NCBI GenBank assembly: GCA_963974535.1 | Contig: CAXBCN010000006.1 | Coordinates: forward strand, 21,007-85,006 | From: an uncultured Cellulophaga sp. | GTDB taxonomy: Bacteria; Bacteroidota; Bacteroidia; Flavobacteriales; Flavobacteriaceae | DNA length: 64,000 nt | Direction of reading: 5' to 3' | In this document: positions 1 through 64,000 of the stretch, one piece after another | Layout of the letters: the number at the start of each line of letters is the position of its first letter | Numbering within the stretch: the first letter of the stretch is position 1 | Translations under genes and position numbers: made by a program | The notes under the pieces: model-generated | What the model was told of the DNA's origin: nothing | Database searches by the model: none | Seen by the model: only the letters and a program-made list of their open reading frames with translations

Positions 1-504
1 ATCTCCACCCATTCTACCGGCCATTTTAATGCCTTTAAAAACACGAGCTGGATAAGAAGCTGCTCCTACAGAACCTGGTGCTCTAAGTCTATTATGCTGA
101 CCGTGTGTTGCTTGACCCACCCCAGCAAAGCCATGGCGTTTTACAACACCTTGAAAACCTTTACCTTTTGAAGTGCCAATAGCATCTACAAATTCACCTT
201 CTACAAAAAGATCAGCACCAATGGTGTCTCCTAATTTATAGCTTCCTTCAAAATCTCGAAATTCAATGACTTTTTTCTTTGGAGAAACACCTGCTTTTTT
301 AAAATGACCTGTTTCGGCCTTGTTAGCACGTTTTTCTGCCTTGTCATCGAAACCAAGCTGAAGGGCACTGTACCCGTCTACCTCTAAGGTTCTGACTTGG
401 GTAACTACACATGGACCCACTTCGATAACTGTACAAGGAATATTTTTCCCGTTTTCATCGAAAATACTAGTCATGCCTACTTTTTTTCCTATTAACCCAG
501 ACAT
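1..504 (-). CDS. rplC: 50S ribosomal protein L3 (runs off the left edge)
   Basis: Manual translation from ATG at 504: [32 protein letters not shown]...[13 protein letters not shown]; follows rpsJ; absent from the ORF track. Confidence 0.97.
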
Positions 505-550
505 ATTTAATTAAATTAACATTACTTGTTTATACTCTTTTTATTTGGCA

Positions 551-590
551 AAAAATAAGGGTCAAAAATAAATCGACCCTGATTTTATTT
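551..590 (-). terminator. Hairpin plus T-run between rpsJ and rplC (terminator/attenuator-like)
   Basis: AGGGTC (558-563) and GACCCT (575-580) inverted repeat; T-run follows on the minus strand. Confidence 0.45.
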
Positions 591-648
591 TTTCCGTTTT
601 TCCCTTGCACGCAGCTCAGGACATGTTTATTAATTCTAATTTCTAGAA

Positions 649-954
649 TTATACCTTTATTTCAACTTCCACACCACTTGGCAACTCTAATTTCATGAGC
701 GCATCGATAGTTTTAGAGGAAGAACTGTAGATATCTAAAAGCCTCTTGTAAGAGTTTAACTCAAACTGCTCCCTAGACTTTTTATTTACGTGCGGTGAAC
801 GCAATACCGTAAATATCTTTTTATGCGTTGGTAATGGAATTGGCCCAGTTACCACAGCTCCCGTAGTTTTTACGGTCTTTACAATTTTTTCAGCAGATTT
901 ATCCACTAAATTATAATCGTATGATTTTAGTTTTATTCTAATTTTTTGACTCAT
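649..954 (-). CDS. rpsJ: 30S ribosomal protein S10
   Basis: [25 protein letters not shown]...GPIPLPT...[13 protein letters not shown]. Confidence 0.99.
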
Positions 955-964
955 TTTCCTAAAA

Positions 965-3097
965 TTAAGCGGTTATTCCTTTTGCTGCTTTGATAACTTC
1001 TTCAGATATATTTGAAGGTGTCTCCGCATAATGTGAAAATTCCATAGTTGATGTTGCTCTACCAGATGACATTGTTCTTAATGCCGTAACATAACCAAAC
1101 ATTTCTGATAATGGTACTTCACCTTTAAGAACTTTCGCTCCTGCTCTATCACCCATACTGTTGATTAAACCTCTTCTTCGGTTCAAATCACCAACAATAT
1201 CACCCATATTTTCTTCAGGTGTCAATACCTCAATTTTCATTATAGGCTCCATGATGACAGCACCAGCAGCTTTACCTGCGGCTTTGTATCCCATTTTAGC
1301 TGCTAACTCGAAAGAAAGCGCATCAGAATCGACAGGGTGGAATGAACCATCTGTTAAAACGACCTTCATGGTATCCATTTCATAACCCGCTAAAGGACCC
1401 GCCTTCATTGCTGCTGCAAAACCTTTCTGTACCGATGGAATGAATTCTTTTGGAATACGACCCCCTTTAATTTGATCCACAAATTGTAAACCTTCTCCAA
1501 CGAAATCATCATCAGCAGGTCCCATCTCAAATACGATGTCACCAAACTTACCACGACCACCAGATTGCTTTTTATAAGTTTCTCTATGACCAGCATTTTT
1601 CGTTAAAGCTTCCTTGTACTCAACCTGAGGTTGCCCTTGGTTTACTTCAACTTTAAATTCACGTCTTAAACGATCCACAATAATATCTAAGTGAAGCTCA
1701 CCCATTCCAGATATAATGGTCTGCCCAGAGGCTTCATCCGTTCTTGCTGTAAATGTTGGATCTTCTTCTGCTAATTTAGATAAAGCCATACCTAACTTAT
1801 CTACATCAGCCTTTGTTTTTGGCTCTACTGCAATACCAATTACTGGATCAGGAAAATTCATACTTTCCAATACAATAGGATGCTTTTCTGCAGATAAGGT
1901 ATCGCCTGTTTTAATATCTTTAAAACCAACAGCTGCACCAATATCTCCCGCCTCAATAAAATCAATTGCATTTTGCTTGTTCGCATGCATTTGATAAATT
2001 CTTGAAATTCGTTCTTTATTACCAGAGCGATTATTTAATACATAAGAACCTGCGTCTAAGCGTCCAGAATAAGCTCTAAAAAATGCCAAACGACCTACAA
2101 AAGGATCCGTAGCAATTTTAAAAGCCAAAGCCGCAAATGGCTCCTTTACATCTGGCTTACGACGTTCTTCTTTATCCGTATCTGGGTTAACCCCTATTAC
2201 ACTCTCTCTGTCTAATGGAGAAGGTAAATAACGACACACTGCATCCAATAAAAACTGAACTCCCTTATTCTTAAACGAGGATCCACAAATCATGGGTATA
2301 ATACTCATGTCCATTACTGCTGCTCTTAATGCCGCATGAACCTCTTCTTCTGTAATAGAATCTTCATCTTCGAAGAATTTTTCCATCAAAGTTTCATCAT
2401 ACTCAGCAACGGCCTCGATCAGGTTAGCTCTGTATTCTTTAACTTCAGCCTTCATTTCTTCTGGAATAGCAACAACATCAAAAGTTGCCCCGAAGTTATC
2501 TTCATGCCAAACTATAGCTCTATTTTTAACCAAATCAACAATTCCCTTGAAATCAGCTTCATCACCTATTGGCAATACAATTGGAACTGCATTTGACTTT
2601 AACATCTCTCGAATTTGCTTACAAACCTCAAGAAAGTTAGACCCTTGTCTATCCATCTTGTTTACAAAGCCCAATCTTGGAACTTTATAGTTATCCGCAA
2701 GCCTCCAGTTAGTTTCAGACTGTGGCTCAACACCATCCACTGCACTAAACAAGAACACTAAACCATCCAAGATACGAAGCGAACGGTTTACTTCAACCGT
2801 AAAATCAACGTGGCCCGGAGTATCAATAATATTAAAATGGTAGTCTTTTGCTTCTGGTGTTGGCTCTGCATTTTCCTTAGGAAAAACCCAAGTACATGTC
2901 GTGGCCGCCGAAGTAATTGTAATACCACGCTCCTGCTCCTGCTCCATCCAGTCCATAGTTGCAGCTCCATCATGAACTTCTCCGATTTTATGACTTACCC
3001 CTGTGTAAAATAAAATACGTTCAGTCGTCGTCGTTTTACCGGCATCAATATGAGCAGCAATACCTATATTTCTAGTAAATTTTAAATCTCTTGACAT
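965..3097 (-). CDS. fusA: Elongation factor G
   Basis: [32 protein letters not shown] motifs; 710 aa; str operon position. Confidence 0.99.
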
Positions 3098-3106
3098 GTC
3101 TGATAA

Positions 3107-3583
3107 TTAAAATCTAAAGTGAGAGAAAGCCTTATTAGCTTCTGCCATTTTGTGAGTATCTGTTCTTTTCTTAACCGCAGCACCTTCTTCTTTGGCCGCT
3201 GCTAATATTTCCCCAGCTAACTTTTGCGACATAGCCTTCTCGTTTCTTTTACGAGAGTAACTAATTAACCACTTCATTGCTGTTGAAATTTTTCTGTCCG
3301 GTCTAATCTGCATCGGAATTTGAAAGGTTGCCCCACCAACTCGTCTACTTCTAACCTCTACATGCGGCATCACATTAGAAAGAGCATCTTTCCAAATCTC
3401 TAAAGCCGTTTTTTCTTCGTCTGTTTTCTTTTCTGCTACGATATCAATCGCATCATAAAATACTTTATATGCTATTGACTTTTTACCATCCCACATCATC
3501 ATATTAACGAAACGAGTTACTAACTGGTCGTTAAATCTTGGATCTGGCAAAAGAGGTCTCTTTTTAGCCTGTTTTTTTCTCAT
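3107..3583 (-). CDS. rpsG: 30S ribosomal protein S7
   Basis: [26 protein letters not shown]. Confidence 0.99.
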
Positions 3584-3603
3584 TGCTTCTGTTTAAAGTT
3601 TGA

Positions 3604-3978
3604 TTACTTTTTAGGTCTTTTAGCACCATACTTAGATCTACGTTGGGTTCTTCCAGCAACACCTGCTGTATCTAAAGCACCTCTAACGATATGATACCTA
3701 ACACCTGGTAAATCCTTAACTCTTCCGCCCCTTACTAATACTATCGAGTGCTCTTGTAAATTGTGACCCTCACCTGGGATGTATGCGTTTACTTCCTTAC
3801 CATTTGTTAACCTAACCCTTGCAACTTTACGCATTGCAGAATTTGGTTTCTTTGGTGTAGTTGTGTAAACACGAGTACAAACCCCTCTTCTTTGAGGACA
3901 CGAATCTAAAGCAGCCGATTTACTCTTCTTAGTAATCGTGGCCCTTCCTTTTCGTACTAATTGTGAAATTGTTGGCAT
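3604..3978 (-). CDS. rpsL: 30S ribosomal protein S12
   Basis: [30 protein letters not shown]. Confidence 0.99.
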
Positions 3979-4023
3979 ACTATAATTGTATCTATATATA
4001 ATTTACCCTTTTTTAAGGGTCGG

Positions 4024-4054
4024 CAAATGTAGTAATATTTCGTGATAATTCAAA
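4024..4054 (-). promoter_or_regulatory. Bacteroidota primary-sigma promoter of the str operon
   Basis: Minus strand TTTG (4054-4051), 19-nt spacer, TACATTTG (4031-4024); matches the TTTG / TAnnTTTG consensus. Confidence 0.75.
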
Positions 4055-4314
4055 CTTAGAGTAATTTATTTTGAATTATTTTTTTGATAATGAATTTGCA
4101 AGAAATAATTTTTAAGTTCTTATGTCCAAAAAATGGGCTTTTTTTGCCCTACCGAAATCACAATTCACGATCAGCCTTAAAAACGAGCGCAAATCTACCT
4201 CGATCAAATTTTCAACAAAAATAATTTCTAGGTTTTGTTATTTTATTTTGAATTTTTTTTAGAAATATAGTTTGAAACCTACTAAAAATTTTGATTTAAC
4301 ATATATTTGCAGCG

Positions 4315-5049
4315 ATGGAAAGCAACACTCAAATTTACGGCATAAGGGCTATTTTAGAAGCGATTAAAGCAGATAAGCCCATTGATAAGGTATTTATTCA
4401 AAAGGGCTTAAAAGGCGATTTATTTAAAGAACTCGAAACTTCTATCCGTAAAAACGGAATTAATTCCTCGTACGTGCCTATTGAAAAGTTAAACCGACTT
4501 ACCAAAGGCAATCATCAAGGTGCGGTAGCGAATATATCGCCTATCACGTTTTATGAACTAGAAAATCTCGTCGAAAAAGTTAAAGCGGCCAAAGAAGCGC
4601 CCTTATTTTTATTATTAGATCAGCTTTCTGACGTGCGTAATTTTGGCGCCATTATCCGAACCGCAGAATGTACTGGTGTCGACGGAATTATCATACAGAA
4701 AAAAGGTGCTGCACCTGTTACCGCCGATACGATAAAGACCTCAGCAGGAGCTGCATTTAAAATTCCTATTGCCAAAGTAGATCATATAAAAGATGCTGTT
4801 TTTTATTTGCAAGCTTCTGATATAAAAGTTATTGCTGCTACCGAAAAAACAGAAACTAGTCTTTATGATGTAAATTTTAAAGAATCATGTGCTATCATCA
4901 TGGGATCTGAAGATGTGGGGATTTCTCCTTCTATTTTAAAAATTGTAGATGATAAAGCTAAACTTCCCTTACTTGGCGAAATAGGATCTCTTAACGTTTC
5001 TGTAGCCTGTGGCGTATTTTTATATGAAGTTGTGAGGCAAAGGCGCTAA
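4315..5049 (+). CDS. rlmB: 23S rRNA (Gm2251) 2'-O-methyltransferase, SpoU/TrmH family
   Basis: DVRNFGAIIRTA, IIMGSEDVG, SLNVSVA SPOUT motifs. Confidence 0.92.
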   Translation: MESNTQIYGIRAILEAIKADKPIDKVFIQKGLKGDLFKELETSIRKNGINSSYVPIEKLNRLTKGNHQGAVANISPITFYELENLVEKVKAAKEAPLFLLLDQLSDVRNFGAIIRTAECTGVDGIIIQKKGAAPVTADTIKTSAGAAFKIPIAKVDHIKDAVFYLQASDIKVIAATEKTETSLYDVNFKESCAIIMGSEDVGISPSILKIVDDKAKLPLLGEIGSLNVSVACGVFLYEVVRQRR

Positions 5050-5106
5050 GTTAGAATGTCGAAGCTTGCTACAAAAGATAGTAGGCTTTAGGGTGAAATT
5101 AATGAC

Positions 5107-5838
5107 CTATTTTGGTTCTTCTTTTGTATAGTGATACGTAATGGTAATACGTTGTTCCTCACTATTTTCTTCTGACTTTTTTTCTATAAAATTACCGTGT
5201 TCATCAAAGTGTTGTAAAAACTCATCTTCTTCTTCATTAAAATCATCCTTTTCCCATTCGTATTTTTTAAGGTCCGGAAGCGGTACCTTGATCATTACAG
5301 CAAATAGCAGACCTGTCAAAAAACCTCCCAAATGCCCTTCCCATGAAATGGTGGTATCGATTGGAAAAATAAACCACAGCATACTGCCATAAATGAAAAC
5401 AACAATTAATGAAAGCGCCACTAATCGGTAATATTTAGTAAAAACTCCCTTGAAAAATATAAAACTAGCCAAAACATAAATTAAGCCACTAGCCCCTATA
5501 TGATATGATTCTCGGCCTATACACCAAGTTATAATTCCCGAAAGTAAAATACCATAAAAAAGGATCTTAAAAGCCGCCTTTCTATAAAAATACAAGATCG
5601 CACTCGACAACAGCACTAAAGGCACGGTATTATGGTACAAATGCTCTATAGAGCCATGAATAAAAGGACTAAATAAAACACCTTTTAAGCCTGATAACTT
5701 TCTAGGCAACACCCCGTAGGAATTAAAGTTTACCCCTAGACGCACTTCAATTAAAAATACAATCCAAATAGAGAGTACAAGCGCTAATGGCACTAGAATT
5801 ACTCTATTTGAAAACTTAAAATGTGTAATTTCTGACAT
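5107..5838 (-). CDS. Rhomboid family intramembrane serine protease
   Basis: Multiple TM segments, HLYHN, GASG, WEGHLGG. Confidence 0.9.
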   Translation of the reverse strand: MSEITHFKFSNRVILVPLALVLSIWIVFLIEVRLGVNFNSYGVLPRKLSGLKGVLFSPFIHGSIEHLYHNTVPLVLLSSAILYFYRKAAFKILFYGILLSGIITWCIGRESYHIGASGLIYVLASFIFFKGVFTKYYRLVALSLIVVFIYGSMLWFIFPIDTTISWEGHLGGFLTGLLFAVMIKVPLPDLKKYEWEKDDFNEEEDEFLQHFDEHGNFIEKKSEENSEEQRITITYHYTKEEPK

Positions 5839-6020
5839 GTTATATCCTATAACGTGAATTAGCCTAAAAAAAGTTTATTCCTTATCAATTAAAAAAATTC
5901 CGCGAGAATTAATTGGTATTTTATCCTTTTAACGCCATGTTTTTAAAATTGGTCTCAAAAACGTCACCATAAAATAGAAACCTGTTAAATTGTCATACCC
6001 ATAATTTGTACTTTTGTGGC

Positions 6021-7298
6021 ATGAATGAACCACTTGCAGAACGAGTACGCCCAAAAACTCTAGAAGACTATATAAGTCAAAGTCATTTGGTAGGCGAAAA
6101 TGGCTCCTTAACACATCAAATTAAGAAAGGAATTATTCCTTCGTTAATTCTTTGGGGACCACCAGGAACAGGTAAAACAACTTTAGCCCATATTATTGCT
6201 AAAGAAAGCGGAAGACCTTTCTATGCTTTAAGCGCTATTAACAGTGGTGTTAAAGATATTCGAGAGGTCATCGATAAAGCCAAGCAAAGTGGCGGCTTAT
6301 TTACTGCTAAAAATCCAATTTTATTTATTGATGAAATTCATAGATTCAGTAAATCGCAGCAAGATTCGCTTTTGGCGGCTGTTGAAAAAGGTTGGGTTAC
6401 ACTCGTTGGTGCGACTACAGAAAACCCAAGTTTTGAAGTTATTCCCGCACTACTTTCGAGGTGCCAAGTATATATCTTGAATGAATTTGGGAAGGAAGAT
6501 TTAGAAGCACTGCTCAATAGAGCTTTGAAAGAAGATGGTATTCTAAAATCAAAAAAAATAACATTAAAAGAAACAGAGGCTTTACTGCGTTTGTCTGGTG
6601 GCGATGGAAGAAAACTATTAAATATTTTTGAACTTGTTATTCATTCCGAAAATTCAGATACGATTGAGATTACTGATGATTTGGTGATGCAAAAAATTCA
6701 AAAAAATACAGTGCGCTATGATAAAACTGGTGAGCAACACTATGATATTATCTCAGCTTTTATAAAATCTATTCGCGGTAGTGACCCGAACGCTGCCGTC
6801 TATTGGCTAGCAAGAATGATTGAAGGTGGTGAGGATGTAAAGTTTATCGCACGTAGAATGCTGATTGCAGCTTCTGAAGATATTGGTCTAGCAAACCCTA
6901 CGGCTTTAGTTATGGCCAATACCACATTTCAAGCTGTTACGGCGATTGGATACCCTGAGGCACGTATTATTTTGAGTCAATGTGCTATTTATTTGGCTTG
7001 CTCCCCAAAAAGTAATGGAAGCTATATGGCAATCAATAATGCCTTAAATACGGTAAAACAAACCGGCGATTTATCAGTGCCTTTGGCCTTGAGAAATGCG
7101 CCGACTAAACTAATGAAAGACATAGGCTATGGTGCAGACTATAAATATGCACACCAGTATCAAAACAATTTTGTTGAAGCCGAATTTTTACCAGAGGAAA
7201 TTTCAGGCACATCGTTTTATGTTCCCAATAAAAACCCTAGAGAAGACGCTATTAAAGAATTTCTAAAAAATAGATGGAAGGCAAAGTACAATCTTTAA
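6021..7298 (+). CDS. rarA: Replication-associated recombination protein A (MgsA/RarA AAA+ ATPase)
   Basis: PLAERVRPKTL, GPPGTGKTT, FIDEIHRF, GATTENPSF, SIRGSDP; start moved from 6006 to ATG 6021 just after TACTTTTG. Confidence 0.95.
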   Translation: MNEPLAERVRPKTLEDYISQSHLVGENGSLTHQIKKGIIPSLILWGPPGTGKTTLAHIIAKESGRPFYALSAINSGVKDIREVIDKAKQSGGLFTAKNPILFIDEIHRFSKSQQDSLLAAVEKGWVTLVGATTENPSFEVIPALLSRCQVYILNEFGKEDLEALLNRALKEDGILKSKKITLKETEALLRLSGGDGRKLLNIFELVIHSENSDTIEITDDLVMQKIQKNTVRYDKTGEQHYDIISAFIKSIRGSDPNAAVYWLARMIEGGEDVKFIARRMLIAASEDIGLANPTALVMANTTFQAVTAIGYPEARIILSQCAIYLACSPKSNGSYMAINNALNTVKQTGDLSVPLALRNAPTKLMKDIGYGADYKYAHQYQNNFVEAEFLPEEISGTSFYVPNKNPREDAIKEFLKNRWKAKYNL

Positions 7299-8131
7299 AA
7301 TTTGATGCTTAAAGATTTCACCCTAAGCGTCGTATCTTCATAATACTCAAAAAACCATTCTCCCTTTCCTCCCGCATAAATAATACCTGAATAGCCATTG
7401 ATTTCTTCGGCCAAGAAAATATTTGTTTTTGAAGTGGCGAACATTTTCAGTATTATTTTTGGAGAACTATCCACCAGTTGATAGCCATTTTCAATAGGTT
7501 GTGCATAGTAGTCTACCTTTGAAACAGGTGTATTTTCAAGGGGTACCACGTTTATTATGTGTTCTGCCACTCTGGAACTAGTATCAGCATCCTGATTTTT
7601 AAGCGCTTTAATGGACAAATCTTCATCTGAGTCAGCATTTTGAACTATGGGAGTTCTATTTTTTACATCGTTCTTAAAGGAAACGACTACTGCTTCTGAT
7701 GCAGGTTCTTTATATTGATAATTTATAGTATTTAGTGAGCTAAGAGCATCTTTAATTGCCTCATGATACGAACCTTTATATTCTTTAATTTTACTGGTGC
7801 CCTCTGCTGTCGTGTATACTATTTTAGTAGTACAATCTTTAAAAGCAAGGGCTGTTTTGGTCGTAAACATGTTCGAATTATTGACCAAAACCACCAAAAG
7901 GCCTAAGCATCTATTAGCATTTAAATCTCCTGGTAAATCGTCATCATAGAAGACATTGAAACCTTGATTCTCCAAAACGTATTTGACCAAAGTACTAGTT
8001 TGGTATTGGTTCTCTTCCTTAAAAGTATCGAATTGCTTGGGAACAATAATGTATTTGTAGTTGTTCAATTGTTCTTGAGCAAAGGATGTCGCTGTTGCTA
8101 TTAGCAGGAATAGGATGCAATATGTTTTCAT
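7295..8131 (-). CDS. Hypothetical exported protein
   Basis: 278-aa ORF with signal peptide (MKTYCILFLLIATATSFAQ); co-oriented with upstream genes. Confidence 0.8.
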   Translation of the reverse strand: MKTYCILFLLIATATSFAQEQLNNYKYIIVPKQFDTFKEENQYQTSTLVKYVLENQGFNVFYDDDLPGDLNANRCLGLLVVLVNNSNMFTTKTALAFKDCTTKIVYTTAEGTSKIKEYKGSYHEAIKDALSSLNTINYQYKEPASEAVVVSFKNDVKNRTPIVQNADSDEDLSIKALKNQDADTSSRVAEHIINVVPLENTPVSKVDYYAQPIENGYQLVDSSPKIILKMFATSKTNIFLAEEINGYSGIIYAGGKGEWFFEYYEDTTLRVKSLSIKF

Positions 8132-8145
8132 TTAGACTTATGGTA

Positions 8146-9594
8146 TTATTTCTTGCCCCAAGATATAATATTAAAACCAAATTGAATTGATGCGTACTGA
8201 GAATCTGCAATATTCCCGTAGCTCAAAAGGTTATCGGCCATAAGATACATGTTTACCGCTCCAATCTGCATGCTCCCTCCTAACCCAATATTGGTGGCAG
8301 AAAATTTATCGACGGTATAGGTACTTTTTAAGGCCATTATAGTGCCGAACCTGTATTGATAAAAAGCGGTTAATGCCGCTTGGGGTCCACGAGGTCTGTT
8401 GATGGCATAGAGATGGGCTCCAAAACTATTTTTATACAATTGCCCTCGATTATTACCCCCTGCGGTAGTTGTACAATAACAATTTTCTCTAGATTCAATT
8501 TGCTTACCAAAATCACGACGTACAGAGGCATTTAATTTTGTTGGCCTAAACGTAAGGTAATTTTCACTTGACTCCGTGTAAGGCACTAAAGCTTCTAACT
8601 CATCTACCAAATTGCGCCATTGGTCCTCAGGGTTATTTAAATCTGCTGGAATAAAAAACGAGATACCTTCTGTACTTGCCGTACCTTTTAAGGCAGAAGT
8701 TCGTGTATCTTTGGTATGATAGATAAAACCTACATCTAATACACTTGCGGTAACAGTTGTTCTTTGGTCTAGGTGATAGGAAAAACCAGCATCAAAACCT
8801 AATCCTAAATTACCCCCTAACAAGGCTCTTTTGGTTAAAACACTTGAAATTCCCGAGCCATTAGCTACCGCATCGTCATCTAAAACATCTTTCAGTTCAA
8901 AAATACCCGATGTTCTAATTTCTATATCCGCGTCTAAAGTGGTTCTCAATACATTATTCTGACCTTCTGTGGTTAAAAAATATCCTTTGTTTTTGGTTGA
9001 AGAAAAATTTAGAAAACTAGCATATAGTTTAGCTCGAATACCAACTGATAATTGATTTGACACTCTTTTGTTAATCCCAAAATGATATACATTCAAGATT
9101 TCTCCTCTAGTTTTCAAATGACTTAAATCAAATTTTTTATTTAAATTATTAGTATTACCCTCATAAGCTAATTGCGCATAATCCTTAAAATAATAACCTA
9201 TGGCATCTCCTTCATTATAAGCCCCAAAAGAATAGAATATATCGTCATTTTTACGGCTTCTAAAGCCTATATTGATAAGGTCTATTTGATAGGTGCCACT
9301 AAGCTCATCCTTAAAACTCATGCCATTAATAACCTTTTCTCTAAATTTAGTATTAAAATCTACACCATCAACGGCAAACAAGTCATTTGAACTGATTCCA
9401 CTACTGCCTGCTTGAAAACTAATGCCCGAAATTAAAGGAACACCTGAATACCATTTAAAAGAAGTAGCCATTCCAGGATTCAACATCAAGGATTGTGGTA
9501 CCTCATTAAAATCATAAAGCAACTGCTTGTTTTGACCTACACAAGTTACACCGAATAGAATAAAAAGGATGGTAAGCCTCAATGTTTGCTTCAT
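8146..9594 (-). CDS. DUF5723-like outer-membrane beta-barrel protein
   Basis: Signal peptide, PQSLMLNPG, GNLGLGFDAG, C-terminal QFGFNI beta-signal-like end. Confidence 0.7.
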   Translation of the reverse strand: MKQTLRLTILFILFGVTCVGQNKQLLYDFNEVPQSLMLNPGMATSFKWYSGVPLISGISFQAGSSGISSNDLFAVDGVDFNTKFREKVINGMSFKDELSGTYQIDLINIGFRSRKNDDIFYSFGAYNEGDAIGYYFKDYAQLAYEGNTNNLNKKFDLSHLKTRGEILNVYHFGINKRVSNQLSVGIRAKLYASFLNFSSTKNKGYFLTTEGQNNVLRTTLDADIEIRTSGIFELKDVLDDDAVANGSGISSVLTKRALLGGNLGLGFDAGFSYHLDQRTTVTASVLDVGFIYHTKDTRTSALKGTASTEGISFFIPADLNNPEDQWRNLVDELEALVPYTESSENYLTFRPTKLNASVRRDFGKQIESRENCYCTTTAGGNNRGQLYKNSFGAHLYAINRPRGPQAALTAFYQYRFGTIMALKSTYTVDKFSATNIGLGGSMQIGAVNMYLMADNLLSYGNIADSQYASIQFGFNIISWGKK

Positions 9595-10145
9595 TCTAAT
9601 AATCTTAACTTAAAGCTTGCGCTAGACTTAAAAATTAATTTAGGGTTAGAAAGTGAAGAAACACTTGTATTGTCGCTGTTGTTGACAATGGTTAACTGTA
9701 TGCTCGATGTATTCCTTATAATCGCTATGTTTCTTCCAGAAGGTGGGCCGTAAGCGACTTCTAATTCACTTGCAGTTTCTGGCGGTGCCGCTAAGGCCGT
9801 TACTTGAAAAGAATCTAAAGGGACGCCTGAGGCATCAAGAAAATCAATTTGCACCTGCATATTTTTACTCGTCGTATTTTCTAATTGAAATTTGACGGAT
9901 CCTGAAATTACCTTATCTGAAAATATACTGGAGGTAAAGGCATCGAAATTAATATTTTGAGTAATTGCAACCGGTGAAATACTATTAATAATCGCCTCTG
10001 TGGTCTCCACATAAACTATGGATCCCGACAAATCTGGAATAACTTCTAAGTCTTTCGCTTGGTTAAAATCTTGTGGTTCAGAACAAGAAAATAAGAAAAG
10101 AAAAAAGAGACTATACGAAAATATAAGAGGGTTTATCTTTTTCAT
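9591..10145 (-). CDS. Hypothetical lipoprotein
   Basis: Lipobox-like LFSC; 4-bp overlap with the downstream gene. Confidence 0.75.
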   Translation of the reverse strand: MKKINPLIFSYSLFFLFLFSCSEPQDFNQAKDLEVIPDLSGSIVYVETTEAIINSISPVAITQNINFDAFTSSIFSDKVISGSVKFQLENTTSKNMQVQIDFLDASGVPLDSFQVTALAAPPETASELEVAYGPPSGRNIAIIRNTSSIQLTIVNNSDNTSVSSLSNPKLIFKSSASFKLRLLE

Positions 10146-10207
10146 TTAAAGTCATTAAGGCGAAAATTAAGGTTCGCCAAAGGTTACAGTGTTCTAATAG
10201 CATAACT

Positions 10208-10897
10208 CTATAAGTATGATTTTATTTCATTTAAGTCACTAATCATGATAGATAAATCGTGTTTTTCTTCCTGATGTGCATTAAAATGTAGCGTATGAAT
10301 ACCGATTGCTTGCGCCCCTAAAATATCGGCTTCTAAACTATCGCCTATCATCAGGGCTTTTTCGGGTAGCACATTTGCCTTTTCAAGTGCCAATTTAAAA
10401 ATAATAGGATTTGGTTTTTTAACACCTGCCATTTCTGCATTCATGATAATGCTAAAGTAATCGAAGATCCCTGCATTTTTCATTTTTTTATCTTGGACCT
10501 CTTGAAACCCATTGGTGATAATGTGCATCTTGTATTTGGGTTTTAAATAATTTAAAACTTCAATGGTGTTGGGGAAAAGATGGTTGTAATTCGTTAAATT
10601 TTCAATATACTCTTCTGCCAAACGATGGATGGTGGCATCAGACACCTTCATTTTTAAGGTATCAAAAGTTAATTTTAAGCGTTGGTATCGCAAATCTGAT
10701 TTACTGATTTTTTCATCTCTAAACAGTTTCCAAAAAATTAAATTATTAGGCACATAAACCTTTAGGAAATCTGATAATTCAACCTTTACCTCATTCGCTA
10801 CTAAAATTTTTTCAAAGGTTAAGGCTGAATTTTTTTCAAAATCCCATAGCGTATGATCTAAATCAAAAAAAACATCAGTGACTTTAGTATTAAACAT
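10208..10897 (-). CDS. yjjG: YjjG-family HAD pyrimidine nucleotidase
   Basis: FFDLDHTLWDF, IITNGF, KP, MIGDSLEADILGA. Confidence 0.9.
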   Translation of the reverse strand: MFNTKVTDVFFDLDHTLWDFEKNSALTFEKILVANEVKVELSDFLKVYVPNNLIFWKLFRDEKISKSDLRYQRLKLTFDTLKMKVSDATIHRLAEEYIENLTNYNHLFPNTIEVLNYLKPKYKMHIITNGFQEVQDKKMKNAGIFDYFSIIMNAEMAGVKKPNPIIFKLALEKANVLPEKALMIGDSLEADILGAQAIGIHTLHFNAHQEEKHDLSIMISDLNEIKSYL

Positions 10898-12185
10898 TGT
10901 AATTTTTTAAAATATGTTCGTATATCTTTTTCCATGAAACGGTGTTCGGCTCTCCAAACAATTCGTTCGAAAAAACAGTGGTAAAATTACCCTTAACTTG
11001 ATGAACTTGCCCGTAGAGTGATGCTAGTTTCGAATGTATTTCCTCACTATCCTTCATTTTCAAAAATGAATAATCATGAGCCGCAAAAGGATGGATTTTA
11101 ATAGGCTGTTGCACTTCTAAATTAATGTCATAAAAATAGAAAGGATGCGCTGTACTGGCACGAAAACCTAATTCGTGCGTATACCCCATGGTATAATCAT
11201 CCGTAAATTCTGCATCTACCAAATCTCTATAAGTCAAGGGGATATCAACTCTATTGTATCTCAACCGAGATGAATTTACCGGCCTATTGATTACATTAGA
11301 AAGTGCTTTTTTTTCTTTTTTTAGCAAACTTACATTCCCAAATGAACTGTACGAAGCGCTTAATGACACCTTGCTGTAGTCAGATATAGATTTGATAAGG
11401 TATATAAATTTATGGTTATGGGTAGATACGTTTTTATCGAAGGTTGAATAAGCGGCAAATTGAAAAAAGTACAAGCAGGTGATATCGTATTTTTTATGAG
11501 AAGCAATAAACCAATCGTAGTTGTTATACGGATCTTTATGAGGGTGAAACCAAACATTTATTCTTTCTGCGACCCGTTTAAATTTTAAAGCTGTAAAATC
11601 TAAAAATAAACCTGCAATACCACGAGCCAAACCTCTATGAGCATAACAATGTGAAGCGGTGACATCCAAAATTGAGGTGTAAGTATACTTTTTTTGATTG
11701 GACTGTAGATCGGGAAAACGCTCTTTTAATTTTTTAAGTACTTTTAAAGCCCATATATCAACTACCGGCAATTCTAAGAATTTATTTTTATAGGCTATGC
11801 TTTCGGTAGGCGGGAATCTTCCATGGCTATCTTTTACATGTGGTAAATATTCTTCGTACCTACTTAACAAATAAAAACTTGCTGAAAAAATATCAAAAGG
11901 AATACTACTGCGTTCTCCCGCATTAAAAAAACAGGGAACTCCTTCCCAATTGCCTACTTTAATCTGCAAATCATTGATCCCTTGTTCAAACAACAAATCG
12001 TTACTTCTGATAAAAAATTCGTTTTGTAACGGAAGCTTCGTGTAGGTGATTTTAGCACCAGAATGCTTTATAAAGTCTTCTACTTTTGCTGTAAATAAAA
12101 TTTCAATACCCAAAATACGCTGAAAAATTTGTTTCATTACGAAACTAAATCTAGGCGTTATTTTATGCGTATAAATTAAAAGCAT
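10890..12185 (-). CDS. Polysaccharide deacetylase-like conserved Bacteroidota protein
   Basis: FDIFSASFYLLSRYEEY, PVVD, GFRASTAHPF motifs typical of this family. Confidence 0.6.
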   Translation of the reverse strand: MLLIYTHKITPRFSFVMKQIFQRILGIEILFTAKVEDFIKHSGAKITYTKLPLQNEFFIRSNDLLFEQGINDLQIKVGNWEGVPCFFNAGERSSIPFDIFSASFYLLSRYEEYLPHVKDSHGRFPPTESIAYKNKFLELPVVDIWALKVLKKLKERFPDLQSNQKKYTYTSILDVTASHCYAHRGLARGIAGLFLDFTALKFKRVAERINVWFHPHKDPYNNYDWFIASHKKYDITCLYFFQFAAYSTFDKNVSTHNHKFIYLIKSISDYSKVSLSASYSSFGNVSLLKKEKKALSNVINRPVNSSRLRYNRVDIPLTYRDLVDAEFTDDYTMGYTHELGFRASTAHPFYFYDINLEVQQPIKIHPFAAHDYSFLKMKDSEEIHSKLASLYGQVHQVKGNFTTVFSNELFGEPNTVSWKKIYEHILKNYNV

Positions 12186-12226
12186 ATTTTTAATATTCTA
12201 AGTTGAACATGGCGGAGTTAGGTTGC

Positions 12227-12925
12227 CTAAAGTATATTGTCATCTGCAAAACTAAAATATTCAGTTTGTGTAATAATTAAGTGGTCTAAAACTTTAATAT
12301 CTAATCCGGTGGCGGCATTTTTAATTTTTTCAGTAATCTGTTTGTCTGCCTCACTTGGTTTCAGTGTTCCTGAAGGATGATTATGTGCCAGAATCATCGC
12401 TACAGCACCTAGTTCTAAAGCTTCTTTCATAATTAACCTAACGTCTACCAAAGTACCTGTAATAGACCCTTTGCTTTGCTGAATGCTTTGCAATACCTTA
12501 TTAGAATTATTCAAATAAACAATCCAGAACTCTTCATGCGGTAAATCCCCCAAAAAAGGGTGTAAAAGTTCAAAAACACTTTTACTACTCGTAATTTTTG
12601 TAATTTTTTTGACATTTTCTCCTCTTCGCCGCCTGCCAATTTCTAAAGCTGCTGCAATAGACACTGCTTTTGCTTCTCCAATACCGTTAAACTGCATTAG
12701 TTTTTGAACGGATAAAGTACCTAATTTGTTGATGTTATGATCAACAGATGCCAATATTCTTTTGGATAGTTCCACAGCACTTTCATTTCTGTTACCCGAA
12801 CCAATTAAAATGGCAATTAACTCTGCATCAGACAACACTGATCTACCTTTGAGCATTAGCTTTTCTCTAGGCTTATCATCGTCTGACCAATTTTTAATGG
12901 AAAACGAATTTTGGTTTTCTTGCAT
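12227..12925 (-). CDS. radC: RadC (JAB domain) protein
   Basis: KPREKL, LSDAELIAILIGSG, AHNHPSG, VLDHLII. Confidence 0.95.
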   Translation of the reverse strand: MQENQNSFSIKNWSDDDKPREKLMLKGRSVLSDAELIAILIGSGNRNESAVELSKRILASVDHNINKLGTLSVQKLMQFNGIGEAKAVSIAAALEIGRRRRGENVKKITKITSSKSVFELLHPFLGDLPHEEFWIVYLNNSNKVLQSIQQSKGSITGTLVDVRLIMKEALELGAVAMILAHNHPSGTLKPSEADKQITEKIKNAATGLDIKVLDHLIITQTEYFSFADDNIL

Positions 12926-12977
12926 TGGTTAAAGATAGAAAACAATTTTTTTATCAGGATCATTTATTCGGAAATGA

Positions 12978-14339
12978 TCAGCTACCCTCTATTCGTTCTT
13001 TTAATGCCTTTAAGTCTAAGCCTCCATAATTGCCAGAACTCATTAACAAAAGTACGGTATGGTCTAAGCTTTGGCTGTTTACAAACTTTTGCAATTCGTC
13101 TGAAGTAGTAAAAATATTTAAATCTTCACGCTGAAAAGCTGTTCTAATTTGTGCCTCGGAAACGGGTGCTAATTTTTTTATGGCGACAGATTCGGGCAAA
13201 TAGAAAACAATGGGCATATCGGCAGCATTTAAAGCACCGGTATATAGTTTTAGAAATTCAGGATTAAAGCTGCTGTAGGTGTGCAATTCTAGTAAGGCCA
13301 TTAGTTTGCGGTCAGGATATTGTTCTTTTACTGCTTTTGTAGTAGCCGCCACTTTACTAGGCGAGTGTGCAAAATCTTTAAAGACAACACTAGTGGCACT
13401 TTCGGCAATTTTCTCTAAGCGTTTTGACGCTCCTTTAAAGGTGGCAATCGCTTCATAAAAATCATCCTCATCGACCCCCATGTTTTGGCAAATCCATTTT
13501 GCACCCGAAAGATTACTTAAATTATGAGCTCCAAAAACTTCAATAGGCATTAAACCTTCTGGAGTTTCTAATAAGGTTTCTCCGTTTTCAACACTGTACT
13601 GAGGAACTGTATAGGCTAATTTTCTAATGGCATTTTCTGAAGCCTCTACCACCTTACATACATTTTCATCATCTTGGTTATAGGTAATGCTGCCGCCTTT
13701 AACAATACTATCCACAAAAATTTGAAACTGTTCAACGTAATTTTCAAAGCTTGGAAATACGTTGATATGATCCCAAGCAATGCCACTTAATAAGGCAATA
13801 TTAGGTTTGTAAAGGTGAAATTTTGGTCTTCTATCTATAGGAGAGGACAAATATTCATCCCCTTCTAAGACTATAAAATCGTTCTCTTCAGTTACATGTA
13901 CCATACGTTCAAAGCCCTCTAATTTTGCCCCCACCATATAGTCAACCTCACGACCATGATATTTCAAAACATGTAAAATCATCGAGGTAATTGTGGTTTT
14001 CCCATGGCTCCCTCCAATCACTACCCTTGTTTTATTTTTCGATTGCTCGTAAAGAAACTCTGGATAGGAATAGATTGGCAATCCTAATTCTTGCGATTTT
14101 AGTAATTCTGGATTATCTCCTTTAGCGTGCATTCCTAAAATAACAATGTCTACAGCATTGGTGATTTTTTCAGGAAACCACCCGAATTCCTCCGGTAATA
14201 ATTTTTTTTCTGCTAAGCGAGTTTTGGAAGGCTCAAAAATAACATCATCGCTCCCTGTGATGGTATCCCCTTTATGGTTTAATGCTAAGGCAAGATTGTG
14301 CATAGCACTTCCACCAATGGCAATAAAATGTATGTTCAT
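12978..14339 (-). CDS. Mur ligase family protein (MurC/Mpl-like)
   Basis: HFIAIGGSAM, GGSHGKTT, EGDEY, DFAHSP; start moved to ATG 14339. Confidence 0.88.
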   Translation of the reverse strand: MNIHFIAIGGSAMHNLALALNHKGDTITGSDDVIFEPSKTRLAEKKLLPEEFGWFPEKITNAVDIVILGMHAKGDNPELLKSQELGLPIYSYPEFLYEQSKNKTRVVIGGSHGKTTITSMILHVLKYHGREVDYMVGAKLEGFERMVHVTEENDFIVLEGDEYLSSPIDRRPKFHLYKPNIALLSGIAWDHINVFPSFENYVEQFQIFVDSIVKGGSITYNQDDENVCKVVEASENAIRKLAYTVPQYSVENGETLLETPEGLMPIEVFGAHNLSNLSGAKWICQNMGVDEDDFYEAIATFKGASKRLEKIAESATSVVFKDFAHSPSKVAATTKAVKEQYPDRKLMALLELHTYSSFNPEFLKLYTGALNAADMPIVFYLPESVAIKKLAPVSEAQIRTAFQREDLNIFTTSDELQKFVNSQSLDHTVLLLMSSGNYGGLDLKALKERIEGS

Positions 14340-14422
14340 GTAACGTAAATTATACGGCAAAGATAACAATAGAAAAGTCGTATTCAAATTGAAACCTATT
14401 TCATTCTTTATTTTTACCTTAG

Positions 14423-14755
14423 ATGAAAATATTTAAAATGAATTTAAAGTTATCTGAAATAGTTGCAAAAGAAATTATGCCTGGGTACCACGGCAAACTC
14501 GTTCACACGAAAAATATGAGCCTAGCCTTTTGGGAGGTAGAAAAAGATGCCGTAGTACCAGAACATTCGCACATCAATGAACAAGTCATGCAGGTTTTAG
14601 AAGGAAAGTTCGAATTTACTTTAAATGGAGTAACTAAAGTTTATGAGCCTGGTGATTTAGTTGTTATTGGTTCTTTTGTGCCCCATAGCGGAAAGGCACT
14701 TACCCCTTGTAAATTAATGGATGTATTTAGCCCTACTAGGGAAGAATATAAATAA
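14423..14755 (+). CDS. Cupin domain protein
   Basis: PEHSHINEQVMQVLEG...VPHSG cupin motifs. Confidence 0.9.
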   Translation: MKIFKMNLKLSEIVAKEIMPGYHGKLVHTKNMSLAFWEVEKDAVVPEHSHINEQVMQVLEGKFEFTLNGVTKVYEPGDLVVIGSFVPHSGKALTPCKLMDVFSPTREEYK

Positions 14756-14787
14756 AAGCTCCCCTCTCTGAAGAGATAGGGGAGTTT
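14756..14787 (+). terminator. GC-rich hairpin after the cupin gene
   Basis: CTCCCCT (14759-14765) / AGGGGAG (14778-14784); short T tail. Confidence 0.5.
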
Positions 14788-14815
14788 AAAAAAAATATTA
14801 AATAATTTTTAAAAA

Positions 14816-15601
14816 ATGAACATTTCTTTAAAAGGTAAAAAAGCCTTAGTCGGTGGCAGTAGCGATGGCATCGGAAAAGCCATTGCTATTCAACTTGCCG
14901 CATGTGGCGCTAGTGTTACTTTGGTATCTAGGTCTGAAGATAAATTAAAAAAACTATTGGAAAGACTTCCTGCCAGTGACGAACAAGAGCACCAATACAT
15001 CCTTGTGGATTACACAAATTTTGACGATTATAAAATTAAAATTTCTAGTTTTTTCAAGACGAATTCTATTGATATTTTAGTGAATAATACCCAAGGACCT
15101 GCCGCTGGGAATACTTTAGAGAAACATACTGAGGACTACCAAGCGGCATTCGATTTATTGTTTAAAAATACCGTTTTTACTACTGAATTGGCACTTGAAA
15201 CCATGATCAAAAAAAAATGGGGGCGTATCATTAATGTAGCTTCTGTTTCTGTGAAAGAACCTTTATCCTATCTAGCGCTATCTAATACAATAAGAGCCGC
15301 TGTAGTTACTTGGGGAAAATCTTTGGCTGGTGATGTTGGCCCCCATCAGATTACCGTAAATAGTGTTTTAACCGGCTTTTTTGACACGAACAGAATTGCA
15401 CAATTGAATGCAAACAAAGCAAAGCAACTTGCGATTCCAGAAGCAGAAGTACGGCATGAAATGGAAGAAAAAGTAGCCTTAAAACGTATCGGAAAACCAG
15501 AAGAATATGGGTATTTAGTGGCTTTTTTAGCTTCGGATAATGCCGCTTATATTACAGGAACTTCTATTCCGATTGATGGTGGACTTTTAAAAACTTTATA
15601 A
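14816..15601 (+). CDS. Short-chain dehydrogenase/reductase
   Basis: GGSSDGIG, DILVNN, YLALSNTIR, ITGTSIPIDGG. Confidence 0.92.
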   Translation: MNISLKGKKALVGGSSDGIGKAIAIQLAACGASVTLVSRSEDKLKKLLERLPASDEQEHQYILVDYTNFDDYKIKISSFFKTNSIDILVNNTQGPAAGNTLEKHTEDYQAAFDLLFKNTVFTTELALETMIKKKWGRIINVASVSVKEPLSYLALSNTIRAAVVTWGKSLAGDVGPHQITVNSVLTGFFDTNRIAQLNANKAKQLAIPEAEVRHEMEEKVALKRIGKPEEYGYLVAFLASDNAAYITGTSIPIDGGLLKTL

Positions 15602-15606
15602 AAATT

Positions 15607-15695
15607 GTGTTCAGTGATAAGTAATAAGTAATAAGTAATAAGTAATAAGTAAAATAAAAAAACTACTGCAAACTGTTACTGAACACTGCTTACTT
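15607..15695. repeat. Heptamer tandem repeat (ATAAGTA x5) within an imperfect inverted repeat
   Basis: ATAAGTA at 15617, 15624, 15631, 15638, 15645; flanking GTGTTCAGT / ACTGAACAC inverted pair. Confidence 0.9.
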
Positions 15696-15805
15696 TTTAA
15701 GCATCTAAAATACCTTCCCTCACCGAAATCAGGGTTTTACGCATTATAACTTGTAGGTACATTTGTTATGATTCATATTTGCTTTAAAATTTAAATGAAT
15801 TCTTT

Positions 15806-18800
15806 ATGAAAAAAGCATCGCTTCTTATTGCCATACTTATATGTTCTCAGCTGGTGACTAGTCAAGAAAATTCAGATGCCTACGCTGCCTTATGGAAAAA
15901 AGTGGCACAATTTGACACTGAAAACCTGCCGAAATCAGCACTAAAAGTAGTTGGTGTGATTTCAGAAAAGGCTAGAAAAGAAAAAAATACGCCACAGCTC
16001 GTAAAGTCACTTATTTATTCATCAAAATACGCCTTGACACTTGAAGAGGAGGCACAACTAAGCATCATAAACGATTTTAAATTAGAAATTGAGAAAGCAG
16101 AATTACCGACAAAAAATATATTAGAAAGCTATTTAGCCAATTTATATTGGCAGTACTTTCAACAAAATAGATATCAATTTTATAATCGTACAGAAACTGC
16201 TGAGAAAGTAGATACTACTGATTTTAGAACTTGGGATTTAACCACACTTTTTAATGAAATAAGGATACATTTTGATGCTTCTCTACAACAAAGTGCTGCC
16301 TTACAAAAAATAAAAGTATCTGAATTTGATGTGATATTGCACCAACAAAAAGGGTCCGAAACCTTTCGGCCTACGTTGTACGATGTATTGGCGCACGCAG
16401 CCTTGAGTTTTTATAAAACAAGCGAAAATAACATCACAAGACCCGCAGCTAAATTTGAAATAGATAGCATTGATCTATTATGTGAAGGGTATCAATTTAT
16501 CCAAAAGCAAATTAAAACAACAGACGAAACTTCCTTACAGGCGAAAGCATTATTGATTTATCAAGAGTTATTAAAATTTCATACAAAAAATACTTCTTTA
16601 GATGCCTATACGGCCATAGATCTTGAACGTTTACAATTTATGAAAGAAAATACCACTTTTGAAGACAAAGAACTGCAGTATATATCTGTTTTAAAAAATT
16701 CGGCGGAGCAGGTCAAAACAAATGCCCATTGGGGCCTTTACCAACATGAAATTGCGTCACAATACCAACAATGGGGTATGCAATATCAGCCAATGCATAA
16801 AGAAGAATCCCGTTGGAAACTTAAAGAAGCCTTGGAATTATCCGAAACTATTATTGCAAAATTCCCTGAAAGCCTTGGCGCGGAAAAAAGCAAAAGCTTA
16901 AGAGCTTCTATTTTAAGTAAAGCGCTAAGAATTACCAATGAAACCCATATTCCTATCCATAAAGTTTCAAAGCTGCTCGTTCAACATAAAAACATAGACC
17001 TTGTAACCCTTACGGCATACAAAAGTAGTCTTGAACAACTAGAAAAATTAGATGACCTTTATGATAAGGATGAAAAAAAAGCATTTATAAAATCGCTAAA
17101 ACCCTATAAAAATTGGAGTTCCACTTTAAAAAATGAGGGCGATTATCAAAACCATAGTAGCGAAGTTATAGTCCCTGAATTAGAAAACGGCTATTATATT
17201 TTGGTCGCTACCAGCCATGATGATGCTACAGATTCTTTTGCCTACAGCGGTTTACAAGTCACAAATATGGCGCTTGTTGAATCACAAAACGACAGGGTTC
17301 ACACGTTTCAAGTTATTGATAGAACTAATGGAAAACCTATAGCCAACGCGTCGATACAATTAAACTACAGGCTTAATTACGATAAAAAATTCTTGTCTAA
17401 AACTTTCACTGCCGACGCTAAGGGCCAAATACACATCTCAAAATCTTTAGACAATTGGACCGAGATAAAAGCGAAAGTTAGCTATGTAAAAGAAACTACT
17501 CTTTTCGGCACCTATTATATTAATAGAGATTATTCCGGTAATCCCTCAGAAGAGATCAGCTATGCTTGTTTTTTATTTACCGATCGCAGTATCTACAGGC
17601 CTGGTCAAGCGCTTTATTTTAAGGGCATTGCCGTAACTAGAACTGCAGACACCCAAACTATTTCACCAAATACAACAGTGATTGTATCGCTCTTTGATAC
17701 AAATAGTCAAGAAGTTGCACAACAAACATTAAAAACCAACGCCTTTGGTTCTTTTGCTAGTGAATTTATGCTTCCAAATACCGGCCTTACGGGTAATTAT
17801 AGCTTGCGCGTCAACTCCACTGAAGTGAACATCAGCGGATACAGTAGTTTTTCTGTAGAAGAATACAAAAGGCCAAAATTCGAAGCTAGGTTGCTACCGA
17901 TAACAGAAACCTACAAGGTAAATGATGTAATCACTGTAAAAGGTAAAGCGCTGGCCTTTGCTGGCAGCACTATTAGCGATGCTAAAGTAAGCTATCGCGT
18001 AAAACGGGTAGTGAATTATCCTAGGTGGTATTATTGGTATCGCCCTTATTTTAATTCAGCGCCACAAGAAATTACTTTTGGAGCAACAACAACAGATGGT
18101 TCTGGGGAATTTAAAATAGATTTTAAAGCACTAGCTGACACCAGCACCTCAGCGCGTAATTTACCTACGTTTAGCTATGATGTTACAGCCGATATCACCG
18201 ATGTGAATGGAGAAACCCATAGTGCTTCTACTCGAGTAAATGTAGGATATCATGCCTTAACTGCCAGCATTCAAGTGGCAAGCAGCATCGATAAAAATAA
18301 TCCTGAGCAACAAAAGTTGCACATTGGCAGCTATAACTTAAACGGACAATTTGTGGGTACCAAAGGCACGCTTAAAGTTTATAAATTAAAAGCTCCAGAT
18401 GATGTTCTTAGGCCTAGACCTTGGGCTGCGCCCGATTATGATAATTTTGGCCAAAAAAAGTTTAAGACCTTATTTCCACATGATGCTTATAAAAATGAAC
18501 AAGATAGTCATCAATGGGAAAAGGAAAAATTAGTATGGGAAACAACTTTTGATACCGAAAAATCACAAGAAGTAAATCTACCTCAGCTTAACAAATGGCG
18601 GTCTGGCAAATATAGTATCGAACTTGAAACCAAAGATACATTTGGTCAAATTGTCGAAGAAAAGGTACAAACTAAGTTGTTTAGTGACACTGATGAATAT
18701 CCTGCGGATAATGAATTATTTACCATCACTACCGATAAAACAAGTTATGCCATTGGTGATAAGGTTAAATTAAAATTAAGCACTGCTGCGAAAGACCTTG

Positions 18801-21800
18801 TGGTAACTGTTTCTATTGAAAAAGATAGGAAAATCATCGAGACTAAAATTGTGAAACTATCGCGTAATTCGGAAACACTGACAATGCCTGTACATAAGGA
18901 CGATTTAGGCGGGTTTGCGGTAAACTATAGTTTCTCCGCTTTTAATTATTTTCAATCTAATTCTATAGTGGTTCCTGTACCCTATGCCCCGACAGCCTTA
19001 GAAATTGAAACCCTAACTTTTCGTGATAAGTTACAACCAGGCACCGATGAAACCTGGTCGTTTAAAATAAAAGGTACACAAGGAGATCAGGTTGCGGCTG
19101 AACTTTTAGCGAGTATGTATGACGCTTCTTTAGACGCTTTTAAACCACATAATTATAGTTTTCATCCCTTATACCAGCCCTATTATTATTCAAACCGCCG
19201 GAGTAATGCTAACCACAGTTACGGTATCGATACCTTTAATACGTACTGGAATTTCGGCAATGGCTATGATTACAAACCACAATACTATGATGCTTTTGAT
19301 TGGTTTGGATTGCAGTTTGGGAATTCTTACTATGCCTATGGCCGCACACGCAGTACGGCAAAAAATATGGTTTATGAAATGTCCTCAATGGTTGTAGAAG
19401 ATAACGTTGATATGGAAATAACTGACGTCGATTTCTCTGGTGCTCCAGCTCCTGAAAATAGACAAGAAATTATTCCTTTAGAAAATGACTCCATCAAAAT
19501 CACGTCTAAAACCGATTTCGACGATATCAAAATCCGAAAAAACCTGCAAGAAACCGCTTTTTTCTTTCCGCAATTACAAACTGACACAGCTGGAAATGTC
19601 TCGTTTAATTTCACCACACCAGAGGCCTTGACCAAATGGAAGTTGCAGTTGGTAGCACATACCAAAGACCTGGAAAGTGCTACCCGAACCTTGCAAACGG
19701 TGACCCAGAAAGAGTTGATGGTAATACCAAATGCACCTCGTTTTCTAAGAGAAGGCGACCAGATCGTTATTCGTTCTAAAATTGCTAACCTCACCGACAA
19801 AATTTTAAATGGAGCTGCCAAATTAGTACTGACAGACGCCCTTACCAATAAAGAAATTAACGGCTTAATTTCAGGAAGTGAGCAAAAAGAATTTACCGTG
19901 GATGCTACTGGCAATACGCAAGTTTCTTGGACCCTTAGTATTCCGGAAGGTTTGCAGGCGGTACAGTATAAAATAGTAGCCAGAGCAGGCGATTTTAGTG
20001 ATGGAGAACAAAATGTTTTGCCTGTTTTAACCAACAGAATGTTGGTGACAGCGTCTTTACCTATGTGGGTGCGTAGCAATCAAACCAAAACCTTTAGCTT
20101 AGATAAGTTGAGAAATATGTCGACTGAGCCCAATAACCAGACTTCGCTCAGCCTCCATAAGTTGACCTTAGAAATAACCTCCAATCCGGCATGGTATGCG
20201 GTACAAGCACTACCCTACTTAATGGAATACCCGTACGAATGCAATGAGCAAACCTTTGCCCGGTATTATGCCAATAGTTTGGCTAGCTATGTTGCGAATA
20301 GCAATCCTAGAATCCAAGAAGTCTTTAATCAATGGGCTACTACCGACGCTATGCTAAGCAATCTTGAAAAGAACGAAGAATTAAAATCGATTTTAATTCA
20401 AGAAACACCTTGGTTGCGTGATGCACAATCAGAAACGGAACAGAAAAAACGTATAGCACTGCTTTTTAACATGAATAAAATGAAAGCAGAACAAGCAACG
20501 GCCATAAAAAAATTAGAGCAAAATCAACTCTCCTCCGGGGCTTGGGCTTGGTTTGCTGGCGGTAAAGAAAATCGGTATATCACACAACATATTGTTACTG
20601 GTTTGGGGCATTTAGATAAATTGACTTCTAAGCTACTCGATCCAAGCTCGGTGGCTGAAAAAGCTCAAAGTCAAATGATTGAAAACGCTATTTCGTATTT
20701 AGACGCTGAATTTATTGCTGAATATGAGTATATGAAAAAGCGTACGACCAACCTGAATAACGATCATTTGAGTACCATGCAAGTCCATTATTTATATATG
20801 CGAAGCTTTTTTAAAGACCTTAAACCGTCTAAAAAAGTCGCTGAAATTACGGCTTATTATCAAGGACAGGCTCAGCAATACTGGAAAAATAGAGATTTAT
20901 ATACCCAAGGGATGCTTTCCTTGGTATTGCATCGCATGGATGACACCACAACTGCCAATGCTATTATCAAATCTTTAGATGAAAACAGTATTACCAGCGA
21001 AGCCTTAGGCATGTACTGGAAAGAAAATACCAACTCTTGGTATTGGTATCAAGCACCTATAGAAACGCAAAGTTTATTGATTGAAGCCTTTTCTGAAATT
21101 CAAAATGATCTGGCTACAATTGATAATTTAAAAATATGGTTGTTGAAAAATAAGCAAACTAACCAGTGGAAAACCACAAAAGCTACTACTGAAGCTGTCT
21201 ATGCGCTTCTATTACAAGGTAGCGATTGGTTGTCGGTTACTGATGCCGTTGAAGTTTTAATAGGTGGAGAAAAATTAAATGCCTCCAAACTAGAAAATGT
21301 AAAAATAGAAGCAGGCACTGGCTATTACAAAACCTCTTGGAATAAAGATGAAATAAAGCCTAAAATGGGCGAAATTGAAATGAGTAAAAAAGGAAATGGC
21401 ATTGCTTGGGGCGCTTTACACTGGCAATATTTTGAGGACTTAGATAAAATCACCTCGTCGGAAACACCCTTACAACTAAAAAAGAAGTTATTTCTTAAAA
21501 AAAATACCGCCACAGGAGAACAGCTCAGCGAAATAAGCTCTCAAACAAAACTCAATCTTGGCGATTTAGTTCGAATACGAATTGAATTGCGGGCTGATCG
21601 TGATATGGAGTTTATTCACATGAAAGATATGCGCGCTGCTGGTTTTGAGCCCATCAATGTATTGTCTCGCTACAAATGGCAAGATGGTTTAGGCTACTAT
21701 GAAAGCACAAAAGACGCCAGTACCAATTTCTTTTTTGATGATCTCCCCAAAGGCGTCTATGTTTTTGAATACGATGTACGGGTAAATAATGCAGGAGAAT

Positions 21801-21892
21801 TTAGCAACGGAATTACCACTATTCAAAGCATGTATGCTCCTGAGTTTAGCAGTCATAGTGAAGGGGTTCGGGTGAACATTTCTGCCGAATAA
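15806..21892 (+). CDS. Bacterial alpha-2-macroglobulin family protein
   Basis: 2028 aa; FTDRSIYRPG (MG2), FSVEEYKRP, thioester motif YPYECNEQ, A2M receptor-type C-terminus. Confidence 0.95.
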   Translation: MKKASLLIAILICSQLVTSQENSDAYAALWKKVAQFDTENLPKSALKVVGVISEKARKEKNTPQLVKSLIYSSKYALTLEEEAQLSIINDFKLEIEKAELPTKNILESYLANLYWQYFQQNRYQFYNRTETAEKVDTTDFRTWDLTTLFNEIRIHFDASLQQSAALQKIKVSEFDVILHQQKGSETFRPTLYDVLAHAALSFYKTSENNITRPAAKFEIDSIDLLCEGYQFIQKQIKTTDETSLQAKALLIYQELLKFHTKNTSLDAYTAIDLERLQFMKENTTFEDKELQYISVLKNSAEQVKTNAHWGLYQHEIASQYQQWGMQYQPMHKEESRWKLKEALELSETIIAKFPESLGAEKSKSLRASILSKALRITNETHIPIHKVSKLLVQHKNIDLVTLTAYKSSLEQLEKLDDLYDKDEKKAFIKSLKPYKNWSSTLKNEGDYQNHSSEVIVPELENGYYILVATSHDDATDSFAYSGLQVTNMALVESQNDRVHTFQVIDRTNGKPIANASIQLNYRLNYDKKFLSKTFTADAKGQIHISKSLDNWTEIKAKVSYVKETTLFGTYYINRDYSGNPSEEISYACFLFTDRSIYRPGQALYFKGIAVTRTADTQTISPNTTVIVSLFDTNSQEVAQQTLKTNAFGSFASEFMLPNTGLTGNYSLRVNSTEVNISGYSSFSVEEYKRPKFEARLLPITETYKVNDVITVKGKALAFAGSTISDAKVSYRVKRVVNYPRWYYWYRPYFNSAPQEITFGATTTDGSGEFKIDFKALADTSTSARNLPTFSYDVTADITDVNGETHSASTRVNVGYHALTASIQVASSIDKNNPEQQKLHIGSYNLNGQFVGTKGTLKVYKLKAPDDVLRPRPWAAPDYDNFGQKKFKTLFPHDAYKNEQDSHQWEKEKLVWETTFDTEKSQEVNLPQLNKWRSGKYSIELETKDTFGQIVEEKVQTKLFSDTDEYPADNELFTITTDKTSYAIGDKVKLKLSTAAKDLVVTVSIEKDRKIIETKIVKLSRNSETLTMPVHKDDLGGFAVNYSFSAFNYFQSNSIVVPVPYAPTALEIETLTFRDKLQPGTDETWSFKIKGTQGDQVAAELLASMYDASLDAFKPHNYSFHPLYQPYYYSNRRSNANHSYGIDTFNTYWNFGNGYDYKPQYYDAFDWFGLQFGNSYYAYGRTRSTAKNMVYEMSSMVVEDNVDMEITDVDFSGAPAPENRQEIIPLENDSIKITSKTDFDDIKIRKNLQETAFFFPQLQTDTAGNVSFNFTTPEALTKWKLQLVAHTKDLESATRTLQTVTQKELMVIPNAPRFLREGDQIVIRSKIANLTDKILNGAAKLVLTDALTNKEINGLISGSEQKEFTVDATGNTQVSWTLSIPEGLQAVQYKIVARAGDFSDGEQNVLPVLTNRMLVTASLPMWVRSNQTKTFSLDKLRNMSTEPNNQTSLSLHKLTLEITSNPAWYAVQALPYLMEYPYECNEQTFARYYANSLASYVANSNPRIQEVFNQWATTDAMLSNLEKNEELKSILIQETPWLRDAQSETEQKKRIALLFNMNKMKAEQATAIKKLEQNQLSSGAWAWFAGGKENRYITQHIVTGLGHLDKLTSKLLDPSSVAEKAQSQMIENAISYLDAEFIAEYEYMKKRTTNLNNDHLSTMQVHYLYMRSFFKDLKPSKKVAEITAYYQGQAQQYWKNRDLYTQGMLSLVLHRMDDTTTANAIIKSLDENSITSEALGMYWKENTNSWYWYQAPIETQSLLIEAFSEIQNDLATIDNLKIWLLKNKQTNQWKTTKATTEAVYALLLQGSDWLSVTDAVEVLIGGEKLNASKLENVKIEAGTGYYKTSWNKDEIKPKMGEIEMSKKGNGIAWGALHWQYFEDLDKITSSETPLQLKKKLFLKKNTATGEQLSEISSQTKLNLGDLVRIRIELRADRDMEFIHMKDMRAAGFEPINVLSRYKWQDGLGYYESTKDASTNFFFDDLPKGVYVFEYDVRVNNAGEFSNGITTIQSMYAPEFSSHSEGVRVNISAE

Positions 21893-22089
21893 TTTTAGTA
21901 ATACTACCTGATTGTGAGCTTGTTTTTTCGCACTAGAAATGCATCAATTGGCAACAACTTTCTAAGTCTTATCGATATTAAGATACTCGTTAAAGCCTAG
22001 CTGCTTGTGCTTAAATCATCCTCATGGTACTGGGCCATTGGGCAAAATGCAGTAAACCAATAGTCGGTTTTTATAGCTATTAAGGTAGC

Positions 22090-22824
22090 TTACAAACTCA
22101 TTTTATCTTTAAAAATATAGGATTGTCTGCGTGACACCTCTACTTCTTCGCCATTATTCATGACTAATTTTAATTTTCCATTGAACCAAGGAACTACATT
22201 TTTTATATGATCCATGTTGATGATTTGCTGCCTATTCACCCTAAAAAAGTTTTGCTCCGGCAGTTTTTCTTCAACTTGATTTAAAGACTTATACAACATA
22301 GGTTTTTGATCTTGAAAATACACTCTAGAATAGTTTCCGACGATCTCAAAAAGTAAAATGTCACCGATTTTTACCAACCAACACTTTTCACCGTCTTTTA
22401 TGAAAATCTGACTGCTATTTGTTAATTTTTCTATGGATGATGTTGCGCTTGATCCCGTGGTACCGTCTAATTTAATTTTAACCTTCTCAATAGCCTGGCC
22501 AAAACGTTTATCATTTATAGGTTTTAATAAGTAATCGAGGGCATTATATTCAAAAGATTTAATCGCGTATTCATCAAAAGCAGTCGTAAAAACAGTAATG
22601 GGCACCTCATCTAACATTTCTAACAACTCAAAACCATCTTTTTCGGGCATATTAATGTCTAACAGCAACAAATCGGGTTTTGTGGCATTAATCAATTCAA
22701 AACCATTGTCAACATTTTCGGCTTCACCTACCAACTCTACATCTGGGTGCTGTTTTAAAAGCTCTTTAATCTCATTACGTGCTAAACGAGAATCTTCAAC
22801 AATAACTGTTTTTATAGTTTTCAT
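22090..22824 (-). CDS. LytTR family response regulator
   Basis: LLLLDINMP receiver, DYLLKP, FFRVNRQQIIN, VSRR LytTR motifs. Confidence 0.95.
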   Translation of the reverse strand: MKTIKTVIVEDSRLARNEIKELLKQHPDVELVGEAENVDNGFELINATKPDLLLLDINMPEKDGFELLEMLDEVPITVFTTAFDEYAIKSFEYNALDYLLKPINDKRFGQAIEKVKIKLDGTTGSSATSSIEKLTNSSQIFIKDGEKCWLVKIGDILLFEIVGNYSRVYFQDQKPMLYKSLNQVEEKLPEQNFFRVNRQQIINMDHIKNVVPWFNGKLKLVMNNGEEVEVSRRQSYIFKDKMSL

Positions 22825-23873
22825 AGGCTTGGTATTTTAATAATGGCGACCACCTGATCTTCAATTTCATTCAAAGAAAATTCAGCTTTAGCGCCATAGA
22901 GCAGACGTAAGCGTTGCTGAATATTTTTTAGACCCAATTTAGTAGAATTTTCACTCATCGTCAACTTACCTGTATTCCGAACTTCAATAATCAAATATTC
23001 ATGGGTTAGGCTAGTTGTTAAACCAATAACACCTCCATTTTTTAGATTGGCAATTCCGTGTTTAGCGGCATTCTCCACTAATAATTGAATAATCATAGGT
23101 GGAATTTGCAGGGATAAGCTATTCGGATCTATATTCTTTTGATAGTCTAAACGGTCTTCCATCTGTATTTTAGCTAGGGCAATATAGTTATCCACCATTT
23201 CTAGCTCTTCACTCAGTGCAATTGCATCCACTGTATTTTTAGATAAGGCATACTGCAACATTTCTGATAGTTTGGTAATCATTTCTCGTGATTTTTCTAC
23301 ATCTTCTAGCATTAAACCTCTAATATTATTCAGGCTATTGAACATAAAATGGGGATTCACTTGCCCTTTCAAGGTATTTAACTGTGCTTCTTTTAAGGTA
23401 GATTGTAGCTCTAAATTCTCTAATTTGTTTTTATTTATACCTATAATAAATTTGATACCCAAGTAAATAATAGTCCACCCCAGTAGGATAATAGAAGTAC
23501 TCACAAGGCTATATAAAAAAGACGAATTTTCATGAAACCATTGTTTTTCTAGAGGTGTTTTTTGCCAAATTAGTTCATAAAAATAATCGGTGAATGTAAA
23601 TAGCAAATAGTACGCTGCTACGCATGCTATAAAACTAAAAAATATTTTACCTAGATTTTTTTCGTTGAAACTATTAAAATCTATATGCTGTTTCAAGTAA
23701 TAACGGTACCCACTTGTTACCAGAATAGCTACTGCAGTTCCCGTAAAAAAAGAATAGACTTTATAGGTATTTGAAAGTTCCGGAATAATGAACATCACAG
23801 AACTCAACATGCTCCAACCCACGAGCTGTAGCACCCAAAAAAGTAATTCAGAATACTTATTTTTTAAGTCCAT
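22821..23873 (-). CDS. LytS/YehU-type sensor histidine kinase
   Basis: N-terminal TM helices; QVNPHFMFNSLNNI H-box; LVENAAKHG N-box; ATGA overlap with the LytTR gene. Confidence 0.93.
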   Translation of the reverse strand: MDLKNKYSELLFWVLQLVGWSMLSSVMFIIPELSNTYKVYSFFTGTAVAILVTSGYRYYLKQHIDFNSFNEKNLGKIFFSFIACVAAYYLLFTFTDYFYELIWQKTPLEKQWFHENSSFLYSLVSTSIILLGWTIIYLGIKFIIGINKNKLENLELQSTLKEAQLNTLKGQVNPHFMFNSLNNIRGLMLEDVEKSREMITKLSEMLQYALSKNTVDAIALSEELEMVDNYIALAKIQMEDRLDYQKNIDPNSLSLQIPPMIIQLLVENAAKHGIANLKNGGVIGLTTSLTHEYLIIEVRNTGKLTMSENSTKLGLKNIQQRLRLLYGAKAEFSLNEIEDQVVAIIKIPSL

Positions 23874-24959
23874 CTAAGCCTGAGGTTTTGCGATTGCCTT
23901 TATAGGCAAAACCACCCATAAGGTATGGCTGTCTATTTCGTGATTCGACATAAAACTAGCTTCATTACCATACAATAATTTTAGCCGCTGTTTTAGGGTG
24001 TTTTCTAATACTTGACGAGGCTTAGTCAAGGTCATGGTACCTGTGTGTAAAATACTTATTTTTAGCCTCTGGTTTTTTACTTCACTTTTCAAGCGAATCG
24101 TATCTTCATTCTTAGTGCCAAGCACACCATATCTTGTCGCCAATTCGATCATATTAGGCAAGAGTAAAGGTGGTACTTGTAAAGATAATGTCTCGGGAGC
24201 TACATCGTAATTCGTGTGCAATTTTTTCTTGTTATCAATCATTAATAAGTCCATATAGTTTTTACTAATGACTATTTCATCCTCTAAAATAACGGTATTA
24301 ATATCGGTTTTAGTTAATGAGTATCGAAGCAATTCAGATAGGGTAGTCAACATGTTTCGCGCTTGTTTTACGTCTTCTAACATTAAGCCCTTGATGTTCG
24401 TTAATGCCGTAAAAATAAATTGTGGATTAATATGGCCTTTTAAGGTATTTAGTTGCGCTTGTTTTACCTGATCTTTTAAACGTAAACGCCGTATTCTTTC
24501 GTTGTTAGAATTTCGAATGAGTTTTATGATGTAAAAGAAAACTGTCCAACCCCCTAAAATAATCGAGTAAATAATATACTTACCAAAGGCATTTGGCTCG
24601 GTAGGTGGTTTGTTGAAAATTTCTTTACTATCTACAAAAACAAGTTTGGCAAATTTTCCAACACCATAACCCGCATAATAGGTAACCGTGGGAATTAATA
24701 GAGCTGCAATAAAGACGGCAACAACTATTTTAACCAACATTATTGGTTTAAAATTTTCTAATGGAGCAACTTTATTTAAAACCCAACGCAATAAAGAAGT
24801 CATTATAATAAATACGACCATATTCCCTATGGTGATTACCAAAATGCCCTTCCAATTTTCACTTAAATTAGCAACAGTTGCCAAAAACAAAGAAAATGCT
24901 CCCCAACCCAAAAACTGTAGAATCCAAAATAAATTTTTAGAAATAAATCGTTGCATCAA
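23874..24959 (-). CDS. LytS-type histidine kinase paralog with degenerate catalytic motifs (probable pseudokinase)
   Basis: HINPQFIFTALTNI in place of NPHF; MIELATRYG in place of ENAxKHG; no G2 box; TAG abuts the next ATG. Confidence 0.85.
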   Translation of the reverse strand: MMQRFISKNLFWILQFLGWGAFSLFLATVANLSENWKGILVITIGNMVVFIIMTSLLRWVLNKVAPLENFKPIMLVKIVVAVFIAALLIPTVTYYAGYGVGKFAKLVFVDSKEIFNKPPTEPNAFGKYIIYSIILGGWTVFFYIIKLIRNSNNERIRRLRLKDQVKQAQLNTLKGHINPQFIFTALTNIKGLMLEDVKQARNMLTTLSELLRYSLTKTDINTVILEDEIVISKNYMDLLMIDNKKKLHTNYDVAPETLSLQVPPLLLPNMIELATRYGVLGTKNEDTIRLKSEVKNQRLKISILHTGTMTLTKPRQVLENTLKQRLKLLYGNEASFMSNHEIDSHTLWVVLPIKAIAKPQA

Positions 24960-25010
24960 TGCTGTTTAATTACTAGAGATATTGCAAGTTGTTGTTTGGC
25001 TTACTGTCTT

Positions 25011-25067
25011 TTAAAGCAAGATAAGACTTAAAATAAGTTCTATTATAATTTTGGCTAAAGATATCAT
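25011..25067 (-). CDS. Candidate 18-aa hydrophobic small protein MISLAKIIIELILSLILL
   Basis: Manual translation; ATG preceded by TTTAAAATTTAAAACC (A-rich, A at -3); first ORF downstream of the LytTR-like repeats. Confidence 0.4.
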   Translation of the reverse strand: MISLAKIIIELILSLILL

Positions 25068-25144
25068 GGTTTTAAATTTTAAAGATTATTGCTTACCAGC
25101 ACATAAAACTACTAGGTATTCGGTTCCTTTTAGTCACAAATATG

Positions 25145-25175
25145 GCGAACGGTAAATTCGACCTAGTGAACGGTA
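25145..25175 (-). promoter_or_regulatory. Candidate LytTR-binding direct repeat
   Basis: Minus strand TACCGTTCAC-N11-TACCGTTCGC, 21-bp period, upstream of the LytTR operon. Confidence 0.65.
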
Positions 25176-25598
25176 GGCTAAAGATGCTTTTCATCCTATT
25201 TTAATAGTGAGCAATCTTCAATACTCGCTTTCGTACAATTTTGGGAACCCTTAAATTTTAAAATAATAAGAGGGGTTTCTCAAAATTCTAAATCCTGTCA
25301 GGCTTTTAAAATGGTATCGGTTTGAGCCTCAAAATTTACTGTATGGCAATTCATAGCGCTGGCCAAGGCTTAAGCTATCCTCTTTTAAAGAGGTAATACC
25401 GTACAAGACTATTATGGGTTTAACGGTTTCACAGTCAGATTTATGTTATCAACTCTGCCATTATATCATTAGAATCCCTGCTACTAGAACGAGCAAACAC
25501 GATGATGTCAACAGTAATTTTAACAAAACACGAAAAGCGCATCAAGAATAATGGCAATGAAGTGCAGTAGCTCCTGTACTACTACTATAATGTTAGGA

Positions 25599-26123
25599 CT
25601 ATTTTATTTCTGGAGGATACTTTGCAAAAACTTTATTCGTAATTGCTCTTAAATTTTCTTCGCGCACCCGAGGAGATACGTTTTCTTTAAAAGGACTTGC
25701 ACCAACGGCCTGCCAAAACAAGACATCTTTTTGGCTGTCCACAAAATCGAACTTTATTTCACGCTCTAGTTTTGGTTGTCCTACGGGAATACCTATAGAA
25801 ATACCACCGCCTACATTTCGACCAGCACCACCAAGACCAACACCTACATTGTTATTCTGTGTGGCGCTATAGGAAGCACTTTGAATATTGATATAAAAAT
25901 CGGGTTCTTCCGAGTATAATATACCTTTGGCCAGCATTGTAGAATCTACCAGCACCAATAGTCGCTGCGTGTCTAAATCACTTAAGCCTGTTTGCATCTC
26001 TGGCAAATAGCTATAAGTAGTATAGCTTGCAAAGTCTGCCTTTTTATCATAATCATAATTCACACGGACAGTTGTACATGAGATGAAAGAAAAAACCATT
26101 AAAAAATAAACGAGCTGTTTCAT
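25599..26123 (-). CDS. DUF4136 family lipoprotein
   Basis: MKQLVYFLMVFSFISC lipobox, YDYDKKADF, Gly-rich GVGLGG, LFWQAVG, KYPP; start moved to the ATG near 26123. Confidence 0.85.
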   Translation of the reverse strand: MKQLVYFLMVFSFISCTTVRVNYDYDKKADFASYTTYSYLPEMQTGLSDLDTQRLLVLVDSTMLAKGILYSEEPDFYINIQSASYSATQNNNVGVGLGGAGRNVGGGISIGIPVGQPKLEREIKFDFVDSQKDVLFWQAVGASPFKENVSPRVREENLRAITNKVFAKYPPEIK

Positions 26124-26279
26124 GGAAAAAAAATTATTAGGACGTAAGATCATTAAAGATAAGTCATACGATTTTCAAATACAATAATCGCACAAGAAAC
26201 AGTTGGCCACTAACGGTGAGTCGTAAAACTACTAGTTTTGAGTGCGGCTTTCACGTGAAGTAAAAGTACTTAACGAGCT

Positions 26280-27281
26280 TTAGTCGTTTAACATTTTCCA
26301 AAGTGTATCTTTAAGTTCCGTTAGGCCCATTTGTGCTACAGAGGAAATAAACATAAAGGATACGCCAGTAAGTTGAGACTCTAATTCTGTTTTCATTTCA
26401 GCTTTCAACTCTTCATCGAGCATATCGCTCTTAGAAATGACTACCAAACGTGCTTTATCTAGCATTTCCGGATTATACCTACGTAATTCATCCAAAAGAA
26501 TTTCGTACTCTTTTTTAATATCTTTACTATCTGCTGGAATTAAAAATAATAGCGTAGAGTTACGCTCAATATGTCTTAAAAAGTAATACCCTAAACCTTT
26601 ACCTTCGGCAGCACCTTCAATAATTCCAGGAATATCTGCCATCACAAAACTTTGAAATTCACGGTATTTTACAATCCCCAAATTTGGTTTCAAGGTAGTA
26701 AATTCATAATCCGCAATCTTAGGTTTTGCCGTGGTTAAAACAGAAAGTAAGGTCGACTTTCCCGCGTTCGGAAAACCTACTAAACCTACATCAGCTAACA
26801 ATTTTAATTCCATAATGATGGCCAACTCCTGCCCCGGAATTCCTGGCTGAGCGTATCTTGGTGTTTGGTTTGTGGCTGTTCTAAAGTGCCAATTACCGCG
26901 ACCACCTAAACCTCCGGGAAGAATTATTTTTTCTTCACCTTCATCTGTTATCTCCATGATAACCTCCTCGGTTTCGGCATCTTTAATTACGGTACCTAGT
27001 GGTACGTCTAAATAAACATCTTCTCCATCGGCTCCTGTACTTCTACTCTTTGCCCCATGTTCTCCATGACCAGCTCTAAAACTTCGGCTAAATTTAAAGC
27101 TTAGCAAGGTCCATAAATCTTTATTCCCACGAATAATCACATGGCCTCCACGACCGCCATCGCCCCCATCAGGACCACCTTTCGTTATAAATTTTTCACG
27201 ATGTAAATGAACAGAGCCTTTACCACCGTTTCCCGATGTTAAATTAACTTTTACATAATCTACAAAATTGCCTTCTGTCAT
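26280..27281 (-). CDS. obgE: GTPase ObgE/CgtA
   Basis: [46 protein letters not shown]. Confidence 0.98.
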
Positions 27282-27462
27282 GGTGTTTTAAATGTGTTGT
27301 ATGATAAGCCTTAAATTTATCCTTGAGCTTTTTAGCGCCAGTTTCAAGAACTTAGACTTTTTCTTTTTTCAGGCCCGAGAATTCGGGATTGATTCTTAAA
27401 TTTAATTTGGTTTACACTGTTCTGAGATTTTACTCAAAGCGTATACTTGATAACCGTACCGC

Positions 27463-28569
27463 TTAAAGTTTATCAATAACCGATTTAATTCTTTTAGTAA
27501 TCTCCGCTATGTCGCCAATACCGTTAACACTATAAAACTTGTTTTTACCTTGGTAATAGCTTATTAAGGGTGCCGTTTTATCGTTGTATTCTTCAAAACG
27601 ATTTCGAATTTTAGTTTCGTCTTGATCATCTGCTCTACCACTTACTTTTCCTCGGCCTACAATACGCTGAATTAAAACCTCATCATTGGCTTCAAGCGCA
27701 ATCGTAGCATTTATTTTCATGTCTTTTGAATCTAAAAAAGCATCTAGTGCCTCGGCTTGAGCTGTAGTTCTCGGGAAACCATCAAAAATAAAACCATTAG
27801 CATCGGCATTTTTGTCAACCTCATCTTCAAGCATTTTAATGGTCACTTCGTCCGGTACTAAATCACCTTTATCCATATATGATTTCGCCAACTTACCCAA
27901 TTCCGTATCGTTTTTGATATTGTATCGAAAAACATCACCCGTAGAAATATGCTTTAAATTATATTCTGATTTTAAAAATTCTGCCTGTGTGCCCTTGCCA
28001 GCACCTGGTTTTCCGAATAGCACAAGATTAATCATAGTATTTTGGTTTAGTTGGTAAACTTCATTTAAATTTCTACCTAGCTCTTTATAATCTAGGCCGT
28101 AACCCACAATAAATTTGTCTGGAATTTCCATTCCTACATAATCTATATTGTATTCTCCATTATATACCGTTGGCTTATGGAATAGGGTGGCAATTTTAAA
28201 CTCTCGGACATTTGAATTTGAAAATAAATGCACCAGCTCTTTTAAAGTACGTCCGGTATCTATAATATCTTCAAGAATAATAACACTTTTACCTTTTACA
28301 TTTTCTGGAACATCTAACAGTGTTTCTACAATACCTGTAGAGGTCAACCCACTGTATGAACTTAATTTTACAAAAGAAACTTCACAAGGATGCTGATATT
28401 GCTTTAAAAAATCAGCTACAAACATAAAAGAACCATTCAAAACACCTACAAAAATAGGAGTTTCCTCTTTATAATCGGCAGCAACTTTCAATGCCACCTT
28501 TTTTACAGCAGCCTGAATTTGTTCCTGACTTAAAAATGGTTTAAAATGTTTGTCGTGCAGTTGTATCAC
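27463..28569 (-). CDS. adk: Fused hypoxanthine phosphoribosyltransferase - adenylate kinase
   Basis: HPRT half VLNGSFMF, IILEDIIDTG, FIVGYGLD; in-frame Adk half MINLVLFGKPGAGKGTQ (ATG 28035), DGFPRT; start placed at GTG 28569. Confidence 0.9.
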   Translation of the reverse strand: MIQLHDKHFKPFLSQEQIQAAVKKVALKVAADYKEETPIFVGVLNGSFMFVADFLKQYQHPCEVSFVKLSSYSGLTSTGIVETLLDVPENVKGKSVIILEDIIDTGRTLKELVHLFSNSNVREFKIATLFHKPTVYNGEYNIDYVGMEIPDKFIVGYGLDYKELGRNLNEVYQLNQNTMINLVLFGKPGAGKGTQAEFLKSEYNLKHISTGDVFRYNIKNDTELGKLAKSYMDKGDLVPDEVTIKMLEDEVDKNADANGFIFDGFPRTTAQAEALDAFLDSKDMKINATIALEANDEVLIQRIVGRGKVSGRADDQDETKIRNRFEEYNDKTAPLISYYQGKNKFYSVNGIGDIAEITKRIKSVIDKL

Positions 28570-28685
28570 CTTTATTTTTTTAAGAACGACAAATATAGTA
28601 TTTTGATTTCTCTTTTTTGCGCTAAGTAAGGTCGTTTTAAGAAATCGGTGTATTTTTGTAAAGAACATAGAATTCATTTCATCAT

Positions 28686-29858
28686 ATGCCAAATCAAAAT
28701 TCAACAAGCTATTTTTCGTCGGACTTTAAACTCGGAATATTAGGAGGTGGGCAACTAGGAAAAATGTTACTCTACGAGACCAGAAAATTTGACATTCATA
28801 CCAAAGTATTAGAATCCTCTAAAGATGCACCGTGCAACATTGCTTGTGACGAGTTCATTATTGGTGATTTAATGAATTTTGATGATGTGTATCAATTCGG
28901 AAAAAAAGTAGATGTTTTAACGATTGAAATAGAAAACGTAAACCTTGATGCTCTAGAAAAACTAGAAGATGAAGGTTTAAAAGTATACCCTCCTGTAGAC
29001 ACCTTAAAAACCATACAAAATAAGGCCAGGCAAAAGTTATTTTATGTAGACCATGATATACCTACAGCCGAATTTTCACGATTTGCCTATCTAAGTGAAA
29101 TAAAAGACAGCATTACCAATGGTGGTATTGAATTTCCCTTCGTTTGGAAAGCAACGCAGTTTGGGTATGACGGTCAAGGCGTTAAAATAGTGCGTAATTT
29201 TCAAGATTTAGAAAATTTACCCAAAGGTGAATGCATTGCTGAGGCGATGATTCCGTTTAAAAACGAACTTGCCGTTATTGTAGTTCGTAACCTAAAAGGT
29301 GAAGTGGTCACCTATCCTGTTGTGGAAATGGAATTTCACCCAGAAGCCAACCAAGTTGAATACGTAATTTGTCCTGCACGAATTGAAGAAAGCGTGGCTA
29401 GAAAAGCCACGGAGATCGCTTTAAAAGTATCGGAACAAATGAAGCATATTGGTATTTTAGCGGTAGAAATGTTCCAAACTACAGACGATCAAATTTTAGT
29501 AAACGAAGTAGCACCAAGGCCACACAATAGCGGTCATTACAGTATTGAAGCAAGCTATACCAATCAGTTTGAACAACATATAAGAGCTATTTTAAATTTA
29601 CCTTTAGGCAGTACAGCAAGTAAGGTAGCTGGGATTATGGTGAATTTAGTAGGTGCCGAAGGTTATACCGGCGATGTTATTTACGAAAACATGGAAGAAA
29701 TTCTAAAACTCGAGGGCGTAACCCCACATATTTATGGTAAAAAACAAACCCGTCCATTTCGTAAAATGGGTCATGTGACCATCGTTAATAAAAATCTTGG
29801 CTTGGCAAGAGTTATTGCTCAAAAAGTAAAGGAAACGATAAAAGTGATAAGTAAATAA
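28686..29858 (+). CDS. purK: N5-carboxyaminoimidazole ribonucleotide synthase
   Basis: GILGGGQLGKM, GYDGQG, NEVAPRPHNSGH, RKMGHV. Confidence 0.97.
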   Translation: MPNQNSTSYFSSDFKLGILGGGQLGKMLLYETRKFDIHTKVLESSKDAPCNIACDEFIIGDLMNFDDVYQFGKKVDVLTIEIENVNLDALEKLEDEGLKVYPPVDTLKTIQNKARQKLFYVDHDIPTAEFSRFAYLSEIKDSITNGGIEFPFVWKATQFGYDGQGVKIVRNFQDLENLPKGECIAEAMIPFKNELAVIVVRNLKGEVVTYPVVEMEFHPEANQVEYVICPARIEESVARKATEIALKVSEQMKHIGILAVEMFQTTDDQILVNEVAPRPHNSGHYSIEASYTNQFEQHIRAILNLPLGSTASKVAGIMVNLVGAEGYTGDVIYENMEEILKLEGVTPHIYGKKQTRPFRKMGHVTIVNKNLGLARVIAQKVKETIKVISK

Positions 29859-29994
29859 AGCAACTGTTGTGAAAAATACATGAATTGAATTTGGGTGATG
29901 AATTATGCTAGGCCTATCGTATAAGCAGATTTTGCCTGTACCAGTATTCCAACCCAACATAGAAAATTCTTGTTGTAACTAGAAAAATAGAATT

Positions 29995-30486
29995 ATGAGT
30001 AAAGTAGCCGTAGTGATGGGAAGTACAAGTGACCTTCCTGTTATGCAAGAAGCCATTGATATTTTAAAAGGTTTTGATATAGAGGTTGATGTAGACATTG
30101 TTTCTGCACACCGTACACCCGAAAAACTATACGATTTCAGCAAAAACGCCCACTTAAAAGGCTATAAAGTAATCATTGCTGGCGCTGGTGGTGCAGCACA
30201 TTTACCGGGCATGGTTGCCTCCATGTCTCCCCTACCTGTAATTGGTGTTCCTGTAAAAAGCAGCAATTCTATCGATGGTTGGGATTCGGTTTTGTCTATC
30301 CTTCAAATGCCAGGTGGTGTCCCTGTAGCTACCGTTGCGCTTAACGGCGCTAAAAATGCAGGTATCTTGGCGGCTCAAATTATTGGTGCTTCAGACAAAT
30401 GCGTGCTAGATAAAATTATTTTATACAAAGAAGGATTAAAACAGAAGGTCGTTGAAGGTGCAAAGTTAATTCATAAAGAAAAGTGA
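29995..30486 (+). CDS. purE: N5-CAIR mutase
   Basis: MGSTSD, VSAHRTP, GAGGAAHLPGM, PVIGVP. Confidence 0.98.
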   Translation: MSKVAVVMGSTSDLPVMQEAIDILKGFDIEVDVDIVSAHRTPEKLYDFSKNAHLKGYKVIIAGAGGAAHLPGMVASMSPLPVIGVPVKSSNSIDGWDSVLSILQMPGGVPVATVALNGAKNAGILAAQIIGASDKCVLDKIILYKEGLKQKVVEGAKLIHKEK

Positions 30487-30572
30487 ATAATTCATACATA
30501 GTAGTTTGCTGATGGTAAAAATTACTAGCATTTTAAATCTTAAATAAGAAACCTAAACATTTTTTTTGCCAT

Positions 30573-30600
30573 CAACGGGCAACGAACAACGAACAACGAT
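30573..30600 (+). repeat. Heptamer tandem repeat CAACG(AA/GG/AT) x4
   Basis: CAACGGG CAACGAA CAACGAA CAACGAT, ending 3 nt before the ATG at 30604. Confidence 0.8.
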
Positions 30601-30603
30601 ACA

Positions 30604-32619
30604 ATGAATCCACTTTTAACCCCTTTTGATACAGCCCCATTTTCTCAATTAAAAAATGAACATTTTATGCCTGCCTTTGTGCAAGCCATTGCCGATGCCA
30701 GAGCTGAAATTGATGCAATTACAGAGAATAAAGAAGCTCCAACATTTAAAAATACTATTGCTGCACTTGATTATTCGGGCAAACAGCTAGATAGAATTTC
30801 AAGTGTATTTTTCAATCTTAATTCGGCAGAGACCAATGATGAAATTCAGAAAATAGCGCAAGAGATTTCGCCTCTATTATCAGAGTTTGGAAACGACATT
30901 ACTTTAAATATTGATTTATTTAAAAGGGTAAAAGCAGTTTACGATCAAAGAGCATCTTTAAATATTACGGTAGAAGAACAAACGCTTTTAGATAAAAAAT
31001 ACAAGGGTTTTAGCCGAAATGGTGCTAATTTATCCGAAGATAAAAAGAAAAGATTACGGGAGATTGATGCAGCATCCGCTAAACTAAAACTCACTTTTGG
31101 TGAAAATGTATTGGCAGAAACCAACACCTATCAAATGCACCTCACAGATGAAGCCGATCTTGACGGCTTACCAGAGGGTGAAAAGGAAGCCGCAGCACAA
31201 TTAGCATCATCAAAAAATAAAGAGGGCTGGCTCATAACATTAGATTATCCAAGTTATATTCCCTTTATGAAATATGCTACGAATAGAAAATTACGCAAAG
31301 AATTATCTATTGCCTTTGGAAGTAAAGGTTTTCACAATGATGCTTTAGACAACCAAGAAAACGTATTAAAAATTGCCCGTTTACGCCATGAACGAGCACA
31401 ACTTTTAGGATATAAAACCCATGCGCATTTTGTACTAGAAGAGCGTATGGCAGAAACCCCTGAAAAGGTTCAAGAGTTTTTAAACGAATTATTAGCTAAA
31501 GCAAAACCTGCAGCCGTTAAAGAGTTTGAGCAGCTACAAGATTTCGCCAAAGAGTTAGATGGTATTGAGCAACTTCAAAAATGGGATGCCTCGTACTATG
31601 CAGAAAAATTAAAGCAAAAACTATTCGATTTAGATGACGAAAAACTAAAGCCTTATTTTAAATTAGAAAATGTGATCGCTGGCGTTTTTAAAATTGCTGA
31701 GAAACTATTTGGCTTAAAATTTGAAGAAGTTTTTGATATCGACACCTACCATAGTGATGTAAAAACATATCGCATCTATGATGAAAATAAAAAATTAGTT
31801 TCTTTATTTTATGCTGATTTTCACCCTAGAGCCGGAAAACGTGGTGGTGCTTGGATGACTTCATTTAAATCGCAATATGTAGAAAATGGCCATAATATAC
31901 GCCCCCATATTTCTAACGTATGCAATTTTACCAAACCCACAGCCAGTAAACCCTCTTTGCTAACCTTTAATGAGGTCACTACCCTATTCCATGAATTTGG
32001 ACATGGCTTGCACGGCATGTTGGCTAATACGGTATATCCTAGCTTATCGGGAACATCGGTGTACTGGGATTTTGTAGAATTACCAAGTCAAATTTTAGAG
32101 AACTGGTGTTACGAGAAAGAAGCCTTAGCTCTGTTTGCTACTCATTACGAAACTGGAGCCCTAATTCCGATGGAATTAGTGCAAAAAATAAAAGATTCTG
32201 CCACCTTCCAAGAAGGCATGCAAACCTTACGACAGTTAAGCTTTGGGATGCTCGACATGGCATGGCATGGCGCAGACCCAACAGACATCACCGATGTAAA
32301 AGCACATGAAGATGAAGCTTTTAAAGGGACTGATTTATACCCTGCTACACCCGAAACCTGTATGAGCACCTCATTCGCTCATATTTTTCAAGGAGGCTAT
32401 TCTTCTGGCTACTACAGCTATAAGTGGGCAGAGGTTTTAGATGCTGATGCCTTCGCCTATTTTAAAGAAGAAGGAATTTTTAATAAAGAAGTGGCTACCA
32501 AGTTTAAAGATCATATTTTATCAAAAGGGGGTACGGAAAACCCGATGGACTTATACAAAAAATTTCGTGGTGCTGAACCCAAAATTGAACCGCTTTTAGA
32601 GCGTGCAGGGTTGTTATAG
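30604..32619 (+). CDS. M3 family metallopeptidase (peptidyl-dipeptidase Dcp-like)
   Basis: FHEFGHGLH zincin motif, DFVELPSQ, HIFQGGYSSGYYSYKWAEVLDAD. Confidence 0.95.
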   Translation: MNPLLTPFDTAPFSQLKNEHFMPAFVQAIADARAEIDAITENKEAPTFKNTIAALDYSGKQLDRISSVFFNLNSAETNDEIQKIAQEISPLLSEFGNDITLNIDLFKRVKAVYDQRASLNITVEEQTLLDKKYKGFSRNGANLSEDKKKRLREIDAASAKLKLTFGENVLAETNTYQMHLTDEADLDGLPEGEKEAAAQLASSKNKEGWLITLDYPSYIPFMKYATNRKLRKELSIAFGSKGFHNDALDNQENVLKIARLRHERAQLLGYKTHAHFVLEERMAETPEKVQEFLNELLAKAKPAAVKEFEQLQDFAKELDGIEQLQKWDASYYAEKLKQKLFDLDDEKLKPYFKLENVIAGVFKIAEKLFGLKFEEVFDIDTYHSDVKTYRIYDENKKLVSLFYADFHPRAGKRGGAWMTSFKSQYVENGHNIRPHISNVCNFTKPTASKPSLLTFNEVTTLFHEFGHGLHGMLANTVYPSLSGTSVYWDFVELPSQILENWCYEKEALALFATHYETGALIPMELVQKIKDSATFQEGMQTLRQLSFGMLDMAWHGADPTDITDVKAHEDEAFKGTDLYPATPETCMSTSFAHIFQGGYSSGYYSYKWAEVLDADAFAYFKEEGIFNKEVATKFKDHILSKGGTENPMDLYKKFRGAEPKIEPLLERAGLL

Positions 32620-32689
32620 CAGTCGCTTTACGATTGCCCTAAGTACAGACTATCACTTTGGCCACAAGCCGCAAAAGCAACTGGAACGA

Positions 32690-33259
32690 ATGAAGAAAAT
32701 TTTACTTATGTTAACGATTCTAGTAATTTCTAGTTGCGTAGAGAAAAACAGCACAGCTTCTGAGCAAATAACGAAGTACTTCGACGGCTTTAAAAATTCG
32801 GACTATAGCCAAATAAAAAGAACATTAGCGGATAGTCTCATGACTACTGAGGGAGACCATACCATGGTCTTTTCGCGTGAAAGTTATTATGAAAAATTTA
32901 AATGGGATTCTGTCTTTAAACCCACGTATTCATTGGTTAAGATAGAAAATCAAGGGGAGCAATCTATTGCTACGGTTTCTTTAAGTTCTATAAAACTGGA
33001 ATTTTTAAAGAATAGCCCTATGACTTGTCGCTATGAGTTTCATTTTAAATCAGGAAAAATTACCAAAATTAAAAACTTAGCTTGTAGTGATGCCGATTGG
33101 GAAGTATGGGAAAAACAAGTAGACTCTTTAGTTTATTGGGTGAAGCTTAATCACCCTGAACTAGATGGTTTTATTTATGACTTAAGTATGAAAGGTGCTC
33201 TAGACTACCTGAGAGCCATAAAATTGTATACCAGCCGCCAAATTATTCCAACAGAATAA
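32690..33259 (+). CDS. Hypothetical lipoprotein (NTF2-like)
   Basis: MKKILLMLTILVISSC lipobox; start moved from 32603 to 32690. Confidence 0.7.
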   Translation: MKKILLMLTILVISSCVEKNSTASEQITKYFDGFKNSDYSQIKRTLADSLMTTEGDHTMVFSRESYYEKFKWDSVFKPTYSLVKIENQGEQSIATVSLSSIKLEFLKNSPMTCRYEFHFKSGKITKIKNLACSDADWEVWEKQVDSLVYWVKLNHPELDGFIYDLSMKGALDYLRAIKLYTSRQIIPTE

Positions 33260-33421
33260 ATGCCCACTACGAACCACTAAAGAAAAACTACTCCTCCCCT
33301 TGTCACAAACTCTAAAAACTATGGAATCTTGAATTTTCTATTCGATTTTTATTTATTAACTTTCCTGTTTTCAGCGCATTAAAGCCTACATAGGCCAATT
33401 GAAAATAACCAAAACTAAAGG

Positions 33422-33895
33422 ATGAAAAAAAAGCAACCTAACCTAAGGCGATCATTATACGCTGTATTTACTTTGGTGGCGTTAGTTATCTTAGTTGATT
33501 TTGTTGCTCCAGGAAAAATTGTAAATGACGACATTATCGATGTGCAACAGGTTCGACAAAACTATTATAACGCTGCTAGAAACTACCATTATTCCTACAA
33601 AGTAATCACTAGGGAACATAAATTTTTAGTGACCCAAGATTTTGCTGCCATAGAACTGAAAAATAAAAAAATCGAATACGCTGTTTCTCCAATATTTAAA
33701 GAGGTAAACTGGTATAGGTTACTTGTATCTGAAAATAAATCTTTTTATTCTTTAAGAATTGCATCAGGACTCGTTCTTCCCTTGCTCACCATGATTTCAA
33801 TTTTTTTGGCTTATGTATATGACAAGAAAATAGGCAGCTTAGTTTTTATACTTCAGATACTATTGATAGCAGATCTCATGTTATTGATGACCTAA
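33422..33895 (+). CDS. Hypothetical membrane protein
   Basis: 157 aa with an N-terminal and two C-terminal hydrophobic segments. Confidence 0.65.
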   Translation: MKKKQPNLRRSLYAVFTLVALVILVDFVAPGKIVNDDIIDVQQVRQNYYNAARNYHYSYKVITREHKFLVTQDFAAIELKNKKIEYAVSPIFKEVNWYRLLVSENKSFYSLRIASGLVLPLLTMISIFLAYVYDKKIGSLVFILQILLIADLMLLMT

Positions 33896-34174
33896 ATTTG
33901 GTCGCTAGGGTCTGCCGTGATCTAGCACTTTCCCTAAATTTTTTAGAGGAGCCCTATTTAAAGTCCTTAGTTTTCAAGATAGGTTTTTTTTAAATGCTAG
34001 AGAATAGCTTGAAAGAAATTGACTCGCATCAATCTTAGTAAACGTCCTTCGAGGAAATAGAACTTAAAAAATTAAATTCTTCCTTAAATTTTGCTTTACT
34101 AATAATTATTTGTCGAATTTAGAGCTGTCCTAAAAAGTAAAAACCTGTAATTGTGCTTTCTAAAAAGTATACCA

Positions 34175-34639
34175 ATGGAAATCAAAGAACTAAAAAAAAG
34201 ATCAAATATCGCTGAAAATAAAAAGCTAATAAGTGCTTTTACGCAATACAACGAACTGTTAAAGGAATTGAAAACAAAAGAACTTTCTGATCAACTTATC
34301 ATGTCTATCAATATGAAAATAGATGACATTAACTTTATTTCAGGTTCAGAAAAAGAGTGGGGAAAACAAATAAGAAAGAGTCAGTCAAGTATTCTGAGCT
34401 TACTCGAGAAAGAGCTTAAACTGGTCACAAAAAATCACTATAGAAATACTTGGCTCGCCCTTGGCATGGCCGCATTTGGGATTCCTATTGGTGTTGCTTT
34501 TGGAGCAATTCTTGGAAATATGGGATTCCTTGGCATTGGGCTACCTATTGGAATGGCCGTTGGTATAGGGATAGGCACCAAAATGGACCAAAAAGCATTC
34601 CAAGAGGGAAGACAAATTGACTTAGAGATAAAATCATGA
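34175..34639 (+). CDS. Hypothetical protein with a Gly-rich TM hairpin
   Basis: GMAAFGIPIGVAFG...GLPIGMAVGIGIG; start moved to ATG 34175. Confidence 0.7.
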   Translation: MEIKELKKRSNIAENKKLISAFTQYNELLKELKTKELSDQLIMSINMKIDDINFISGSEKEWGKQIRKSQSSILSLLEKELKLVTKNHYRNTWLALGMAAFGIPIGVAFGAILGNMGFLGIGLPIGMAVGIGIGTKMDQKAFQEGRQIDLEIKS

Positions 34640-34670
34640 TTCGCAACCATTTATACACCTATTATAAATT

Positions 34671-35831
34671 ATGAAAAAAACAATCCTACTACTTTTATTC
34701 AGCATATGCTTTTCTTTGATAAAGGCACAGACCAATTATTTCCCAGATGCAAATTGGCAAGTAAAGTCAGCAGCTGAAATGAAGTTGAATAAGGCTTTTT
34801 TAGACAGCGCCGTTACTTTTGCTTTAAATAATGAAAACAAAATGGAGCGAGATTTACGAATTGCTAATCTCAAAGCCTATGCAAGAGAACCCGATTATAA
34901 AATGTTAGGACCAATGAAAGAACGTGGGGGTCCAGCGGGTCTGATTGTAAAAAACGGCTATATCGTAGCCCAATGGGGAGGTATTCATCGTGTGGACATG
35001 ACCTTTAGTGTCACAAAAAGTTTTCTTTCGACTATGGCTGGGTTAGCCATAGACGAAAAACTTATAAGGAGCGTCAATGACAGTGTAAAAAATTATGTTT
35101 GGGATGGTACTTTTGACGGGAATCACAATAAAAAAATTACATGGGATCATTTGCTAAACCAGTCTTCTGATTGGAGCGGAACGCTATTTGGACTGCATGA
35201 TTGGGCAGACCGACCGCCTAGAGAAGGGAGTATTGATGATTGGAAATACAGGAAGCTCAACGAACCTGGAACTGTGTATGAATACAATGATGTACGGGTT
35301 AACCTGTTGGCTTATTCTTTACTTCAAGTTTGGAGAAAACCATTGCCTGCCCTACTTAAAGAAAAAATCATGGATCCTATTGGAGCTTCTACAACATGGC
35401 GTTGGTATGGGTATGAAAATTCGTTTAGCAATGTGGATGGCATCATGATGCAGTCGGTCAGCGGTGGTGGTCACTCAGGGGGTGGTATCTTTATAAATGC
35501 CATAGATCAAGCTAGGTTTGGCCTATTATTTTTAAGAAAAGGCAAATGGAAAAATCAACAATTAATTTCGGAGAAATGGGTGCATATGGCCCATCAACCT
35601 TCAGCTGCACAGGGCAATTACGGATATATGTGGTGGCTGAATACCGATAGAGCAGGCAATTTAGGTAAAGAATGGAAAGAAGTTTCTTCTGATGTATACT
35701 TCGCCGCTGGTTTTGGCGGTAATTTTATTGTTATTGATGAGGCAAATGACTTGGTGGTGGTAACACGCTGGATGGACAACAGAAGCATGGGCGAGTTTAT
35801 GCATTTAGTAAACCAAGCCCTAACAAAATAA
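34671..35831 (+). CDS. Serine hydrolase, beta-lactamase/class C-like family
   Basis: Signal peptide; FSVTKS (SxxK), YEYND, YGYMWW, AAGFGG. Confidence 0.92.
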   Translation: MKKTILLLLFSICFSLIKAQTNYFPDANWQVKSAAEMKLNKAFLDSAVTFALNNENKMERDLRIANLKAYAREPDYKMLGPMKERGGPAGLIVKNGYIVAQWGGIHRVDMTFSVTKSFLSTMAGLAIDEKLIRSVNDSVKNYVWDGTFDGNHNKKITWDHLLNQSSDWSGTLFGLHDWADRPPREGSIDDWKYRKLNEPGTVYEYNDVRVNLLAYSLLQVWRKPLPALLKEKIMDPIGASTTWRWYGYENSFSNVDGIMMQSVSGGGHSGGGIFINAIDQARFGLLFLRKGKWKNQQLISEKWVHMAHQPSAAQGNYGYMWWLNTDRAGNLGKEWKEVSSDVYFAAGFGGNFIVIDEANDLVVVTRWMDNRSMGEFMHLVNQALTK

Positions 35832-35977
35832 GTAATTTGCAAGAAAGTATTTATTCGCTATATCAGTTTTGAGCTTTGCTTGGGTTTGATACGGCTTATA
35901 ACCTAAGGTATTAAGAAAGTTACACCTAATTAAAATGCACCACTACAACCTGCACATTCTTTTTTATCTTCGTAGCC

Positions 35978-36757
35978 ATGAATAAGCTTGAAATAAGGAC
36001 GGTTAATGTGGTACAATACATAAAACCTTTACGCGAAGGTGGCTCTATGCCCGCCATTGTAAAGGCTGATGATGGCTTTCTCTATGTATTAAAATTTCGA
36101 GGTGCAGGGCAAGGCAAAAAAGCTTTGATTGCCGAACTTTTGGGTGGCGAACTTGCTCGGGCTGTCGGGTTAAAAATACCTGAATTGGTATTTATGCATT
36201 TAGAAGATACCTTTAGCCAAACCGAACCGGATGAAGAAATTCAAGATTTATTAAAGTTTAGCGTTGGGCTTAATCTGGGCTTACACTTCTTGTCGAGTGC
36301 AATTACTTATGACCCCTTGGTCTCTAAAATAGATGCCTTAACAGCATCAAAAGTATTGCTATTAGACAGCCTTATGAGCAACATTGATCGTACGGCCAAA
36401 AACACTAACCTGCTCGATTGGAACCGAGAATTATGGGTGATAGACAATGGTGCTAGTTTTTATTTTCACCATAATTGGAGTACGTATAAAAACCATTTAA
36501 CGCGAAGCTTTCCAATGATTAAAGATCATGTGCTTCTAGAGCCTGCGACAGTTTTAACTAAAGCATCGCATGACATTCAACAAGCCTTGACGGATCAAAA
36601 AATAAAAGAGATTATCGCATTAATCCCAGAAGAATGGTTGCAAAATGAAACAGATACGATGACACCCAACGAAATGCGGCAGGCGTATTGGGCCTATTTG
36701 AAAGCAAAACTTGCGATGATTGATGTACTGGTAAAAGAAGCGGAAGATGCAAGATAG
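35978..36757 (+). CDS. HipA-like kinase
   Basis: REGGSMP, YVLKFRG, NIDRTAKNTNLL, VIDNG kinase motifs. Confidence 0.85.
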   Translation: MNKLEIRTVNVVQYIKPLREGGSMPAIVKADDGFLYVLKFRGAGQGKKALIAELLGGELARAVGLKIPELVFMHLEDTFSQTEPDEEIQDLLKFSVGLNLGLHFLSSAITYDPLVSKIDALTASKVLLLDSLMSNIDRTAKNTNLLDWNRELWVIDNGASFYFHHNWSTYKNHLTRSFPMIKDHVLLEPATVLTKASHDIQQALTDQKIKEIIALIPEEWLQNETDTMTPNEMRQAYWAYLKAKLAMIDVLVKEAEDAR

Positions 36758-37130
36758 CGTAAAATACGAGTATGCCATTATCCGCATTGTGCCTAAGGTA
36801 GAGCGCGAAGAATTTTTTAATGTGGGGGTGATTTTATTCTGCAAATCAAAAAAATTCTTAGGGATGACTTACCATATCGATTCTAAAAAGTTAAGTAGTT
36901 TTTATTGTGAAAAAGACGATGAAGACCTCAACGCCTATTTAAAAGCTTGGGAACTGGTGTGTAAAGGAGAAGATTCTGGTGGTCCTATAGGCAAATTAGA
37001 TCAGGTGGATCGTTTTCGTTGGTTAACAGCTTCTCGCAGTACCATCATACAAAGTTCAATGACCCATACGGGATTATGCATAGATCCAGAAAAAGAATTA
37101 GCGGCCATTTTTAAGGCCTGTGTGTTGTAA
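36747..37130 (+). CDS. DUF3037 family protein
   Basis: YEYAIIRIVPKVEREEFFNVGVIL, RFRWLTASRSTIIQ; overlaps the kinase stop. Confidence 0.88.
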   Translation: MQDSVKYEYAIIRIVPKVEREEFFNVGVILFCKSKKFLGMTYHIDSKKLSSFYCEKDDEDLNAYLKAWELVCKGEDSGGPIGKLDQVDRFRWLTASRSTIIQSSMTHTGLCIDPEKELAAIFKACVL

Positions 37131-37424
37131 AATAGTAGTATGTGTTTAATGCTGCTTAATAACTTTCCTAACACAAAAAACCTTAAAGTATGGTCTTTGT
37201 GTTTGTGCCCCCACCCTTAGAAAGTAGTTGTTGACCAATTTATCGCACATTATAAAAAATACTCTTGTTACAATAGGTGAGAAATTGCGATACCCAATGT
37301 ACTATTACATTCTAGCAAAAAATGACAAACCTAGCCAAGGTATTTTCATTTTAACCTAGGTCATTGGCATCAGCAGAACAGCGTTTATTCGGTTGTTATT
37401 CCCCAAAGACTTAATATTATTTAA

Positions 37425-37781
37425 TTAGTCCTTTGTTTCTTGATAGGCCTGATAACCCCCTTCTAAATTCATAACAACATACCCTAAAGCGATTAATTTC
37501 TCAGCAGCCAGACCGCTACGCCGCCCAGACCTGCAATACAGATAAATAGTTTGGTCTTTGGGTAGTGCTTTATCTGCTTGATCTATAAAGTCTTCATCAA
37601 ACCAATTAATGTTTATCGCATTCGCAATATGACCTTCTCTAAATTCTTCTGGAGTTCGTACATCAAGTAAAACCGCTTTACTTAATTCCTCTGTTGTCAC
37701 GTCAGCCATAGGTTTTCCAGGTATTTGAGAGCAACCAAAATTCATGAAAAGAAACAAAAAGAAAACTACACCGTATTTCAT
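37425..37781 (-). CDS. Rhodanese-like exported protein
   Basis: LLDVRTPEEFREGHI, YCRSGRRS, NLEGG; N-terminal FGC lipobox-like signal. Confidence 0.92.
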   Translation of the reverse strand: MKYGVVFFLFLFMNFGCSQIPGKPMADVTTEELSKAVLLDVRTPEEFREGHIANAININWFDEDFIDQADKALPKDQTIYLYCRSGRRSGLAAEKLIALGYVVMNLEGGYQAYQETKD

Positions 37782-37873
37782 ATCTCGTTCAAATTGAAAT
37801 TAAAAAAGAGTCTAAAATTAATACTATTTCATCAGAAAAAAATTAGATACCTTTGAAGATACTAAAAATATAG

Positions 37874-38434
37874 ATGGTTACGAACACTTTGCATCCTGAA
37901 ACTTGGGTTGATCAATATGCAGATTACCTTTTTAATTATGCTGTTTCGCGCGTAAGCGATGCGGAAATTGCTAAAGATTTGGTGCAGGACACCTTTATTG
38001 CAGGGCTAAAGTCTGCTAAAAATTTTAAGGGTGATGCTGCAGAACGCACTTGGCTTATCGCTATTTTAAAACGTAAGGTAATTGATCATTATCGTAAAAT
38101 AAATTCTAACAAAGGCAAAGCTGAAGTACGTATGAACTACAGCAGCCAAACTGATGCTGAAGGCGATTGGTTAGAAGAAAAAGTGGCTGACCCCTATAGT
38201 TTATTAGAAAACGACACGCTTGAAAATGAAGAATTAGGCATCGCTATTCAAGACTGTATCACTAAACTTCCAAAAAAACAAGCTTTGGTCTTTACCATGA
38301 AAACTATTCAAGGGATAAGTACCGAGGATATTTGTAATGAATTAAATATCAATCCGTCTAATCTTTGGGTGATGATTCATAGGTCTAGAACAGCTCTTAT
38401 GGAATGCCTTAATAAAAATTGGTTTAACGTATGA
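37874..38434 (+). CDS. ECF RNA polymerase sigma factor
   Basis: DLVQDTF, RTWLIAILKRKVID, region 4 ISTEDICNELNI...HRSR. Confidence 0.93.
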   Translation: MVTNTLHPETWVDQYADYLFNYAVSRVSDAEIAKDLVQDTFIAGLKSAKNFKGDAAERTWLIAILKRKVIDHYRKINSNKGKAEVRMNYSSQTDAEGDWLEEKVADPYSLLENDTLENEELGIAIQDCITKLPKKQALVFTMKTIQGISTEDICNELNINPSNLWVMIHRSRTALMECLNKNWFNV

Positions 38435-38658
38435 ATTCTTGCGAAAAAGTTGCTATCATCTGCAACAAGGCTCAGTATCACGAAGCTACTTTACTAGAAA
38501 AGTTACAGCTTAAGTTTCATGTACTTATGTGTAAAAGATGTTCTAAATACACAAAAAAAAACACCAAATTATCAAGCTTATGCGACAAAGCAAACCTTCG
38601 GGCCTTATCGAAAGCTGATAAAATGAATATGAAAGAAAGCTTAAAAAAAACAACTTAA
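38431..38658 (+). CDS. Putative zinc-finger anti-sigma factor
   Basis: HVLMCKRC (HxxxCxxC); ATGA overlap with the sigma gene. Confidence 0.75.
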   Translation: MNSCEKVAIICNKAQYHEATLLEKLQLKFHVLMCKRCSKYTKKNTKLSSLCDKANLRALSKADKMNMKESLKKTT

Positions 38659-39479
38659 ATAAAATACTGTATCCATAACAATATCCCAAGCCAAAAAATA
38701 GGAATCGCTTCAACCCAAAAAGAAGAAAAATAGCGTGATTGTTTTCTTTTTGTACTAAAAATAGTAAAACCCAAAATTAAAAAAAGAACTCCTTTTCCTA
38801 TTAAATCGACCATCAAAAAAGTGTCTTTCAAAAAAGTTAAGACGTAAAACAGAAGTACACCAAACGAAGCGTAAATTTTTGTGTTGGTCACGCCAAAACG
38901 CTGTGGCAAGGTTTTTAATTTGGGCGCATCGTAGGCTAAATCTCTAATTTCAAAAGGAACTAATAAAATAAGCACTACTAAAAAACGCTGTAAAGTTTCT
39001 ATCATCACATCCCAAGAAATAACTATATCTTCTTTTAAGGCAGGAAAAATGACCGTGGTTCCTGCCCAAATTAAGGCTACAATAAAAATTTTTAATCCTC
39101 CTAGGTTTCTGAGGTTCTTGGTATGCGGCAGAACGGGAATGGCATATAACCCCGTTAACAAAAGTATACCAAGTAAAAAATACCAACTGCTTTTATCTAA
39201 AAAACTAAGGTGATAGATGGCAATTAGCGAACAAAAAATACTGAATATTTGAATATATCTATGGTAGGGTGTAGCTACTAAAACATACTTTTTGGCTTCT
39301 ACCCCATATTTTATAAAATTGTAGGCTGTGATTGTACCAAAAAAAACAAAAAAATTTAAATGTTTATCTATTGAAATGTTTAACAAAACATCGGTCGCAT
39401 ACAACAAAGAAACTACCGCTAAAGCTACGTGGATACTAGCATCAATATAAAAATTGAAAAACTGTTTTAAAAGCTTCAT
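38655..39479 (-). CDS. Conserved polytopic membrane protein (possibly UbiA-like)
   Basis: About 8 TM helices, FEIRDLAYD, TLPQRFG; start moved to ATG 39479. Confidence 0.7.
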   Translation of the reverse strand: MKLLKQFFNFYIDASIHVALAVVSLLYATDVLLNISIDKHLNFFVFFGTITAYNFIKYGVEAKKYVLVATPYHRYIQIFSIFCSLIAIYHLSFLDKSSWYFLLGILLLTGLYAIPVLPHTKNLRNLGGLKIFIVALIWAGTTVIFPALKEDIVISWDVMIETLQRFLVVLILLVPFEIRDLAYDAPKLKTLPQRFGVTNTKIYASFGVLLFYVLTFLKDTFLMVDLIGKGVLFLILGFTIFSTKRKQSRYFSSFWVEAIPIFWLGILLWIQYFI

Positions 39480-39618
39480 TAAACAAAAATAACGAAACTG
39501 TTTATAACCTCTGCTTTTGGTTAAAAACTTTAGCTTATACAATTCCTAAAAGGTCTTTTTTGAGTAAATTAATCCTTATTTTTGCAGCTTCAAATTCATC
39601 CAAAAAAAAATTTGTTTC

Positions 39619-42468
39619 ATGAGGACAGACGTGTTTGCATCACGCCACATTGGCATCAGAGAAGAAGATCTTCAACACATGTTAGAAAAAGTGGGCGTTG
39701 AAAATCTAGAACAATTAATTTACGAAACCATTCCTACCGATATTCGTTTAAAAAATCCGCTGAAGCTAGAAGCAGCCATGAGCGAAAACGAATTCTTAGA
39801 ACATATTCAAAAACTTTCAGAAAAAAATAAAGTTTTTTCTACCTACATAGGTTTAGGGTATCACGAAAGTATTACCCCCTCGGTGATCAAGAGAAATATT
39901 TTTGAAAATCCGGGATGGTACACCGCATACACGCCTTACCAAGCTGAAATTGCACAGGGTCGTTTAGAGGCTTTATTGAATTTTCAAACCATGATCTGTG
40001 ACTTAACAGGCATGGAGTTGGCAAATGCGTCACTTTTAGATGAAAGTACAGCTGCTGCCGAAGCCATGACGATGCTTTTCGAAGTGAGAAGTAGGGATCA
40101 AAAGAAAAATAACATAAAGAAGTTCTTTGTTTCTGAGGAGTTATTACCGCAAACCAAATCACTTTTAAAAACAAGAGCAGTTCCTTTAGAAATTGAATTG
40201 GTTATTGGCAATCACGAAACCTTTGATTTTAGCAGTGATTTCTACGGCGCTATTTTACAGTATCCAGGAAAACACGGTCAAATTCACGACTATCAAGGCT
40301 TTGTGACTAAAGCTAAAGACAATGATATTAAAGTAGCGGTTGCTGCTGATATTTTAAGCTTGGTGCTTTTGCAAGCACCTGGTGAATTAGGCGTTGATGT
40401 GGTTGTCGGGACAACGCAACGTTTCGGAATTCCATTAGGATATGGTGGTCCTCATGCGGCATTTTTTGCCACAAAAGAAGAATATAAAAGAAGTATTCCT
40501 GGACGTATTATTGGTCGTACAATTGATACCGATGGTAACCCTGCACTCCGTATGGCCTTACAAACCAGAGAACAACATATTAAACGTGACAAGGCAACAT
40601 CAAATATTTGCACTGCTCAGGTTTTATTAGCTGTTATGGCCAGTATGTATGCCGTATACCACGGACCTAAAGGATTAAAATATATTGCTAGCAAAGTGCA
40701 TGCTTCAGCAGCAACACTGACTGATGCTTTAGAAAAGTTAGGGATATACCAAGCAAACAGCGCATACTTTGATACCATTACCGTTAAAGCAGACGCTAGT
40801 TTGGTAAAACCAATAGCAGAGCAACACGAAATAAACTTTTTATACAGTGAGGATAATAGCATCTCTATTTCGCTGAACGAAGCTACATCGCTACAAGATT
40901 TACAGGATATCATCAGTGTTTTTGCAAAAGCATTAGGAAAAGATGTTGTTCCCATAGACGACTTAACAACGGCCACTGCAATTCCTTCGAATTTAGCACG
41001 AACCACGCCTTTCTTAGAAAACGCAGTTTTTAACTCGTATCATTCGGAGACACAAATGATGCGTTATATCAAAAGGTTAGAGAATAAAGATCTAGCTTTA
41101 AACCACTCAATGATTTCTTTAGGTTCCTGCACCATGAAATTAAATGCAGCTACCGAAATGTTGCCTTTGGGTTCTGCGCAATGGAGCAACATACACCCAT
41201 TTGTTCCTGTGGAACAAGCAGAGGGGTATCAAATTATGCTTGCTGAATTAGAAAAAGATTTAAACGAAATAACTGGTTTTGCAGGAACATCATTGCAACC
41301 TAATTCTGGAGCTCAAGGTGAATATGCAGGCTTAATGGTAATCCGAGCTTACCATGAATCTAGAAATGACGCACATAGAAACATCTGTTTAATTCCTGCT
41401 TCTGCTCATGGTACCAACCCTGCTTCGGCTGTTATGGCTGGAATGCAAGTTGTGGTTACCAAAACAGATGAAAAAGGAAATATTGATGTTGCAGACTTAG
41501 AAGAAAAAGTAGCGAAGCACTCCGATAATTTAGCGGCTTTAATGGTCACCTACCCTTCTACACATGGTGTTTTTGAATCATCAATAAAACACATTACCCA
41601 ATTAATTCACGATAACGGTGGTCAAGTGTATATGGATGGTGCCAACATGAATGCTCAAGTAGGACTAACAAATCCTGCCACTATTGGGGCTGATGTATGT
41701 CACTTAAATTTACACAAAACCTTTGCTATTCCCCATGGTGGTGGTGGCCCAGGTGTTGGCCCTATCTGCGTGGCGAAACAACTGGTTCCATTTTTACCTG
41801 GAAATCCGATTATAAAAACAGGGGGGGACCAAGCAATAACGGCTATTTCTGCTGCTCCATGGGGTAGCTCTCTAGTGTGCTTGATTTCTTATGCCTACAT
41901 AAAAATGTTAGGTGAATTTGGACTGAGACACTCTACCGAAATTGCGATTTTAAACGCCAATTATATCAAACACAGATTGAGTGGTAATTTTGAAGTTTTA
42001 TATACTGGAGAAAAAGGTAGAGCTGCACACGAAATGATTATCGATTGCCGACCCTTTAAACAAAACGGGATTGAAGTTACTGACATTGCAAAACGCTTAA
42101 TGGATTATGGTTTTCACGCACCAACAGTATCTTTCCCTGTGGCTGGAACCGTTATGATCGAGCCTACAGAAAGTGAAGGTTTGTCAGAATTAGATCGTTT
42201 TTGTGATGCCATGATTAGTATTCGCAAAGAAATTAATGAAGCTACAGAAGGTGATGCTGATAATGTGTTAAAGAACGCACCACATACACTAAAAATGGTA
42301 ACCAATGATGCTTGGAATTTTCCATATTCTAGAGAAAAAGCAGCTTTTCCTTTGGCCTTTGTTAGTGAAAATAAATTTTGGCCATCGGTTCGTCGTGTTG
42401 ATGATGCTTATGGGGATCGTAATTTAATTTGTACCTGCGCACCTATCGAAGCGTATATGGAAGCTTAA
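39619..42468 (+). CDS. gcvP: Glycine dehydrogenase (decarboxylating), P protein
   Basis: [40 protein letters not shown]. Confidence 0.99.
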
Positions 42469-42492
42469 GAAGCTAATAAAATCAATATACAC

Positions 42493-42526
42493 AAGCCCCT
42501 TTACCATCATGGAGGGGCTTTTTTTT
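42493..42526 (+). terminator. Rho-independent terminator after gcvP
   Basis: AAGCCCCT...AGGGGCTT stem followed by a T-run. Confidence 0.85.
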
Positions 42527-42636
42527 GCGCTAAGCACACCTTAAACAGCCCTTGAACATCATGTTATTTGCTATGCATGCATAATAGTTGTTTCAATTTT
42601 TAATATCTTGCCATACCTTATCACAATACCAAAGCA

Positions 42637-43695
42637 ATGAAAATCGGAATTACTGGAACAGGCTCATATATACCCGCTGTTTTAACTAAAAATTCAGCGT
42701 TTAATCATCACCAATTTTTAAATGACGATGGCACTCCCTTTGCCTATGAAAATGAGGTAATTATAGAAAAGTTTAAAGCCATTACAGGGATCGAAGAGCG
42801 CAGGTATGCCCCAAATACCTTAAACACCTCAGACATGGCTTTTTATGCTGCCGAAAAGGCGATTGCAGATGCCGGTATCGACAAAGAGACTTTAGATTAT
42901 ATTATTTTTGCTCATAATTTTGGCGATGTTCATCACGGCCAGTCGCAAGGAGACACCTTACCCAGTTTAGCGACCCGAGTAAAACACCATTTAAAAATTA
43001 AAAATCCAAAATGCGTCGCCTATGATATTCTTTTTGGCTGCCCAGGTTGGATAGAAGGGGTCATACAAGCTTACGCCTTTATCAAAAGTGGTCTGGCCAA
43101 AAAATGTTTAGTGATTGGCGCTGAAACCCTTTCTCGAGTCGTAGATCCATACGATCGCGATTCTATGATTTATTCTGACGGTGCTGGGGCTACCATTATT
43201 GAAGCTTCAGAAGCCAATGGTGAAATTTTAGCCCACGCTTCTGCCACCTATGCCTTTGATGAAGCTAATTTTTTATTCTTTGGGAAATCATATGCCCAAA
43301 ATGACAACAGCGGTACGAAATACATAAAAATGCACGGTCGTAAAATCTATGAATTTGCCGTAACAAATGTGCCCAAAGCCATGAAAGAGTGTTTGGATGC
43401 CAGTGGACTTGCCATTACCGATGTCAAAAAAATATTCATTCATCAAGCCAATGAAAAAATGGATGAAGCCATCGTAAAACGGTTTTACAAAGCGTATGGC
43501 ATGGCAATGCCTGAAGGTATTATGCCCATGAATATTAAAGAAAATGGGAATAGTTCCGTAGCCACCATCCCTACCCTTTTTGATATGGTTAAAAACGGAA
43601 AATTAGCCCCACATAGCGTCACTAAAGGAGATGTTGTTATCTTTGCAAGTGTTGGTGCAGGAATGAACATCAACGCTATTATTTACAGGTACTAA
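42637..43695 (+). CDS. fabH: 3-oxoacyl-ACP synthase III (FabH family)
   Basis: GTGSYIP, FGCPG catalytic Cys, DGAGA, IHQAN, GNSSVA, GAGM. Confidence 0.88.
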   Translation: MKIGITGTGSYIPAVLTKNSAFNHHQFLNDDGTPFAYENEVIIEKFKAITGIEERRYAPNTLNTSDMAFYAAEKAIADAGIDKETLDYIIFAHNFGDVHHGQSQGDTLPSLATRVKHHLKIKNPKCVAYDILFGCPGWIEGVIQAYAFIKSGLAKKCLVIGAETLSRVVDPYDRDSMIYSDGAGATIIEASEANGEILAHASATYAFDEANFLFFGKSYAQNDNSGTKYIKMHGRKIYEFAVTNVPKAMKECLDASGLAITDVKKIFIHQANEKMDEAIVKRFYKAYGMAMPEGIMPMNIKENGNSSVATIPTLFDMVKNGKLAPHSVTKGDVVIFASVGAGMNINAIIYRY

Positions 43696-43708
43696 TTTTT
43701 TTATTTAC

Positions 43709-44233
43709 ATGTACGAAAATACGTTTCCGAACACGCGTTTTAAGCACACCTTAGCATTTCTTCAAAAGCATATAGCGACTTCTGAATCTATTTTAGATTT
43801 AGGTGTTGAAAATCCATTTACAAAAATAATGGTCGCCAACCACTATGAGGTAGCGAACACACATGGCGAAGATTTAGATTTTGATTTCTCCAGTGTTATT
43901 GCTTCCGATGCCAAGGTGGTAACGGCTTTCGAAATTTTTGAGCATTTACTCGCTCCTCTTAACGTATTACGTGAAATAAAAGCAGATAAATTAGTCGCTA
44001 GTATTCCCTTGCGCTTATGGTTTTCACCCGCCTATCAAAGTAAAACCGACGCTTGGGATCGGCATTATCACGAGTTTGAAGATTGGCAATTCGACTGGCT
44101 TTTAGAAAAAGCAGGTTGGAAAATTATCGACCGTACTAAATTCACCAACCCCGTCAATAAAATAGGCCTGCGCCCTTTACTTCGAAAAGTTACGCCAAGA
44201 TACTACTTGGTGTATGCGGAGCGCATGCCCTAA
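43709..44233 (+). CDS. Short class I SAM methyltransferase-like protein
   Basis: ILDLG, FEIFEHL, HYHEF motifs. Confidence 0.65.
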   Translation: MYENTFPNTRFKHTLAFLQKHIATSESILDLGVENPFTKIMVANHYEVANTHGEDLDFDFSSVIASDAKVVTAFEIFEHLLAPLNVLREIKADKLVASIPLRLWFSPAYQSKTDAWDRHYHEFEDWQFDWLLEKAGWKIIDRTKFTNPVNKIGLRPLLRKVTPRYYLVYAERMP

Positions 44234-44268
44234 TTTTGGTTCAGCTTCTTTTTTGTTACTTCTAGAAT

Positions 44269-44341
44269 ATATAACATATGTCAGATATATCTTAAATTAG
44301 CAGTATAAAGAACATATGTTTTATATACTATTGTTAGCGAC
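44269..44341 (+). repeat. attC-like element 0 (hairpin ending in core GTTAGCGAC)
   Basis: ATATAACATATGT (44269-44281) / ACATATGTTTTATAT (44312-44326) imperfect inverted repeat, then TTGTTAGCGAC (44331-44341). Confidence 0.55.
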
Positions 44342-44367
44342 AAGCGACCAAAAAACAATGTAACTAC

Positions 44368-45015
44368 ATGAAAATAATTGAACAATTACTATTCTTCATT
44401 TCTTGGACAATAATTATAGGCTTATCAGTTTATTTTCTTCTGGAAAATGTAGGTGTTTATTTTACTGGATATAGAAGTGATAGTTACATTAACAACCCGA
44501 TTTGGGTAAGTTCCCACTTAATAGGTGGAACATTAGCATTACTATTTGGCCCCATACAATTCTCTAAACGGATTAGAAACAAATATTTGACTTTTCACAG
44601 ACTGACAGGGAAAATTTATATCATTGGAGCATTTATAGCAGGTTTATCGGCGATTAGGCTTTCACTAATTAGTTCTTGCTTGCCTTGTAGAGTTTCACTC
44701 TTCATTTTAGCTATTTTGGTCCTTTTTACTACTTTTTCAGCTTGGTGGTGCGTAAAAAATGGAAATATCAAAGCACATCAACAATTTATGGTTCGAAGTT
44801 ATATCTGCATACTTTCATTTGTAGCTGTAAGAATTGGAGGGATTATTCCTTTGGACTTTTTATTTGGACAAATTGAAGACCCAACATTTGGCAGAACTGT
44901 AAATGAGTATTTCTTTTCATTTGTCCCAATAATTTGTGGTGAAATATTTATGATTTGGATTCCAACATTAAAAAATATTAAAAGAAAAAAAAGTCGAATT
45001 AATACCAGTCGCTAA
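44368..45015 (+). CDS. DUF2306-like membrane protein
   Basis: SHLIGGTLALLFGPIQF...FHRLTGKIY, HQQFMVRSY; about 6 TM. Confidence 0.8.
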   Translation: MKIIEQLLFFISWTIIIGLSVYFLLENVGVYFTGYRSDSYINNPIWVSSHLIGGTLALLFGPIQFSKRIRNKYLTFHRLTGKIYIIGAFIAGLSAIRLSLISSCLPCRVSLFILAILVLFTTFSAWWCVKNGNIKAHQQFMVRSYICILSFVAVRIGGIIPLDFLFGQIEDPTFGRTVNEYFFSFVPIICGEIFMIWIPTLKNIKRKKSRINTSR

Positions 45016-45525
45016 CAAAGAACTGAGGTAAAAAACAACTCTTTTCTTCATTGAAGTAAGACACAATATTTAGGCTCATAGTTTCATTAAACTGATTCTT
45101 TGAGCTTTTTTAATTAGATTTTTTTCTAGTTATTTGGGTACCCTAATCTGATCATTTCCGTAGCTTTTTTTACAAAATGAATAGCACTATCTAAGAGTCT
45201 TAATAACTTTTTAATTTCCGTTCCACTGTTTTTGAACGGATAGTACTACCTTCTGAACTTGTAACGCTGATCATCAAATGGCCAATGTATATTCTAAAAA
45301 ATTTACTGCCTTAGGTATAGTTAGATGATTTTTGAAAGGACCACCTTTGCATTTTCAAGGACTTAAAATCGAATTCTTAAAGCTTCACAACTGCCGACAG
45401 CTAGGAAACAATACAAAAAAATAAAGTGGTTTTAAATAGGGTCTAAATCAAATCCTCTACGTGTATAGCAAGCTTAATTCTCTCTTTGCTTCTGTCTTGC
45501 TCGTATCTCAATTTAAAGAAAAGCC

Positions 45526-45648
45526 GTGTATAATTCATTGTTAGTTATAGCCTACTAACCGAAGTCTTAACGGACTATATATCTGTAATTTATTTGCTAA
45601 CTTAGTTGCTTAACCCCGCAACTAACCATATACAAATAGGTTGCCAGC
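45526..45648 (+). repeat. attC-like dispersed repeat, copy A
   Basis: Aligns without gaps to 46630-46746; TGTATA/TATACA inverted ends; ends TACAAATAG-GTTGCCAGC. Confidence 0.6.
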
Positions 45649-45679
45649 AATTAAAGAAAACTGAGTTATATATAGAAAA

Positions 45680-46210
45680 TTGAGATATGTAATAGTAGCA
45701 TTTATCACAATTGGCACCTTTGTTTTAAGTTGTAAACAAGACAAAAACAATTCCGTAGTATCTGAAATTGTTGCTACCGAAACAAAGGTAACAGCACCTA
45801 ATCCAGATGAAGAAAAAATAAAAACAACTATCAACAAATTGTTGTTCAATGCTGGAAATTATAATGTTTTGGCATTAGATTCGATGATCTCTGATAAGGC
45901 AATGCTTGGAATAAGCAGTTTAAAAGATGGAACTTGGTCTAATTCAGAAATAGCCATTAACGATTTCTTTGAAAGTGTAAAAAAGATGGAACGTAGTCCT
46001 TACTGTGAGATACCTAATGACTATGACATCATAATTACGAAAGGTCAGTTAGCTTTAGCACGAGCTGATTGCATTCTATACCGATGGGGAATTTCCCAAA
46101 CAAGGGAAATAAACCATTTTACATTCATCAAAGAAAATGGGAATTGGAAAATTCTCAATATATCTTGGACTAAAGAGGAACTTTCTAAAAAAAAAAGAAC
46201 TATGATTTAG
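45680..46210 (+). CDS. NTF2-like lipoprotein (5' part of a frameshifted gene)
   Basis: VLSC lipobox, NTF2-like end FTFIKENGNWKILNISW; stops 14 nt after an A10 run. Confidence 0.75.
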   Translation: MRYVIVAFITIGTFVLSCKQDKNNSVVSEIVATETKVTAPNPDEEKIKTTINKLLFNAGNYNVLALDSMISDKAMLGISSLKDGTWSNSEIAINDFFESVKKMERSPYCEIPNDYDIIITKGQLALARADCILYRWGISQTREINHFTFIKENGNWKILNISWTKEELSKKKRTMI

Positions 46211-46596
46211 AAATCTTTGCTCGTGGATATGCACAAGCTTGGTGTAGTCAAAGACCAAATTTTGTCTCATCCTTTTTCACTGAAGATGGCGTACTACAGA
46301 TCAATGATGGCTCCTCGGCGAAAGGAACTGAAGCGATAACAAATGTTGCTAATGCATTTATGGAGACTTTTCCAGATATGGTTGTTTCACTTGACAGTTT
46401 GACCACCCAATCAGATAAAACACGATTTTATTGGACACTTACTGGAACAAATAAGGGCACCAATGGAACTGGAAATAAAGTTAAAATTAGCGGATTTGAA
46501 GAATGGACTTTGAACAAGGATGGACTAATCCAAGAATCAAAAGGCTATTTTGATCCTAAAGAATATGAGCGCCAATTGAACTTTGGCATCAACTAA
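46189..46596 (+). pseudogene. SnoaL/ester cyclase-like NTF2 domain in the -1 frame (3' part of the split gene)
   Basis: Frame is open from the A10 run (KNYDLEIFARGYAQAWCSQ...FPDM...WTLTGT) with no ATG until 46360. Confidence 0.7.
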
Positions 46597-46606
46597 TCAT
46601 AACTAT

Positions 46607-46746
46607 TACCAACAAAATTACCCTGCATGTAATTAATTGCTTGTTGCTAGACTACTTAAAAAAATGACTGCAAATTCTATATACCACCTATATTTGTAAA
46701 CTTTTATGGGCTATCACACAACTTTTCCTTTACAAAACCGTTAGCC
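46607..46746 (+). repeat. attC-like dispersed repeat, copy B
   Basis: TACCAAC at 46607, shared blocks with copy A at offset 1100, ends TACAAAACC-GTTAGCC. Confidence 0.6.
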
Positions 46747-46780
46747 AAAGCAAAATAACGATAAGAATTTACCTACAACG

Positions 46781-47824
46781 ATGAAACTCTATTCCAGCCT
46801 TTCTAAAATTAGCTTTCTTAAAAAGTATTCCACTAAATTTTTGGCGATTGCGTTCTTAGGGATTCATATTCCGCTCATAGGATTAATTATATTCCTTACC
46901 TATAATGAAGGCGTTTTATCTCCGACAATCATATTGATTTTTACCTTAATTTTTACTTTGGGAGCCACTGCTGTTACTCTATTTATACTTAATAAACTGC
47001 TAGAACCCATTAAGCTGGCTAGAAATTCACTCCAAGCGTATTTAGAAAGTCAAGAGCTTCCTGCTTTACCTATCTATTTCAAAGACGAGGTCGGGGAGCT
47101 TTTAAAAGACCTACAATTTTCTATTGAAGTATTTGACAACCTTATTGATTCTAAACAACAAACAATCGCGATACTATCCCATGACCTTAGAAATCCTTGT
47201 GCGGGAATACTTATGTTAATCGATTTATTAAAGGAAGAAGAAAGCGCTAGCGAAAGAGAAATTATGATGACGAATATTAAATCACTGGCCAAACAGCAAC
47301 TTGCTATCATGGAAAGCACCTTATCTAATCTAAAAAACGAATCTAAAACTCAAGGAAAATTAGAAAAGGTAGCATTAGATTTAAAGAAAATTATTACGGA
47401 AGTCATTAGTTCTCAAAAGGTGGCCTTAGATCAGAAGAAAATCAATTTAGAATTTAATTGTGATTCGGCATTAACCCTACGCGGAAATGAAACTGCATTC
47501 AGGCAAGTGTTCCTTAATTTAATCAACAATGCCATTAAATTTTCCCAAACCGATGGAAAAATTTGGATCAAGGCAGAAAAAACCAAATCGGAAATAAACA
47601 TCGATATTATTGACCAAGGTTTAGGGTTTAAAAAAGAAGTATCAGAAGCCCTTTTTAAACCGTTTACAGAGCATTCTCGTTTAGGCACCAAAGGTGAGTC
47701 TAGCCAAGGAATGGGCTTGTTTATCACAAGAAGGTTCATTAATAAACATTCCGGCACATTAATGGCGAGAAGTGAGGGCCTGAACAAAGGATCAACGTTT
47801 TCCATTCACTTACCACTTACGTAA
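46781..47824 (+). CDS. Orphan membrane sensor histidine kinase (HAMP-HisKA-HATPase)
   Basis: SHDLRNP, NLINNAIKFS, DQGLG, GMGLFI. Confidence 0.92.
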   Translation: MKLYSSLSKISFLKKYSTKFLAIAFLGIHIPLIGLIIFLTYNEGVLSPTIILIFTLIFTLGATAVTLFILNKLLEPIKLARNSLQAYLESQELPALPIYFKDEVGELLKDLQFSIEVFDNLIDSKQQTIAILSHDLRNPCAGILMLIDLLKEEESASEREIMMTNIKSLAKQQLAIMESTLSNLKNESKTQGKLEKVALDLKKIITEVISSQKVALDQKKINLEFNCDSALTLRGNETAFRQVFLNLINNAIKFSQTDGKIWIKAEKTKSEINIDIIDQGLGFKKEVSEALFKPFTEHSRLGTKGESSQGMGLFITRRFINKHSGTLMARSEGLNKGSTFSIHLPLT

Positions 47825-48305
47825 GGCTACCTTGAAGTATCCCTTCATGGTCGCCAACTAAAAAATGCTATAAAAGCAGTTCAATGCTTTATGAATTCAA
47901 TAGGCTAATATTCTAGGCTTATGGCTATATTATCCTGATGCCTTAAGCTTTTTATTAAATTTTTACACAGGAATCTTTAATCTTGTATTATTAAGTTAAA
48001 GGAAGTGTTTAAAGCGCTTCATGGAAAACCTCCTAAATATTCCTTAGCCTGTTTCTTTTTGCTATCTTAGTACAGCCTAACGGTAATAAAGACGGTAACC
48101 TAGGAGATGAATCAACAATTATAGGACTTCTCTTATTAAAGAATTGGATAATTCAGCAACAAAAGTGACATCTTTCGGAATGGCATATATTAAGACTGAA
48201 AAATACTGGCCTTTACGACAGTTTGTTGTAACCGCTAATGAACAAACCTATCGTCATCTTATGGCATCCCTAGTAACAGGTAAACCTTGAGTAAAATATT
48301 ACATT

Positions 48306-48848
48306 ATGGAAAAAGCACTACAAACAATGATTGACAATATGCCTGAAAAAACAGGCAAGTCTTTGAACGAATGGAAAAAAAAATTAAAGACCAAGTCTTT
48401 TGTCAAGCATTCAGAAGCGGTAAACTTTCTTAAAAAAGAATATCAGGTAACGCACGGTTTTGCAAATACCATAGTTACATTGTCTAAAGAGGAGCATACA
48501 ACACCCACCGACCTAGTTGAAAATCAATATGCCGGTAAGGAGAATTTAGTACCGATTTACGAGAGTCTAATAAAGGTGGTTAAATCCTTCGGTGCAGACA
48601 TTACCATTACTCCAAAAAAAACAAGTGTAAGTATCATCAGAAAACGACAATTTGCCTTAATACAACCCGCCACCAAAACCCGTATTGATTTAGGCCTAAA
48701 ATTAAATAACAAACCAACAACCGACCGACTTGAAAATTCAGGCCCATTTGGCACCATGTGTACGCACAGGGTAAAATTGTCTGAGCCTAGTGAGGTAGAT
48801 ACCGAATTAAAAAAATGGCTAAAAGAAGCTTACGAGCAAGCGGAATAA
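48306..48848 (+). CDS. DUF4287/DUF5655-like protein
   Basis: NMPEKTGKSLNEW, THGFAN, PKKTSVS, CTHRVKL. Confidence 0.75.
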   Translation: MEKALQTMIDNMPEKTGKSLNEWKKKLKTKSFVKHSEAVNFLKKEYQVTHGFANTIVTLSKEEHTTPTDLVENQYAGKENLVPIYESLIKVVKSFGADITITPKKTSVSIIRKRQFALIQPATKTRIDLGLKLNNKPTTDRLENSGPFGTMCTHRVKLSEPSEVDTELKKWLKEAYEQAE

Positions 48849-49042
48849 ACACCCAGCCAAAAATTAGAAAAACCATTATTAATTTTAACACGCGCCAAAC
48901 CTTGTTATTCCTTTAAAATTTGCCTCCAATATCAATCAATTAAACCATTACACATCACCGAAACGAAGAGCCGAATTGTACATCACTTATGCTTCTGCAC
49001 TAAACCGTACATTTTGCAAAAACCTTGACCCAATTAAAAATT

Positions 49043-50035
49043 ATGAACCTAATGAAAAATTACCTCTACAGTATTGCTTTTTTAATGCTCTTAATTGGCT
49101 GTAAAAACAATTCTTCTCAAAAGAACATAGCAGTAAATAAAGAACTGTTGTTGTACAATTTAAAGGTACTATCACACGACTCGATGCAAGGCCGATTTTT
49201 TGGCACCGAAGGGAATTATAAAGCCCAAAGATTCATCGCCAAACAATTCGATTCTCTTGGAATAAAACCGGCTTTCGCCTCCGGAAGTATTCAAAAATAC
49301 CCTTACACCTTTTCCGGAGCTTTAAGACAAAGGCTATATCCTATTCTGAATGTATCCGAAGACTTTAGTAAGGTACCAGATACCACCGTAATAGGTGGTA
49401 ATGTGGTCACTATGATTCCAGGAAAAAGTAAAAAGGTGATCGTCATTACCGGGCATTTAGATCATTTAGGCATAAGAGATACCCAAATTTATAACGGTGC
49501 TGATGATAATGCTTCTGGAGCTGCGGCATTACTTAGCATAGCCGATTATTTTAAAAACAAAGCCCCTCAGCATACTCTGATTTTTGCCGCAGTAGATGCC
49601 GAAGAAATTGGGTCTTTAGGAACTGAATACTTACTAAATAATTTTCCATTCCCTTTAGAGAGTATTGCTCTAAATATCAATATGGATATGATTGCGCATA
49701 ATGATTCCTTACAACTGTTTGCTTCTGGCTTGTATCATTACCCCCATTTAAAACAAGCCTTAGATAATTTAAAATCAACGAATATAAACCTGCTTTTCGG
49801 TCACGACAATCCTAATGAAAATGGAGTGTCTGATTGGACTTTTCAATCAGATCACCGCGAATTTCACAAGAGGCAAATTCCGTATATTTATTTTGGTGTA
49901 GAAGACCATAAAGATTATCACAAGCCAACCGACACCTATGACAATAGCACTAAAGATTTCTACGTTGAAGCTGTGCGATTAATTATTGAAACTATCGAAG
50001 CATATGATACCTTTCTTGTAGCTCAAGATAACTAG
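49043..50035 (+). CDS. M28 family peptidase lipoprotein
   Basis: LIGC lipobox; GHLDH, GADDNASG, DAEEIG, NMDM, DYHKPTD. Confidence 0.92.
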   Translation: MNLMKNYLYSIAFLMLLIGCKNNSSQKNIAVNKELLLYNLKVLSHDSMQGRFFGTEGNYKAQRFIAKQFDSLGIKPAFASGSIQKYPYTFSGALRQRLYPILNVSEDFSKVPDTTVIGGNVVTMIPGKSKKVIVITGHLDHLGIRDTQIYNGADDNASGAAALLSIADYFKNKAPQHTLIFAAVDAEEIGSLGTEYLLNNFPFPLESIALNINMDMIAHNDSLQLFASGLYHYPHLKQALDNLKSTNINLLFGHDNPNENGVSDWTFQSDHREFHKRQIPYIYFGVEDHKDYHKPTDTYDNSTKDFYVEAVRLIIETIEAYDTFLVAQDN

Positions 50036-50190
50036 TATAAAATTAATACCTCAAAAATAGGAGCTACGGCCAGCTAATTTTAACTGACTTTCTACTTGAA
50101 ATTATTGAGATTTGGTTTTTTAGTGTTTAATTAGTGCGAAATTTCAATGCAAATCCTAGTGTACAGGTTTAAAACTCATCAAAAGTATTC

Positions 50191-50784
50191 ATGAATTATT
50201 CTAATTTTAAGGCCTTTTTAACCTCAACCATGGAGATTGATGAAAATGAAATTTCGTCAATTATTGAGAATTGTGTGCTAAAAACAGTAAAAAAAGAGGA
50301 GTTTTTATTACGAATAAACGAAGATTGCAAGCATTCATTTTTTGTAGAAAAAGGACTCTTGAGACAATATGCTATTGATGAAAAAGGCAAAGAACACATC
50401 TTGTCATTTGCCCCTGAACGTTGGATTGTTACCGATAGAGAAAGTGTTTACTTTAATCAACCATCTGCCTATTTCATTCAAGCTTTAGAAAATAGCCAAG
50501 TCATTCTGTTAGATGAAAATTTTTTCGATTTGCTTTCAAAAATATTTCCAAAATTTACAGATTTCAACAATAGACTGCTACACAACCATATTCGCCATTT
50601 AAAAAAAAGAATTAACCTTTTGTTAAGTGCTGTCGCAGAGGATAGATATTTAGAATTCCTAAAAATGTATCCCGATATTGTGAATAGAGTTCCACAAACT
50701 ATGATTGCATCCTATCTAGGAATTACACCAGAAAGCCTTAGTCGCGTTCGCAAAGAATTGGCAATCAAAAAATTCAAAGAGTAA
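50191..50784 (+). CDS. Crp/Fnr family transcriptional regulator
   Basis: cNMP-binding-like domain and HTH IASYLGITPESLSRVR. Confidence 0.92.
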   Translation: MNYSNFKAFLTSTMEIDENEISSIIENCVLKTVKKEEFLLRINEDCKHSFFVEKGLLRQYAIDEKGKEHILSFAPERWIVTDRESVYFNQPSAYFIQALENSQVILLDENFFDLLSKIFPKFTDFNNRLLHNHIRHLKKRINLLLSAVAEDRYLEFLKMYPDIVNRVPQTMIASYLGITPESLSRVRKELAIKKFKE

Positions 50785-50865
50785 TTTCTTACCATACATC
50801 AATGCATATCATTCTTTTTCGAAGTTATTTTACACTTTAAATTATTAACCTTTAAAATAAGTAAA

Positions 50866-51375
50866 ATGAATTGGAAAATAGATAATGCTCATTCAGAAAT
50901 TGCGTTTAAAGTAAAGCACATGATGATTTCAACAGTAACGGGTCATTTCGAAAATTTTGATGCGACTATTCACGCGGATGATGAAAGTTTTAATACTGCA
51001 AGCTTTGAATTTAGCGCAAAAATAGATTCAATAAACACCAAAAATAAAGATCGAGATACGCACCTTAAATCGGATGACTTTTTTAATTCGGAAAAATTTC
51101 CAGAAATGAAATTTGTTTCGAAGTCTTTTAACGGCAAAAAACTAACGGGAGATTTATCGATAAGAGATATTACCAAAGTTGTAGAATTAGATGTGGATTT
51201 CAATGGTGTTGCAGTTGACCCTTACGGACAAACCAAGGCAGGTTTTGAAATAAACGGTGAAATAAATAGAAAGGACTTTAATTTAACTTGGAGTGCTGTT
51301 ACTGAAGCGGGAAATGTTGTTGTTTCGGATAAAGTAAAACTAGTTATCGCCGCACAATTTATAAAACAATCCTAG
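50866..51375 (+). CDS. YceI family protein
   Basis: WKIDNAHSEIAFKVKHMMIS, RDTHLKSDDFF, INRKDFNLTW. Confidence 0.95.
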   Translation: MNWKIDNAHSEIAFKVKHMMISTVTGHFENFDATIHADDESFNTASFEFSAKIDSINTKNKDRDTHLKSDDFFNSEKFPEMKFVSKSFNGKKLTGDLSIRDITKVVELDVDFNGVAVDPYGQTKAGFEINGEINRKDFNLTWSAVTEAGNVVVSDKVKLVIAAQFIKQS

Positions 51376-51462
51376 CCTGATAGGGAAAAACTTTAAGTTT
51401 GTTGTTTCGCATTAAAAGTGCAAAAAAATCACTAGAGGACTATCAAAAAATAAATCACAAAG

Positions 51463-51493
51463 AAAGCGTAAACCCAAGGGTTTGCGCTTTTTT
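51463..51493 (+). terminator. Rho-independent terminator after the YceI gene
   Basis: AAAGCGTAAACCC / GGGTTTGCGCTTT stem plus T-run. Confidence 0.8.
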
Positions 51494-51781
51494 GTTGCCT
51501 ACTGTTTGCCTGAGTTTTGGGTTTTCTTCTGTGCACGATTTTTTTAAAGAGAAACAGGTACAATCCCTGCGAATAAAAGTCATTAGCTTCATTAAAAAAT
51601 TTAAAGTACGCTGTTTTTAAGGAAATTGGTTTTTTTTCAATTCATTAGTTTTCGCGTATTTGTTTTTAATTTATCTTATCTTGTAGGTCGATACATGGAG
51701 GCCATAAATTAGCCCGAAAAAATAAACCAGACCCTTATCAAGGTTAAAAATAAATCATTGAATCCCTAAAATACTTAAAAT

Positions 51782-52462
51782 ATGAAACAGCTACTTACAG
51801 CATTTGCTTTTACAGGCCTTTTCATTTCCTGTAATTCCACGGACAAAAGTAAAACTACAAACCAAGAATCGACTTCCACAGAAATTGTTTCCGATAGTAG
51901 CGCCCTTGAGATCAATACACAATTTAAGGCTATCGCTACTGATGCTGAATTAATTGCAACCTCATTAATGGCCGCCCCTAAGGAAAGTAGATCAGGAGCT
52001 AAAGTCATTGGCTACAACAGCTCTGGTGAACTCATAACCCTAAAAGAAGGAGATAATGAATTTATTGTTCTAGCCGATGACCCTAGAAAAGATGGATTTC
52101 ATGCGGCCTGTTACCATAAAGATCTAGAACCTTTTATGGCAAGAGGAAGAGCCTTAAGGGCGGAAGGAAAAACAGCACAAGAGATTTTCGATATCCGCGA
52201 GGAAGAAATGAAACAAGGGAAACTTAAAATCGAAACCGGTTTAACCTTACACATTTATTACGGTGAAAAAACTAGGTATGATCCTGAAACTTATAAAGTT
52301 GAGGAGGCGCAACTCCGATACGTTGTCTATATGCCTTGGGCCACAGCAGCATCAACGGGTTTGCCCGAAGCACCAATGGCATCAAACCATCCGTGGATTA
52401 TGAATCCAGGAACACATAGGGCACATATTATGATTTCGCCTTTGCCAGAAACTAACCAATAA
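51782..52462 (+). CDS. Hypothetical lipoprotein
   Basis: FISC lipobox; C-terminal PWIMNPGTHRAHIMI. Confidence 0.8.
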   Translation: MKQLLTAFAFTGLFISCNSTDKSKTTNQESTSTEIVSDSSALEINTQFKAIATDAELIATSLMAAPKESRSGAKVIGYNSSGELITLKEGDNEFIVLADDPRKDGFHAACYHKDLEPFMARGRALRAEGKTAQEIFDIREEEMKQGKLKIETGLTLHIYYGEKTRYDPETYKVEEAQLRYVVYMPWATAASTGLPEAPMASNHPWIMNPGTHRAHIMISPLPETNQ

Positions 52463-52532
52463 ACTAAGATAATCCCGAAAATGATGCATTGGCTAGCATC
52501 TGCCTTCACGAACTTAAGTCTGTCAATTTTTA

Positions 52533-53216
52533 ATGTTGAAAAGAAAAACACCAACCCCAAGGCTCGAAGTCGTTTATGAAAATACCGATTATATAGTCGT
52601 TAATAAACTAGCCGGACTTATCAGTGAAAAAAGCCCTTTCGAGGATGACTCCTTGGAAGATCAAGTGTTTCTGCACATTTTAAAAAATAAAACAAAGCCC
52701 TTTGTCGGAGTGATACATCGATTAGATCGGGTGACGAGTGGTGTACTTCTTTTTGCCAAGAAAAAAAGTATTCTTGTAGCATTTAACACCTTATTTAGCA
52801 GTCGAAAAGTACAAAAGACATACTTAGCTATTGTCAAAAACAAACCTACAAAGACAAAAGAAAGTTTAGTGAATTTTTTGATAAAAAATAACTTAGAAAA
52901 AAAATCAGAGGTGGCTCAAACAAAATCAAAAGACAGCTTAGAATCAAAGCTTTCCTATAAGGTCATAGGTCAAAACAATTTTGGGTACCTCTTAGAAGTA
53001 AAACCAAAAACGGGTCGATTTCATCAAATAAGAGTGCAATTAGCTCATATAGGGTTGCCTATTGTTGGCGATAAAAAATATGGCTCAAAAGAAGAATACC
53101 TTCCCTTAGCTATTTGCCTACATGCATGGAAATTAAGCTATCAAGATTCCGTAACTTCAAAAATTATAACATTCGAAGCTCCCCTACCAAAAAATGATTT
53201 TTGGACATTTCATTAA
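52533..53216 (+). CDS. RluA family pseudouridine synthase
   Basis: HRLDRVTSG, TGRFHQIRVQL, PIVGDKKY, LHAWKL. Confidence 0.93.
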   Translation: MLKRKTPTPRLEVVYENTDYIVVNKLAGLISEKSPFEDDSLEDQVFLHILKNKTKPFVGVIHRLDRVTSGVLLFAKKKSILVAFNTLFSSRKVQKTYLAIVKNKPTKTKESLVNFLIKNNLEKKSEVAQTKSKDSLESKLSYKVIGQNNFGYLLEVKPKTGRFHQIRVQLAHIGLPIVGDKKYGSKEEYLPLAICLHAWKLSYQDSVTSKIITFEAPLPKNDFWTFH

Positions 53217-53327
53217 ATTCATCAACATCAAGATAGAAATGTACGCCTTAATCTTGTACTTTTAACACTAGTTAAGGTACGCATTCTACCATTAAATAAA
53301 TTAAAAGACCCTTGCACCCCTACATCA

Positions 53328-55523
53328 ATGAATACACTGAAGCTTGAAATAGGAGAAATTAAAGACATTCGCAAAATTCGAAGAATTGAGCAAATTTTGA
53401 GCACAAAAAAAGGAGTGCATCGGGTTTCGGTATCGGCTTCGGGGATGGTACACTTAGATTGGAGTGGTGATGACACCATTAAATCTGAGATTATTACATC
53501 GGTAAAAAAAATAGGCCTGACTATTCGCGATATAAAAGATAGTACGGGAAATGGGCATCATGAACACCACCACGAAATAGCCTCCAAATTTCAGGTTTTA
53601 GGAGAAAACACAGAGCTTTATTTTGCTATTCTTAGTGGCATATTCTGGTTGGGTGGCGTTATTTTATCTTTCGTTGATAGTATTCCCGCCTTTCCATCGA
53701 CCCTTCTGTTTATGATTGGAGCTGTTTTGGGTGGTGTTTTTACTTTTATTACCGCTGGAGAAGATGTACTTCGAGGAAAATTTGAGATCGATTTTTTGAT
53801 GCTATTTGCCGCCATAGGTGCGGCTGCCTTAGGTAAATGGGGAGAAGCCGCTTTACTACTTTTTCTATTTAGTTTAGGTCATGCCTTAGAGCATTACGCT
53901 ATGAAACGAGCAAGAAAATCTATAGCTGCACTTTCCGATTTAGCACCTCCTATGGCCTTAGTAAAACGCAATGGAGCACTGAAAGAGATTAGCATAGAAC
54001 TGCTTAGCATAGGCGATATCATTGTGGTAAAACCAAATTCTAAAATTGCCGCAGATGGTGTTGTTATTAAAGGAACAAGCCCCGTTAACCAAGCCTCCAT
54101 AACTGGCGAAAGTATACCCGTAGATAAACGCCCGAGGGAAAATTGGGAAAATGAAAACGAGATTAATAGCTTATTGCCAGAACATCGCGTTTTTGCGGGC
54201 ACCATAAATGGTAGTGGCGTATTGGAAATAAAGGTGCTGAAAGAAGCAAAAGATAGTACGCTTTCTAGACTGATTATGTTGGTAAAGGAAGCGGAAACAC
54301 AAAAATCACCTACCCAACACTTTACCGATAAGTTCGAGAAGTACTATGTCCCTATCGTTTTAGTGGTGGTTACCGTTTTAATGTTCGCTTTTCTTATGAT
54401 TAATGAAACCTTTGAACAAAGTTTTTATAGAGCTATGTCAGTTTTAATCGCAGCTTCTCCCTGCGCTTTAGCTATATCAACACCAAGTGCTGTTTTGGCG
54501 GGCATTGCACGTGCCGCTCGCCAAGGTGTTTTAATTAAAGGCGGGCGACCACTTGAAGATTTAGGCGGATTACGAGCCATTGCTTTTGATAAAACAGGAA
54601 CCTTAACCGAAGGCACACCAACCTTAACTCATGCCATTCCTTTTGGAAAAACAACAAAAGTAGAGCTCTTAAAAATCGCTGTGGCTGTTGAAGCCTTAAG
54701 TGATCACCCATTAGCAGCGGCTATAGTAGAAGGAGGTAAAAAAGAGCTGGGCAACATCCCTATTGCTAAGGCTGAAAACCTAAAAGCCTTAACGGCAAGA
54801 GGAATTCAAGCCACGTGGGAAGGTGGTTTGGTACATATTGGTAATCGAAGGCTTTTTGAAGAATTAACTGGAAAGGAAGTTCCAGAAGAGATAGACTCAA
54901 AAATGGCTGATTTAGAATCGCAAGGACACACAGCTATGATTATTCATAGAGATAAGAGCTATTTAGGTATTATTGCTGCTATGGATATAGCACGACCCGA
55001 AGCCATGGCTACGCTTACAGCATTGAAAAAAATGGGAATTAAGCGAATGGTAATGTTGACAGGGGATCATCAAAAAGTAGCAGATGCCATCGCAAAAACG
55101 ATTGGAATTACGGATCCCATGGGCAGTTTATTACCAGAAGATAAAGTAAAAGCTATTGAAAGCCTAAAACAGGAAGTGGGCAATGTCGCCATGGTCGGTG
55201 ATGGTGTTAATGATGCACCCGCCATGGCCAAAAGTACCGTAGGTATTGCTATGGGAGCTGCCGGATCGGATGTTGCCTTAGAAACAGCCGATATTGCCCT
55301 AATGGCTGACAAACTCGATAATCTTCCCTTTGCCATTGGGCTGAGCAGAAAAGCACGCCAAATCATCAAACAAAACTTAGTAATCAGTTTAGGTATGGTT
55401 GCTATTTTAGTTCCCATGACCATCATGGGCACCATTGCTATTGGCCCGGCTGTCGTTGGTCATGAAGGCTCTACACTTTTAGTGGTACTCAATGCTTTGA
55501 GATTATTGAGATATGAAATCTAA
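53328..55523 (+). CDS. Heavy-metal P1B-type ATPase (P1B-4 signatures; Co/Zn/Cd/Fe class)
   Basis: TGES, SPC in the TM helix, DKTGT, HP, GDGVNDAP, HEGST; His-rich N-terminal patch. Confidence 0.93.
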   Translation: MNTLKLEIGEIKDIRKIRRIEQILSTKKGVHRVSVSASGMVHLDWSGDDTIKSEIITSVKKIGLTIRDIKDSTGNGHHEHHHEIASKFQVLGENTELYFAILSGIFWLGGVILSFVDSIPAFPSTLLFMIGAVLGGVFTFITAGEDVLRGKFEIDFLMLFAAIGAAALGKWGEAALLLFLFSLGHALEHYAMKRARKSIAALSDLAPPMALVKRNGALKEISIELLSIGDIIVVKPNSKIAADGVVIKGTSPVNQASITGESIPVDKRPRENWENENEINSLLPEHRVFAGTINGSGVLEIKVLKEAKDSTLSRLIMLVKEAETQKSPTQHFTDKFEKYYVPIVLVVVTVLMFAFLMINETFEQSFYRAMSVLIAASPCALAISTPSAVLAGIARAARQGVLIKGGRPLEDLGGLRAIAFDKTGTLTEGTPTLTHAIPFGKTTKVELLKIAVAVEALSDHPLAAAIVEGGKKELGNIPIAKAENLKALTARGIQATWEGGLVHIGNRRLFEELTGKEVPEEIDSKMADLESQGHTAMIIHRDKSYLGIIAAMDIARPEAMATLTALKKMGIKRMVMLTGDHQKVADAIAKTIGITDPMGSLLPEDKVKAIESLKQEVGNVAMVGDGVNDAPAMAKSTVGIAMGAAGSDVALETADIALMADKLDNLPFAIGLSRKARQIIKQNLVISLGMVAILVPMTIMGTIAIGPAVVGHEGSTLLVVLNALRLLRYEI

Positions 55524-55654
55524 GACTACTGGAAAAAGTTATGATAACTACTGAAGCTATAAACAACTCAGGACCTTAATGCTACACTTGGGTCAAGTAA
55601 AAACGGTAAAGCCAACATAATGCTTGATTTTTGAACTATTCAAATCAATCAGTT

Positions 55655-56317
55655 ATGGAAGCAACCATCAGAATATTCATTTACATACACGCTTTTTTCG
55701 GCGGCTTGGGACTTATCACGGGTATAGGAAGTATCATCTGTACCAAAGGAAGTAAAGCGCACAAAAGAATGGGAAAATTGTTTTCTTTAGGCATGATCAC
55801 AAGCTCAGTAATATCCATACCTATTGCCTGCATGCCGCATCACGAAAATGTATTTCTACTCTTAATAGCACTTTTTACTATTTACTTAGTAGTTTCTGGC
55901 AATCAAATAATGACTTTTAAGTCTAAAAATAAAAAAAAGGCCACAGCAATCGATACCATAATTTCGGGAGTGATGCTTTTACTATCAGCTTTAATGATTA
56001 TATATGGCTCCTATGGCATAGTATTAGGTTATATGGGCTATTTGCTTTTTGTTTTTTTTGGTGGCTTTGGACTTTCTTTAAGCATCCGTGATTTTATCTT
56101 TTATAAAACATTTCGCAACACAAAAAAGGGATGGCTAGCCAATCATATCGGAAAAATGGTCGGTGCACTTATTGCATCTTTTACGGCCTTTATAGTAGCC
56201 GGATTGGGTCAAGATACTTTGGTAGCTTGGACACTACCCACTATACTAGGCACCATTTATATTGTGTATTGGAGAAGAAAAATGAACGCAAAAATACCCG
56301 TAAAACCCTTGTTATAA
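55655..56317 (+). CDS. DUF2306-like membrane protein
   Basis: HAFFGGLGLITG...KGSKAHKRMGK, HIGKMVGA; start moved to ATG 55655. Confidence 0.75.
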   Translation: MEATIRIFIYIHAFFGGLGLITGIGSIICTKGSKAHKRMGKLFSLGMITSSVISIPIACMPHHENVFLLLIALFTIYLVVSGNQIMTFKSKNKKKATAIDTIISGVMLLLSALMIIYGSYGIVLGYMGYLLFVFFGGFGLSLSIRDFIFYKTFRNTKKGWLANHIGKMVGALIASFTAFIVAGLGQDTLVAWTLPTILGTIYIVYWRRKMNAKIPVKPLL

Positions 56318-56512
56318 TAAGATCATTGTATTCAAAAATTATTCCTTCAAGAAAAACAAGCCTATTCCCAAACCCGTAATTCTTTAGTACCTCAACGCTT
56401 TGTTTATTTCTAAATACCGTATTTTTTATAACAATTCAAAACTTTCAGTACAGGAGTTAAAAAATAAGATGTAAGCACTAAGCACATCGTTTTACTTCAG
56501 TATTTTTGTGCT

Positions 56513-57556
56513 ATGGTTATAATTATTGGCGCCGGACTTACCGGACTCTTAACGGCATATCGCTTAAAAAAAGAAGGAATACCTTTTAAAATTATAGAAG
56601 CAAGATCAAGAATTGGTGGACGAATACACACCGTTTCTCAAACAAATGATACCGCGGTTGAGATGGGCGCAACTTGGTTCAGTGCACAACACCAAGAACT
56701 AATGCGCCTTTTAGCCGAGTTAGAACTTGATTATTTTCAACAGTTTATGGAGGGTACTGTATTTTTTCAACCCTTTTCTACTTCTCCAGCCCAAGCGATT
56801 CAGATACCTAGTCAAGCCCCAAGTTATCGTATTTCGGGCGGTAGTTTTCAGCTTATAGAGGCACTGTATCGGCAACTTAACAAAGACCATATTTTACTGA
56901 ACCAAATGGTGAAAGAAATTAAATTTCATCATGACACCGTACAAGTGATTGCCAATGAAACTTTTGAAGCGAACCAAGTAGTGTTGGCAATACCGCCCAA
57001 ATTATGGGCAAAAAAAATAGTTTTCGAACCTGCTTTACCCGACCATGTCATGCAGATTGCTGCACAGACACATACATGGATGGAAGACTCCATTAAAGTT
57101 GCATTGACCTATCCGGAACCTTTTTGGGAACAAGAAAAACTATCTGGCACCGTATTTAGCAATACAGGACCAATCACAGAACTCTATGACCATTGCAATC
57201 ACGAGCGCTCTACCTATGCACTTTGTGGTTTTATAAATTCGTCTTACAAAACCCTAAAAGCTGTAGATAGGCGTGCGGCTGTTATGAGCCAATTAAAAAC
57301 GGTTTTTGGTGCAAAAGCAACAAGGTGGATCGACTATGAAGAATGTATTTGGAGCCAAGAACAACATACCTTTGAAACTTCAGAAATACCACTATATCCG
57401 CATCAAAATAATGGAAATCCCGTATTTTCAGAATCCTATTTCAATACTAGACTACTGATTTCCAGCTCAGAAACTGCAACAGAATTTGCTGGTTATATGA
57501 ATGGCGCTGTAGCAGCCGCCCATAAAACTGCTCATAAAATAATCTTAACTAGATAA
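56513..57556 (+). CDS. Flavin monoamine oxidase family FAD-dependent oxidoreductase
   Basis: IIGAGLTGL, EARSRIGGRI, EMGATW, GYMNGA. Confidence 0.9.
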   Translation: MVIIIGAGLTGLLTAYRLKKEGIPFKIIEARSRIGGRIHTVSQTNDTAVEMGATWFSAQHQELMRLLAELELDYFQQFMEGTVFFQPFSTSPAQAIQIPSQAPSYRISGGSFQLIEALYRQLNKDHILLNQMVKEIKFHHDTVQVIANETFEANQVVLAIPPKLWAKKIVFEPALPDHVMQIAAQTHTWMEDSIKVALTYPEPFWEQEKLSGTVFSNTGPITELYDHCNHERSTYALCGFINSSYKTLKAVDRRAAVMSQLKTVFGAKATRWIDYEECIWSQEQHTFETSEIPLYPHQNNGNPVFSESYFNTRLLISSSETATEFAGYMNGAVAAAHKTAHKIILTR

Positions 57557-57594
57557 TTCAACAGCACTACAATGGCTTGAAGTGCTGTTGAATT
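57555..57594. terminator. Bidirectional terminator-like hairpin between convergent genes
   Basis: Perfect 14-bp inverted repeat AATTCAACAGCACT (57555-57568) / AGTGCTGTTGAATT (57581-57594). Confidence 0.8.
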
Positions 57595-57600
57595 GGAGTA

Positions 57601-58233
57601 TTAAAACTGTATTTCTAAAGCTCTTAGTTTTACCAGAGCTTCTGATTTTGAGTTGACATTGAGTTTCAGATAGATGTTCTGAATGTGGAAATTTACAGCA
57701 CTGGCGGTAATAAATAACTTTTTTGCAATGCTTTTATAGGTTTCACCTTGGCATAGATGGTCCACAATTTGGTTTTCCCGGTCTGAAAAATTGGTATATG
57801 ATTTTCTATGAAACATGGAAATAACCATTTTTGCAATATCACTGCTCATGGTAGCCCCTTCAAACTTTATAGCATCTAAAGCACTATGCAGCCGTTGTTT
57901 GGTGACAGGTTTGGTCAAATACCCGTTAGCCCTACTCTTAAATGCTTTTTTAACCAGCTCAAAATCGCTTTGGGTACTTAGCATTATTATTTTAACTTCT
58001 TCATCTAGTTTTCTAAAATGAGAGATGGCTTCAATTCCACCAATGTCGGGAATATCAATTTCAGAAACAATAATATCAGGTTTGACATCGTTATAAGCTA
58101 ATAAAGCGTCTTTTACACAGGTGTAAATTCCAACTAATTGATACGATAAATAGGTCTCAAAATAATAGCGATACGCTTCATGATATTGTAAATCATCGTC
58201 GAGTATCATGATTTTTAAAATATTTGATTTCAT
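57601..58233 (-). CDS. NarL/LuxR family response regulator with an atypical receiver
   Basis: ILDDD, PDIIVSEIDIP, YLTKP; LuxR HTH SDRENQI...HIQNIYLKLNV; start moved to ATG 58233. Confidence 0.9.
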   Translation of the reverse strand: MKSNILKIMILDDDLQYHEAYRYYFETYLSYQLVGIYTCVKDALLAYNDVKPDIIVSEIDIPDIGGIEAISHFRKLDEEVKIIMLSTQSDFELVKKAFKSRANGYLTKPVTKQRLHSALDAIKFEGATMSSDIAKMVISMFHRKSYTNFSDRENQIVDHLCQGETYKSIAKKLFITASAVNFHIQNIYLKLNVNSKSEALVKLRALEIQF

Positions 58234-59082
58234 ACTATGGGGGATTTTGTTCAGAAGGCTATTTTTTGCCAAAGCAATAGCCTACTAAAAGATTAGCATT
58301 TTTAATTTAATGATCCTAAAGGGCTGAAAAAAAGACACAAAAAACCTGCTTGAAAGGGGTTACTTTCAAAATTCAAGACCTTCGCTCGCTACAGACCACA
58401 TGATGACAAGATCACCGCGGATCGGTTAGGAAAAGAACAGCCTATACTAGCTTTTAATGGGCTAAACAGTTGTGCTAACTCAGCACCTTAAAGTAGTTAA
58501 CTTAGCTAAGGTTTTAATAGGAGTAGAAAATTTTTGAAAAATAATTGGAAGAAAATATGGTGCTTAGCACTAATTTTCGGTTTGGATGCGAGGTTACGTT
58601 TAATCTTCATAATTTGGGGGTTTAATGAATTTTAATTTTCGTTGAAAACACTATAGTATTTTAGTAAAAAAATAAGTTCTCTAATGATAATTATGGGATA
58701 CTTTTTAAAATTAGAGTCATTACCTTTTATTAAATGTACTTATTAATTTGATAAAATTAGAATTAAAAGTAGTCTTTTTCCTACTTTTTAATGTTTTTTC
58801 GATAAAGTGTTCTCCGTTGAACTATAAGTAATTGCTATACAGCATTTTAAATAAAAAGGGTGTAGCGTACCGTTCATCGAAAAGAAATCAAAAGTTCTTA
58901 TACATAAAGAAACCTGCCAAAATGAAAATCATTTTAGCAGGCCTCAACCTCACCTTTATCCAATTAACTACCTAAAATTTTTTGTGTTTACCAGGGACTC
59001 AAAAAATAGGGCCCTCCGTATAAAGCAATCGCGAAATATAATGGATACTTTCTCTTCGTTTTTTCGCTATACTCGTATTCAA

Positions 59083-60855
59083 TTAATCTTCATACATGTT
59101 CGCCACAGTTGCTGTTGCATTAACATTATCTACTTGCATAATCCATTTTTCATCATTGTATTTTCCATTTAAATTAGAAACATAAGCAGTTTCAGCATCT
59201 TGTTTTATATCGAAATCAGCTAAATACACATAATACAAACCGTTTTCTTTATTGTAAAATTGTTTTGCATTTAATCCCTTTTCATGAAGCTTTTTTATAA
59301 AAGCGTTTAGGTATTTCTCTGTCTTATATACGTTTGCAATAACGTAGTATCCTGATTTCACACCAATAATATCAGACTGATTTAATACCTCAATGTTTAA
59401 TTTTTTAAATCCAACAGGATTCGATGTATTCACTTTATTGGTTTGAGTAGCGGCATAACCTGATGCTCGACTGGCCTCATTCGTTTGCGGTACTGTGCTA
59501 CTGTTATTTTTTAAATCACTTCGCAATATGCGAACAATTGCCTCGAAACGTTCTTCAAATTGTTGGTTACGAATACTCTCAATGGAATCTTGTCGTAAGA
59601 TCAGCTCGTCTAAAATAAGTCTATTTTCATAGGCTAAAGTATTATCACTCTCTCCTTGCGTACTTGCCATACGACCTAAGCCTGCTCCTGATTCAATGGT
59701 TTTTCTGCTTTTTGATTGCTTACGACTTGGTTTTGAAGGCGCTATACTTTCTATACTCTCGGAACTCTTCTCTGAGTTTTCCTCATGGTCACTATTATTT
59801 TGCTCTTTTTGATTTGCGATTAATTTTAAAATTTGATCTTCATAGTTTCTAATGATGGCATCAACCTTACTATCTTGGGAGTTATCTGCCAAATCTGAAG
59901 CACTATTTTTATTGCTTTTAAAGGTGTACGCTACTGATAATTCATGATTCCAACCCAAATCTGCTACTTCATTAACAACATCTTTTTCCATCAAATACCC
60001 TAAAGACATTTTTTTATTTAAGTTAAAACCAAAACCCATAGATAAGCCATATTCGTCGTCAAAAGTACTTTGCAACCAACCGTATTTAGGTAACTCTAAA
60101 ACTACAGAACCCACATAGGTTAATTTGTTCTCTTGATTTCTACTAACCTGCACTAGAGGCGTTAATTTTCCGTTTTCAAATAAGCCTCTTCTAGGACCTA
60201 AAAGATGGGTATACTGTACCGAAGCAGTAATGCTTTTATCGGTTAAATTGGTTAAAAAAGCATTGGTAGTTTGGTTGTACTTTAATAAGTCTCTTGCATA
60301 TACACTAAAATCGAACTTCCCTACAGATAAAGTAATTCCAGGTTGAATAGCGATTTTACTTTCTTTGGTCGCCGCTGCTAATTTTGGATCCTCTTCTGTT
60401 GCCACAACCCTATTTCTATCTAAACCGTCACTAAAATATGTGATGTTTGCACCAAAAGTTAACCTGCTGCTACTTCCTAACTGCACTGATCGCGCATAAT
60501 TTGCATTAAAACCAAACTCCTGAACCACTCCTGACCATTGGCTGTAAATGCCAATTCCTAAAGCGGTATTGTTATTTATTTTATTACTGAAACCTATAAA
60601 ATAATTCTGATTGTTATCTTCAAAAGTGGTGTACTGGTTACGGTGTAAAATATTAAGATATGATTTTTCCTCGCGCACTAAAGAGAACGTAGGATTGATT
60701 AAAAATCGATTAAAAAACAATTGATTGTGATAGGTAGTTTTAGAGCTAAGGTCAGTTATCGTTTCCTGTGCGGATACAGTCACCATACCTAAAGCCATAA
60801 CTATGACGAATAAACTAGCTATTTTATATATTCTGAGGGTCGTTAAATAGTTCAT
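59083..60855 (-). CDS. PorP/SprF family T9SS membrane protein with a C-terminal extension
   Basis: FNRFLINPTFS, LHRNQY, barrel ending HELSVAYTF, then low-complexity/coiled linker and SPOR-like GYYVIANVY...YYVYL. Confidence 0.8.
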   Translation of the reverse strand: MNYLTTLRIYKIASLFVIVMALGMVTVSAQETITDLSSKTTYHNQLFFNRFLINPTFSLVREEKSYLNILHRNQYTTFEDNNQNYFIGFSNKINNNTALGIGIYSQWSGVVQEFGFNANYARSVQLGSSSRLTFGANITYFSDGLDRNRVVATEEDPKLAAATKESKIAIQPGITLSVGKFDFSVYARDLLKYNQTTNAFLTNLTDKSITASVQYTHLLGPRRGLFENGKLTPLVQVSRNQENKLTYVGSVVLELPKYGWLQSTFDDEYGLSMGFGFNLNKKMSLGYLMEKDVVNEVADLGWNHELSVAYTFKSNKNSASDLADNSQDSKVDAIIRNYEDQILKLIANQKEQNNSDHEENSEKSSESIESIAPSKPSRKQSKSRKTIESGAGLGRMASTQGESDNTLAYENRLILDELILRQDSIESIRNQQFEERFEAIVRILRSDLKNNSSTVPQTNEASRASGYAATQTNKVNTSNPVGFKKLNIEVLNQSDIIGVKSGYYVIANVYKTEKYLNAFIKKLHEKGLNAKQFYNKENGLYYVYLADFDIKQDAETAYVSNLNGKYNDEKWIMQVDNVNATATVANMYED

Positions 60856-60929
60856 AATTGAAAAGATTAAGATTGTTCTACTACTGCATGTTCAGATACT
60901 CATACGGGTATCAGCGGAGATCAAAAAAG

Positions 60930-62183
60930 CTATTCGTTATCTTCAAAAATAGAACTGGAGTAGTTAATCTTTGATTCGGTATTCAAAGCTTCCAAAATGT
61001 GATACTCTTTGCGTTTTTGTTTGGCTCTTAAGCTTGGATCATCATAAGCATAAGCTACGCGCTGTGTGTTTCCATAGTTTTCTCCCCTTTGTAAAACAAC
61101 ATAACCGGTATCTTTATCGGTGATGAGTTGAATGGAAAAATCATCTTCCATACTGTTTATGGGACTTCCAAGGTTGACAGTAGCGCCAACCTTGTTATGT
61201 GCCACTTCGACCATATAAACATCTAATCCCCCATAGCCTTGATGTCCATTTGATGCGAAGAAAAGCGATGTCCCTCCCATAATATTCGGATATAAATCGT
61301 CCTCGTTTGTATTTACTTTTTGACCTAAGTTTTTTGCAACTCCCACGACGCCATTTTTTTGAATTGTGGCAACGTAAATATCGAACTTACCAAAAGTTCC
61401 TGGCATATCTGAAGCAAAAAATAAGCGACTTCCATCCTCAGAAATTGTTGGATGCATAACAGATGCATTCTTTGGGCCTAAGGCCACTTCTCCTGTGCTT
61501 GTCCAGGTTCCATTGCTGTAGTTTGCTTTAAAAATTTTATGTACTAGCTCCTTTTTAGAAAAAACACCATATAAGGGTTTTACAGCTACCTGCTTGGTAT
61601 AATACGCGGTATTGCCGTCAACAGTCATTGCAATTGGAGACTGATTCTGAAGGTTTTTTGTAAGCTTATTTCCGGCAGTCGACTCTTGTTGTACCGATTC
61701 TTTTGCCACAAAGGCCTCTAATGCCTTTACTTTTTGGTCGCTACCAAAGTTAAAATCATTGAATTTAGTTTGACGCTGCTTACTTGGAATTTTATAATCT
61801 TCTTTTATTTGAGCTACCCAATCTTTTTGCGAACTGGCTAAATTTGAGTTGGGATTGGTCGTCGCTTTTAAAGCAAATTGATACCGCTCGTAGTAGTTTT
61901 TACTAATATTATTACCATCACTTAATTTAAAAAGTTTAGTATACCAATACAGCGCTGTTTCATAATTTTTATTCAAAAAATTAGCATTACCAAGGTCTTC
62001 GAAAATGGCTATTTCGGTATACCCAAGATCTTTAAGAACTTTGTAATTTTCTTGTCGTTTTTGGGTCTCGTTTACACTTGTTAAGTCTGAAACTTTTGTG
62101 GCTGAATTTTGCGCCTGTAGGCTGTAGTTTACCACTACAATTAGTAGTGCAAAAAGTACGTTGTAGGTGTTCGTAGTTTTCAT
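60930..62183 (-). CDS. TPR + PD40 beta-propeller protein (PorE-like, no OmpA domain)
   Basis: Signal peptide, TPR-like GNANFLNKNYETALYWY, PD40 repeats HPTISEDGSRLFFASDMPG and LFFASNGHQGYGGLD. Confidence 0.8.
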   Translation of the reverse strand: MKTTNTYNVLFALLIVVVNYSLQAQNSATKVSDLTSVNETQKRQENYKVLKDLGYTEIAIFEDLGNANFLNKNYETALYWYTKLFKLSDGNNISKNYYERYQFALKATTNPNSNLASSQKDWVAQIKEDYKIPSKQRQTKFNDFNFGSDQKVKALEAFVAKESVQQESTAGNKLTKNLQNQSPIAMTVDGNTAYYTKQVAVKPLYGVFSKKELVHKIFKANYSNGTWTSTGEVALGPKNASVMHPTISEDGSRLFFASDMPGTFGKFDIYVATIQKNGVVGVAKNLGQKVNTNEDDLYPNIMGGTSLFFASNGHQGYGGLDVYMVEVAHNKVGATVNLGSPINSMEDDFSIQLITDKDTGYVVLQRGENYGNTQRVAYAYDDPSLRAKQKRKEYHILEALNTESKINYSSSIFEDNE

Positions 62184-62426
62184 AACAATTTGGATAAGGG
62201 GTTAATTTCTTCGACAAAATTCAATAATAATTCTGAAGCATTACCTAATAAAAATTCATAGGTTTTTAGTTTAAAAGTGTATTTCATCGAAATTATGTAC
62301 TTTTTAACGACTTATTTTTAGATTTACGATACTTTGAAGATCTATTTTGATTCAAAATAAAAATAATCGATTTTCTCCATTTCAAAATAATAATCCGATA
62401 TTTACCATCCAATTTCAATAATCAAA

Positions 62427-63275
62427 ATGGAATATTACGTTGTCATCCCCGCTCATAATGAAGCACTTTTTTTAGAGGACACCTTAAAGTCTATTTCCAA
62501 GCAAACTTTAGCACCTAAAAAAGTAATCATAGTGAACGATAATTCTACCGATGATACAGAACTCATTATTGATAGGTATACTACAAACGGACTCTTTGTA
62601 AAATTAAACACCAGCTCCTCAAATGAGCACTTGCCCGGCAGTAAGGTTATTCATGCTTTTTCGAAAGGTTTGGCCCTGCTTGATGAGCACTACGATTTTA
62701 TGGTTAAGCTCGATGCTGATGTAATTTTACCCAATAATTACTTTGAAGAAATTACAGCTCTTTTTACATCTGATCCCAAAATTGGTGTCGCTGGCGGATT
62801 TATTTATGAAAAAAATAGCTTTGGTGAATGGGAACTAAACCACCCAATGCATTTAAAACATGTTCGTGGCGCCATAAAAGCCTATTCTAAAGCCTGTTTT
62901 AAAGCTATCGGCGGATTAAAATGTGCGATGGGTTGGGATACAGTTGATGAATTATTGGCTCAATATCATGGTTTTACCATTAGCACCAAGAAGACACTAC
63001 AGGTAAAACATCTTAGACCTACAGGAGATCGGTATAATAAAAAAGCAAAGCTATTGCAAGGAAAAGCCATGTTTACCATGCGTTACGGATTTATAATTAC
63101 ATGCATTGCATCCTTAAAGATGGCCTGGAAACAAGGGAAAGCCGCTGCTTTCTTCGACAATATGAAGGGCTATTTTAGGGCAAGAAAAACCCAAGAACCC
63201 TTTTTAGTATCACCCTTAGAAGGCCATTTTATCCGTGCTTTGCGATGGAAAGGCATCAGAAAACAATTATTTTAA
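62427..63275 (+). CDS. Glycosyltransferase family 2
   Basis: VVIPAHNE, VNDNSTD, KLDAD, GWDTVDE. Confidence 0.92.
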   Translation: MEYYVVIPAHNEALFLEDTLKSISKQTLAPKKVIIVNDNSTDDTELIIDRYTTNGLFVKLNTSSSNEHLPGSKVIHAFSKGLALLDEHYDFMVKLDADVILPNNYFEEITALFTSDPKIGVAGGFIYEKNSFGEWELNHPMHLKHVRGAIKAYSKACFKAIGGLKCAMGWDTVDELLAQYHGFTISTKKTLQVKHLRPTGDRYNKKAKLLQGKAMFTMRYGFIITCIASLKMAWKQGKAAAFFDNMKGYFRARKTQEPFLVSPLEGHFIRALRWKGIRKQLF

Positions 63276-63402
63276 ATGATTCGCAACTAGCTCCCTTAGT
63301 CCGTAAAACAAAGTAGATAGCTAAAGTACTATTCCTCCAGCGTCTTTGATTTTGATCCATAAAACTTTAGCAAAGCACAGTTTTATCCGAAGTGCTTTTT
63401 GT

Positions 63403-63999
63403 TTACTGGTTACTCAAAACTTCAACAATAGGTTGTCCAGTGGTTCCACTTGGGAAAGAAATACCTAACAAGGCCGCAATAGTTGGTGCAATATCCGGAA
63501 TTGTTGTTTTTTCAAAAGTTTCGCCCTTCTTTATTCCTTTCCCATAAAACAACAAAGGTACGTGTGTGTCATATGGATAAGGAGACCCGTGTGTGGATCC
63601 TTTTGAGGTTGTACTAGCACTGATATAACCTGAATTTAATACGGTTAAAACATCCCCTGAGCGTTCCTGGCTATACCCATTTTGAAGAATATGAGGAATA
63701 CCATTGGTATAATTGTTCGCCCACATTTGCTCACCTGTATACACATGGCTATACTCCCCGTATGACATAAGCTCTTTGGCGAACTGCTCTTGTACTTCTG
63801 CTAAATTTAAATCTAAATTTTTGATGATGTTATGATCTAAAAAAAGCTGTCCGTTAGAGCTATTTTTTACGATATCTACGGAACCAAAGGTATATTTTAA
63901 AAATTCGCTAAACCGCTCTTTGGTAGCTTTTGAATCTGTATAACCTCCAGGAATTTTGGCATCTTTTAAAAAAGCGGGCACATGAACTGCTGCGTGATC
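63403..63999 (-). CDS. pafA: PafA-type alkaline phosphatase (3' part; gene starts beyond the window)
   Basis: DHAAVHVP at the window edge, RSGDV, STHGSPYPYDTHVPLLFYG, DIAPTIA. Confidence 0.85.
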   Translation of the reverse strand, partial: DHAAVHVPAFLKDAKIPGGYTDSKATKERFSEFLKYTFGSVDIVKNSSNGQLFLDHNIIKNLDLNLAEVQEQFAKELMSYGEYSHVYTGEQMWANNYTNGIPHILQNGYSQERSGDVLTVLNSGYISASTTSKGSTHGSPYPYDTHVPLLFYGKGIKKGETFEKTTIPDIAPTIAALLGISFPSGTTGQPIVEVLSNQ

Positions 64000-64000
64000 T

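Follow-up and report, generated by a model that had tools for sequence, protein, structure and literature searches.

The genome of this uncultured Cellulophaga sp. carries, 3' of fabH and a methyltransferase-like gene, four co-oriented ORFs (DUF2306, NTF2/SnoaL lipoprotein, histidine kinase and DUF4287/DUF5655), a gene content that an earlier note on this DNA had described correctly, and the locus raises the question of whether these genes are cassettes of an integron-like array. Our analysis of the window, the whole 64-kb stretch of DNA, leads us to read positions 44255-47964 as a small satellite array, now decaying, whose three gene cassettes belong to an integron-like gene-capture system of Bacteroidota, a reading to which we assign a probability of roughly 0.85. 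The features of the locus are the following.

42637-43695: fabH, 5' of the array
43709-44233: methyltransferase-like gene, between fabH and the array
44255-44332, plus strand: docking-site element E1, a hairpin (arms 44263-44281 and 44312-44330, 17/19 paired)
44333-44342, plus strand: R' box of cassette 1, GTTAGCGACA, read from the sequence
44368-45015, plus strand: cassette 1 ORF, DUF2306 membrane protein, 215 aa, intact (Pfam PF10067, 87 bits)
45008-45017, plus strand: R'' box (GTCGCTAAC + A) of the first E3 site, severed from its site by an IS remnant
45018-45522, minus strand: IS110-family element, internally deleted (right end 45018-45138, left non-coding end about 45149-45522)
45523-45649, plus strand: first E3 site, core and R' box (GTTGCCAGCA, 45640-45649); R1 match 45509-45654
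45680-46596, plus strand: cassette 2 ORF, two-domain NTF2/SnoaL-like lipoprotein (ORFs 45680-46210 and 46360-46596)
46604-46749, plus strand: second E3 site, degenerate (R'' TATTACCAAC, 46604-46613; R' GTTAGCCAAA, 46740-46749)
46781-47824, plus strand: cassette 3 ORF, orphan membrane histidine kinase, 347 aa (HisKA and HATPase_c matches)
47849-47858, plus strand: R''-type box GGTCGCCAAC 3' of the kinase gene, from the sequence
47860-47964, minus strand: second IS110-family right-end remnant (nhmmer match 47852-47964, 77 bits)
48306-48848: DUF4287/DUF5655 ORF, co-oriented with the array ORFs

The GTT and AAC motifs on which the earlier note had built its array all lie where it placed them; as motifs they carry no weight, being at or below chance level (91 GTTRRRY matches in the window, where 145 would be expected), and not one of the GTT cores that were quoted, four in all, conforms to the GTTRRRY consensus invoked for them. 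Direct alignment of the four intergenic regions gave 52% column identity and no common element, and Rfam returned no credible match over 42000-50000. Only a cross-genome search brought out the repeat family, termed E3, of which 45526-45648 and 46607-46746 are two copies (nhmmer, 98 and 55 bits). These intervals had been grouped with 44269-44341 as a single element family, and the grouping stands for the two of them, the third being a separate element, E1. The GTTs at 45640 and 46740 are the 3' boxes of the two E3 copies, and the AAC at 46611-46613 is the 5' box of the second.

E3 is a structured repeat of about 146 nt with the layout of an attC site, reading 7 variable nt plus AAC, a short spacer, GTATAT, a branched core, ATATAC, a spacer, and GTT plus 7 nt. 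Homologues elsewhere, proposed as a check, were matched in 118 of the 151 Flavobacteriaceae genera sampled, with about 21 copies in the own genome and between 8 and 40 in each congener. In the stems, 89-92% of cells show pairing, with compensatory changes (at one pair AU 8, GC 7, CG 1), pairing and covariation values that 0/500 shuffles reached, and slid controls gave 29-43% against 80%. Intact copies fold as a single long imperfect hairpin (z -3.4 and -4.8). A co-oriented ORF starts within 60 nt 3' of E3 in 72/99 sites (antisense strand, 14/100), which agrees with the proposal that the sites flank single ORFs, and a stop codon lies within 40 nt before E3 in 64/100. This placement also suits a different explanation, in which E3 is a structured, dispersed repeat that takes no part in recombination, either REP/MITE-like or a promoter/5'-UTR module before accessory genes, and arrays arise by repeat spread and homologous recombination. 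An element just 5' of co-oriented ORFs could act in expression, and its covariation might just as well reflect stems in an RNA. Dispersed repeats are the typical targets of RNA-guided IS110 elements, which counts in the same direction. So does the exchange point between genomes G017 and G000, at about 46675, in the middle of an E3 site and not at a GTT; because it falls there, it suggests that homologous recombination between repeats also reshapes the arrays, as an additional route.

The behavior of the boxes speaks for cassettes. Compared across the intervening ORF, GTT+7 and the 7+AAC of the next site match perfectly in 16/50 cases and at 6 or more positions in 23/50, against 2/76 within one site and 0.66% for random pairs, which shows that the 7 nt 3' of GTT are part of the following cassette and pair with the AAC box of that same cassette. 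One cassette of genome G016 is present in three copies whose common sequence begins at (C)GTTACCACAC and ends at the GTT that follows the cassette's own site; each copy has a different core upstream and a different cassette downstream. Megablast alignments of shared blocks ran on into the E3 cores, which was uninformative because all cores are alike. Together, these data show that a cassette consists of one ORF followed by a folded, attC-like E3 site, with its borders at GTT, and the cassette nature claimed in the earlier note is thus borne out. The converse arrangement, in which the E3 core travels with the downstream ORF and crossover occurs at AACA/CCGT (the slash marking the junction), was rejected because first cassettes behind a recombinase gene or docking site have no upstream core and because the triplicated cassette keeps its site at its own 3' end. 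Where neighboring sites are separated by more than 1 kb, their boxes often fail to match, and site classes that escaped detection may lie between them. A cis-acting RNA or MITE would leave unexplained the cassette-specific boxes pairing across an ORF, the identical cassettes bordered exactly at GTT between unrelated cores, the first cassettes that start at GTT behind a recombinase gene with no E3 core upstream, and the recurrence of these boxes, next to a different core, behind recombinase homologues of other orders. We consequently regard the dispersed-repeat explanation as very unlikely.

A hairpin docking site immediately 3' of the methyltransferase-like gene houses the window array. The docking element, E1, is a repeated hairpin of a family separate from E3; inverted and direct repeat searches revealed two AACATATGT(T)-type palindromes 38 nt apart, its DNA fold has a z of -2.4, and its 3' end, ATATAC-TATT, immediately precedes the crossover GTT. 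E1 homologues in other genomes of the genus are each followed by GTT+7 nt and then an ORF. Behind the same methyltransferase gene, G000 carries DUF2306, G017 a 164-aa ORF and G001 a 183-aa ORF, so that two sister species hold other cassettes at the same site, a comparison that had been suggested for sister strains. In the window, a perfect 11-nt inverted repeat (44331-44341 / 45008-45018), holding GTT 44333 and GCTAAC 45011, brackets DUF2306, whose stop codon lies inside the R'' box; only in this cassette are the ends still intact. The DUF2306 cassette gene is found in just 3/151 genera of the family, with an 88%-identical copy in another genus. A DUF2306 homologue in another genus is flanked by weak, divergent sites (15.7 bits), a suggestive rather than clean case.

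The 0.65-kb gap 3' of DUF2306 is an IS110-family remnant splitting an E3 site. The element at 45018-45522 is inserted at AACA/CCGT of the first E3 site, and joining 45017 to 45523 restores the family consensus ..AACA/CCGT... Its right end (45018-45138) matches the sequence 3' of the transposase stop in a full copy on own contig C27, and the same right end precedes C-terminal transposase fragments in G012; its left end aligns to an IS in L025 whose transposase scores 195.6 bits against NF033542 (cut-off, 140). No transposase was matched in the window, where the copies lack one. A post-stop repeat, E2, had been considered as a second class of site and was rejected when tblastn traced it to the right end of an IS110-family element. 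Copies or remnants inside E3 sites occur in the window, on C27, in G018 and in G012, the insertion point being AACA/CCGT in all copies examined, and a stem-bounded loop in the non-coding left ends contains stretches of 8 to 11 nt that match the target flank. Both observations would fit an IS110-family recombinase, guided by a bridge or seek RNA, that moves the cassettes itself with E3 as its programmed target, in place of a tyrosine recombinase. However, insertion occurs on the 5' side, about 120 nt from the GTT cassette border, most cassettes have no IS nearby, and it is a tyrosine recombinase, not an IS, that heads arrays; this alternative therefore has very little to recommend it, less than the dispersed repeat. 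Within the cassette reading, an RNA-guided IS110-family element targeting the AACA/CCGT spacer has split one site and, together with a deletion, removed most of the last.

Decay is also apparent further along the array. The first E3 site scores 129.6 bits with covariance model R1 (E between 6e-26 and 3.5e-25), and the second, matched at 46608-46754, scores 89.8 bits (E between 3.5e-17 and 2e-16), has an 8-nt insertion after AACA and has lost any folding advantage over shuffled sequences (z +0.17); orthology with the G017 site is confined to its 3' half. The lipoprotein gene is frameshifted at an A10 run (46187-46196), and the SnoaL match comes from the second part of the broken gene, the Pfam content of the cassettes being DUF2306, SnoaL and HisKA/HATPase. 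The second site has drifted and lost its fold. The boxes flanking cassette 2, counted from the sequence, are not complementary, and box matching is at chance level for cassettes 2 and 3, the GGTCGCCAAC box agreeing with the upstream R' at 3/7 variable positions. The histidine kinase cassette is common to G017, with 85% DNA identity from 46675 on, and the second IS right-end remnant is also present there. The GGTCGCCAAC box, which aligns with the R'' found before every copy of the IS right end, is the true 5' box after the kinase gene, and GCCTAAC 48075 and GTTGTAA 48225, put forward earlier, are unsupported. Beyond this box the remainder of the third E3 site is gone; the distal array end is destroyed, with no E3 downstream. 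An unfiltered covariance-model scan of the whole window gave no further E3 site, and for this reason neither the DUF5655 ORF, taken previously as a fourth cassette, nor the genes beyond it are supported as cassettes.

In its two E3 sites 1.1 kb apart, split R'' and docking site, the window holds the parts of an array with no tyrosine recombinase; none was matched in the 64 kb, and the sole match on the contig, C6:126268, lies beyond them. Xer/XerA-like tyrosine recombinases, of the kind found at the head of full arrays, are encoded on own contigs C41/C28, C17 and C5, three paralogues of which the closest is just 48% identical to the array-head enzyme of G002. On C41, a 368-aa recombinase homologue is followed by GTTAGCTTGC, a 425-aa ORF, GCAAGCTAAC and a short site, the two boxes being 10/10 complementary. 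In G002, G016 and G018, the best matches to the IntI model lie directly 5' of E3 arrays and co-oriented with them (in G012 and G005, about 10-12 kb upstream), and in G002 60 nt separate the recombinase stop from the start of the first cassette, which has matching boxes. At least two co-oriented genes with conserved intergenic motifs follow the recombinase in G002, G016 and C41. Cassettes sampled in congeners encode hydrolases, CHAP or DUF3800 proteins, or have no match. The recombinase family was found in 71/201 sampled Bacteroidota genomes, with homologues 40-55% identical across the phylum, including Bacteroidales (Paludibacter, uncultured Bacteroidales). Of 112 ORFs downstream of 80 such homologues, 28 have perfect boxes against 0.4% in controls, and in other orders the same GTT/AAC boxes stand behind the gene with a different core sequence. 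The tyrosine recombinase whose co-occurrence was to be checked thus accompanies arrays in congeners and on C41, and the claim of an eroded array on a flavobacterial type of attC, mobilized by a recombinase encoded elsewhere, is supported, all tests run being in agreement.

A remnant of a classical integron, a CALIN in the strict sense whose ordinary attC sites were moved by an IntI now lost or encoded elsewhere, would share the architecture, with AAC/GTT boxes, an inner stem, GTT borders and one ORF per cassette. Against it, no protein of the own genome reaches the integrase cut-off (TIGR02249, best 120 bits per segment vs 265), no IntI was matched at E <= 1e-40 among 21 genomes of the genus, and whole array-head proteins score 187-207 bits, again below 265. 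The array-head enzyme has 22 residues where VchIntIA has 65, the IntI-specific segment being missing, and it is co-oriented with its cassettes, not divergent. IntegronFinder 2.0 reports only In0 elements and one complete integron (Salinibacter) in Bacteroidetes (PMC9024848), a near-absence that would be surprising if its attC model recognized the abundant E3. We consider a classical integron remnant hardly credible. The label CALIN is apt as an analogy only: the recombinase is no integron integrase, and E3 is at best a putative IntI attC. In the mechanism that these features suggest, a cassette would leave as a circle, its two boxes closing the stem of a hairpin, and the reaction may proceed on a folded single strand, as in integrons. 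The recombinase would cut and rejoin at GTT, acting in trans on the window array; its activity and the exact bond cleaved are likewise predictions.

The system resembles sedentary chromosomal integrons, such as the VCR-bearing superintegron of Vibrio cholerae, and their integrase-less CALIN clusters. Both have single-ORF cassettes with a 3' site laid out as an imperfect palindrome (R''-spacer-L''...L'-spacer-R', conserved AAC and GTT), and an apparent crossover at GTT, so that each cassette's own boxes pair; both have satellite clusters distant from the recombinase and sites targeted by insertion sequences (cf. the IS1111-attC group), and sedentary chromosomal integrons share family-specific, homogeneous sites of about 130-146 nt. 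In contrast to integrons, the flavobacterial recombinase lacks the IntI-specific segment and scores under the IntI cut-off, lies co-oriented directly upstream of cassettes rather than divergent beside attI, and pairs an R box of 10 bp, not 7; in addition, dispersed hairpin docking sites, of which the one behind the methyltransferase gene is an example, receive cassettes, and E3 sites were apparently missed by integron surveys of Bacteroidetes. Our literature searches for such a system in Flavobacteriaceae found no description. Judged by the accessible part of the source, the closest published description is that of the rAID-1 arrays of gut Bacteroidales, defined by a 5' XerD-like recombinase with 44% or more identity to BF9343_RS08045 of B. 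fragilis and by immunity-gene content, with conserved intergenic repeats that the authors call "reminiscent of integrons" (Ross et al. 2019, 10.1101/471110; PMC12247911). Homologues of the flavobacterial recombinase across Bacteroidota, Bacteroidales included, likewise have ORFs with the same GTT/AAC boxes behind them, but that part of the description contains no folded-site architecture, GTT borders or docking sites, and the window cassettes (DUF2306, SnoaL-like lipoprotein, histidine kinase) have no immunity domains and no recombinase with them. The IS110-family elements resemble the IS1111-attC group and RNA-guided IS110/IS1111 elements (PMC11187229, PMC11208160) in that a DEDD-transposase IS is inserted at a fixed position and orientation in cassette recombination sites, with a non-coding end carrying short target matches; unlike IS1111-attC, the target here is the flavobacterial E3, not an IntI attC, and the window copies are dead remnants.

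On this reading, an integron-like capture system with a Xer-like recombinase instead of an integron integrase is common in Flavobacteriaceae, where the integron surveys consulted do not report it. In this genome, its mechanism would account for the differences in gene content that close relatives show 3' of fabH and the methyltransferase-like gene. Bacteroidetes are nearly integron-free according to these surveys (PMC9024848), in contrast to the E3 sites of 118/151 Flavobacteriaceae genera and the recombinase family of 71/201 Bacteroidota genomes. If the mechanism holds, marine and gut Bacteroidota would draw on a large mobile accessory gene pool by an integron-like route unreported in the surveys consulted, the poorly understood rAID-1 arrays would gain a site architecture and a crossover point, and one could ask how hairpin sites are processed by a recombinase that has no IntI domain. 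We see slightly better than even odds that Bacteroidota possess a phylum-wide counterpart of the integron, in which a Xer/XerA-like recombinase without the IntI domain recombines folded AAC...GTT hairpins at GTT, with recombinase-headed arrays, docking sites and a specialized RNA-guided IS110. Were this so, integron-type gene capture would have arisen twice or would predate the IntI domain.

Behind fabH and a methyltransferase-like gene, ORF calling and a domain search of the window placed four co-oriented accessory ORFs with unrelated functions:

42637-43695, fabH, upstream of the accessory ORFs
43709-44233, methyltransferase-like gene, between fabH and the accessory ORFs
44368-45015, DUF2306 ORF
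45680-46596, NTF2/SnoaL-like lipoprotein gene, split by a frameshift
46781-47824, orphan histidine kinase gene
48306-48848, DUF4287/DUF5655 ORF

The lipoprotein gene, which encodes two NTF2/SnoaL domains, is interrupted at an A10 run (46187-46196) that leaves one frame at 45680-46210 and a -1 frame extending to 46596, which could reflect decay or slippage. An earlier note had read 44240-48306 as an eroded integron-like cassette array on the strength of GTT and AAC motifs around four unrelated co-oriented genes. Reading of the window sequence located each of these motifs at its coordinates; with a chance expectation of 145, the window holds 91 copies of GTTRRRY, a pattern that the four GTT cores of the note all fail to match, and the bare motifs are worthless as such. 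The four intergenic regions, when aligned directly, revealed no shared element, and an Rfam search around the locus returned nothing.

The 7.5 kb around the array were searched against 30 relatives. The pair of fabH and the methyltransferase gene was syntenic in 18/18 sampled genus genomes, whereas the DNA 3' of it was not, and short stretches at approximately 44267-44343, 45014-45140, and 45524-45660 recurred many times in genus genomes, often in clusters. Iterated nhmmer searches united 45526-45648 and 46607-46746 in one family, the ~146-nt attC-like repeat E3, with about 21 copies in the same genome; the third element proposed as the same site type, 44269-44341, belongs instead to a separate hairpin element, E1. 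A covariance model of E3 (A3, R1; 19 training copies) identified two copies in the window (E values of 6e-26 and 3.5e-17) and no other, leaving the DUF5655 ORF unsupported as a fourth cassette. The covariance-model scan that the earlier note had proposed yielded plentiful homologues, with matches in 118 of the 151 sampled genera of the family and scores that reach those in the training genus. Each of five complete congeners carried 8 to 40 copies, mostly in same-strand clusters. On four complete chromosomes (G002, G018, G012, and G016), plus-strand copies were clustered in one part and minus-strand copies in another, which suggests that their orientation is biased with respect to replication; such a bias has been reported for integron arrays. 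At the head of one G018 array (locus L023), the end of a gene for a 415-aa DUF6161 protein (1395-2642) coincides with the start of the first E3; this gene may be a cassette or may mark the array boundary.

The E3 consensus consists of 7 variable nt, AAC, A, CC, GTATAT, a branched core built around a strong central hairpin, ATATAC, ~6 nt, GTT, and 7 variable nt. Its named stems were paired in 89-92% of cells with compensatory changes, one GTATAT/ATATAC stem pair being AU in 8 copies, GC in 7, and CG in 1; none of 500 shuffles matched the observed values, and slid controls fell from 80% to 29-43%. As single-stranded DNA, intact E3 copies were predicted to fold into one long imperfect hairpin (z of -3.4 and -4.8 on the two strands), in which an internal loop of 3/6 nt separates an outer stem of 8 bp from the inner stem. 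The expectation that such sites flank single ORFs was borne out: a co-oriented ORF started within 60 nt 3' of E3 in 72/99 copies (median 16 nt), compared with 14/100 on the antisense strand, and a co-oriented stop lay within 40 nt 5' in 64/100.

Within the same E3, the 3' box (GTT+7) paired perfectly with the 5' box (7+AAC) in only 2/76 cases. Compared across the ORF with the box of the next downstream element, it paired perfectly in 16/50 adjacent pairs and at six or more positions in 23/50, against 0.66% and 3% of random box pairs, and for adjacent sites less than 1 kb apart pairing was almost always perfect. Pairing across the ORF is the pattern shown by integron cassettes, which display it because a G|TT crossover leaves the cassette's own TT-box at its 5' end. 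The borders became visible in one G016 cassette present in triplicate (locus L038, 1353-2192, 8746-9576, and 11361-12200): identity begins at (C)GTTACCACAC, with a different site core upstream of each copy, and divergence sets in directly after the GTT closing the cassette's own site, with three different cassettes following. A cassette therefore comprises a TT-box, an ORF, an AAC-box, a core, and G. Such cassettes would be recombined via a folded single strand, with cleavage probably at GTT.

No protein of the window's own genome reached the integron-integrase cut-off, and across 21 genus genomes the IntI model had no match at E <= 1e-40. The anticipated co-occurrence with a tyrosine recombinase emerged in G002, G016, and G018, where the top IntI-model match, a Xer-like enzyme, lies directly 5' of the E3 array in the same orientation; for G012 and G005, the top match lies ~10-12 kb upstream. 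The array-head recombinase genes G018:C1:728928-729727 and G012:C1:3902762-3903537 are frameshifted into frames of 150 to 220 aa, and 21 to 36 sites persist in these two genomes despite the broken genes. The G002 enzyme was examined as follows:

L026 (G002 locus) 7205-8098, minus strand, array-head recombinase, 297 aa

This protein scored 207 bits with the XerA-type model (cut-off 220), 207 with IntI (cut-off 265), and 171 with XerD. It aligned with VchIntIA in two blocks separated by 22 residues versus 65 in VchIntIA, and therefore the IntI-specific segment is missing, while the RHR-H-Y region is conserved. The box GTTGGCAATA lies 60 nt after its stop, and a complementary box closes the first cassette. 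A Cellulophaga record matched this enzyme at 93%, which points to that genus for G002. The genome under study encodes three intact paralogues, one on contig C41 that recurs unchanged on C28, one on C17, and one on C5, and an enzyme of this kind would be the putative recombinase of the window array. On C41, the recombinase gene stands ahead of GTTAGCTTGC, an ORF of 425 aa, GCAAGCTAAC, and an 84-nt short site, and the two boxes are complementary at 10/10 positions. This short site (L067 2407-2490) retains the end boxes and inner stem around a simple central hairpin, which indicates several size classes of one architecture. The C17 paralogue (L066, 680-1807) reached 234.6 bits, above the cut-off of 220 of the NCBIfam XerA-type model, which assigns the product name 'site-specific tyrosine recombinase/integron integrase'; public annotation may thus already hint at integrons, with the arrays unrecognised. 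Recombinase homologues with 40-55% identity occurred in 71 of 201 sampled Bacteroidota genomes, and further ones came from named members of Cytophagales, Chitinophagales, and Bacteroidales (Paludibacter) and from one bin that bears the label Ignavibacteria. ORFs behind these homologues carried perfect boxes in 28/112 cases versus 0.4% in controls.

The 0.65-kb gap after DUF2306 is an IS110-family element with an internal deletion (45018-45522). At its right end it matches what follows the transposase stop in a full-length copy on contig C27, at its left end it aligns with an intact G018 IS, and in G012 the same right end sits before C-terminal transposase fragments. Removal of the element joins GTCGCTAACA to CCGTGTATAATT and restores the E3 consensus, and in every copy examined the insertion point was AACA|CCGT. 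The non-coding left ends (window 45300-45522; C27 locus L071; G018 locus L025 2133-2319) hold stretches of 8 to 11 nt that match the flank of the E3 target (CACCGTATATA, CCGTATATAAT, and CGTGTATA); these lie within a loop that a GAGAGGGGATT/AATCCTCTC stem closes, with TGTTG upstream. Judged from its sequence, this loop looks like the target loop of a bridge/seek RNA programmed for the cassette site, as guide-RNA targeting predicts. The AAC box 3' of the kinase gene runs into another right-end remnant (47860-47964), and the remainder of that site is missing in both the window and the sister species G017. The second window E3 is degenerate, its predicted fold lost (z +0.17), and in cassettes 2 and 3 the box match is no better than chance. 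Between the kinase-gene E3 copies of the window (46608-46754) and G017 (L021 2677-2824), the 3' 80 nt are common (~85% identity) and the 5' 67 nt are not, placing the exchange near 46675, inside the site and not at GTT. Crossover at GTT would not predict such a mid-site exchange, which suggests homologous recombination between repeats as an additional process.

In architecture, E3 arrays resemble sedentary integrons with long homogeneous attC sites, and the window block is the counterpart of a CALIN. The eroded-array reading is supported. Two defining features of the classical integron, however, are absent here: the IntI domain and a divergent integrase with attI. IntegronFinder 2.0 recorded only In0 elements and one complete integron in Bacteroidetes (PMC9024848), and our literature search found no published description of E3-type arrays in Flavobacteriaceae. 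The closest published system is rAID-1 of gut Bacteroidales, which combines a XerD-like recombinase with short genes in one orientation and, between them, repeats 'reminiscent of integrons' (10.1101/471110); the available text of its description gives neither site structure nor crossover point.

The element at the head of the window block, E1 (44255-44332), is not E3; it is a hairpin that contains two AACATATGT(T) palindromes and terminates in ATATAC-TATT-GTT. Elsewhere in the genus, GTT+7 and an ORF come after every copy. Sister genomes were differently filled, as the earlier note had envisaged: 3' of the methyltransferase gene, the window carries DUF2306 inside a perfect 11-nt inverted repeat, G017 a 164-aa ORF with decayed ends, and G001, the other sister species, a 183-aa ORF whose boxes are GTTGTGCTGC/GCAGTACAAC and behind which an E3 lies. 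Because different ORFs stand behind one gene in three species and the site is absent from the more distant congeners compared, E1 is read as a docking site that has captured different cassettes. A DUF2306 gene with 88% identity was observed in another genus (G122, L163 1501-2130) between weak divergent AAC...GTT elements. Of 151 genera of the family, only 3 yielded the DUF2306 gene, and this patchy distribution is consistent with horizontal transfer of the cassette.

Follow-up and report, generated by a model that had tools for sequence, protein, structure and literature searches.

The DUF2306 gene at positions 44368–45015 of the window, which is the whole 64,000-nt stretch of DNA analysed, most probably belongs, as a cassette, to an integron-like capture system found across Bacteroidota and common in the genus. 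We put the probability of this reading at about 0.85. The window lies on contig C6 of a 3.8-Mb assembly, and the genome has a GC content of ~36%. As we reconstruct it, a platform of this system would consist of a gene for a Xer-type tyrosine recombinase, an attI-like site immediately behind it that ends in GTT, and a row of co-oriented cassettes, in which each gene would be followed by an imperfect hairpin of ~115–220 nt that starts with ...AAC and ends with GTT....

The first-pass annotation had reported that the gene is bracketed by a perfect 11-bp inverted repeat and that its stop codon lies in the inverse core, and both statements held at every coordinate. The two arms, TTGTTAGCGAC (44331–44341) and GTCGCTAACAA (45008–45018), are exact reverse complements, and the TAA stop (45013–45015) of the 215-aa ORF is found inside GCTAAC (45011–45016). 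The ORF matches DUF2306 (PF10067) with an E-value of 2e-24 and 86.9 bits, the gathering cut-off being 31.6. As the window contains 47 inverted pairs of at least 11 nt with arms no more than 1 kb apart, a bare 11-mer repeat means little. Repeats of at least 11 bp that bracket an ORF, defined as one arm at most 60 nt before the start and the other on the stop, were seen for 12 of the 3195 ORFs of the genome, and ~0.2 are expected per window. At least one of the 12 (C17:621-64) is itself a cassette adjoining a recombinase gene. Judged by these counts, the 11-bp repeat alone is mildly unusual, not compelling, and gains significance only via the homologs and the flanking repeat families.

In a DNA search of positions 41500–49000 against 20 same-genus species, a block comprising gcvP, a FabH-like gene and a 174-aa ORF is conserved in all 20 genomes up to ~44226. 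The array extends from 44263 to ~48230 behind this housekeeping block, with four co-oriented genes within 44368–48848 and B/IS-type repeats between them. The order in the window is the 174-aa ORF, an attI-like element without a recombinase, the DUF2306 cassette (its hairpin split by an IS), a SnoaL cassette with a frameshift, a histidine kinase gene with a decayed IS end behind it (GTT at 48225), and a DUF4287/DUF5655 gene. The features of the first part are:

43709–44233, plus strand: 174-aa ORF, last gene of the conserved block, after which the variable array starts.
44263–44343, plus strand: orphan attI-like element, named C, with two palindromes and then TATACTATT, GTT being at 44333–44335.
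44334–45016, plus strand: DUF2306 gene module, made up of the R' arm TTAGCGAC, a 34-nt leader, the ORF and the R'' arm GTCGCTAAC (45008–45016) with the stop codon.
45018–45523, minus strand: 506 bp left of an IS110-family element that has lost its transposase gene; its insertion point in the hairpin site directly follows AAC(A).
45524–45640, plus strand: remainder of the cassette's attC-like hairpin, of a family named B, ending ...ATACAAATAG|G, with GTT at 45640–45642 and 89 bits to the B profile in nhmmer.
45641–46740, plus strand: next cassette, with a frameshifted NTF2/SnoaL gene (SnoaL, PF07366), a decayed B hairpin at 46613–46748 and GTT at 46740.

An Rfam scan of 44000–47000 gave no match. 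Short sequences on either side of DUF2306 have hundreds of matches in the genus genomes, often clustered; at the syntenic site of the 20 genomes, matches to the attI-like, B and IS-end elements were found only in genomes G017 and G001. G017 is the closest relative (91% identity) and the only genus genome that matches on to 44268; its match resumes at 46675, and the gap between the shared flanks is 634 bp vs 2406 bp in the window. It shares the last two genes of the order given above, carries a different first cassette and has a mere trace of the attI-like element. Such turnover at the attI-proximal end fits integron-like insertion. The decayed hairpin at 46613–46748 (nhmmer 26.9 bits, E 1e-6) has an orthologous hairpin in G017. 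An A10 run at 46187–46196 splits the NTF2/SnoaL gene into 45680–46210 and a second frame that reaches 46596 (SnoaL, 2e-15).

A homolog scan with one genome per species yielded 13 loci. Among these, records from Cyclobacteriaceae, Cryomorphaceae, Psychroserpens, Maribacter arcticus, Paucihalobacter, Flavobacterium and Roseivirga encode proteins with 82–95% identity. At the DNA level the module is 87–97% identical in records from Cryomorphaceae, M. arcticus, Psychroserpens, Cyclobacteriaceae and Flavobacterium; over 44334–45016 the values are 96.8% for L074 (the Cryomorphaceae locus), 94.1% for L072 (M. arcticus), 92.1% for L070 and 86.7% for L076. The search of the 20 same-genus species gave no close DUF2306 homolog, and neither flank of the window gene matches any of the homolog loci. 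The high identity starts exactly at G|TTAGCGAC, the preceding bases differing in every homolog, and most homologs keep the ends GTTAGCGAC...GTCGCTAAC. The ends of L070 read GTTAGTGGC...GCCACTAAC, that is, both have changed together by two compensatory changes. The genes next to the homologs are co-oriented and unrelated (DUF3703, DPP-IV, DUF6090, DUF998, DUF3667, 2TM). Complementary end pairs and different neighbours were what the first-pass annotation had asked for as a sign of mobility, and the closest homologs, in other families and orders, have both. Its proposal that the locus is the footprint of one inserted cassette with a crossover at G|TT is thus supported by homolog ends and neighbours, and from these alignments we conclude that the DUF2306 cassette is horizontally transferred between families and orders.

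A separate observation concerns the region ~20–40 nt before the DUF2306 start in L071 (Psychroserpens) and L072. Here the preceding cassette ends with ..GATTTAAC, only 13 nt from GTTAGCGAC, so sites reduced nearly to the minimum, with no hairpin interior, can exist.

Upstream, the cassette adjoins the C element. Its palindromes are located at ~44267–44290 (degenerate) and 44303–44328, it ends with TATACTATTGTT, and the cassette junction G|TT falls between 44333 and 44334. A 95% identical copy is present at positions 3796–3868 of contig C70 of genome G008, where it starts 15 nt after the stop codon of a gene for a 382-aa tyrosine recombinase. Two ORFs follow this copy, and the contig end, ..ACCGCTAACA, is complementary to ..GTTAGCGGT at the element end. 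Most other C copies directly follow a recombinase gene or its 3' remnant, in some cases just the last codons, and all of them end with TATAC(A/T)ATTGTT followed by variable bases. Because the copies follow recombinase genes, the C element behaves as the attI of one recombinase subfamily. Other attI-like sequences, also ending in GTT, are found in genome G002 and on contig C17 of the window's own genome.

Two copies of TATAnnGAACATATGTTCnnTATA make up the palindromes of the C element (window 44267–44290 and 44303–44328; also L032 7433–7512 and L090 2587–2666). The GAAC-N4-GTTC core of this sequence resembles a Firmicutes-type LexA box. Reported LexA motifs of Bacteroidota differ from GAAC-N4-GTTC (PMC8565304). 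The copies may be binding sites for the recombinase or for a regulator. The 29 nt at 44234–44262 (..GTTACTTCTAGAAT), which are common to G017, loosely resemble the last recombinase codons before other C copies (..CTTGATTCTTAGAA) and may be the trace of a lost recombinase gene.

The downstream site belongs to the B hairpins. The B unit is ~135 nt long (45524–45646 in the window), starts with ..GCCAAC ACCGTGTATAA and ends with ..ATATACAAACACGTTGGC, and B units sit between co-oriented, unrelated genes in arrays. We drew the structure by hand as a long hairpin with an AAC/GTT stem, an asymmetric loop, a 14-pair L stem and an inner hairpin. In this structure 83.7% of the cells pair, compared with 33–44% when the partners are slid, and GC<->AU swaps are seen at columns 15–128, 23–120 and 54–66. 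An alternative local hairpin at columns 96–122 is 72% paired and less well supported. RNAalifold returned no consensus structure for 22 hairpins, and the fold energies of single hairpins are weak (z −0.8 to −1.9). The window site has a z of about −1 in its array form; with the IS cut out and in circular form it has a closed 9-bp R stem, with a z of −2.8 for the top strand and −3.2 for the bottom strand. The pairing of the B family and the fold of the reconstructed site thus have the layout of an attC, an imperfect hairpin with R''(..AAC)/R'(GTT..) and L boxes. The first-pass annotation suspected that the downstream attC might be truncated; the site is split by a 506-bp insert rather than truncated, and its rest lies at 45524–45640. 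Folding the bottom strand of about 45008–45150, as had been suggested, gave no attC-like structure (z −0.44) because this stretch is an IS end.

The insert can be aligned piece by piece with elements of the IS110 type. Positions 45018–45140 represent the IS end downstream of the transposase gene (tnp) and 45149–45523 the long non-coding region upstream of it. In L031, a 1.3-kb IS has ends to which the segments 45001–45133 and 45460–45659 align, and 45149–45625 aligns to positions 1434–1924 of L102, upstream of tnp. Full copies of 1.2–1.3 kb encode a DEDD transposase (PF01548 and PF02371) on the opposite strand, and such tnp-bearing relatives are present in L031, L032, L102 and the window's own genome on contig C27. 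No tnp was detected by tblastn in the remnant at 45018–45523. In every case the insertion separates AAC(A) from CCGT in a B hairpin, a fixed site as is characteristic of IS110/IS1111 elements. Excision of 45018–45523 restores a full B hairpin that aligns over its full length with the hairpins after DUF2306 in L070, L072 and L074, and the IS, which the DUF2306 homologs lack, is a later insertion. A repeat at 45008–45140, named A, was considered as part of a long attC and rejected, as its opposite strand encodes an IS110 transposase in relatives. The copy on contig C27 (32649–33452) is an IS110-type transposase ORF with 71% amino acid identity over 268 of the 272 query residues.

Targeting of integron attC sites by IS1111-attC and IS110-family elements is described in a passage of PMC11187229, which cites Tetu and Holmes (2008) and Post and Hall (2009). 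Like the IS1111-attC elements as outlined in that passage, the elements seen here encode a DEDD transposase and sit in fixed orientation at a fixed position at one end of a cassette site. Unlike the elements in that outline, they target a non-IntI hairpin site and have a longer non-coding region upstream of tnp, which is an IS110-type layout, and the window copy has no tnp.

One array of genome G012 (L028, G012:C1:975000-994999) contains six consecutive cassettes separated by near-identical units:

L028 1237–1860, 4060–4766, 6714–7345, 8788–9420, 13622–14260 and 15957–16585: ~620-bp units, each with the same 118-aa IS110 transposase fragment.

A seventh, internally deleted copy of the unit is found near 19005. 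Apparently a dead IS was incorporated into the recombination site and then spread through this array. A cassette of the same array (17765–18994) encodes a protein with NADase_transloc and HINT domains, a toxin-like architecture, and lies close to cassettes for NADAR and YARHG.

In an integron, the sequence that follows G|TT at the end of an attC is already part of the next cassette, whose own inverse core it pairs with. We searched up to 5 kb on either side of 29 B hairpins for the reverse complement of the GTT+7 arm. It was present downstream of 23 of the 29 hairpins, perfectly in 11 cases, and upstream of 9, with one perfect match (a consensus arm). Examples are GTTATCTCTT followed by AAGAGATAAC 811 nt further on, and GTTACCATAC followed by GTATGGTAAC after 502 nt. 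The rule also holds for the first cassette behind the recombinase gene in G002, on contig C70 of G008 and on contig C17 of the own genome (13/14 bases complementary), and behind the recombinase homologs of L099 and L101, from other parts of the phylum, there are uninterrupted chains of seven pairs, with hairpins of ~115–122 or ~215 nt. The arm sequence varies between cassettes while GTT/AAC is constant. A genome-wide count of GTT..AAC 10-mer pairs showed no orientation excess (253 vs 259), and is uninformative because chance pairs dominate. As in integrons, the DUF2306 cassette begins at its 5' end (TTRRRY..) with bases that pair with its own inverse core, G|TT being the junction, and on the strength of the array comparison the 11-bp repeat is this pairing rule applied to one cassette. 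The later window cassettes no longer follow the rule, which is consistent with decay. Co-directional genes with conserved intergenic repeats make up the arrays in L028, L029, L030, L099 and L101. The own genome has further recombinase-headed platforms with matching GTT/AAC arms at the first cassette, namely C17:1–1810 (ATTGTTGTAGGTA), C5:271–2711 (GTTAGTGGTA) and C41:1303–5128 (GTTGCCCACA).

The protein encoded at the head of the arrays passes the NCBIfam model ‘XerA / integron integrase’ (NF040815) with 226 bits vs a cut-off of 220, and fails the integron-integrase model with 200 bits vs 265. Its alignment to the Vibrio IntI (VchIntIA, 2a3v) skips IntI residues 200–247, that is, the IntI-specific insert is missing, and its gene is co-oriented with the cassettes. 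By these model scores the array-head recombinase is Xer-like. IntI above the TIGR02249 cut-off was found in none of the 21 genus genomes and not in the genome of the window. Homologs of the recombinase (36–63% identity, E ≤ 1e-60) are present in 70 of 301 sampled Bacteroidota genomes. The own genome has several copies on other contigs, the nearest being that on contig C17 (686–1810), which is 58.6% identical to the 382-aa recombinase of G008; no recombinase gene adjoins the window array. Since IntI is absent from the genome and the IntI-specific insert from the recombinase, we call the system integron-like and not a classical integron.

The same anatomy could be claimed for a classical integron cassette in a CALIN, an attC cluster that has lost IntI, mobilised by a true integron integrase: GTT/AAC cores, a stop in the inverse core, hairpin sites and the cassette rule all match. 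We nevertheless hold this to be very improbable, as neither the genome nor the 21 genus genomes have an IntI over the cut-off, the array-head recombinase falls short of the integrase model (200 vs 265 bits), skips IntI residues 200–247 and is co-oriented with its cassettes, and hairpin interiors are not inherited together with the genes, contrary to what the classical model predicts. The arms could instead be terminal inverted repeats, with DUF2306 as the cargo of a small transposon or MITE-like unit mobilised by a transposase, given that what is conserved between hosts is just the gene module bounded by the two arms and that there is an IS110-type element at the right arm. That IS is a later insertion which the homologs lack. 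The arm sequence also differs from cassette to cassette around a constant GTT/AAC, the modules stand in co-oriented rows headed by a tyrosine recombinase, and the window sequence shows no target duplication at the module ends, all of which makes a transposon highly unlikely.

Least credible is a chance match in ordinary chromosomal DNA, for which the 47 inverted pairs of ≥11 nt within 1 kb and the lack of a genome-wide orientation excess of 10-mer pairs might be quoted. It is refuted by at least six other taxa in which the flanks are unrelated and the gene still lies between the same arms, one pair with compensatory changes, and both arms lie exactly at the edges of repeat families.

If the gene is a cassette of the integron-like system, recombination at G|TT would give it a start, TTAGCGAC, that is complementary to the arm GTCGCTAAC before its own AAC. 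The Xer-like recombinase would presumably excise the cassette as a circle and insert it at the attI-like site. The substrate may be a folded single strand with exchange of one strand, as in integrons. Classical double-strand exchange by tyrosine recombinases requires an identical overlap of 6–8 bp; since different hairpins share merely AAC/GTT(R) at the junction, the folded single-strand route appears more likely. The cassette would have arrived in this genome by horizontal transfer, and an IS110-type element targeting such hairpins would have inserted later and then lost its transposase gene. As 506 bp separate the two parts of its hairpin and there is no recombinase gene close by, the DUF2306 copy is probably immobile now.

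The inheritance of the hairpins differs from that of the genes. After the AAC, the hairpin interior is 50–70% identical between hosts vs 87–97% for the gene module including the 34-nt leader. Hairpins instead resemble others of their own host lineage: the one in the window shares 80–83% identity with same-genus copies, and the one of M. arcticus shares 80% with the hairpin that follows it in the array. Thus the site does not travel with the upstream gene as an attC does in integrons. Either the interiors are homogenised within each host, or both ends of the hairpin are crossover points. Tentatively, and we consider this rather doubtful, there could be a phylum-wide, IntI-free analogue of integrons in which the gene module from G|TT to AAC moves and the hairpin interior stays host-specific, with crossovers at both ends or hairpins rebuilt in each host. 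If true, the system could help to test where cassettes come from and why attC sets are host-specific. The contrast between gene modules that move and hairpins that are specific to the host is relevant to how cassettes are made, an unsettled question for integrons.

The closest described system is rAID-1 of gut Bacteroidales (recombinase-associated acquired interbacterial defence; Ross et al. 2019, bioRxiv 10.1101/471110; follow-up PMC12247911). Its clusters carry at their 5' end a XerD-like recombinase gene with a conserved motif immediately behind the stop codon, and they further comprise co-directional short genes and intergenic repeats ‘reminiscent of integrons’ (10.1101/471110). The arrays described here likewise have a Bacteroidota host and, in the relatives, a Xer-like recombinase at their head. 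Membership of rAID-1 is defined by a 5' recombinase >44% identical to B. fragilis BF9343_RS08045; the recombinase of the relatives is Xer-like, and our comparison is with rAID-1 as described. The second part of the definition, at least two co-directional downstream genes with conserved intergenic repeats, describes the window array. Unlike rAID-1, the hosts are Flavobacteriia-type and Cytophagia-type genomes, the cargo (DUF2306, SnoaL, histidine kinase, amidohydrolases) does not obviously consist of immunity genes, and the window array is without a recombinase. The hairpin structure, the G|TT junction and the arm-pairing rule appear in neither 10.1101/471110 nor PMC12247911, and rAID biogenesis is still called an open question in the 2025 preprint (PMC12247911).

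With integrons, including sedentary chromosomal ones and CALINs, the system shares an attI next to the recombinase gene, attC-like AAC/GTT hairpins, the G|TT crossover, host-specific hairpin sets, a cassette start that pairs with its own inverse core and a stop codon inside that core. It differs in that the recombinase has no IntI-specific domain and is co-oriented with the cassettes, and in that the module moves without the hairpin interior. For Bacteroidetes, IntegronFinder reports only In0 elements and one complete integron, in Salinibacter (PMC9024848), and our literature search found no description of such a system in Flavobacteriia or Cytophagia. The locus would represent a working-looking equivalent of an integron, built on a Xer-type recombinase, in a phylum with almost no complete integrons reported, one cassette of which has moved between families and orders at 92–97% DNA identity. 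The precise junctions (G|TT, AAC), the covarying hairpin family, the attI-like site and an attC-targeting IS of its own parallel integron biology, and the idea behind rAID-1 would be extended beyond gut Bacteroidales and beyond immunity genes. The arrays of the relatives carry NADAR, YARHG and NADase_transloc-HINT genes beside amidohydrolases, and some of this cargo may serve interbacterial conflict, as in rAID-1.

Follow-up and report, generated by a model that had tools for sequence, protein, structure and literature searches.

The window analysed here is a 64,000-nt stretch of a contig from an uncultured Cellulophaga sp. The genes gcvP, a fabH-like gene, and a methyltransferase gene are common to the examined locus in all members of the genus, and what follows them differs. 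In the window, they are succeeded by a hairpin repeat (site 0), a DUF2306 gene, a repeat split by an insertion-sequence remnant (copy A), a broken NTF2/SnoaL gene, a decayed repeat (copy B), and a histidine kinase gene (Table 1). This order would correspond to a fossil array of gene cassettes without a recombinase, in which the repeats are cassette sites, the element inside A is a dead member of the IS110 family, and the NTF2 cassette carries a pseudogene.

Table 1. Features of the putative cassette array in the window.
Feature	Position	Strand	Remarks
Site 0, ~70-nt hairpin repeat of another family	44263..44335	+	ssDNA fold z -2.7
Cassette 1 (DUF2306 gene and IS-interrupted putative site A), GTT to GTT	44333..45642	+	
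DUF2306 membrane-protein gene, cassette 1 cargo	44368..45015	+	Pfam PF10067, E 2e-24
R'' box of site A, GTCGCTAAC	45008..45016	+	overlaps DUF2306 stop codon
IS110-family remnant, internally deleted, ~509 nt	45017..45525	-	boundaries good to ~2 nt
Copy A body, family 1	45526..45642	+	nhmmer E 8e-30; Infernal 84.7 bits
Copy A, inner parts			L'' GTGTAT 45526-45531; small hairpin 45561-45578; L' ATATAC 45628-45633
Copy A, 3' end			spacer AAATAG after L'; GTT 45640-45642
Cassette 2 (two-domain NTF2/SnoaL lipoprotein gene and putative site B), GTT to GTT	45640..46742	+	1100 bp
NTF2-like + SnoaL gene, broken	45680..46596	+	
Copy B, decayed putative site	46603..46742	+	co-linear alignment with family
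Copy B, 5' parts			R'' TTACCAAC (AAC 46611-46613); abnormal 14-nt spacer instead of 3; L'' TGTAA 46628-46632
Copy B, 3' parts			L' TTACA 46730-46734; spacer AAACC; GTT 46740-46742

Copies A and B were first recognised in a sequence-only reading by six shared motif pairs, all of which are in place: TAGCCTACT/TAGACTACT, TATTTGCTAACTT/TATTTGTAAACTT, CAACT, TACAAA, GTT, and TAATTCATTG/TAATTAATTG. The offset of exactly 1100 bp ascribed to them holds for five pairs, but the TAATTCATTG/TAATTAATTG pair is offset by 1099 bp. This offset equals the length of a cassette, as defined by the GTT at 45640 in A and at 46740 in B. Gapless comparison of 45526-45646 with 46626-46746 gave 60 identical positions of 121, in agreement with the proposed above-chance likeness. 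None of 20,000 dinucleotide-shuffled versions of B reached this value (mean 34.1, sd 4.8, maximum 55), and no other placement of A scored as high when both strands of the whole window were scanned (~128,000 placements; mean 33, sd 4.9; runners-up 53-55). The similarity is thus real, though weak.

Copy A is a member of a repeat family of ~124 nt. BLAST searches of the source genome revealed six partial relatives of A, with 72-84% identity, and no relatives of B. Iterated nhmmer detected at least 18 significant family copies in this genome, most of which are clustered in one orientation among small genes and close to contig ends. Membership in the family by profile is strong for A (E = 1e-21 to 1e-30), but B reached only E = 0.26 to 3.7; in the iterated search it appeared at E ~3 and in the correct register. 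The further copies that had been predicted for related genomes do exist: a sequence-only covariance model identified the family in 20 of 20 genomes of the genus and 24 of 24 genomes of the family Flavobacteriaceae, with up to 83 scored copies per genome. Among 16 genomes from the order's other families, 1 contained it. Read depth over the core of A, as determined for two marine metagenome runs, was 1257 versus ~12 in the flanks and 1957 versus ~5, respectively; a rise of ~100-fold or greater is as expected for a high-copy repeat. A separate 60-nt depth spike in metagenome contigs (up to 643-734 versus ~13) was seen at 44063-44125, inside the methyltransferase gene. This stretch has no second copy in the source genome and may be a conserved coding motif common to many community members.

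The repeats of this family are located between small same-strand genes, behind an Xer-like tyrosine recombinase. The complete genome G002 contains an array of same-strand genes alternating with the elements, with the gene for a 297-aa tyrosine recombinase at its head. Three cassettes are duplicated there in permuted order, and their neighbours switch exactly at the 3' GTT of the element. The cassette cargo includes genes for DUF2306, NTF2/SnoaL, DinB, glyoxalase, GNAT, cupin, YCII, DUF6090, HTH-DUF4870, and ankyrin proteins. No recognised immunity family was present among the cargo genes seen; NTF2-like folds can be immunity proteins. Large arrays occupy G002:C1:1650001-1690000 (L058/L059; at least 22 sites) and G017:C1:1-76000 (L060-L063; at least 36 sites). 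They contain several site families with unrelated centres and two size classes (~124 and ~187 nt), as well as duplicated cassettes and a possible two-gene cassette (71 + 123 aa), which is present twice. In G017, an IS3-type insertion separates the recombinase gene from the first site.

The sites in these arrays share one grammar: N7-AAC, 3 nt, L'' ... L', 5-6 nt, GTT. A generic end pattern was defined as AAC, 2-4 nt, L'', 75-165 nt, L', 3-7 nt, and GTT, with L'' complementary to L'. On the array strand it matched 22 sites in G002 and 36 sites in G017, against 0 on the opposite strands. The site lengths cluster at 123-127 nt and 185-192 nt, and families with unrelated centres possess identical end architecture. 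Each element opens with a variable heptamer and AAC, which together are the reverse complement of the GTT and first bases of the same cassette. For 84 cassettes, the 7 nt following the upstream GTT were compared with the complement of the heptamer that precedes the AAC of the same cassette. On average, 5.02 of 7 positions matched, with a perfect 7/7 match in 34 cassettes; the corresponding values were 2.87 for the start of the next cassette and 2.73 ± 0.16 for permutations. The grammar of these sites is that of integron attC sites.

These features bear on the possibility that the repeats are a selfish miniature transposon (MITE or REP-like) landing between genes; a MITE family had been among the alternatives of the sequence-only reading. 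The high copy number, the short inverted ends GTATAT/ATATAC, and the contig breaks would all suit such an element. Its orientation relative to the genes is, however, strictly one-directional (22 and 36 versus 0), no target duplications were seen at the junctions read, the flanks show covariation not with the element but with the distal end of the cassette, and the element travels together with the upstream gene. We regard a miniature transposon as highly improbable.

In the covariation check suggested earlier, carried out on 47 sites, 87.1% of the cells of the closing stem and small internal hairpin were paired versus 75.2 ± 0.6 in shuffles. The covariation score was 0.266 versus 0.095 in shuffles, none of 500 shuffles reached the observed value, and slid registers scored at most 0.058. 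The L''/L' pairs at columns 7-12 belonged to the site-selection pattern, so that the unbiased support comes from the pairs further in. RNAalifold predicted no structure on the first MAFFT alignment, and the consensus structure was set by hand. In an intact site, the bottom (non-coding) strand folds at -18.4 kcal/mol (z -2.75) versus -12.0 for the top strand. The small hairpin of family 1 reads GAAAATCC-TCGC-GGATTTTC, is followed by T-rich sequence, and contains T-G wobbles on the coding strand.

Covarying stems, and a small hairpin that tolerates stem-extending insertions, would also be expected of a structured non-coding RNA gene or riboswitch-like leader; a structured ncRNA had been another alternative in the sequence-only reading. 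Searches of Rfam with the region and with five intact copies gave nothing relevant (E <= 1-5), the genes downstream have no functional relationship to one another, the long closing stem forms better on the non-coding strand, and unrelated centres share nothing except the end architecture. An RNA gene or leader is thereby left with very little probability.

A reading of the repeat as a regulatory module, i.e. an upstream terminator combined with a downstream promoter or leader and conserved for expression, has somewhat more in its favour. The element fills the intergenic space, beginning ~20 nt past a stop codon and ending 35-80 nt before a start codon. The small hairpin with the T-rich sequence was detected as terminator-like, the T-G wobbles lie on the coding strand, and the family 1 centre is conserved above its ends. 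Such a module leaves unexplained the N7-AAC/GTT-N7 complementarity of each cassette, the exact GTT breakpoints, the occurrence of unrelated centres with the same ends, and the putative docking site by the recombinase described below. No canonical Bacteroidota TAnnTTTG box was found at a fixed place, and terminator-like matches were not above shuffles (3 versus 4.0). We therefore consider a purely regulatory repeat unlikely. A promoter or leader had been the first reading of the element, from its position upstream of genes, and was dropped on account of the cassette-end complementarity and the GTT breakpoints. Regulation may well be a second function of the family 1 centre. Its central ~80 nt are nearly invariant across genera and conserved beyond the ends; this exceeds what a recombination hairpin would need and points to an additional function, for which a transcriptional role is plausible.

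No array-type recombinase is encoded in the window; the copy of this genome is located on contig C17, and the nearest tyrosine recombinase match on the contig of the window lies outside the latter, at C6:126031. The gene on C17 (680-1807) is intact and encodes a 375-aa protein, the N-terminus of which is ~105 aa longer than that of the G002 protein. The region C17:1-1900 (L064) comprises this gene, a putative docking site, and one 185-aa cassette, after which the contig ends. The own copy and its G017 orthologue pass the NF040815 model (XerA/integron integrase; 235 bits versus a cut-off of 220) and fail TIGR02249, the integron integrase model (195-207 bits versus 265), and NF011946 (127-144 bits versus 435). 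The best solved relatives of the recombinase are archaeal XerA proteins. Its alignment to VchIntIA (2a3v) splits, with 27 aa where IntI has 70 (residues 179-248), which indicates that the IntI-specific domain is missing. Lacking the extra domain of the IntI clade, the recombinase is not an integron integrase, a point that the sequence-only reading had overlooked.

Directly after the stop codon of the recombinase gene, a conserved hairpin followed by AATT-GTT was found in 15 genomes, namely in Psychroserpens, Winogradskyella, Xanthomarina, Gelidibacter, Bizionia, and Vicingaceae MAGs. The sequence is conserved up to GTT and variable beyond it, and the hairpin covaries in Vicingaceae. It is a putative attI-like docking site, the position and orientation of which are not those seen in integrons. 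A strict search for the end pattern (perfect L box) within 4 kb behind the recombinases of other genera revealed almost no sites, probably owing to differing site families in these genera.

None of the assembled copies in the source genome retains both AAC and GTT. Many of its repeat copies occur within 200 nt of contig ends (C8, C16, C37), so that the arrays seem to break the assembly. Since, in addition, the contig with the recombinase gene extends no further than the first cassette, an active array, if this genome has one, is probably unassembled.

Taken together, A and B are very probably attC-like recombination sites of an integron-like gene-capture system of the Flavobacteriaceae that is widespread among marine members of this family. 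The architecture of the sites, their covariation, the complementarity of cassette ends, the GTT breakpoints, and the differing cassette content among relatives were shown by sequence comparison. The AAC/GTT ends with covarying inner stems, the bounding of cassettes, and the rearrangement breaks at GTT are in accord with the dispersed recombination-site family that had been proposed as the first of the alternatives. From these features we infer single-strand folding in vivo, the exact cleavage position, and the role of the recombinase as the enzyme. An intact array would begin with the Xer-like tyrosine recombinase gene and the hairpin docking site ending with AATT-GTT, followed by same-strand cassettes, each composed of an ORF and a site of 123-127 or 185-192 nt. 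The site would fold single-stranded, the bottom strand better, and folding would bring its two ends together. The recombinase would then cut at G|TT, allowing cassettes to be released as circles and to enter the docking site or a different site.

In copy A, the TGTATA/TATACA inverted ends noted earlier are real and form the L''/L' stem of the site; likewise, the reported TAC-N6-GTT is its end, consisting of L', spacer, and GTT. The start of cassette 1, GTTAGCGAC (44333-44341), is the exact reverse complement of GTCGCTAAC at the end of the DUF2306 gene. The latter is the true R'' box of A, since the intervening 509 nt consist of the two ends of an IS110-family element. The possibility that A simply has no R'' box was rejected, this box being present 509 nt upstream. 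The sequence-only reading had overlooked this 5' end of A behind the insertion-sequence remnant and also the decayed state of both copies in the window. When A is repaired by deleting the remnant and joining the start of its own cassette, its bottom strand folds at -20.0 kcal/mol (z -3.3). Copy A is thus predicted to be the site of the upstream DUF2306 cassette.

Site 0 ends with ...ATATAC-TATT-GTT directly before this cassette. It has a 95% identical copy in G008, which diverges just past GTTAGCG, and is multi-copy across the genus, with several matches stopping exactly at GTT (query 68-136). No obvious AAC box was found in site 0, which may be a docking-like site or may belong to another site family.

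The element inside A is inserted between R'' and L'' and has lost its transposase gene. Both of its ends align with full-length copies of ~1.3 kb in G012, G005, G018, and G004; in intact copies, the strand opposite to that of the cassettes encodes a DEDD transposase with PF01548 and PF02371 domains. Multiple copies of the left end occur in 9 genomes of the genus. In each of the 12 copies examined, this end directly follows a variable N-AAC, and right ends adjoin the L'' of three different site families. Judged from these junctions, the IS110-family element appears to target cassette sites between the AAC of R'' and L'', whatever the site family. Its full-length relatives combine a DEDD transposase with site-specific insertion, as is characteristic of IS110/IS1111 elements. 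Deleted derivatives of 162, 509, and 1036 nt were found. Besides the window, loci of this element include L067:7471-8313, L065:6134-7105, and L089-L092. A DUF6090 remnant was also considered for the 45016-45520 gap and rejected; tblastn and tblastx found none, and the gap is the IS110-family remnant.

Cassette 2 shares 93.4% DNA identity over 964 nt with a cassette in G077, a member of another genus. The homology begins exactly at 45640, the GTT of A, and ends at 46602. In G077, another site precedes the NTF2 cassette, and the site that follows it is intact and of the long class, with an R'' that matches the start of that cassette at 11 of 12 positions. An intact NTF2/SnoaL version of 310 aa is encoded there (L083:1489-2418). 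In the window, the ancestral ATG reads ATA (45667-45669), and the loss of a G (AAAGAAAAAAA to A10, 46187-46196) causes a frameshift between the two domains. Contigs of run X3, from a close strain, retain the extra G. The A10 run may still be a homopolymer assembly error, since the sole run matching A10 is probably the source sample.

Copy B has a degraded centre and no significant fold. Together with the profile values given above, this would fit a reading in which only A is a real family member and the resemblance of B is due to chance or to AT-rich, promoter-like composition. Against this, the 60/121 match is above all other placements and shuffles, and B is co-linear with the family over the whole site, including R'', the TGTAA/TTACA pair, and L'-spacer-GTT. 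Also, its 3' half is orthologous to that of a site in G017, which adjoins the same histidine kinase gene and has a clear family 1 match in its 5' half (E 6e-8). A chance resemblance is accordingly improbable. The assignment of B to the family, as one of the two recombination sites, relies on this co-linear alignment and on the orthology of the 3' half. The R'' of B is complementary to the NTF2 cassette start no further than GTTG; given this mismatch, B is probably a resident terminal site and not the own site of the NTF2 cassette.

In G017, the closest relative (97-98% GcvP identity), the histidine kinase gene is preceded by a single DUF1905 cassette and a single site, and both cassettes of the window are absent from this locus. 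The L boxes of the G017 site are unpaired; with a B-orthologous 3' half and a family 1 5' half, it represents a hybrid, for which homologous recombination of one site with another would be the simplest origin. The G001 locus contains different cassettes and a further hybrid site. The hybrid sites in G017 and G001 imply that ordinary homologous recombination between repeats also reshapes these loci. In combination with the differing content, they indicate that the insertion point is old and undergoing secondary decay.

Among described systems, the closest is rAID-1, the arrays of recombinase-associated acquired interbacterial defence in gut Bacteroidales. According to the sources (Ross et al., 2019, bioRxiv 10.1101/471110; PMC12247911), rAID-1 is defined by occurrence in Bacteroidales, at least 44% identity of the recombinase to BF9343_RS08045 of B. 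fragilis, and immunity-gene cargo. Those arrays share with the ones described here the phylum, a XerD-like (here Xer-like) tyrosine recombinase at the 5' end, co-oriented short genes with repetitive intergenic sequences, which the authors call reminiscent of integrons, and a tendency to break assemblies. The rAID-1 trait of at least two co-directional downstream genes with repetitive intergenic motifs is present in the G002 and G017 arrays; genes and sites without a recombinase are present in the mini-array of the window. The differences lie in the host, here Flavobacteriaceae, and in the cargo, which is general here. No account of the anatomy of rAID-1 sites was found in the text consulted. 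No description of the system in Flavobacteriaceae was found in the literature (open-access text).

Integrons are the textbook gene-capture device and are defined by IntI. Integron attC sites form hairpins, with R'' (..AAC)/R' (GTT..) and L''/L' boxes and crossover in GTT; the sites studied here agree with this in their strand-specific ends, covarying stems, complementarity of R'' to the cassette start, and GTT breakpoints. Sedentary chromosomal integrons likewise have imperfect hairpin sites with ...AAC and GTT... ends and inner L boxes, crossover at G|TT (predicted in our case), cassette starts complementing their own R'', and large arrays (here at least 36 sites over 65 kb in G017). The species-wide site families of ~124 nt resemble the ~125-bp repeats of Vibrio cholerae. 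In contrast to integrons, the recombinase described here has no IntI-specific insertion and is co-oriented with the cassettes and located upstream of them, the docking site lies just past its stop codon, and the RYYYAAC/GTTRRRY consensus is only loosely kept beyond AAC/GTT. The window, with site 0, A, and B within 2.5 kb and no integrase nearby, resembles the decayed recombinase-less clusters known as CALINs; its mini-array may be called a CALIN by analogy only, as its sites are not canonical attC. The element in A has its counterpart in the IS1111-attC group, which, according to PMC11187229 (citing Tetu and Holmes, 2008, and Post and Hall, 2009), targets integron sites. Both belong to the DEDD-transposase (IS110/IS1111) lineage and insert at a fixed position in one orientation, but the target here is the R''/L'' junction of flavobacterial sites and not integron attC.

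A broader proposal, to which we give about even weight, is that Flavobacteriaceae, and probably other Bacteroidota including those with rAID arrays, run hairpin-site, single-strand gene capture with a plain Xer-like recombinase and have their own site-targeting IS110 parasites in parallel to integrons. If this is true, integron-type recombination can proceed without the IntI-specific domain. Should there be a second widespread platform that shares this site grammar and uses a simpler recombinase, the known routes of gene flow in marine Bacteroidota would be extended, and a concrete site model would be available for the poorly understood rAID arrays of gut Bacteroides. Such a platform would also be a natural test case for the question of which IntI parts the recombination of folded DNA requires. 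Many contig breaks and 'orphan gene islands' of flavobacterial assemblies would likewise be accounted for by these sites. What the window itself teaches is modest: its array is a fossil of the system, and both of its cassettes are dead.

The same genome also contains a second fossil array, larger than that of the window, at C7:1574-21976. Over 20 kb, small genes with decayed sites all point in one direction there, and the trio of DUF2306, DUF6090, and site recurs among them; the other genes encode DinB, glyoxalase, GNAT, cupin, YCII, and NTF2-like proteins.
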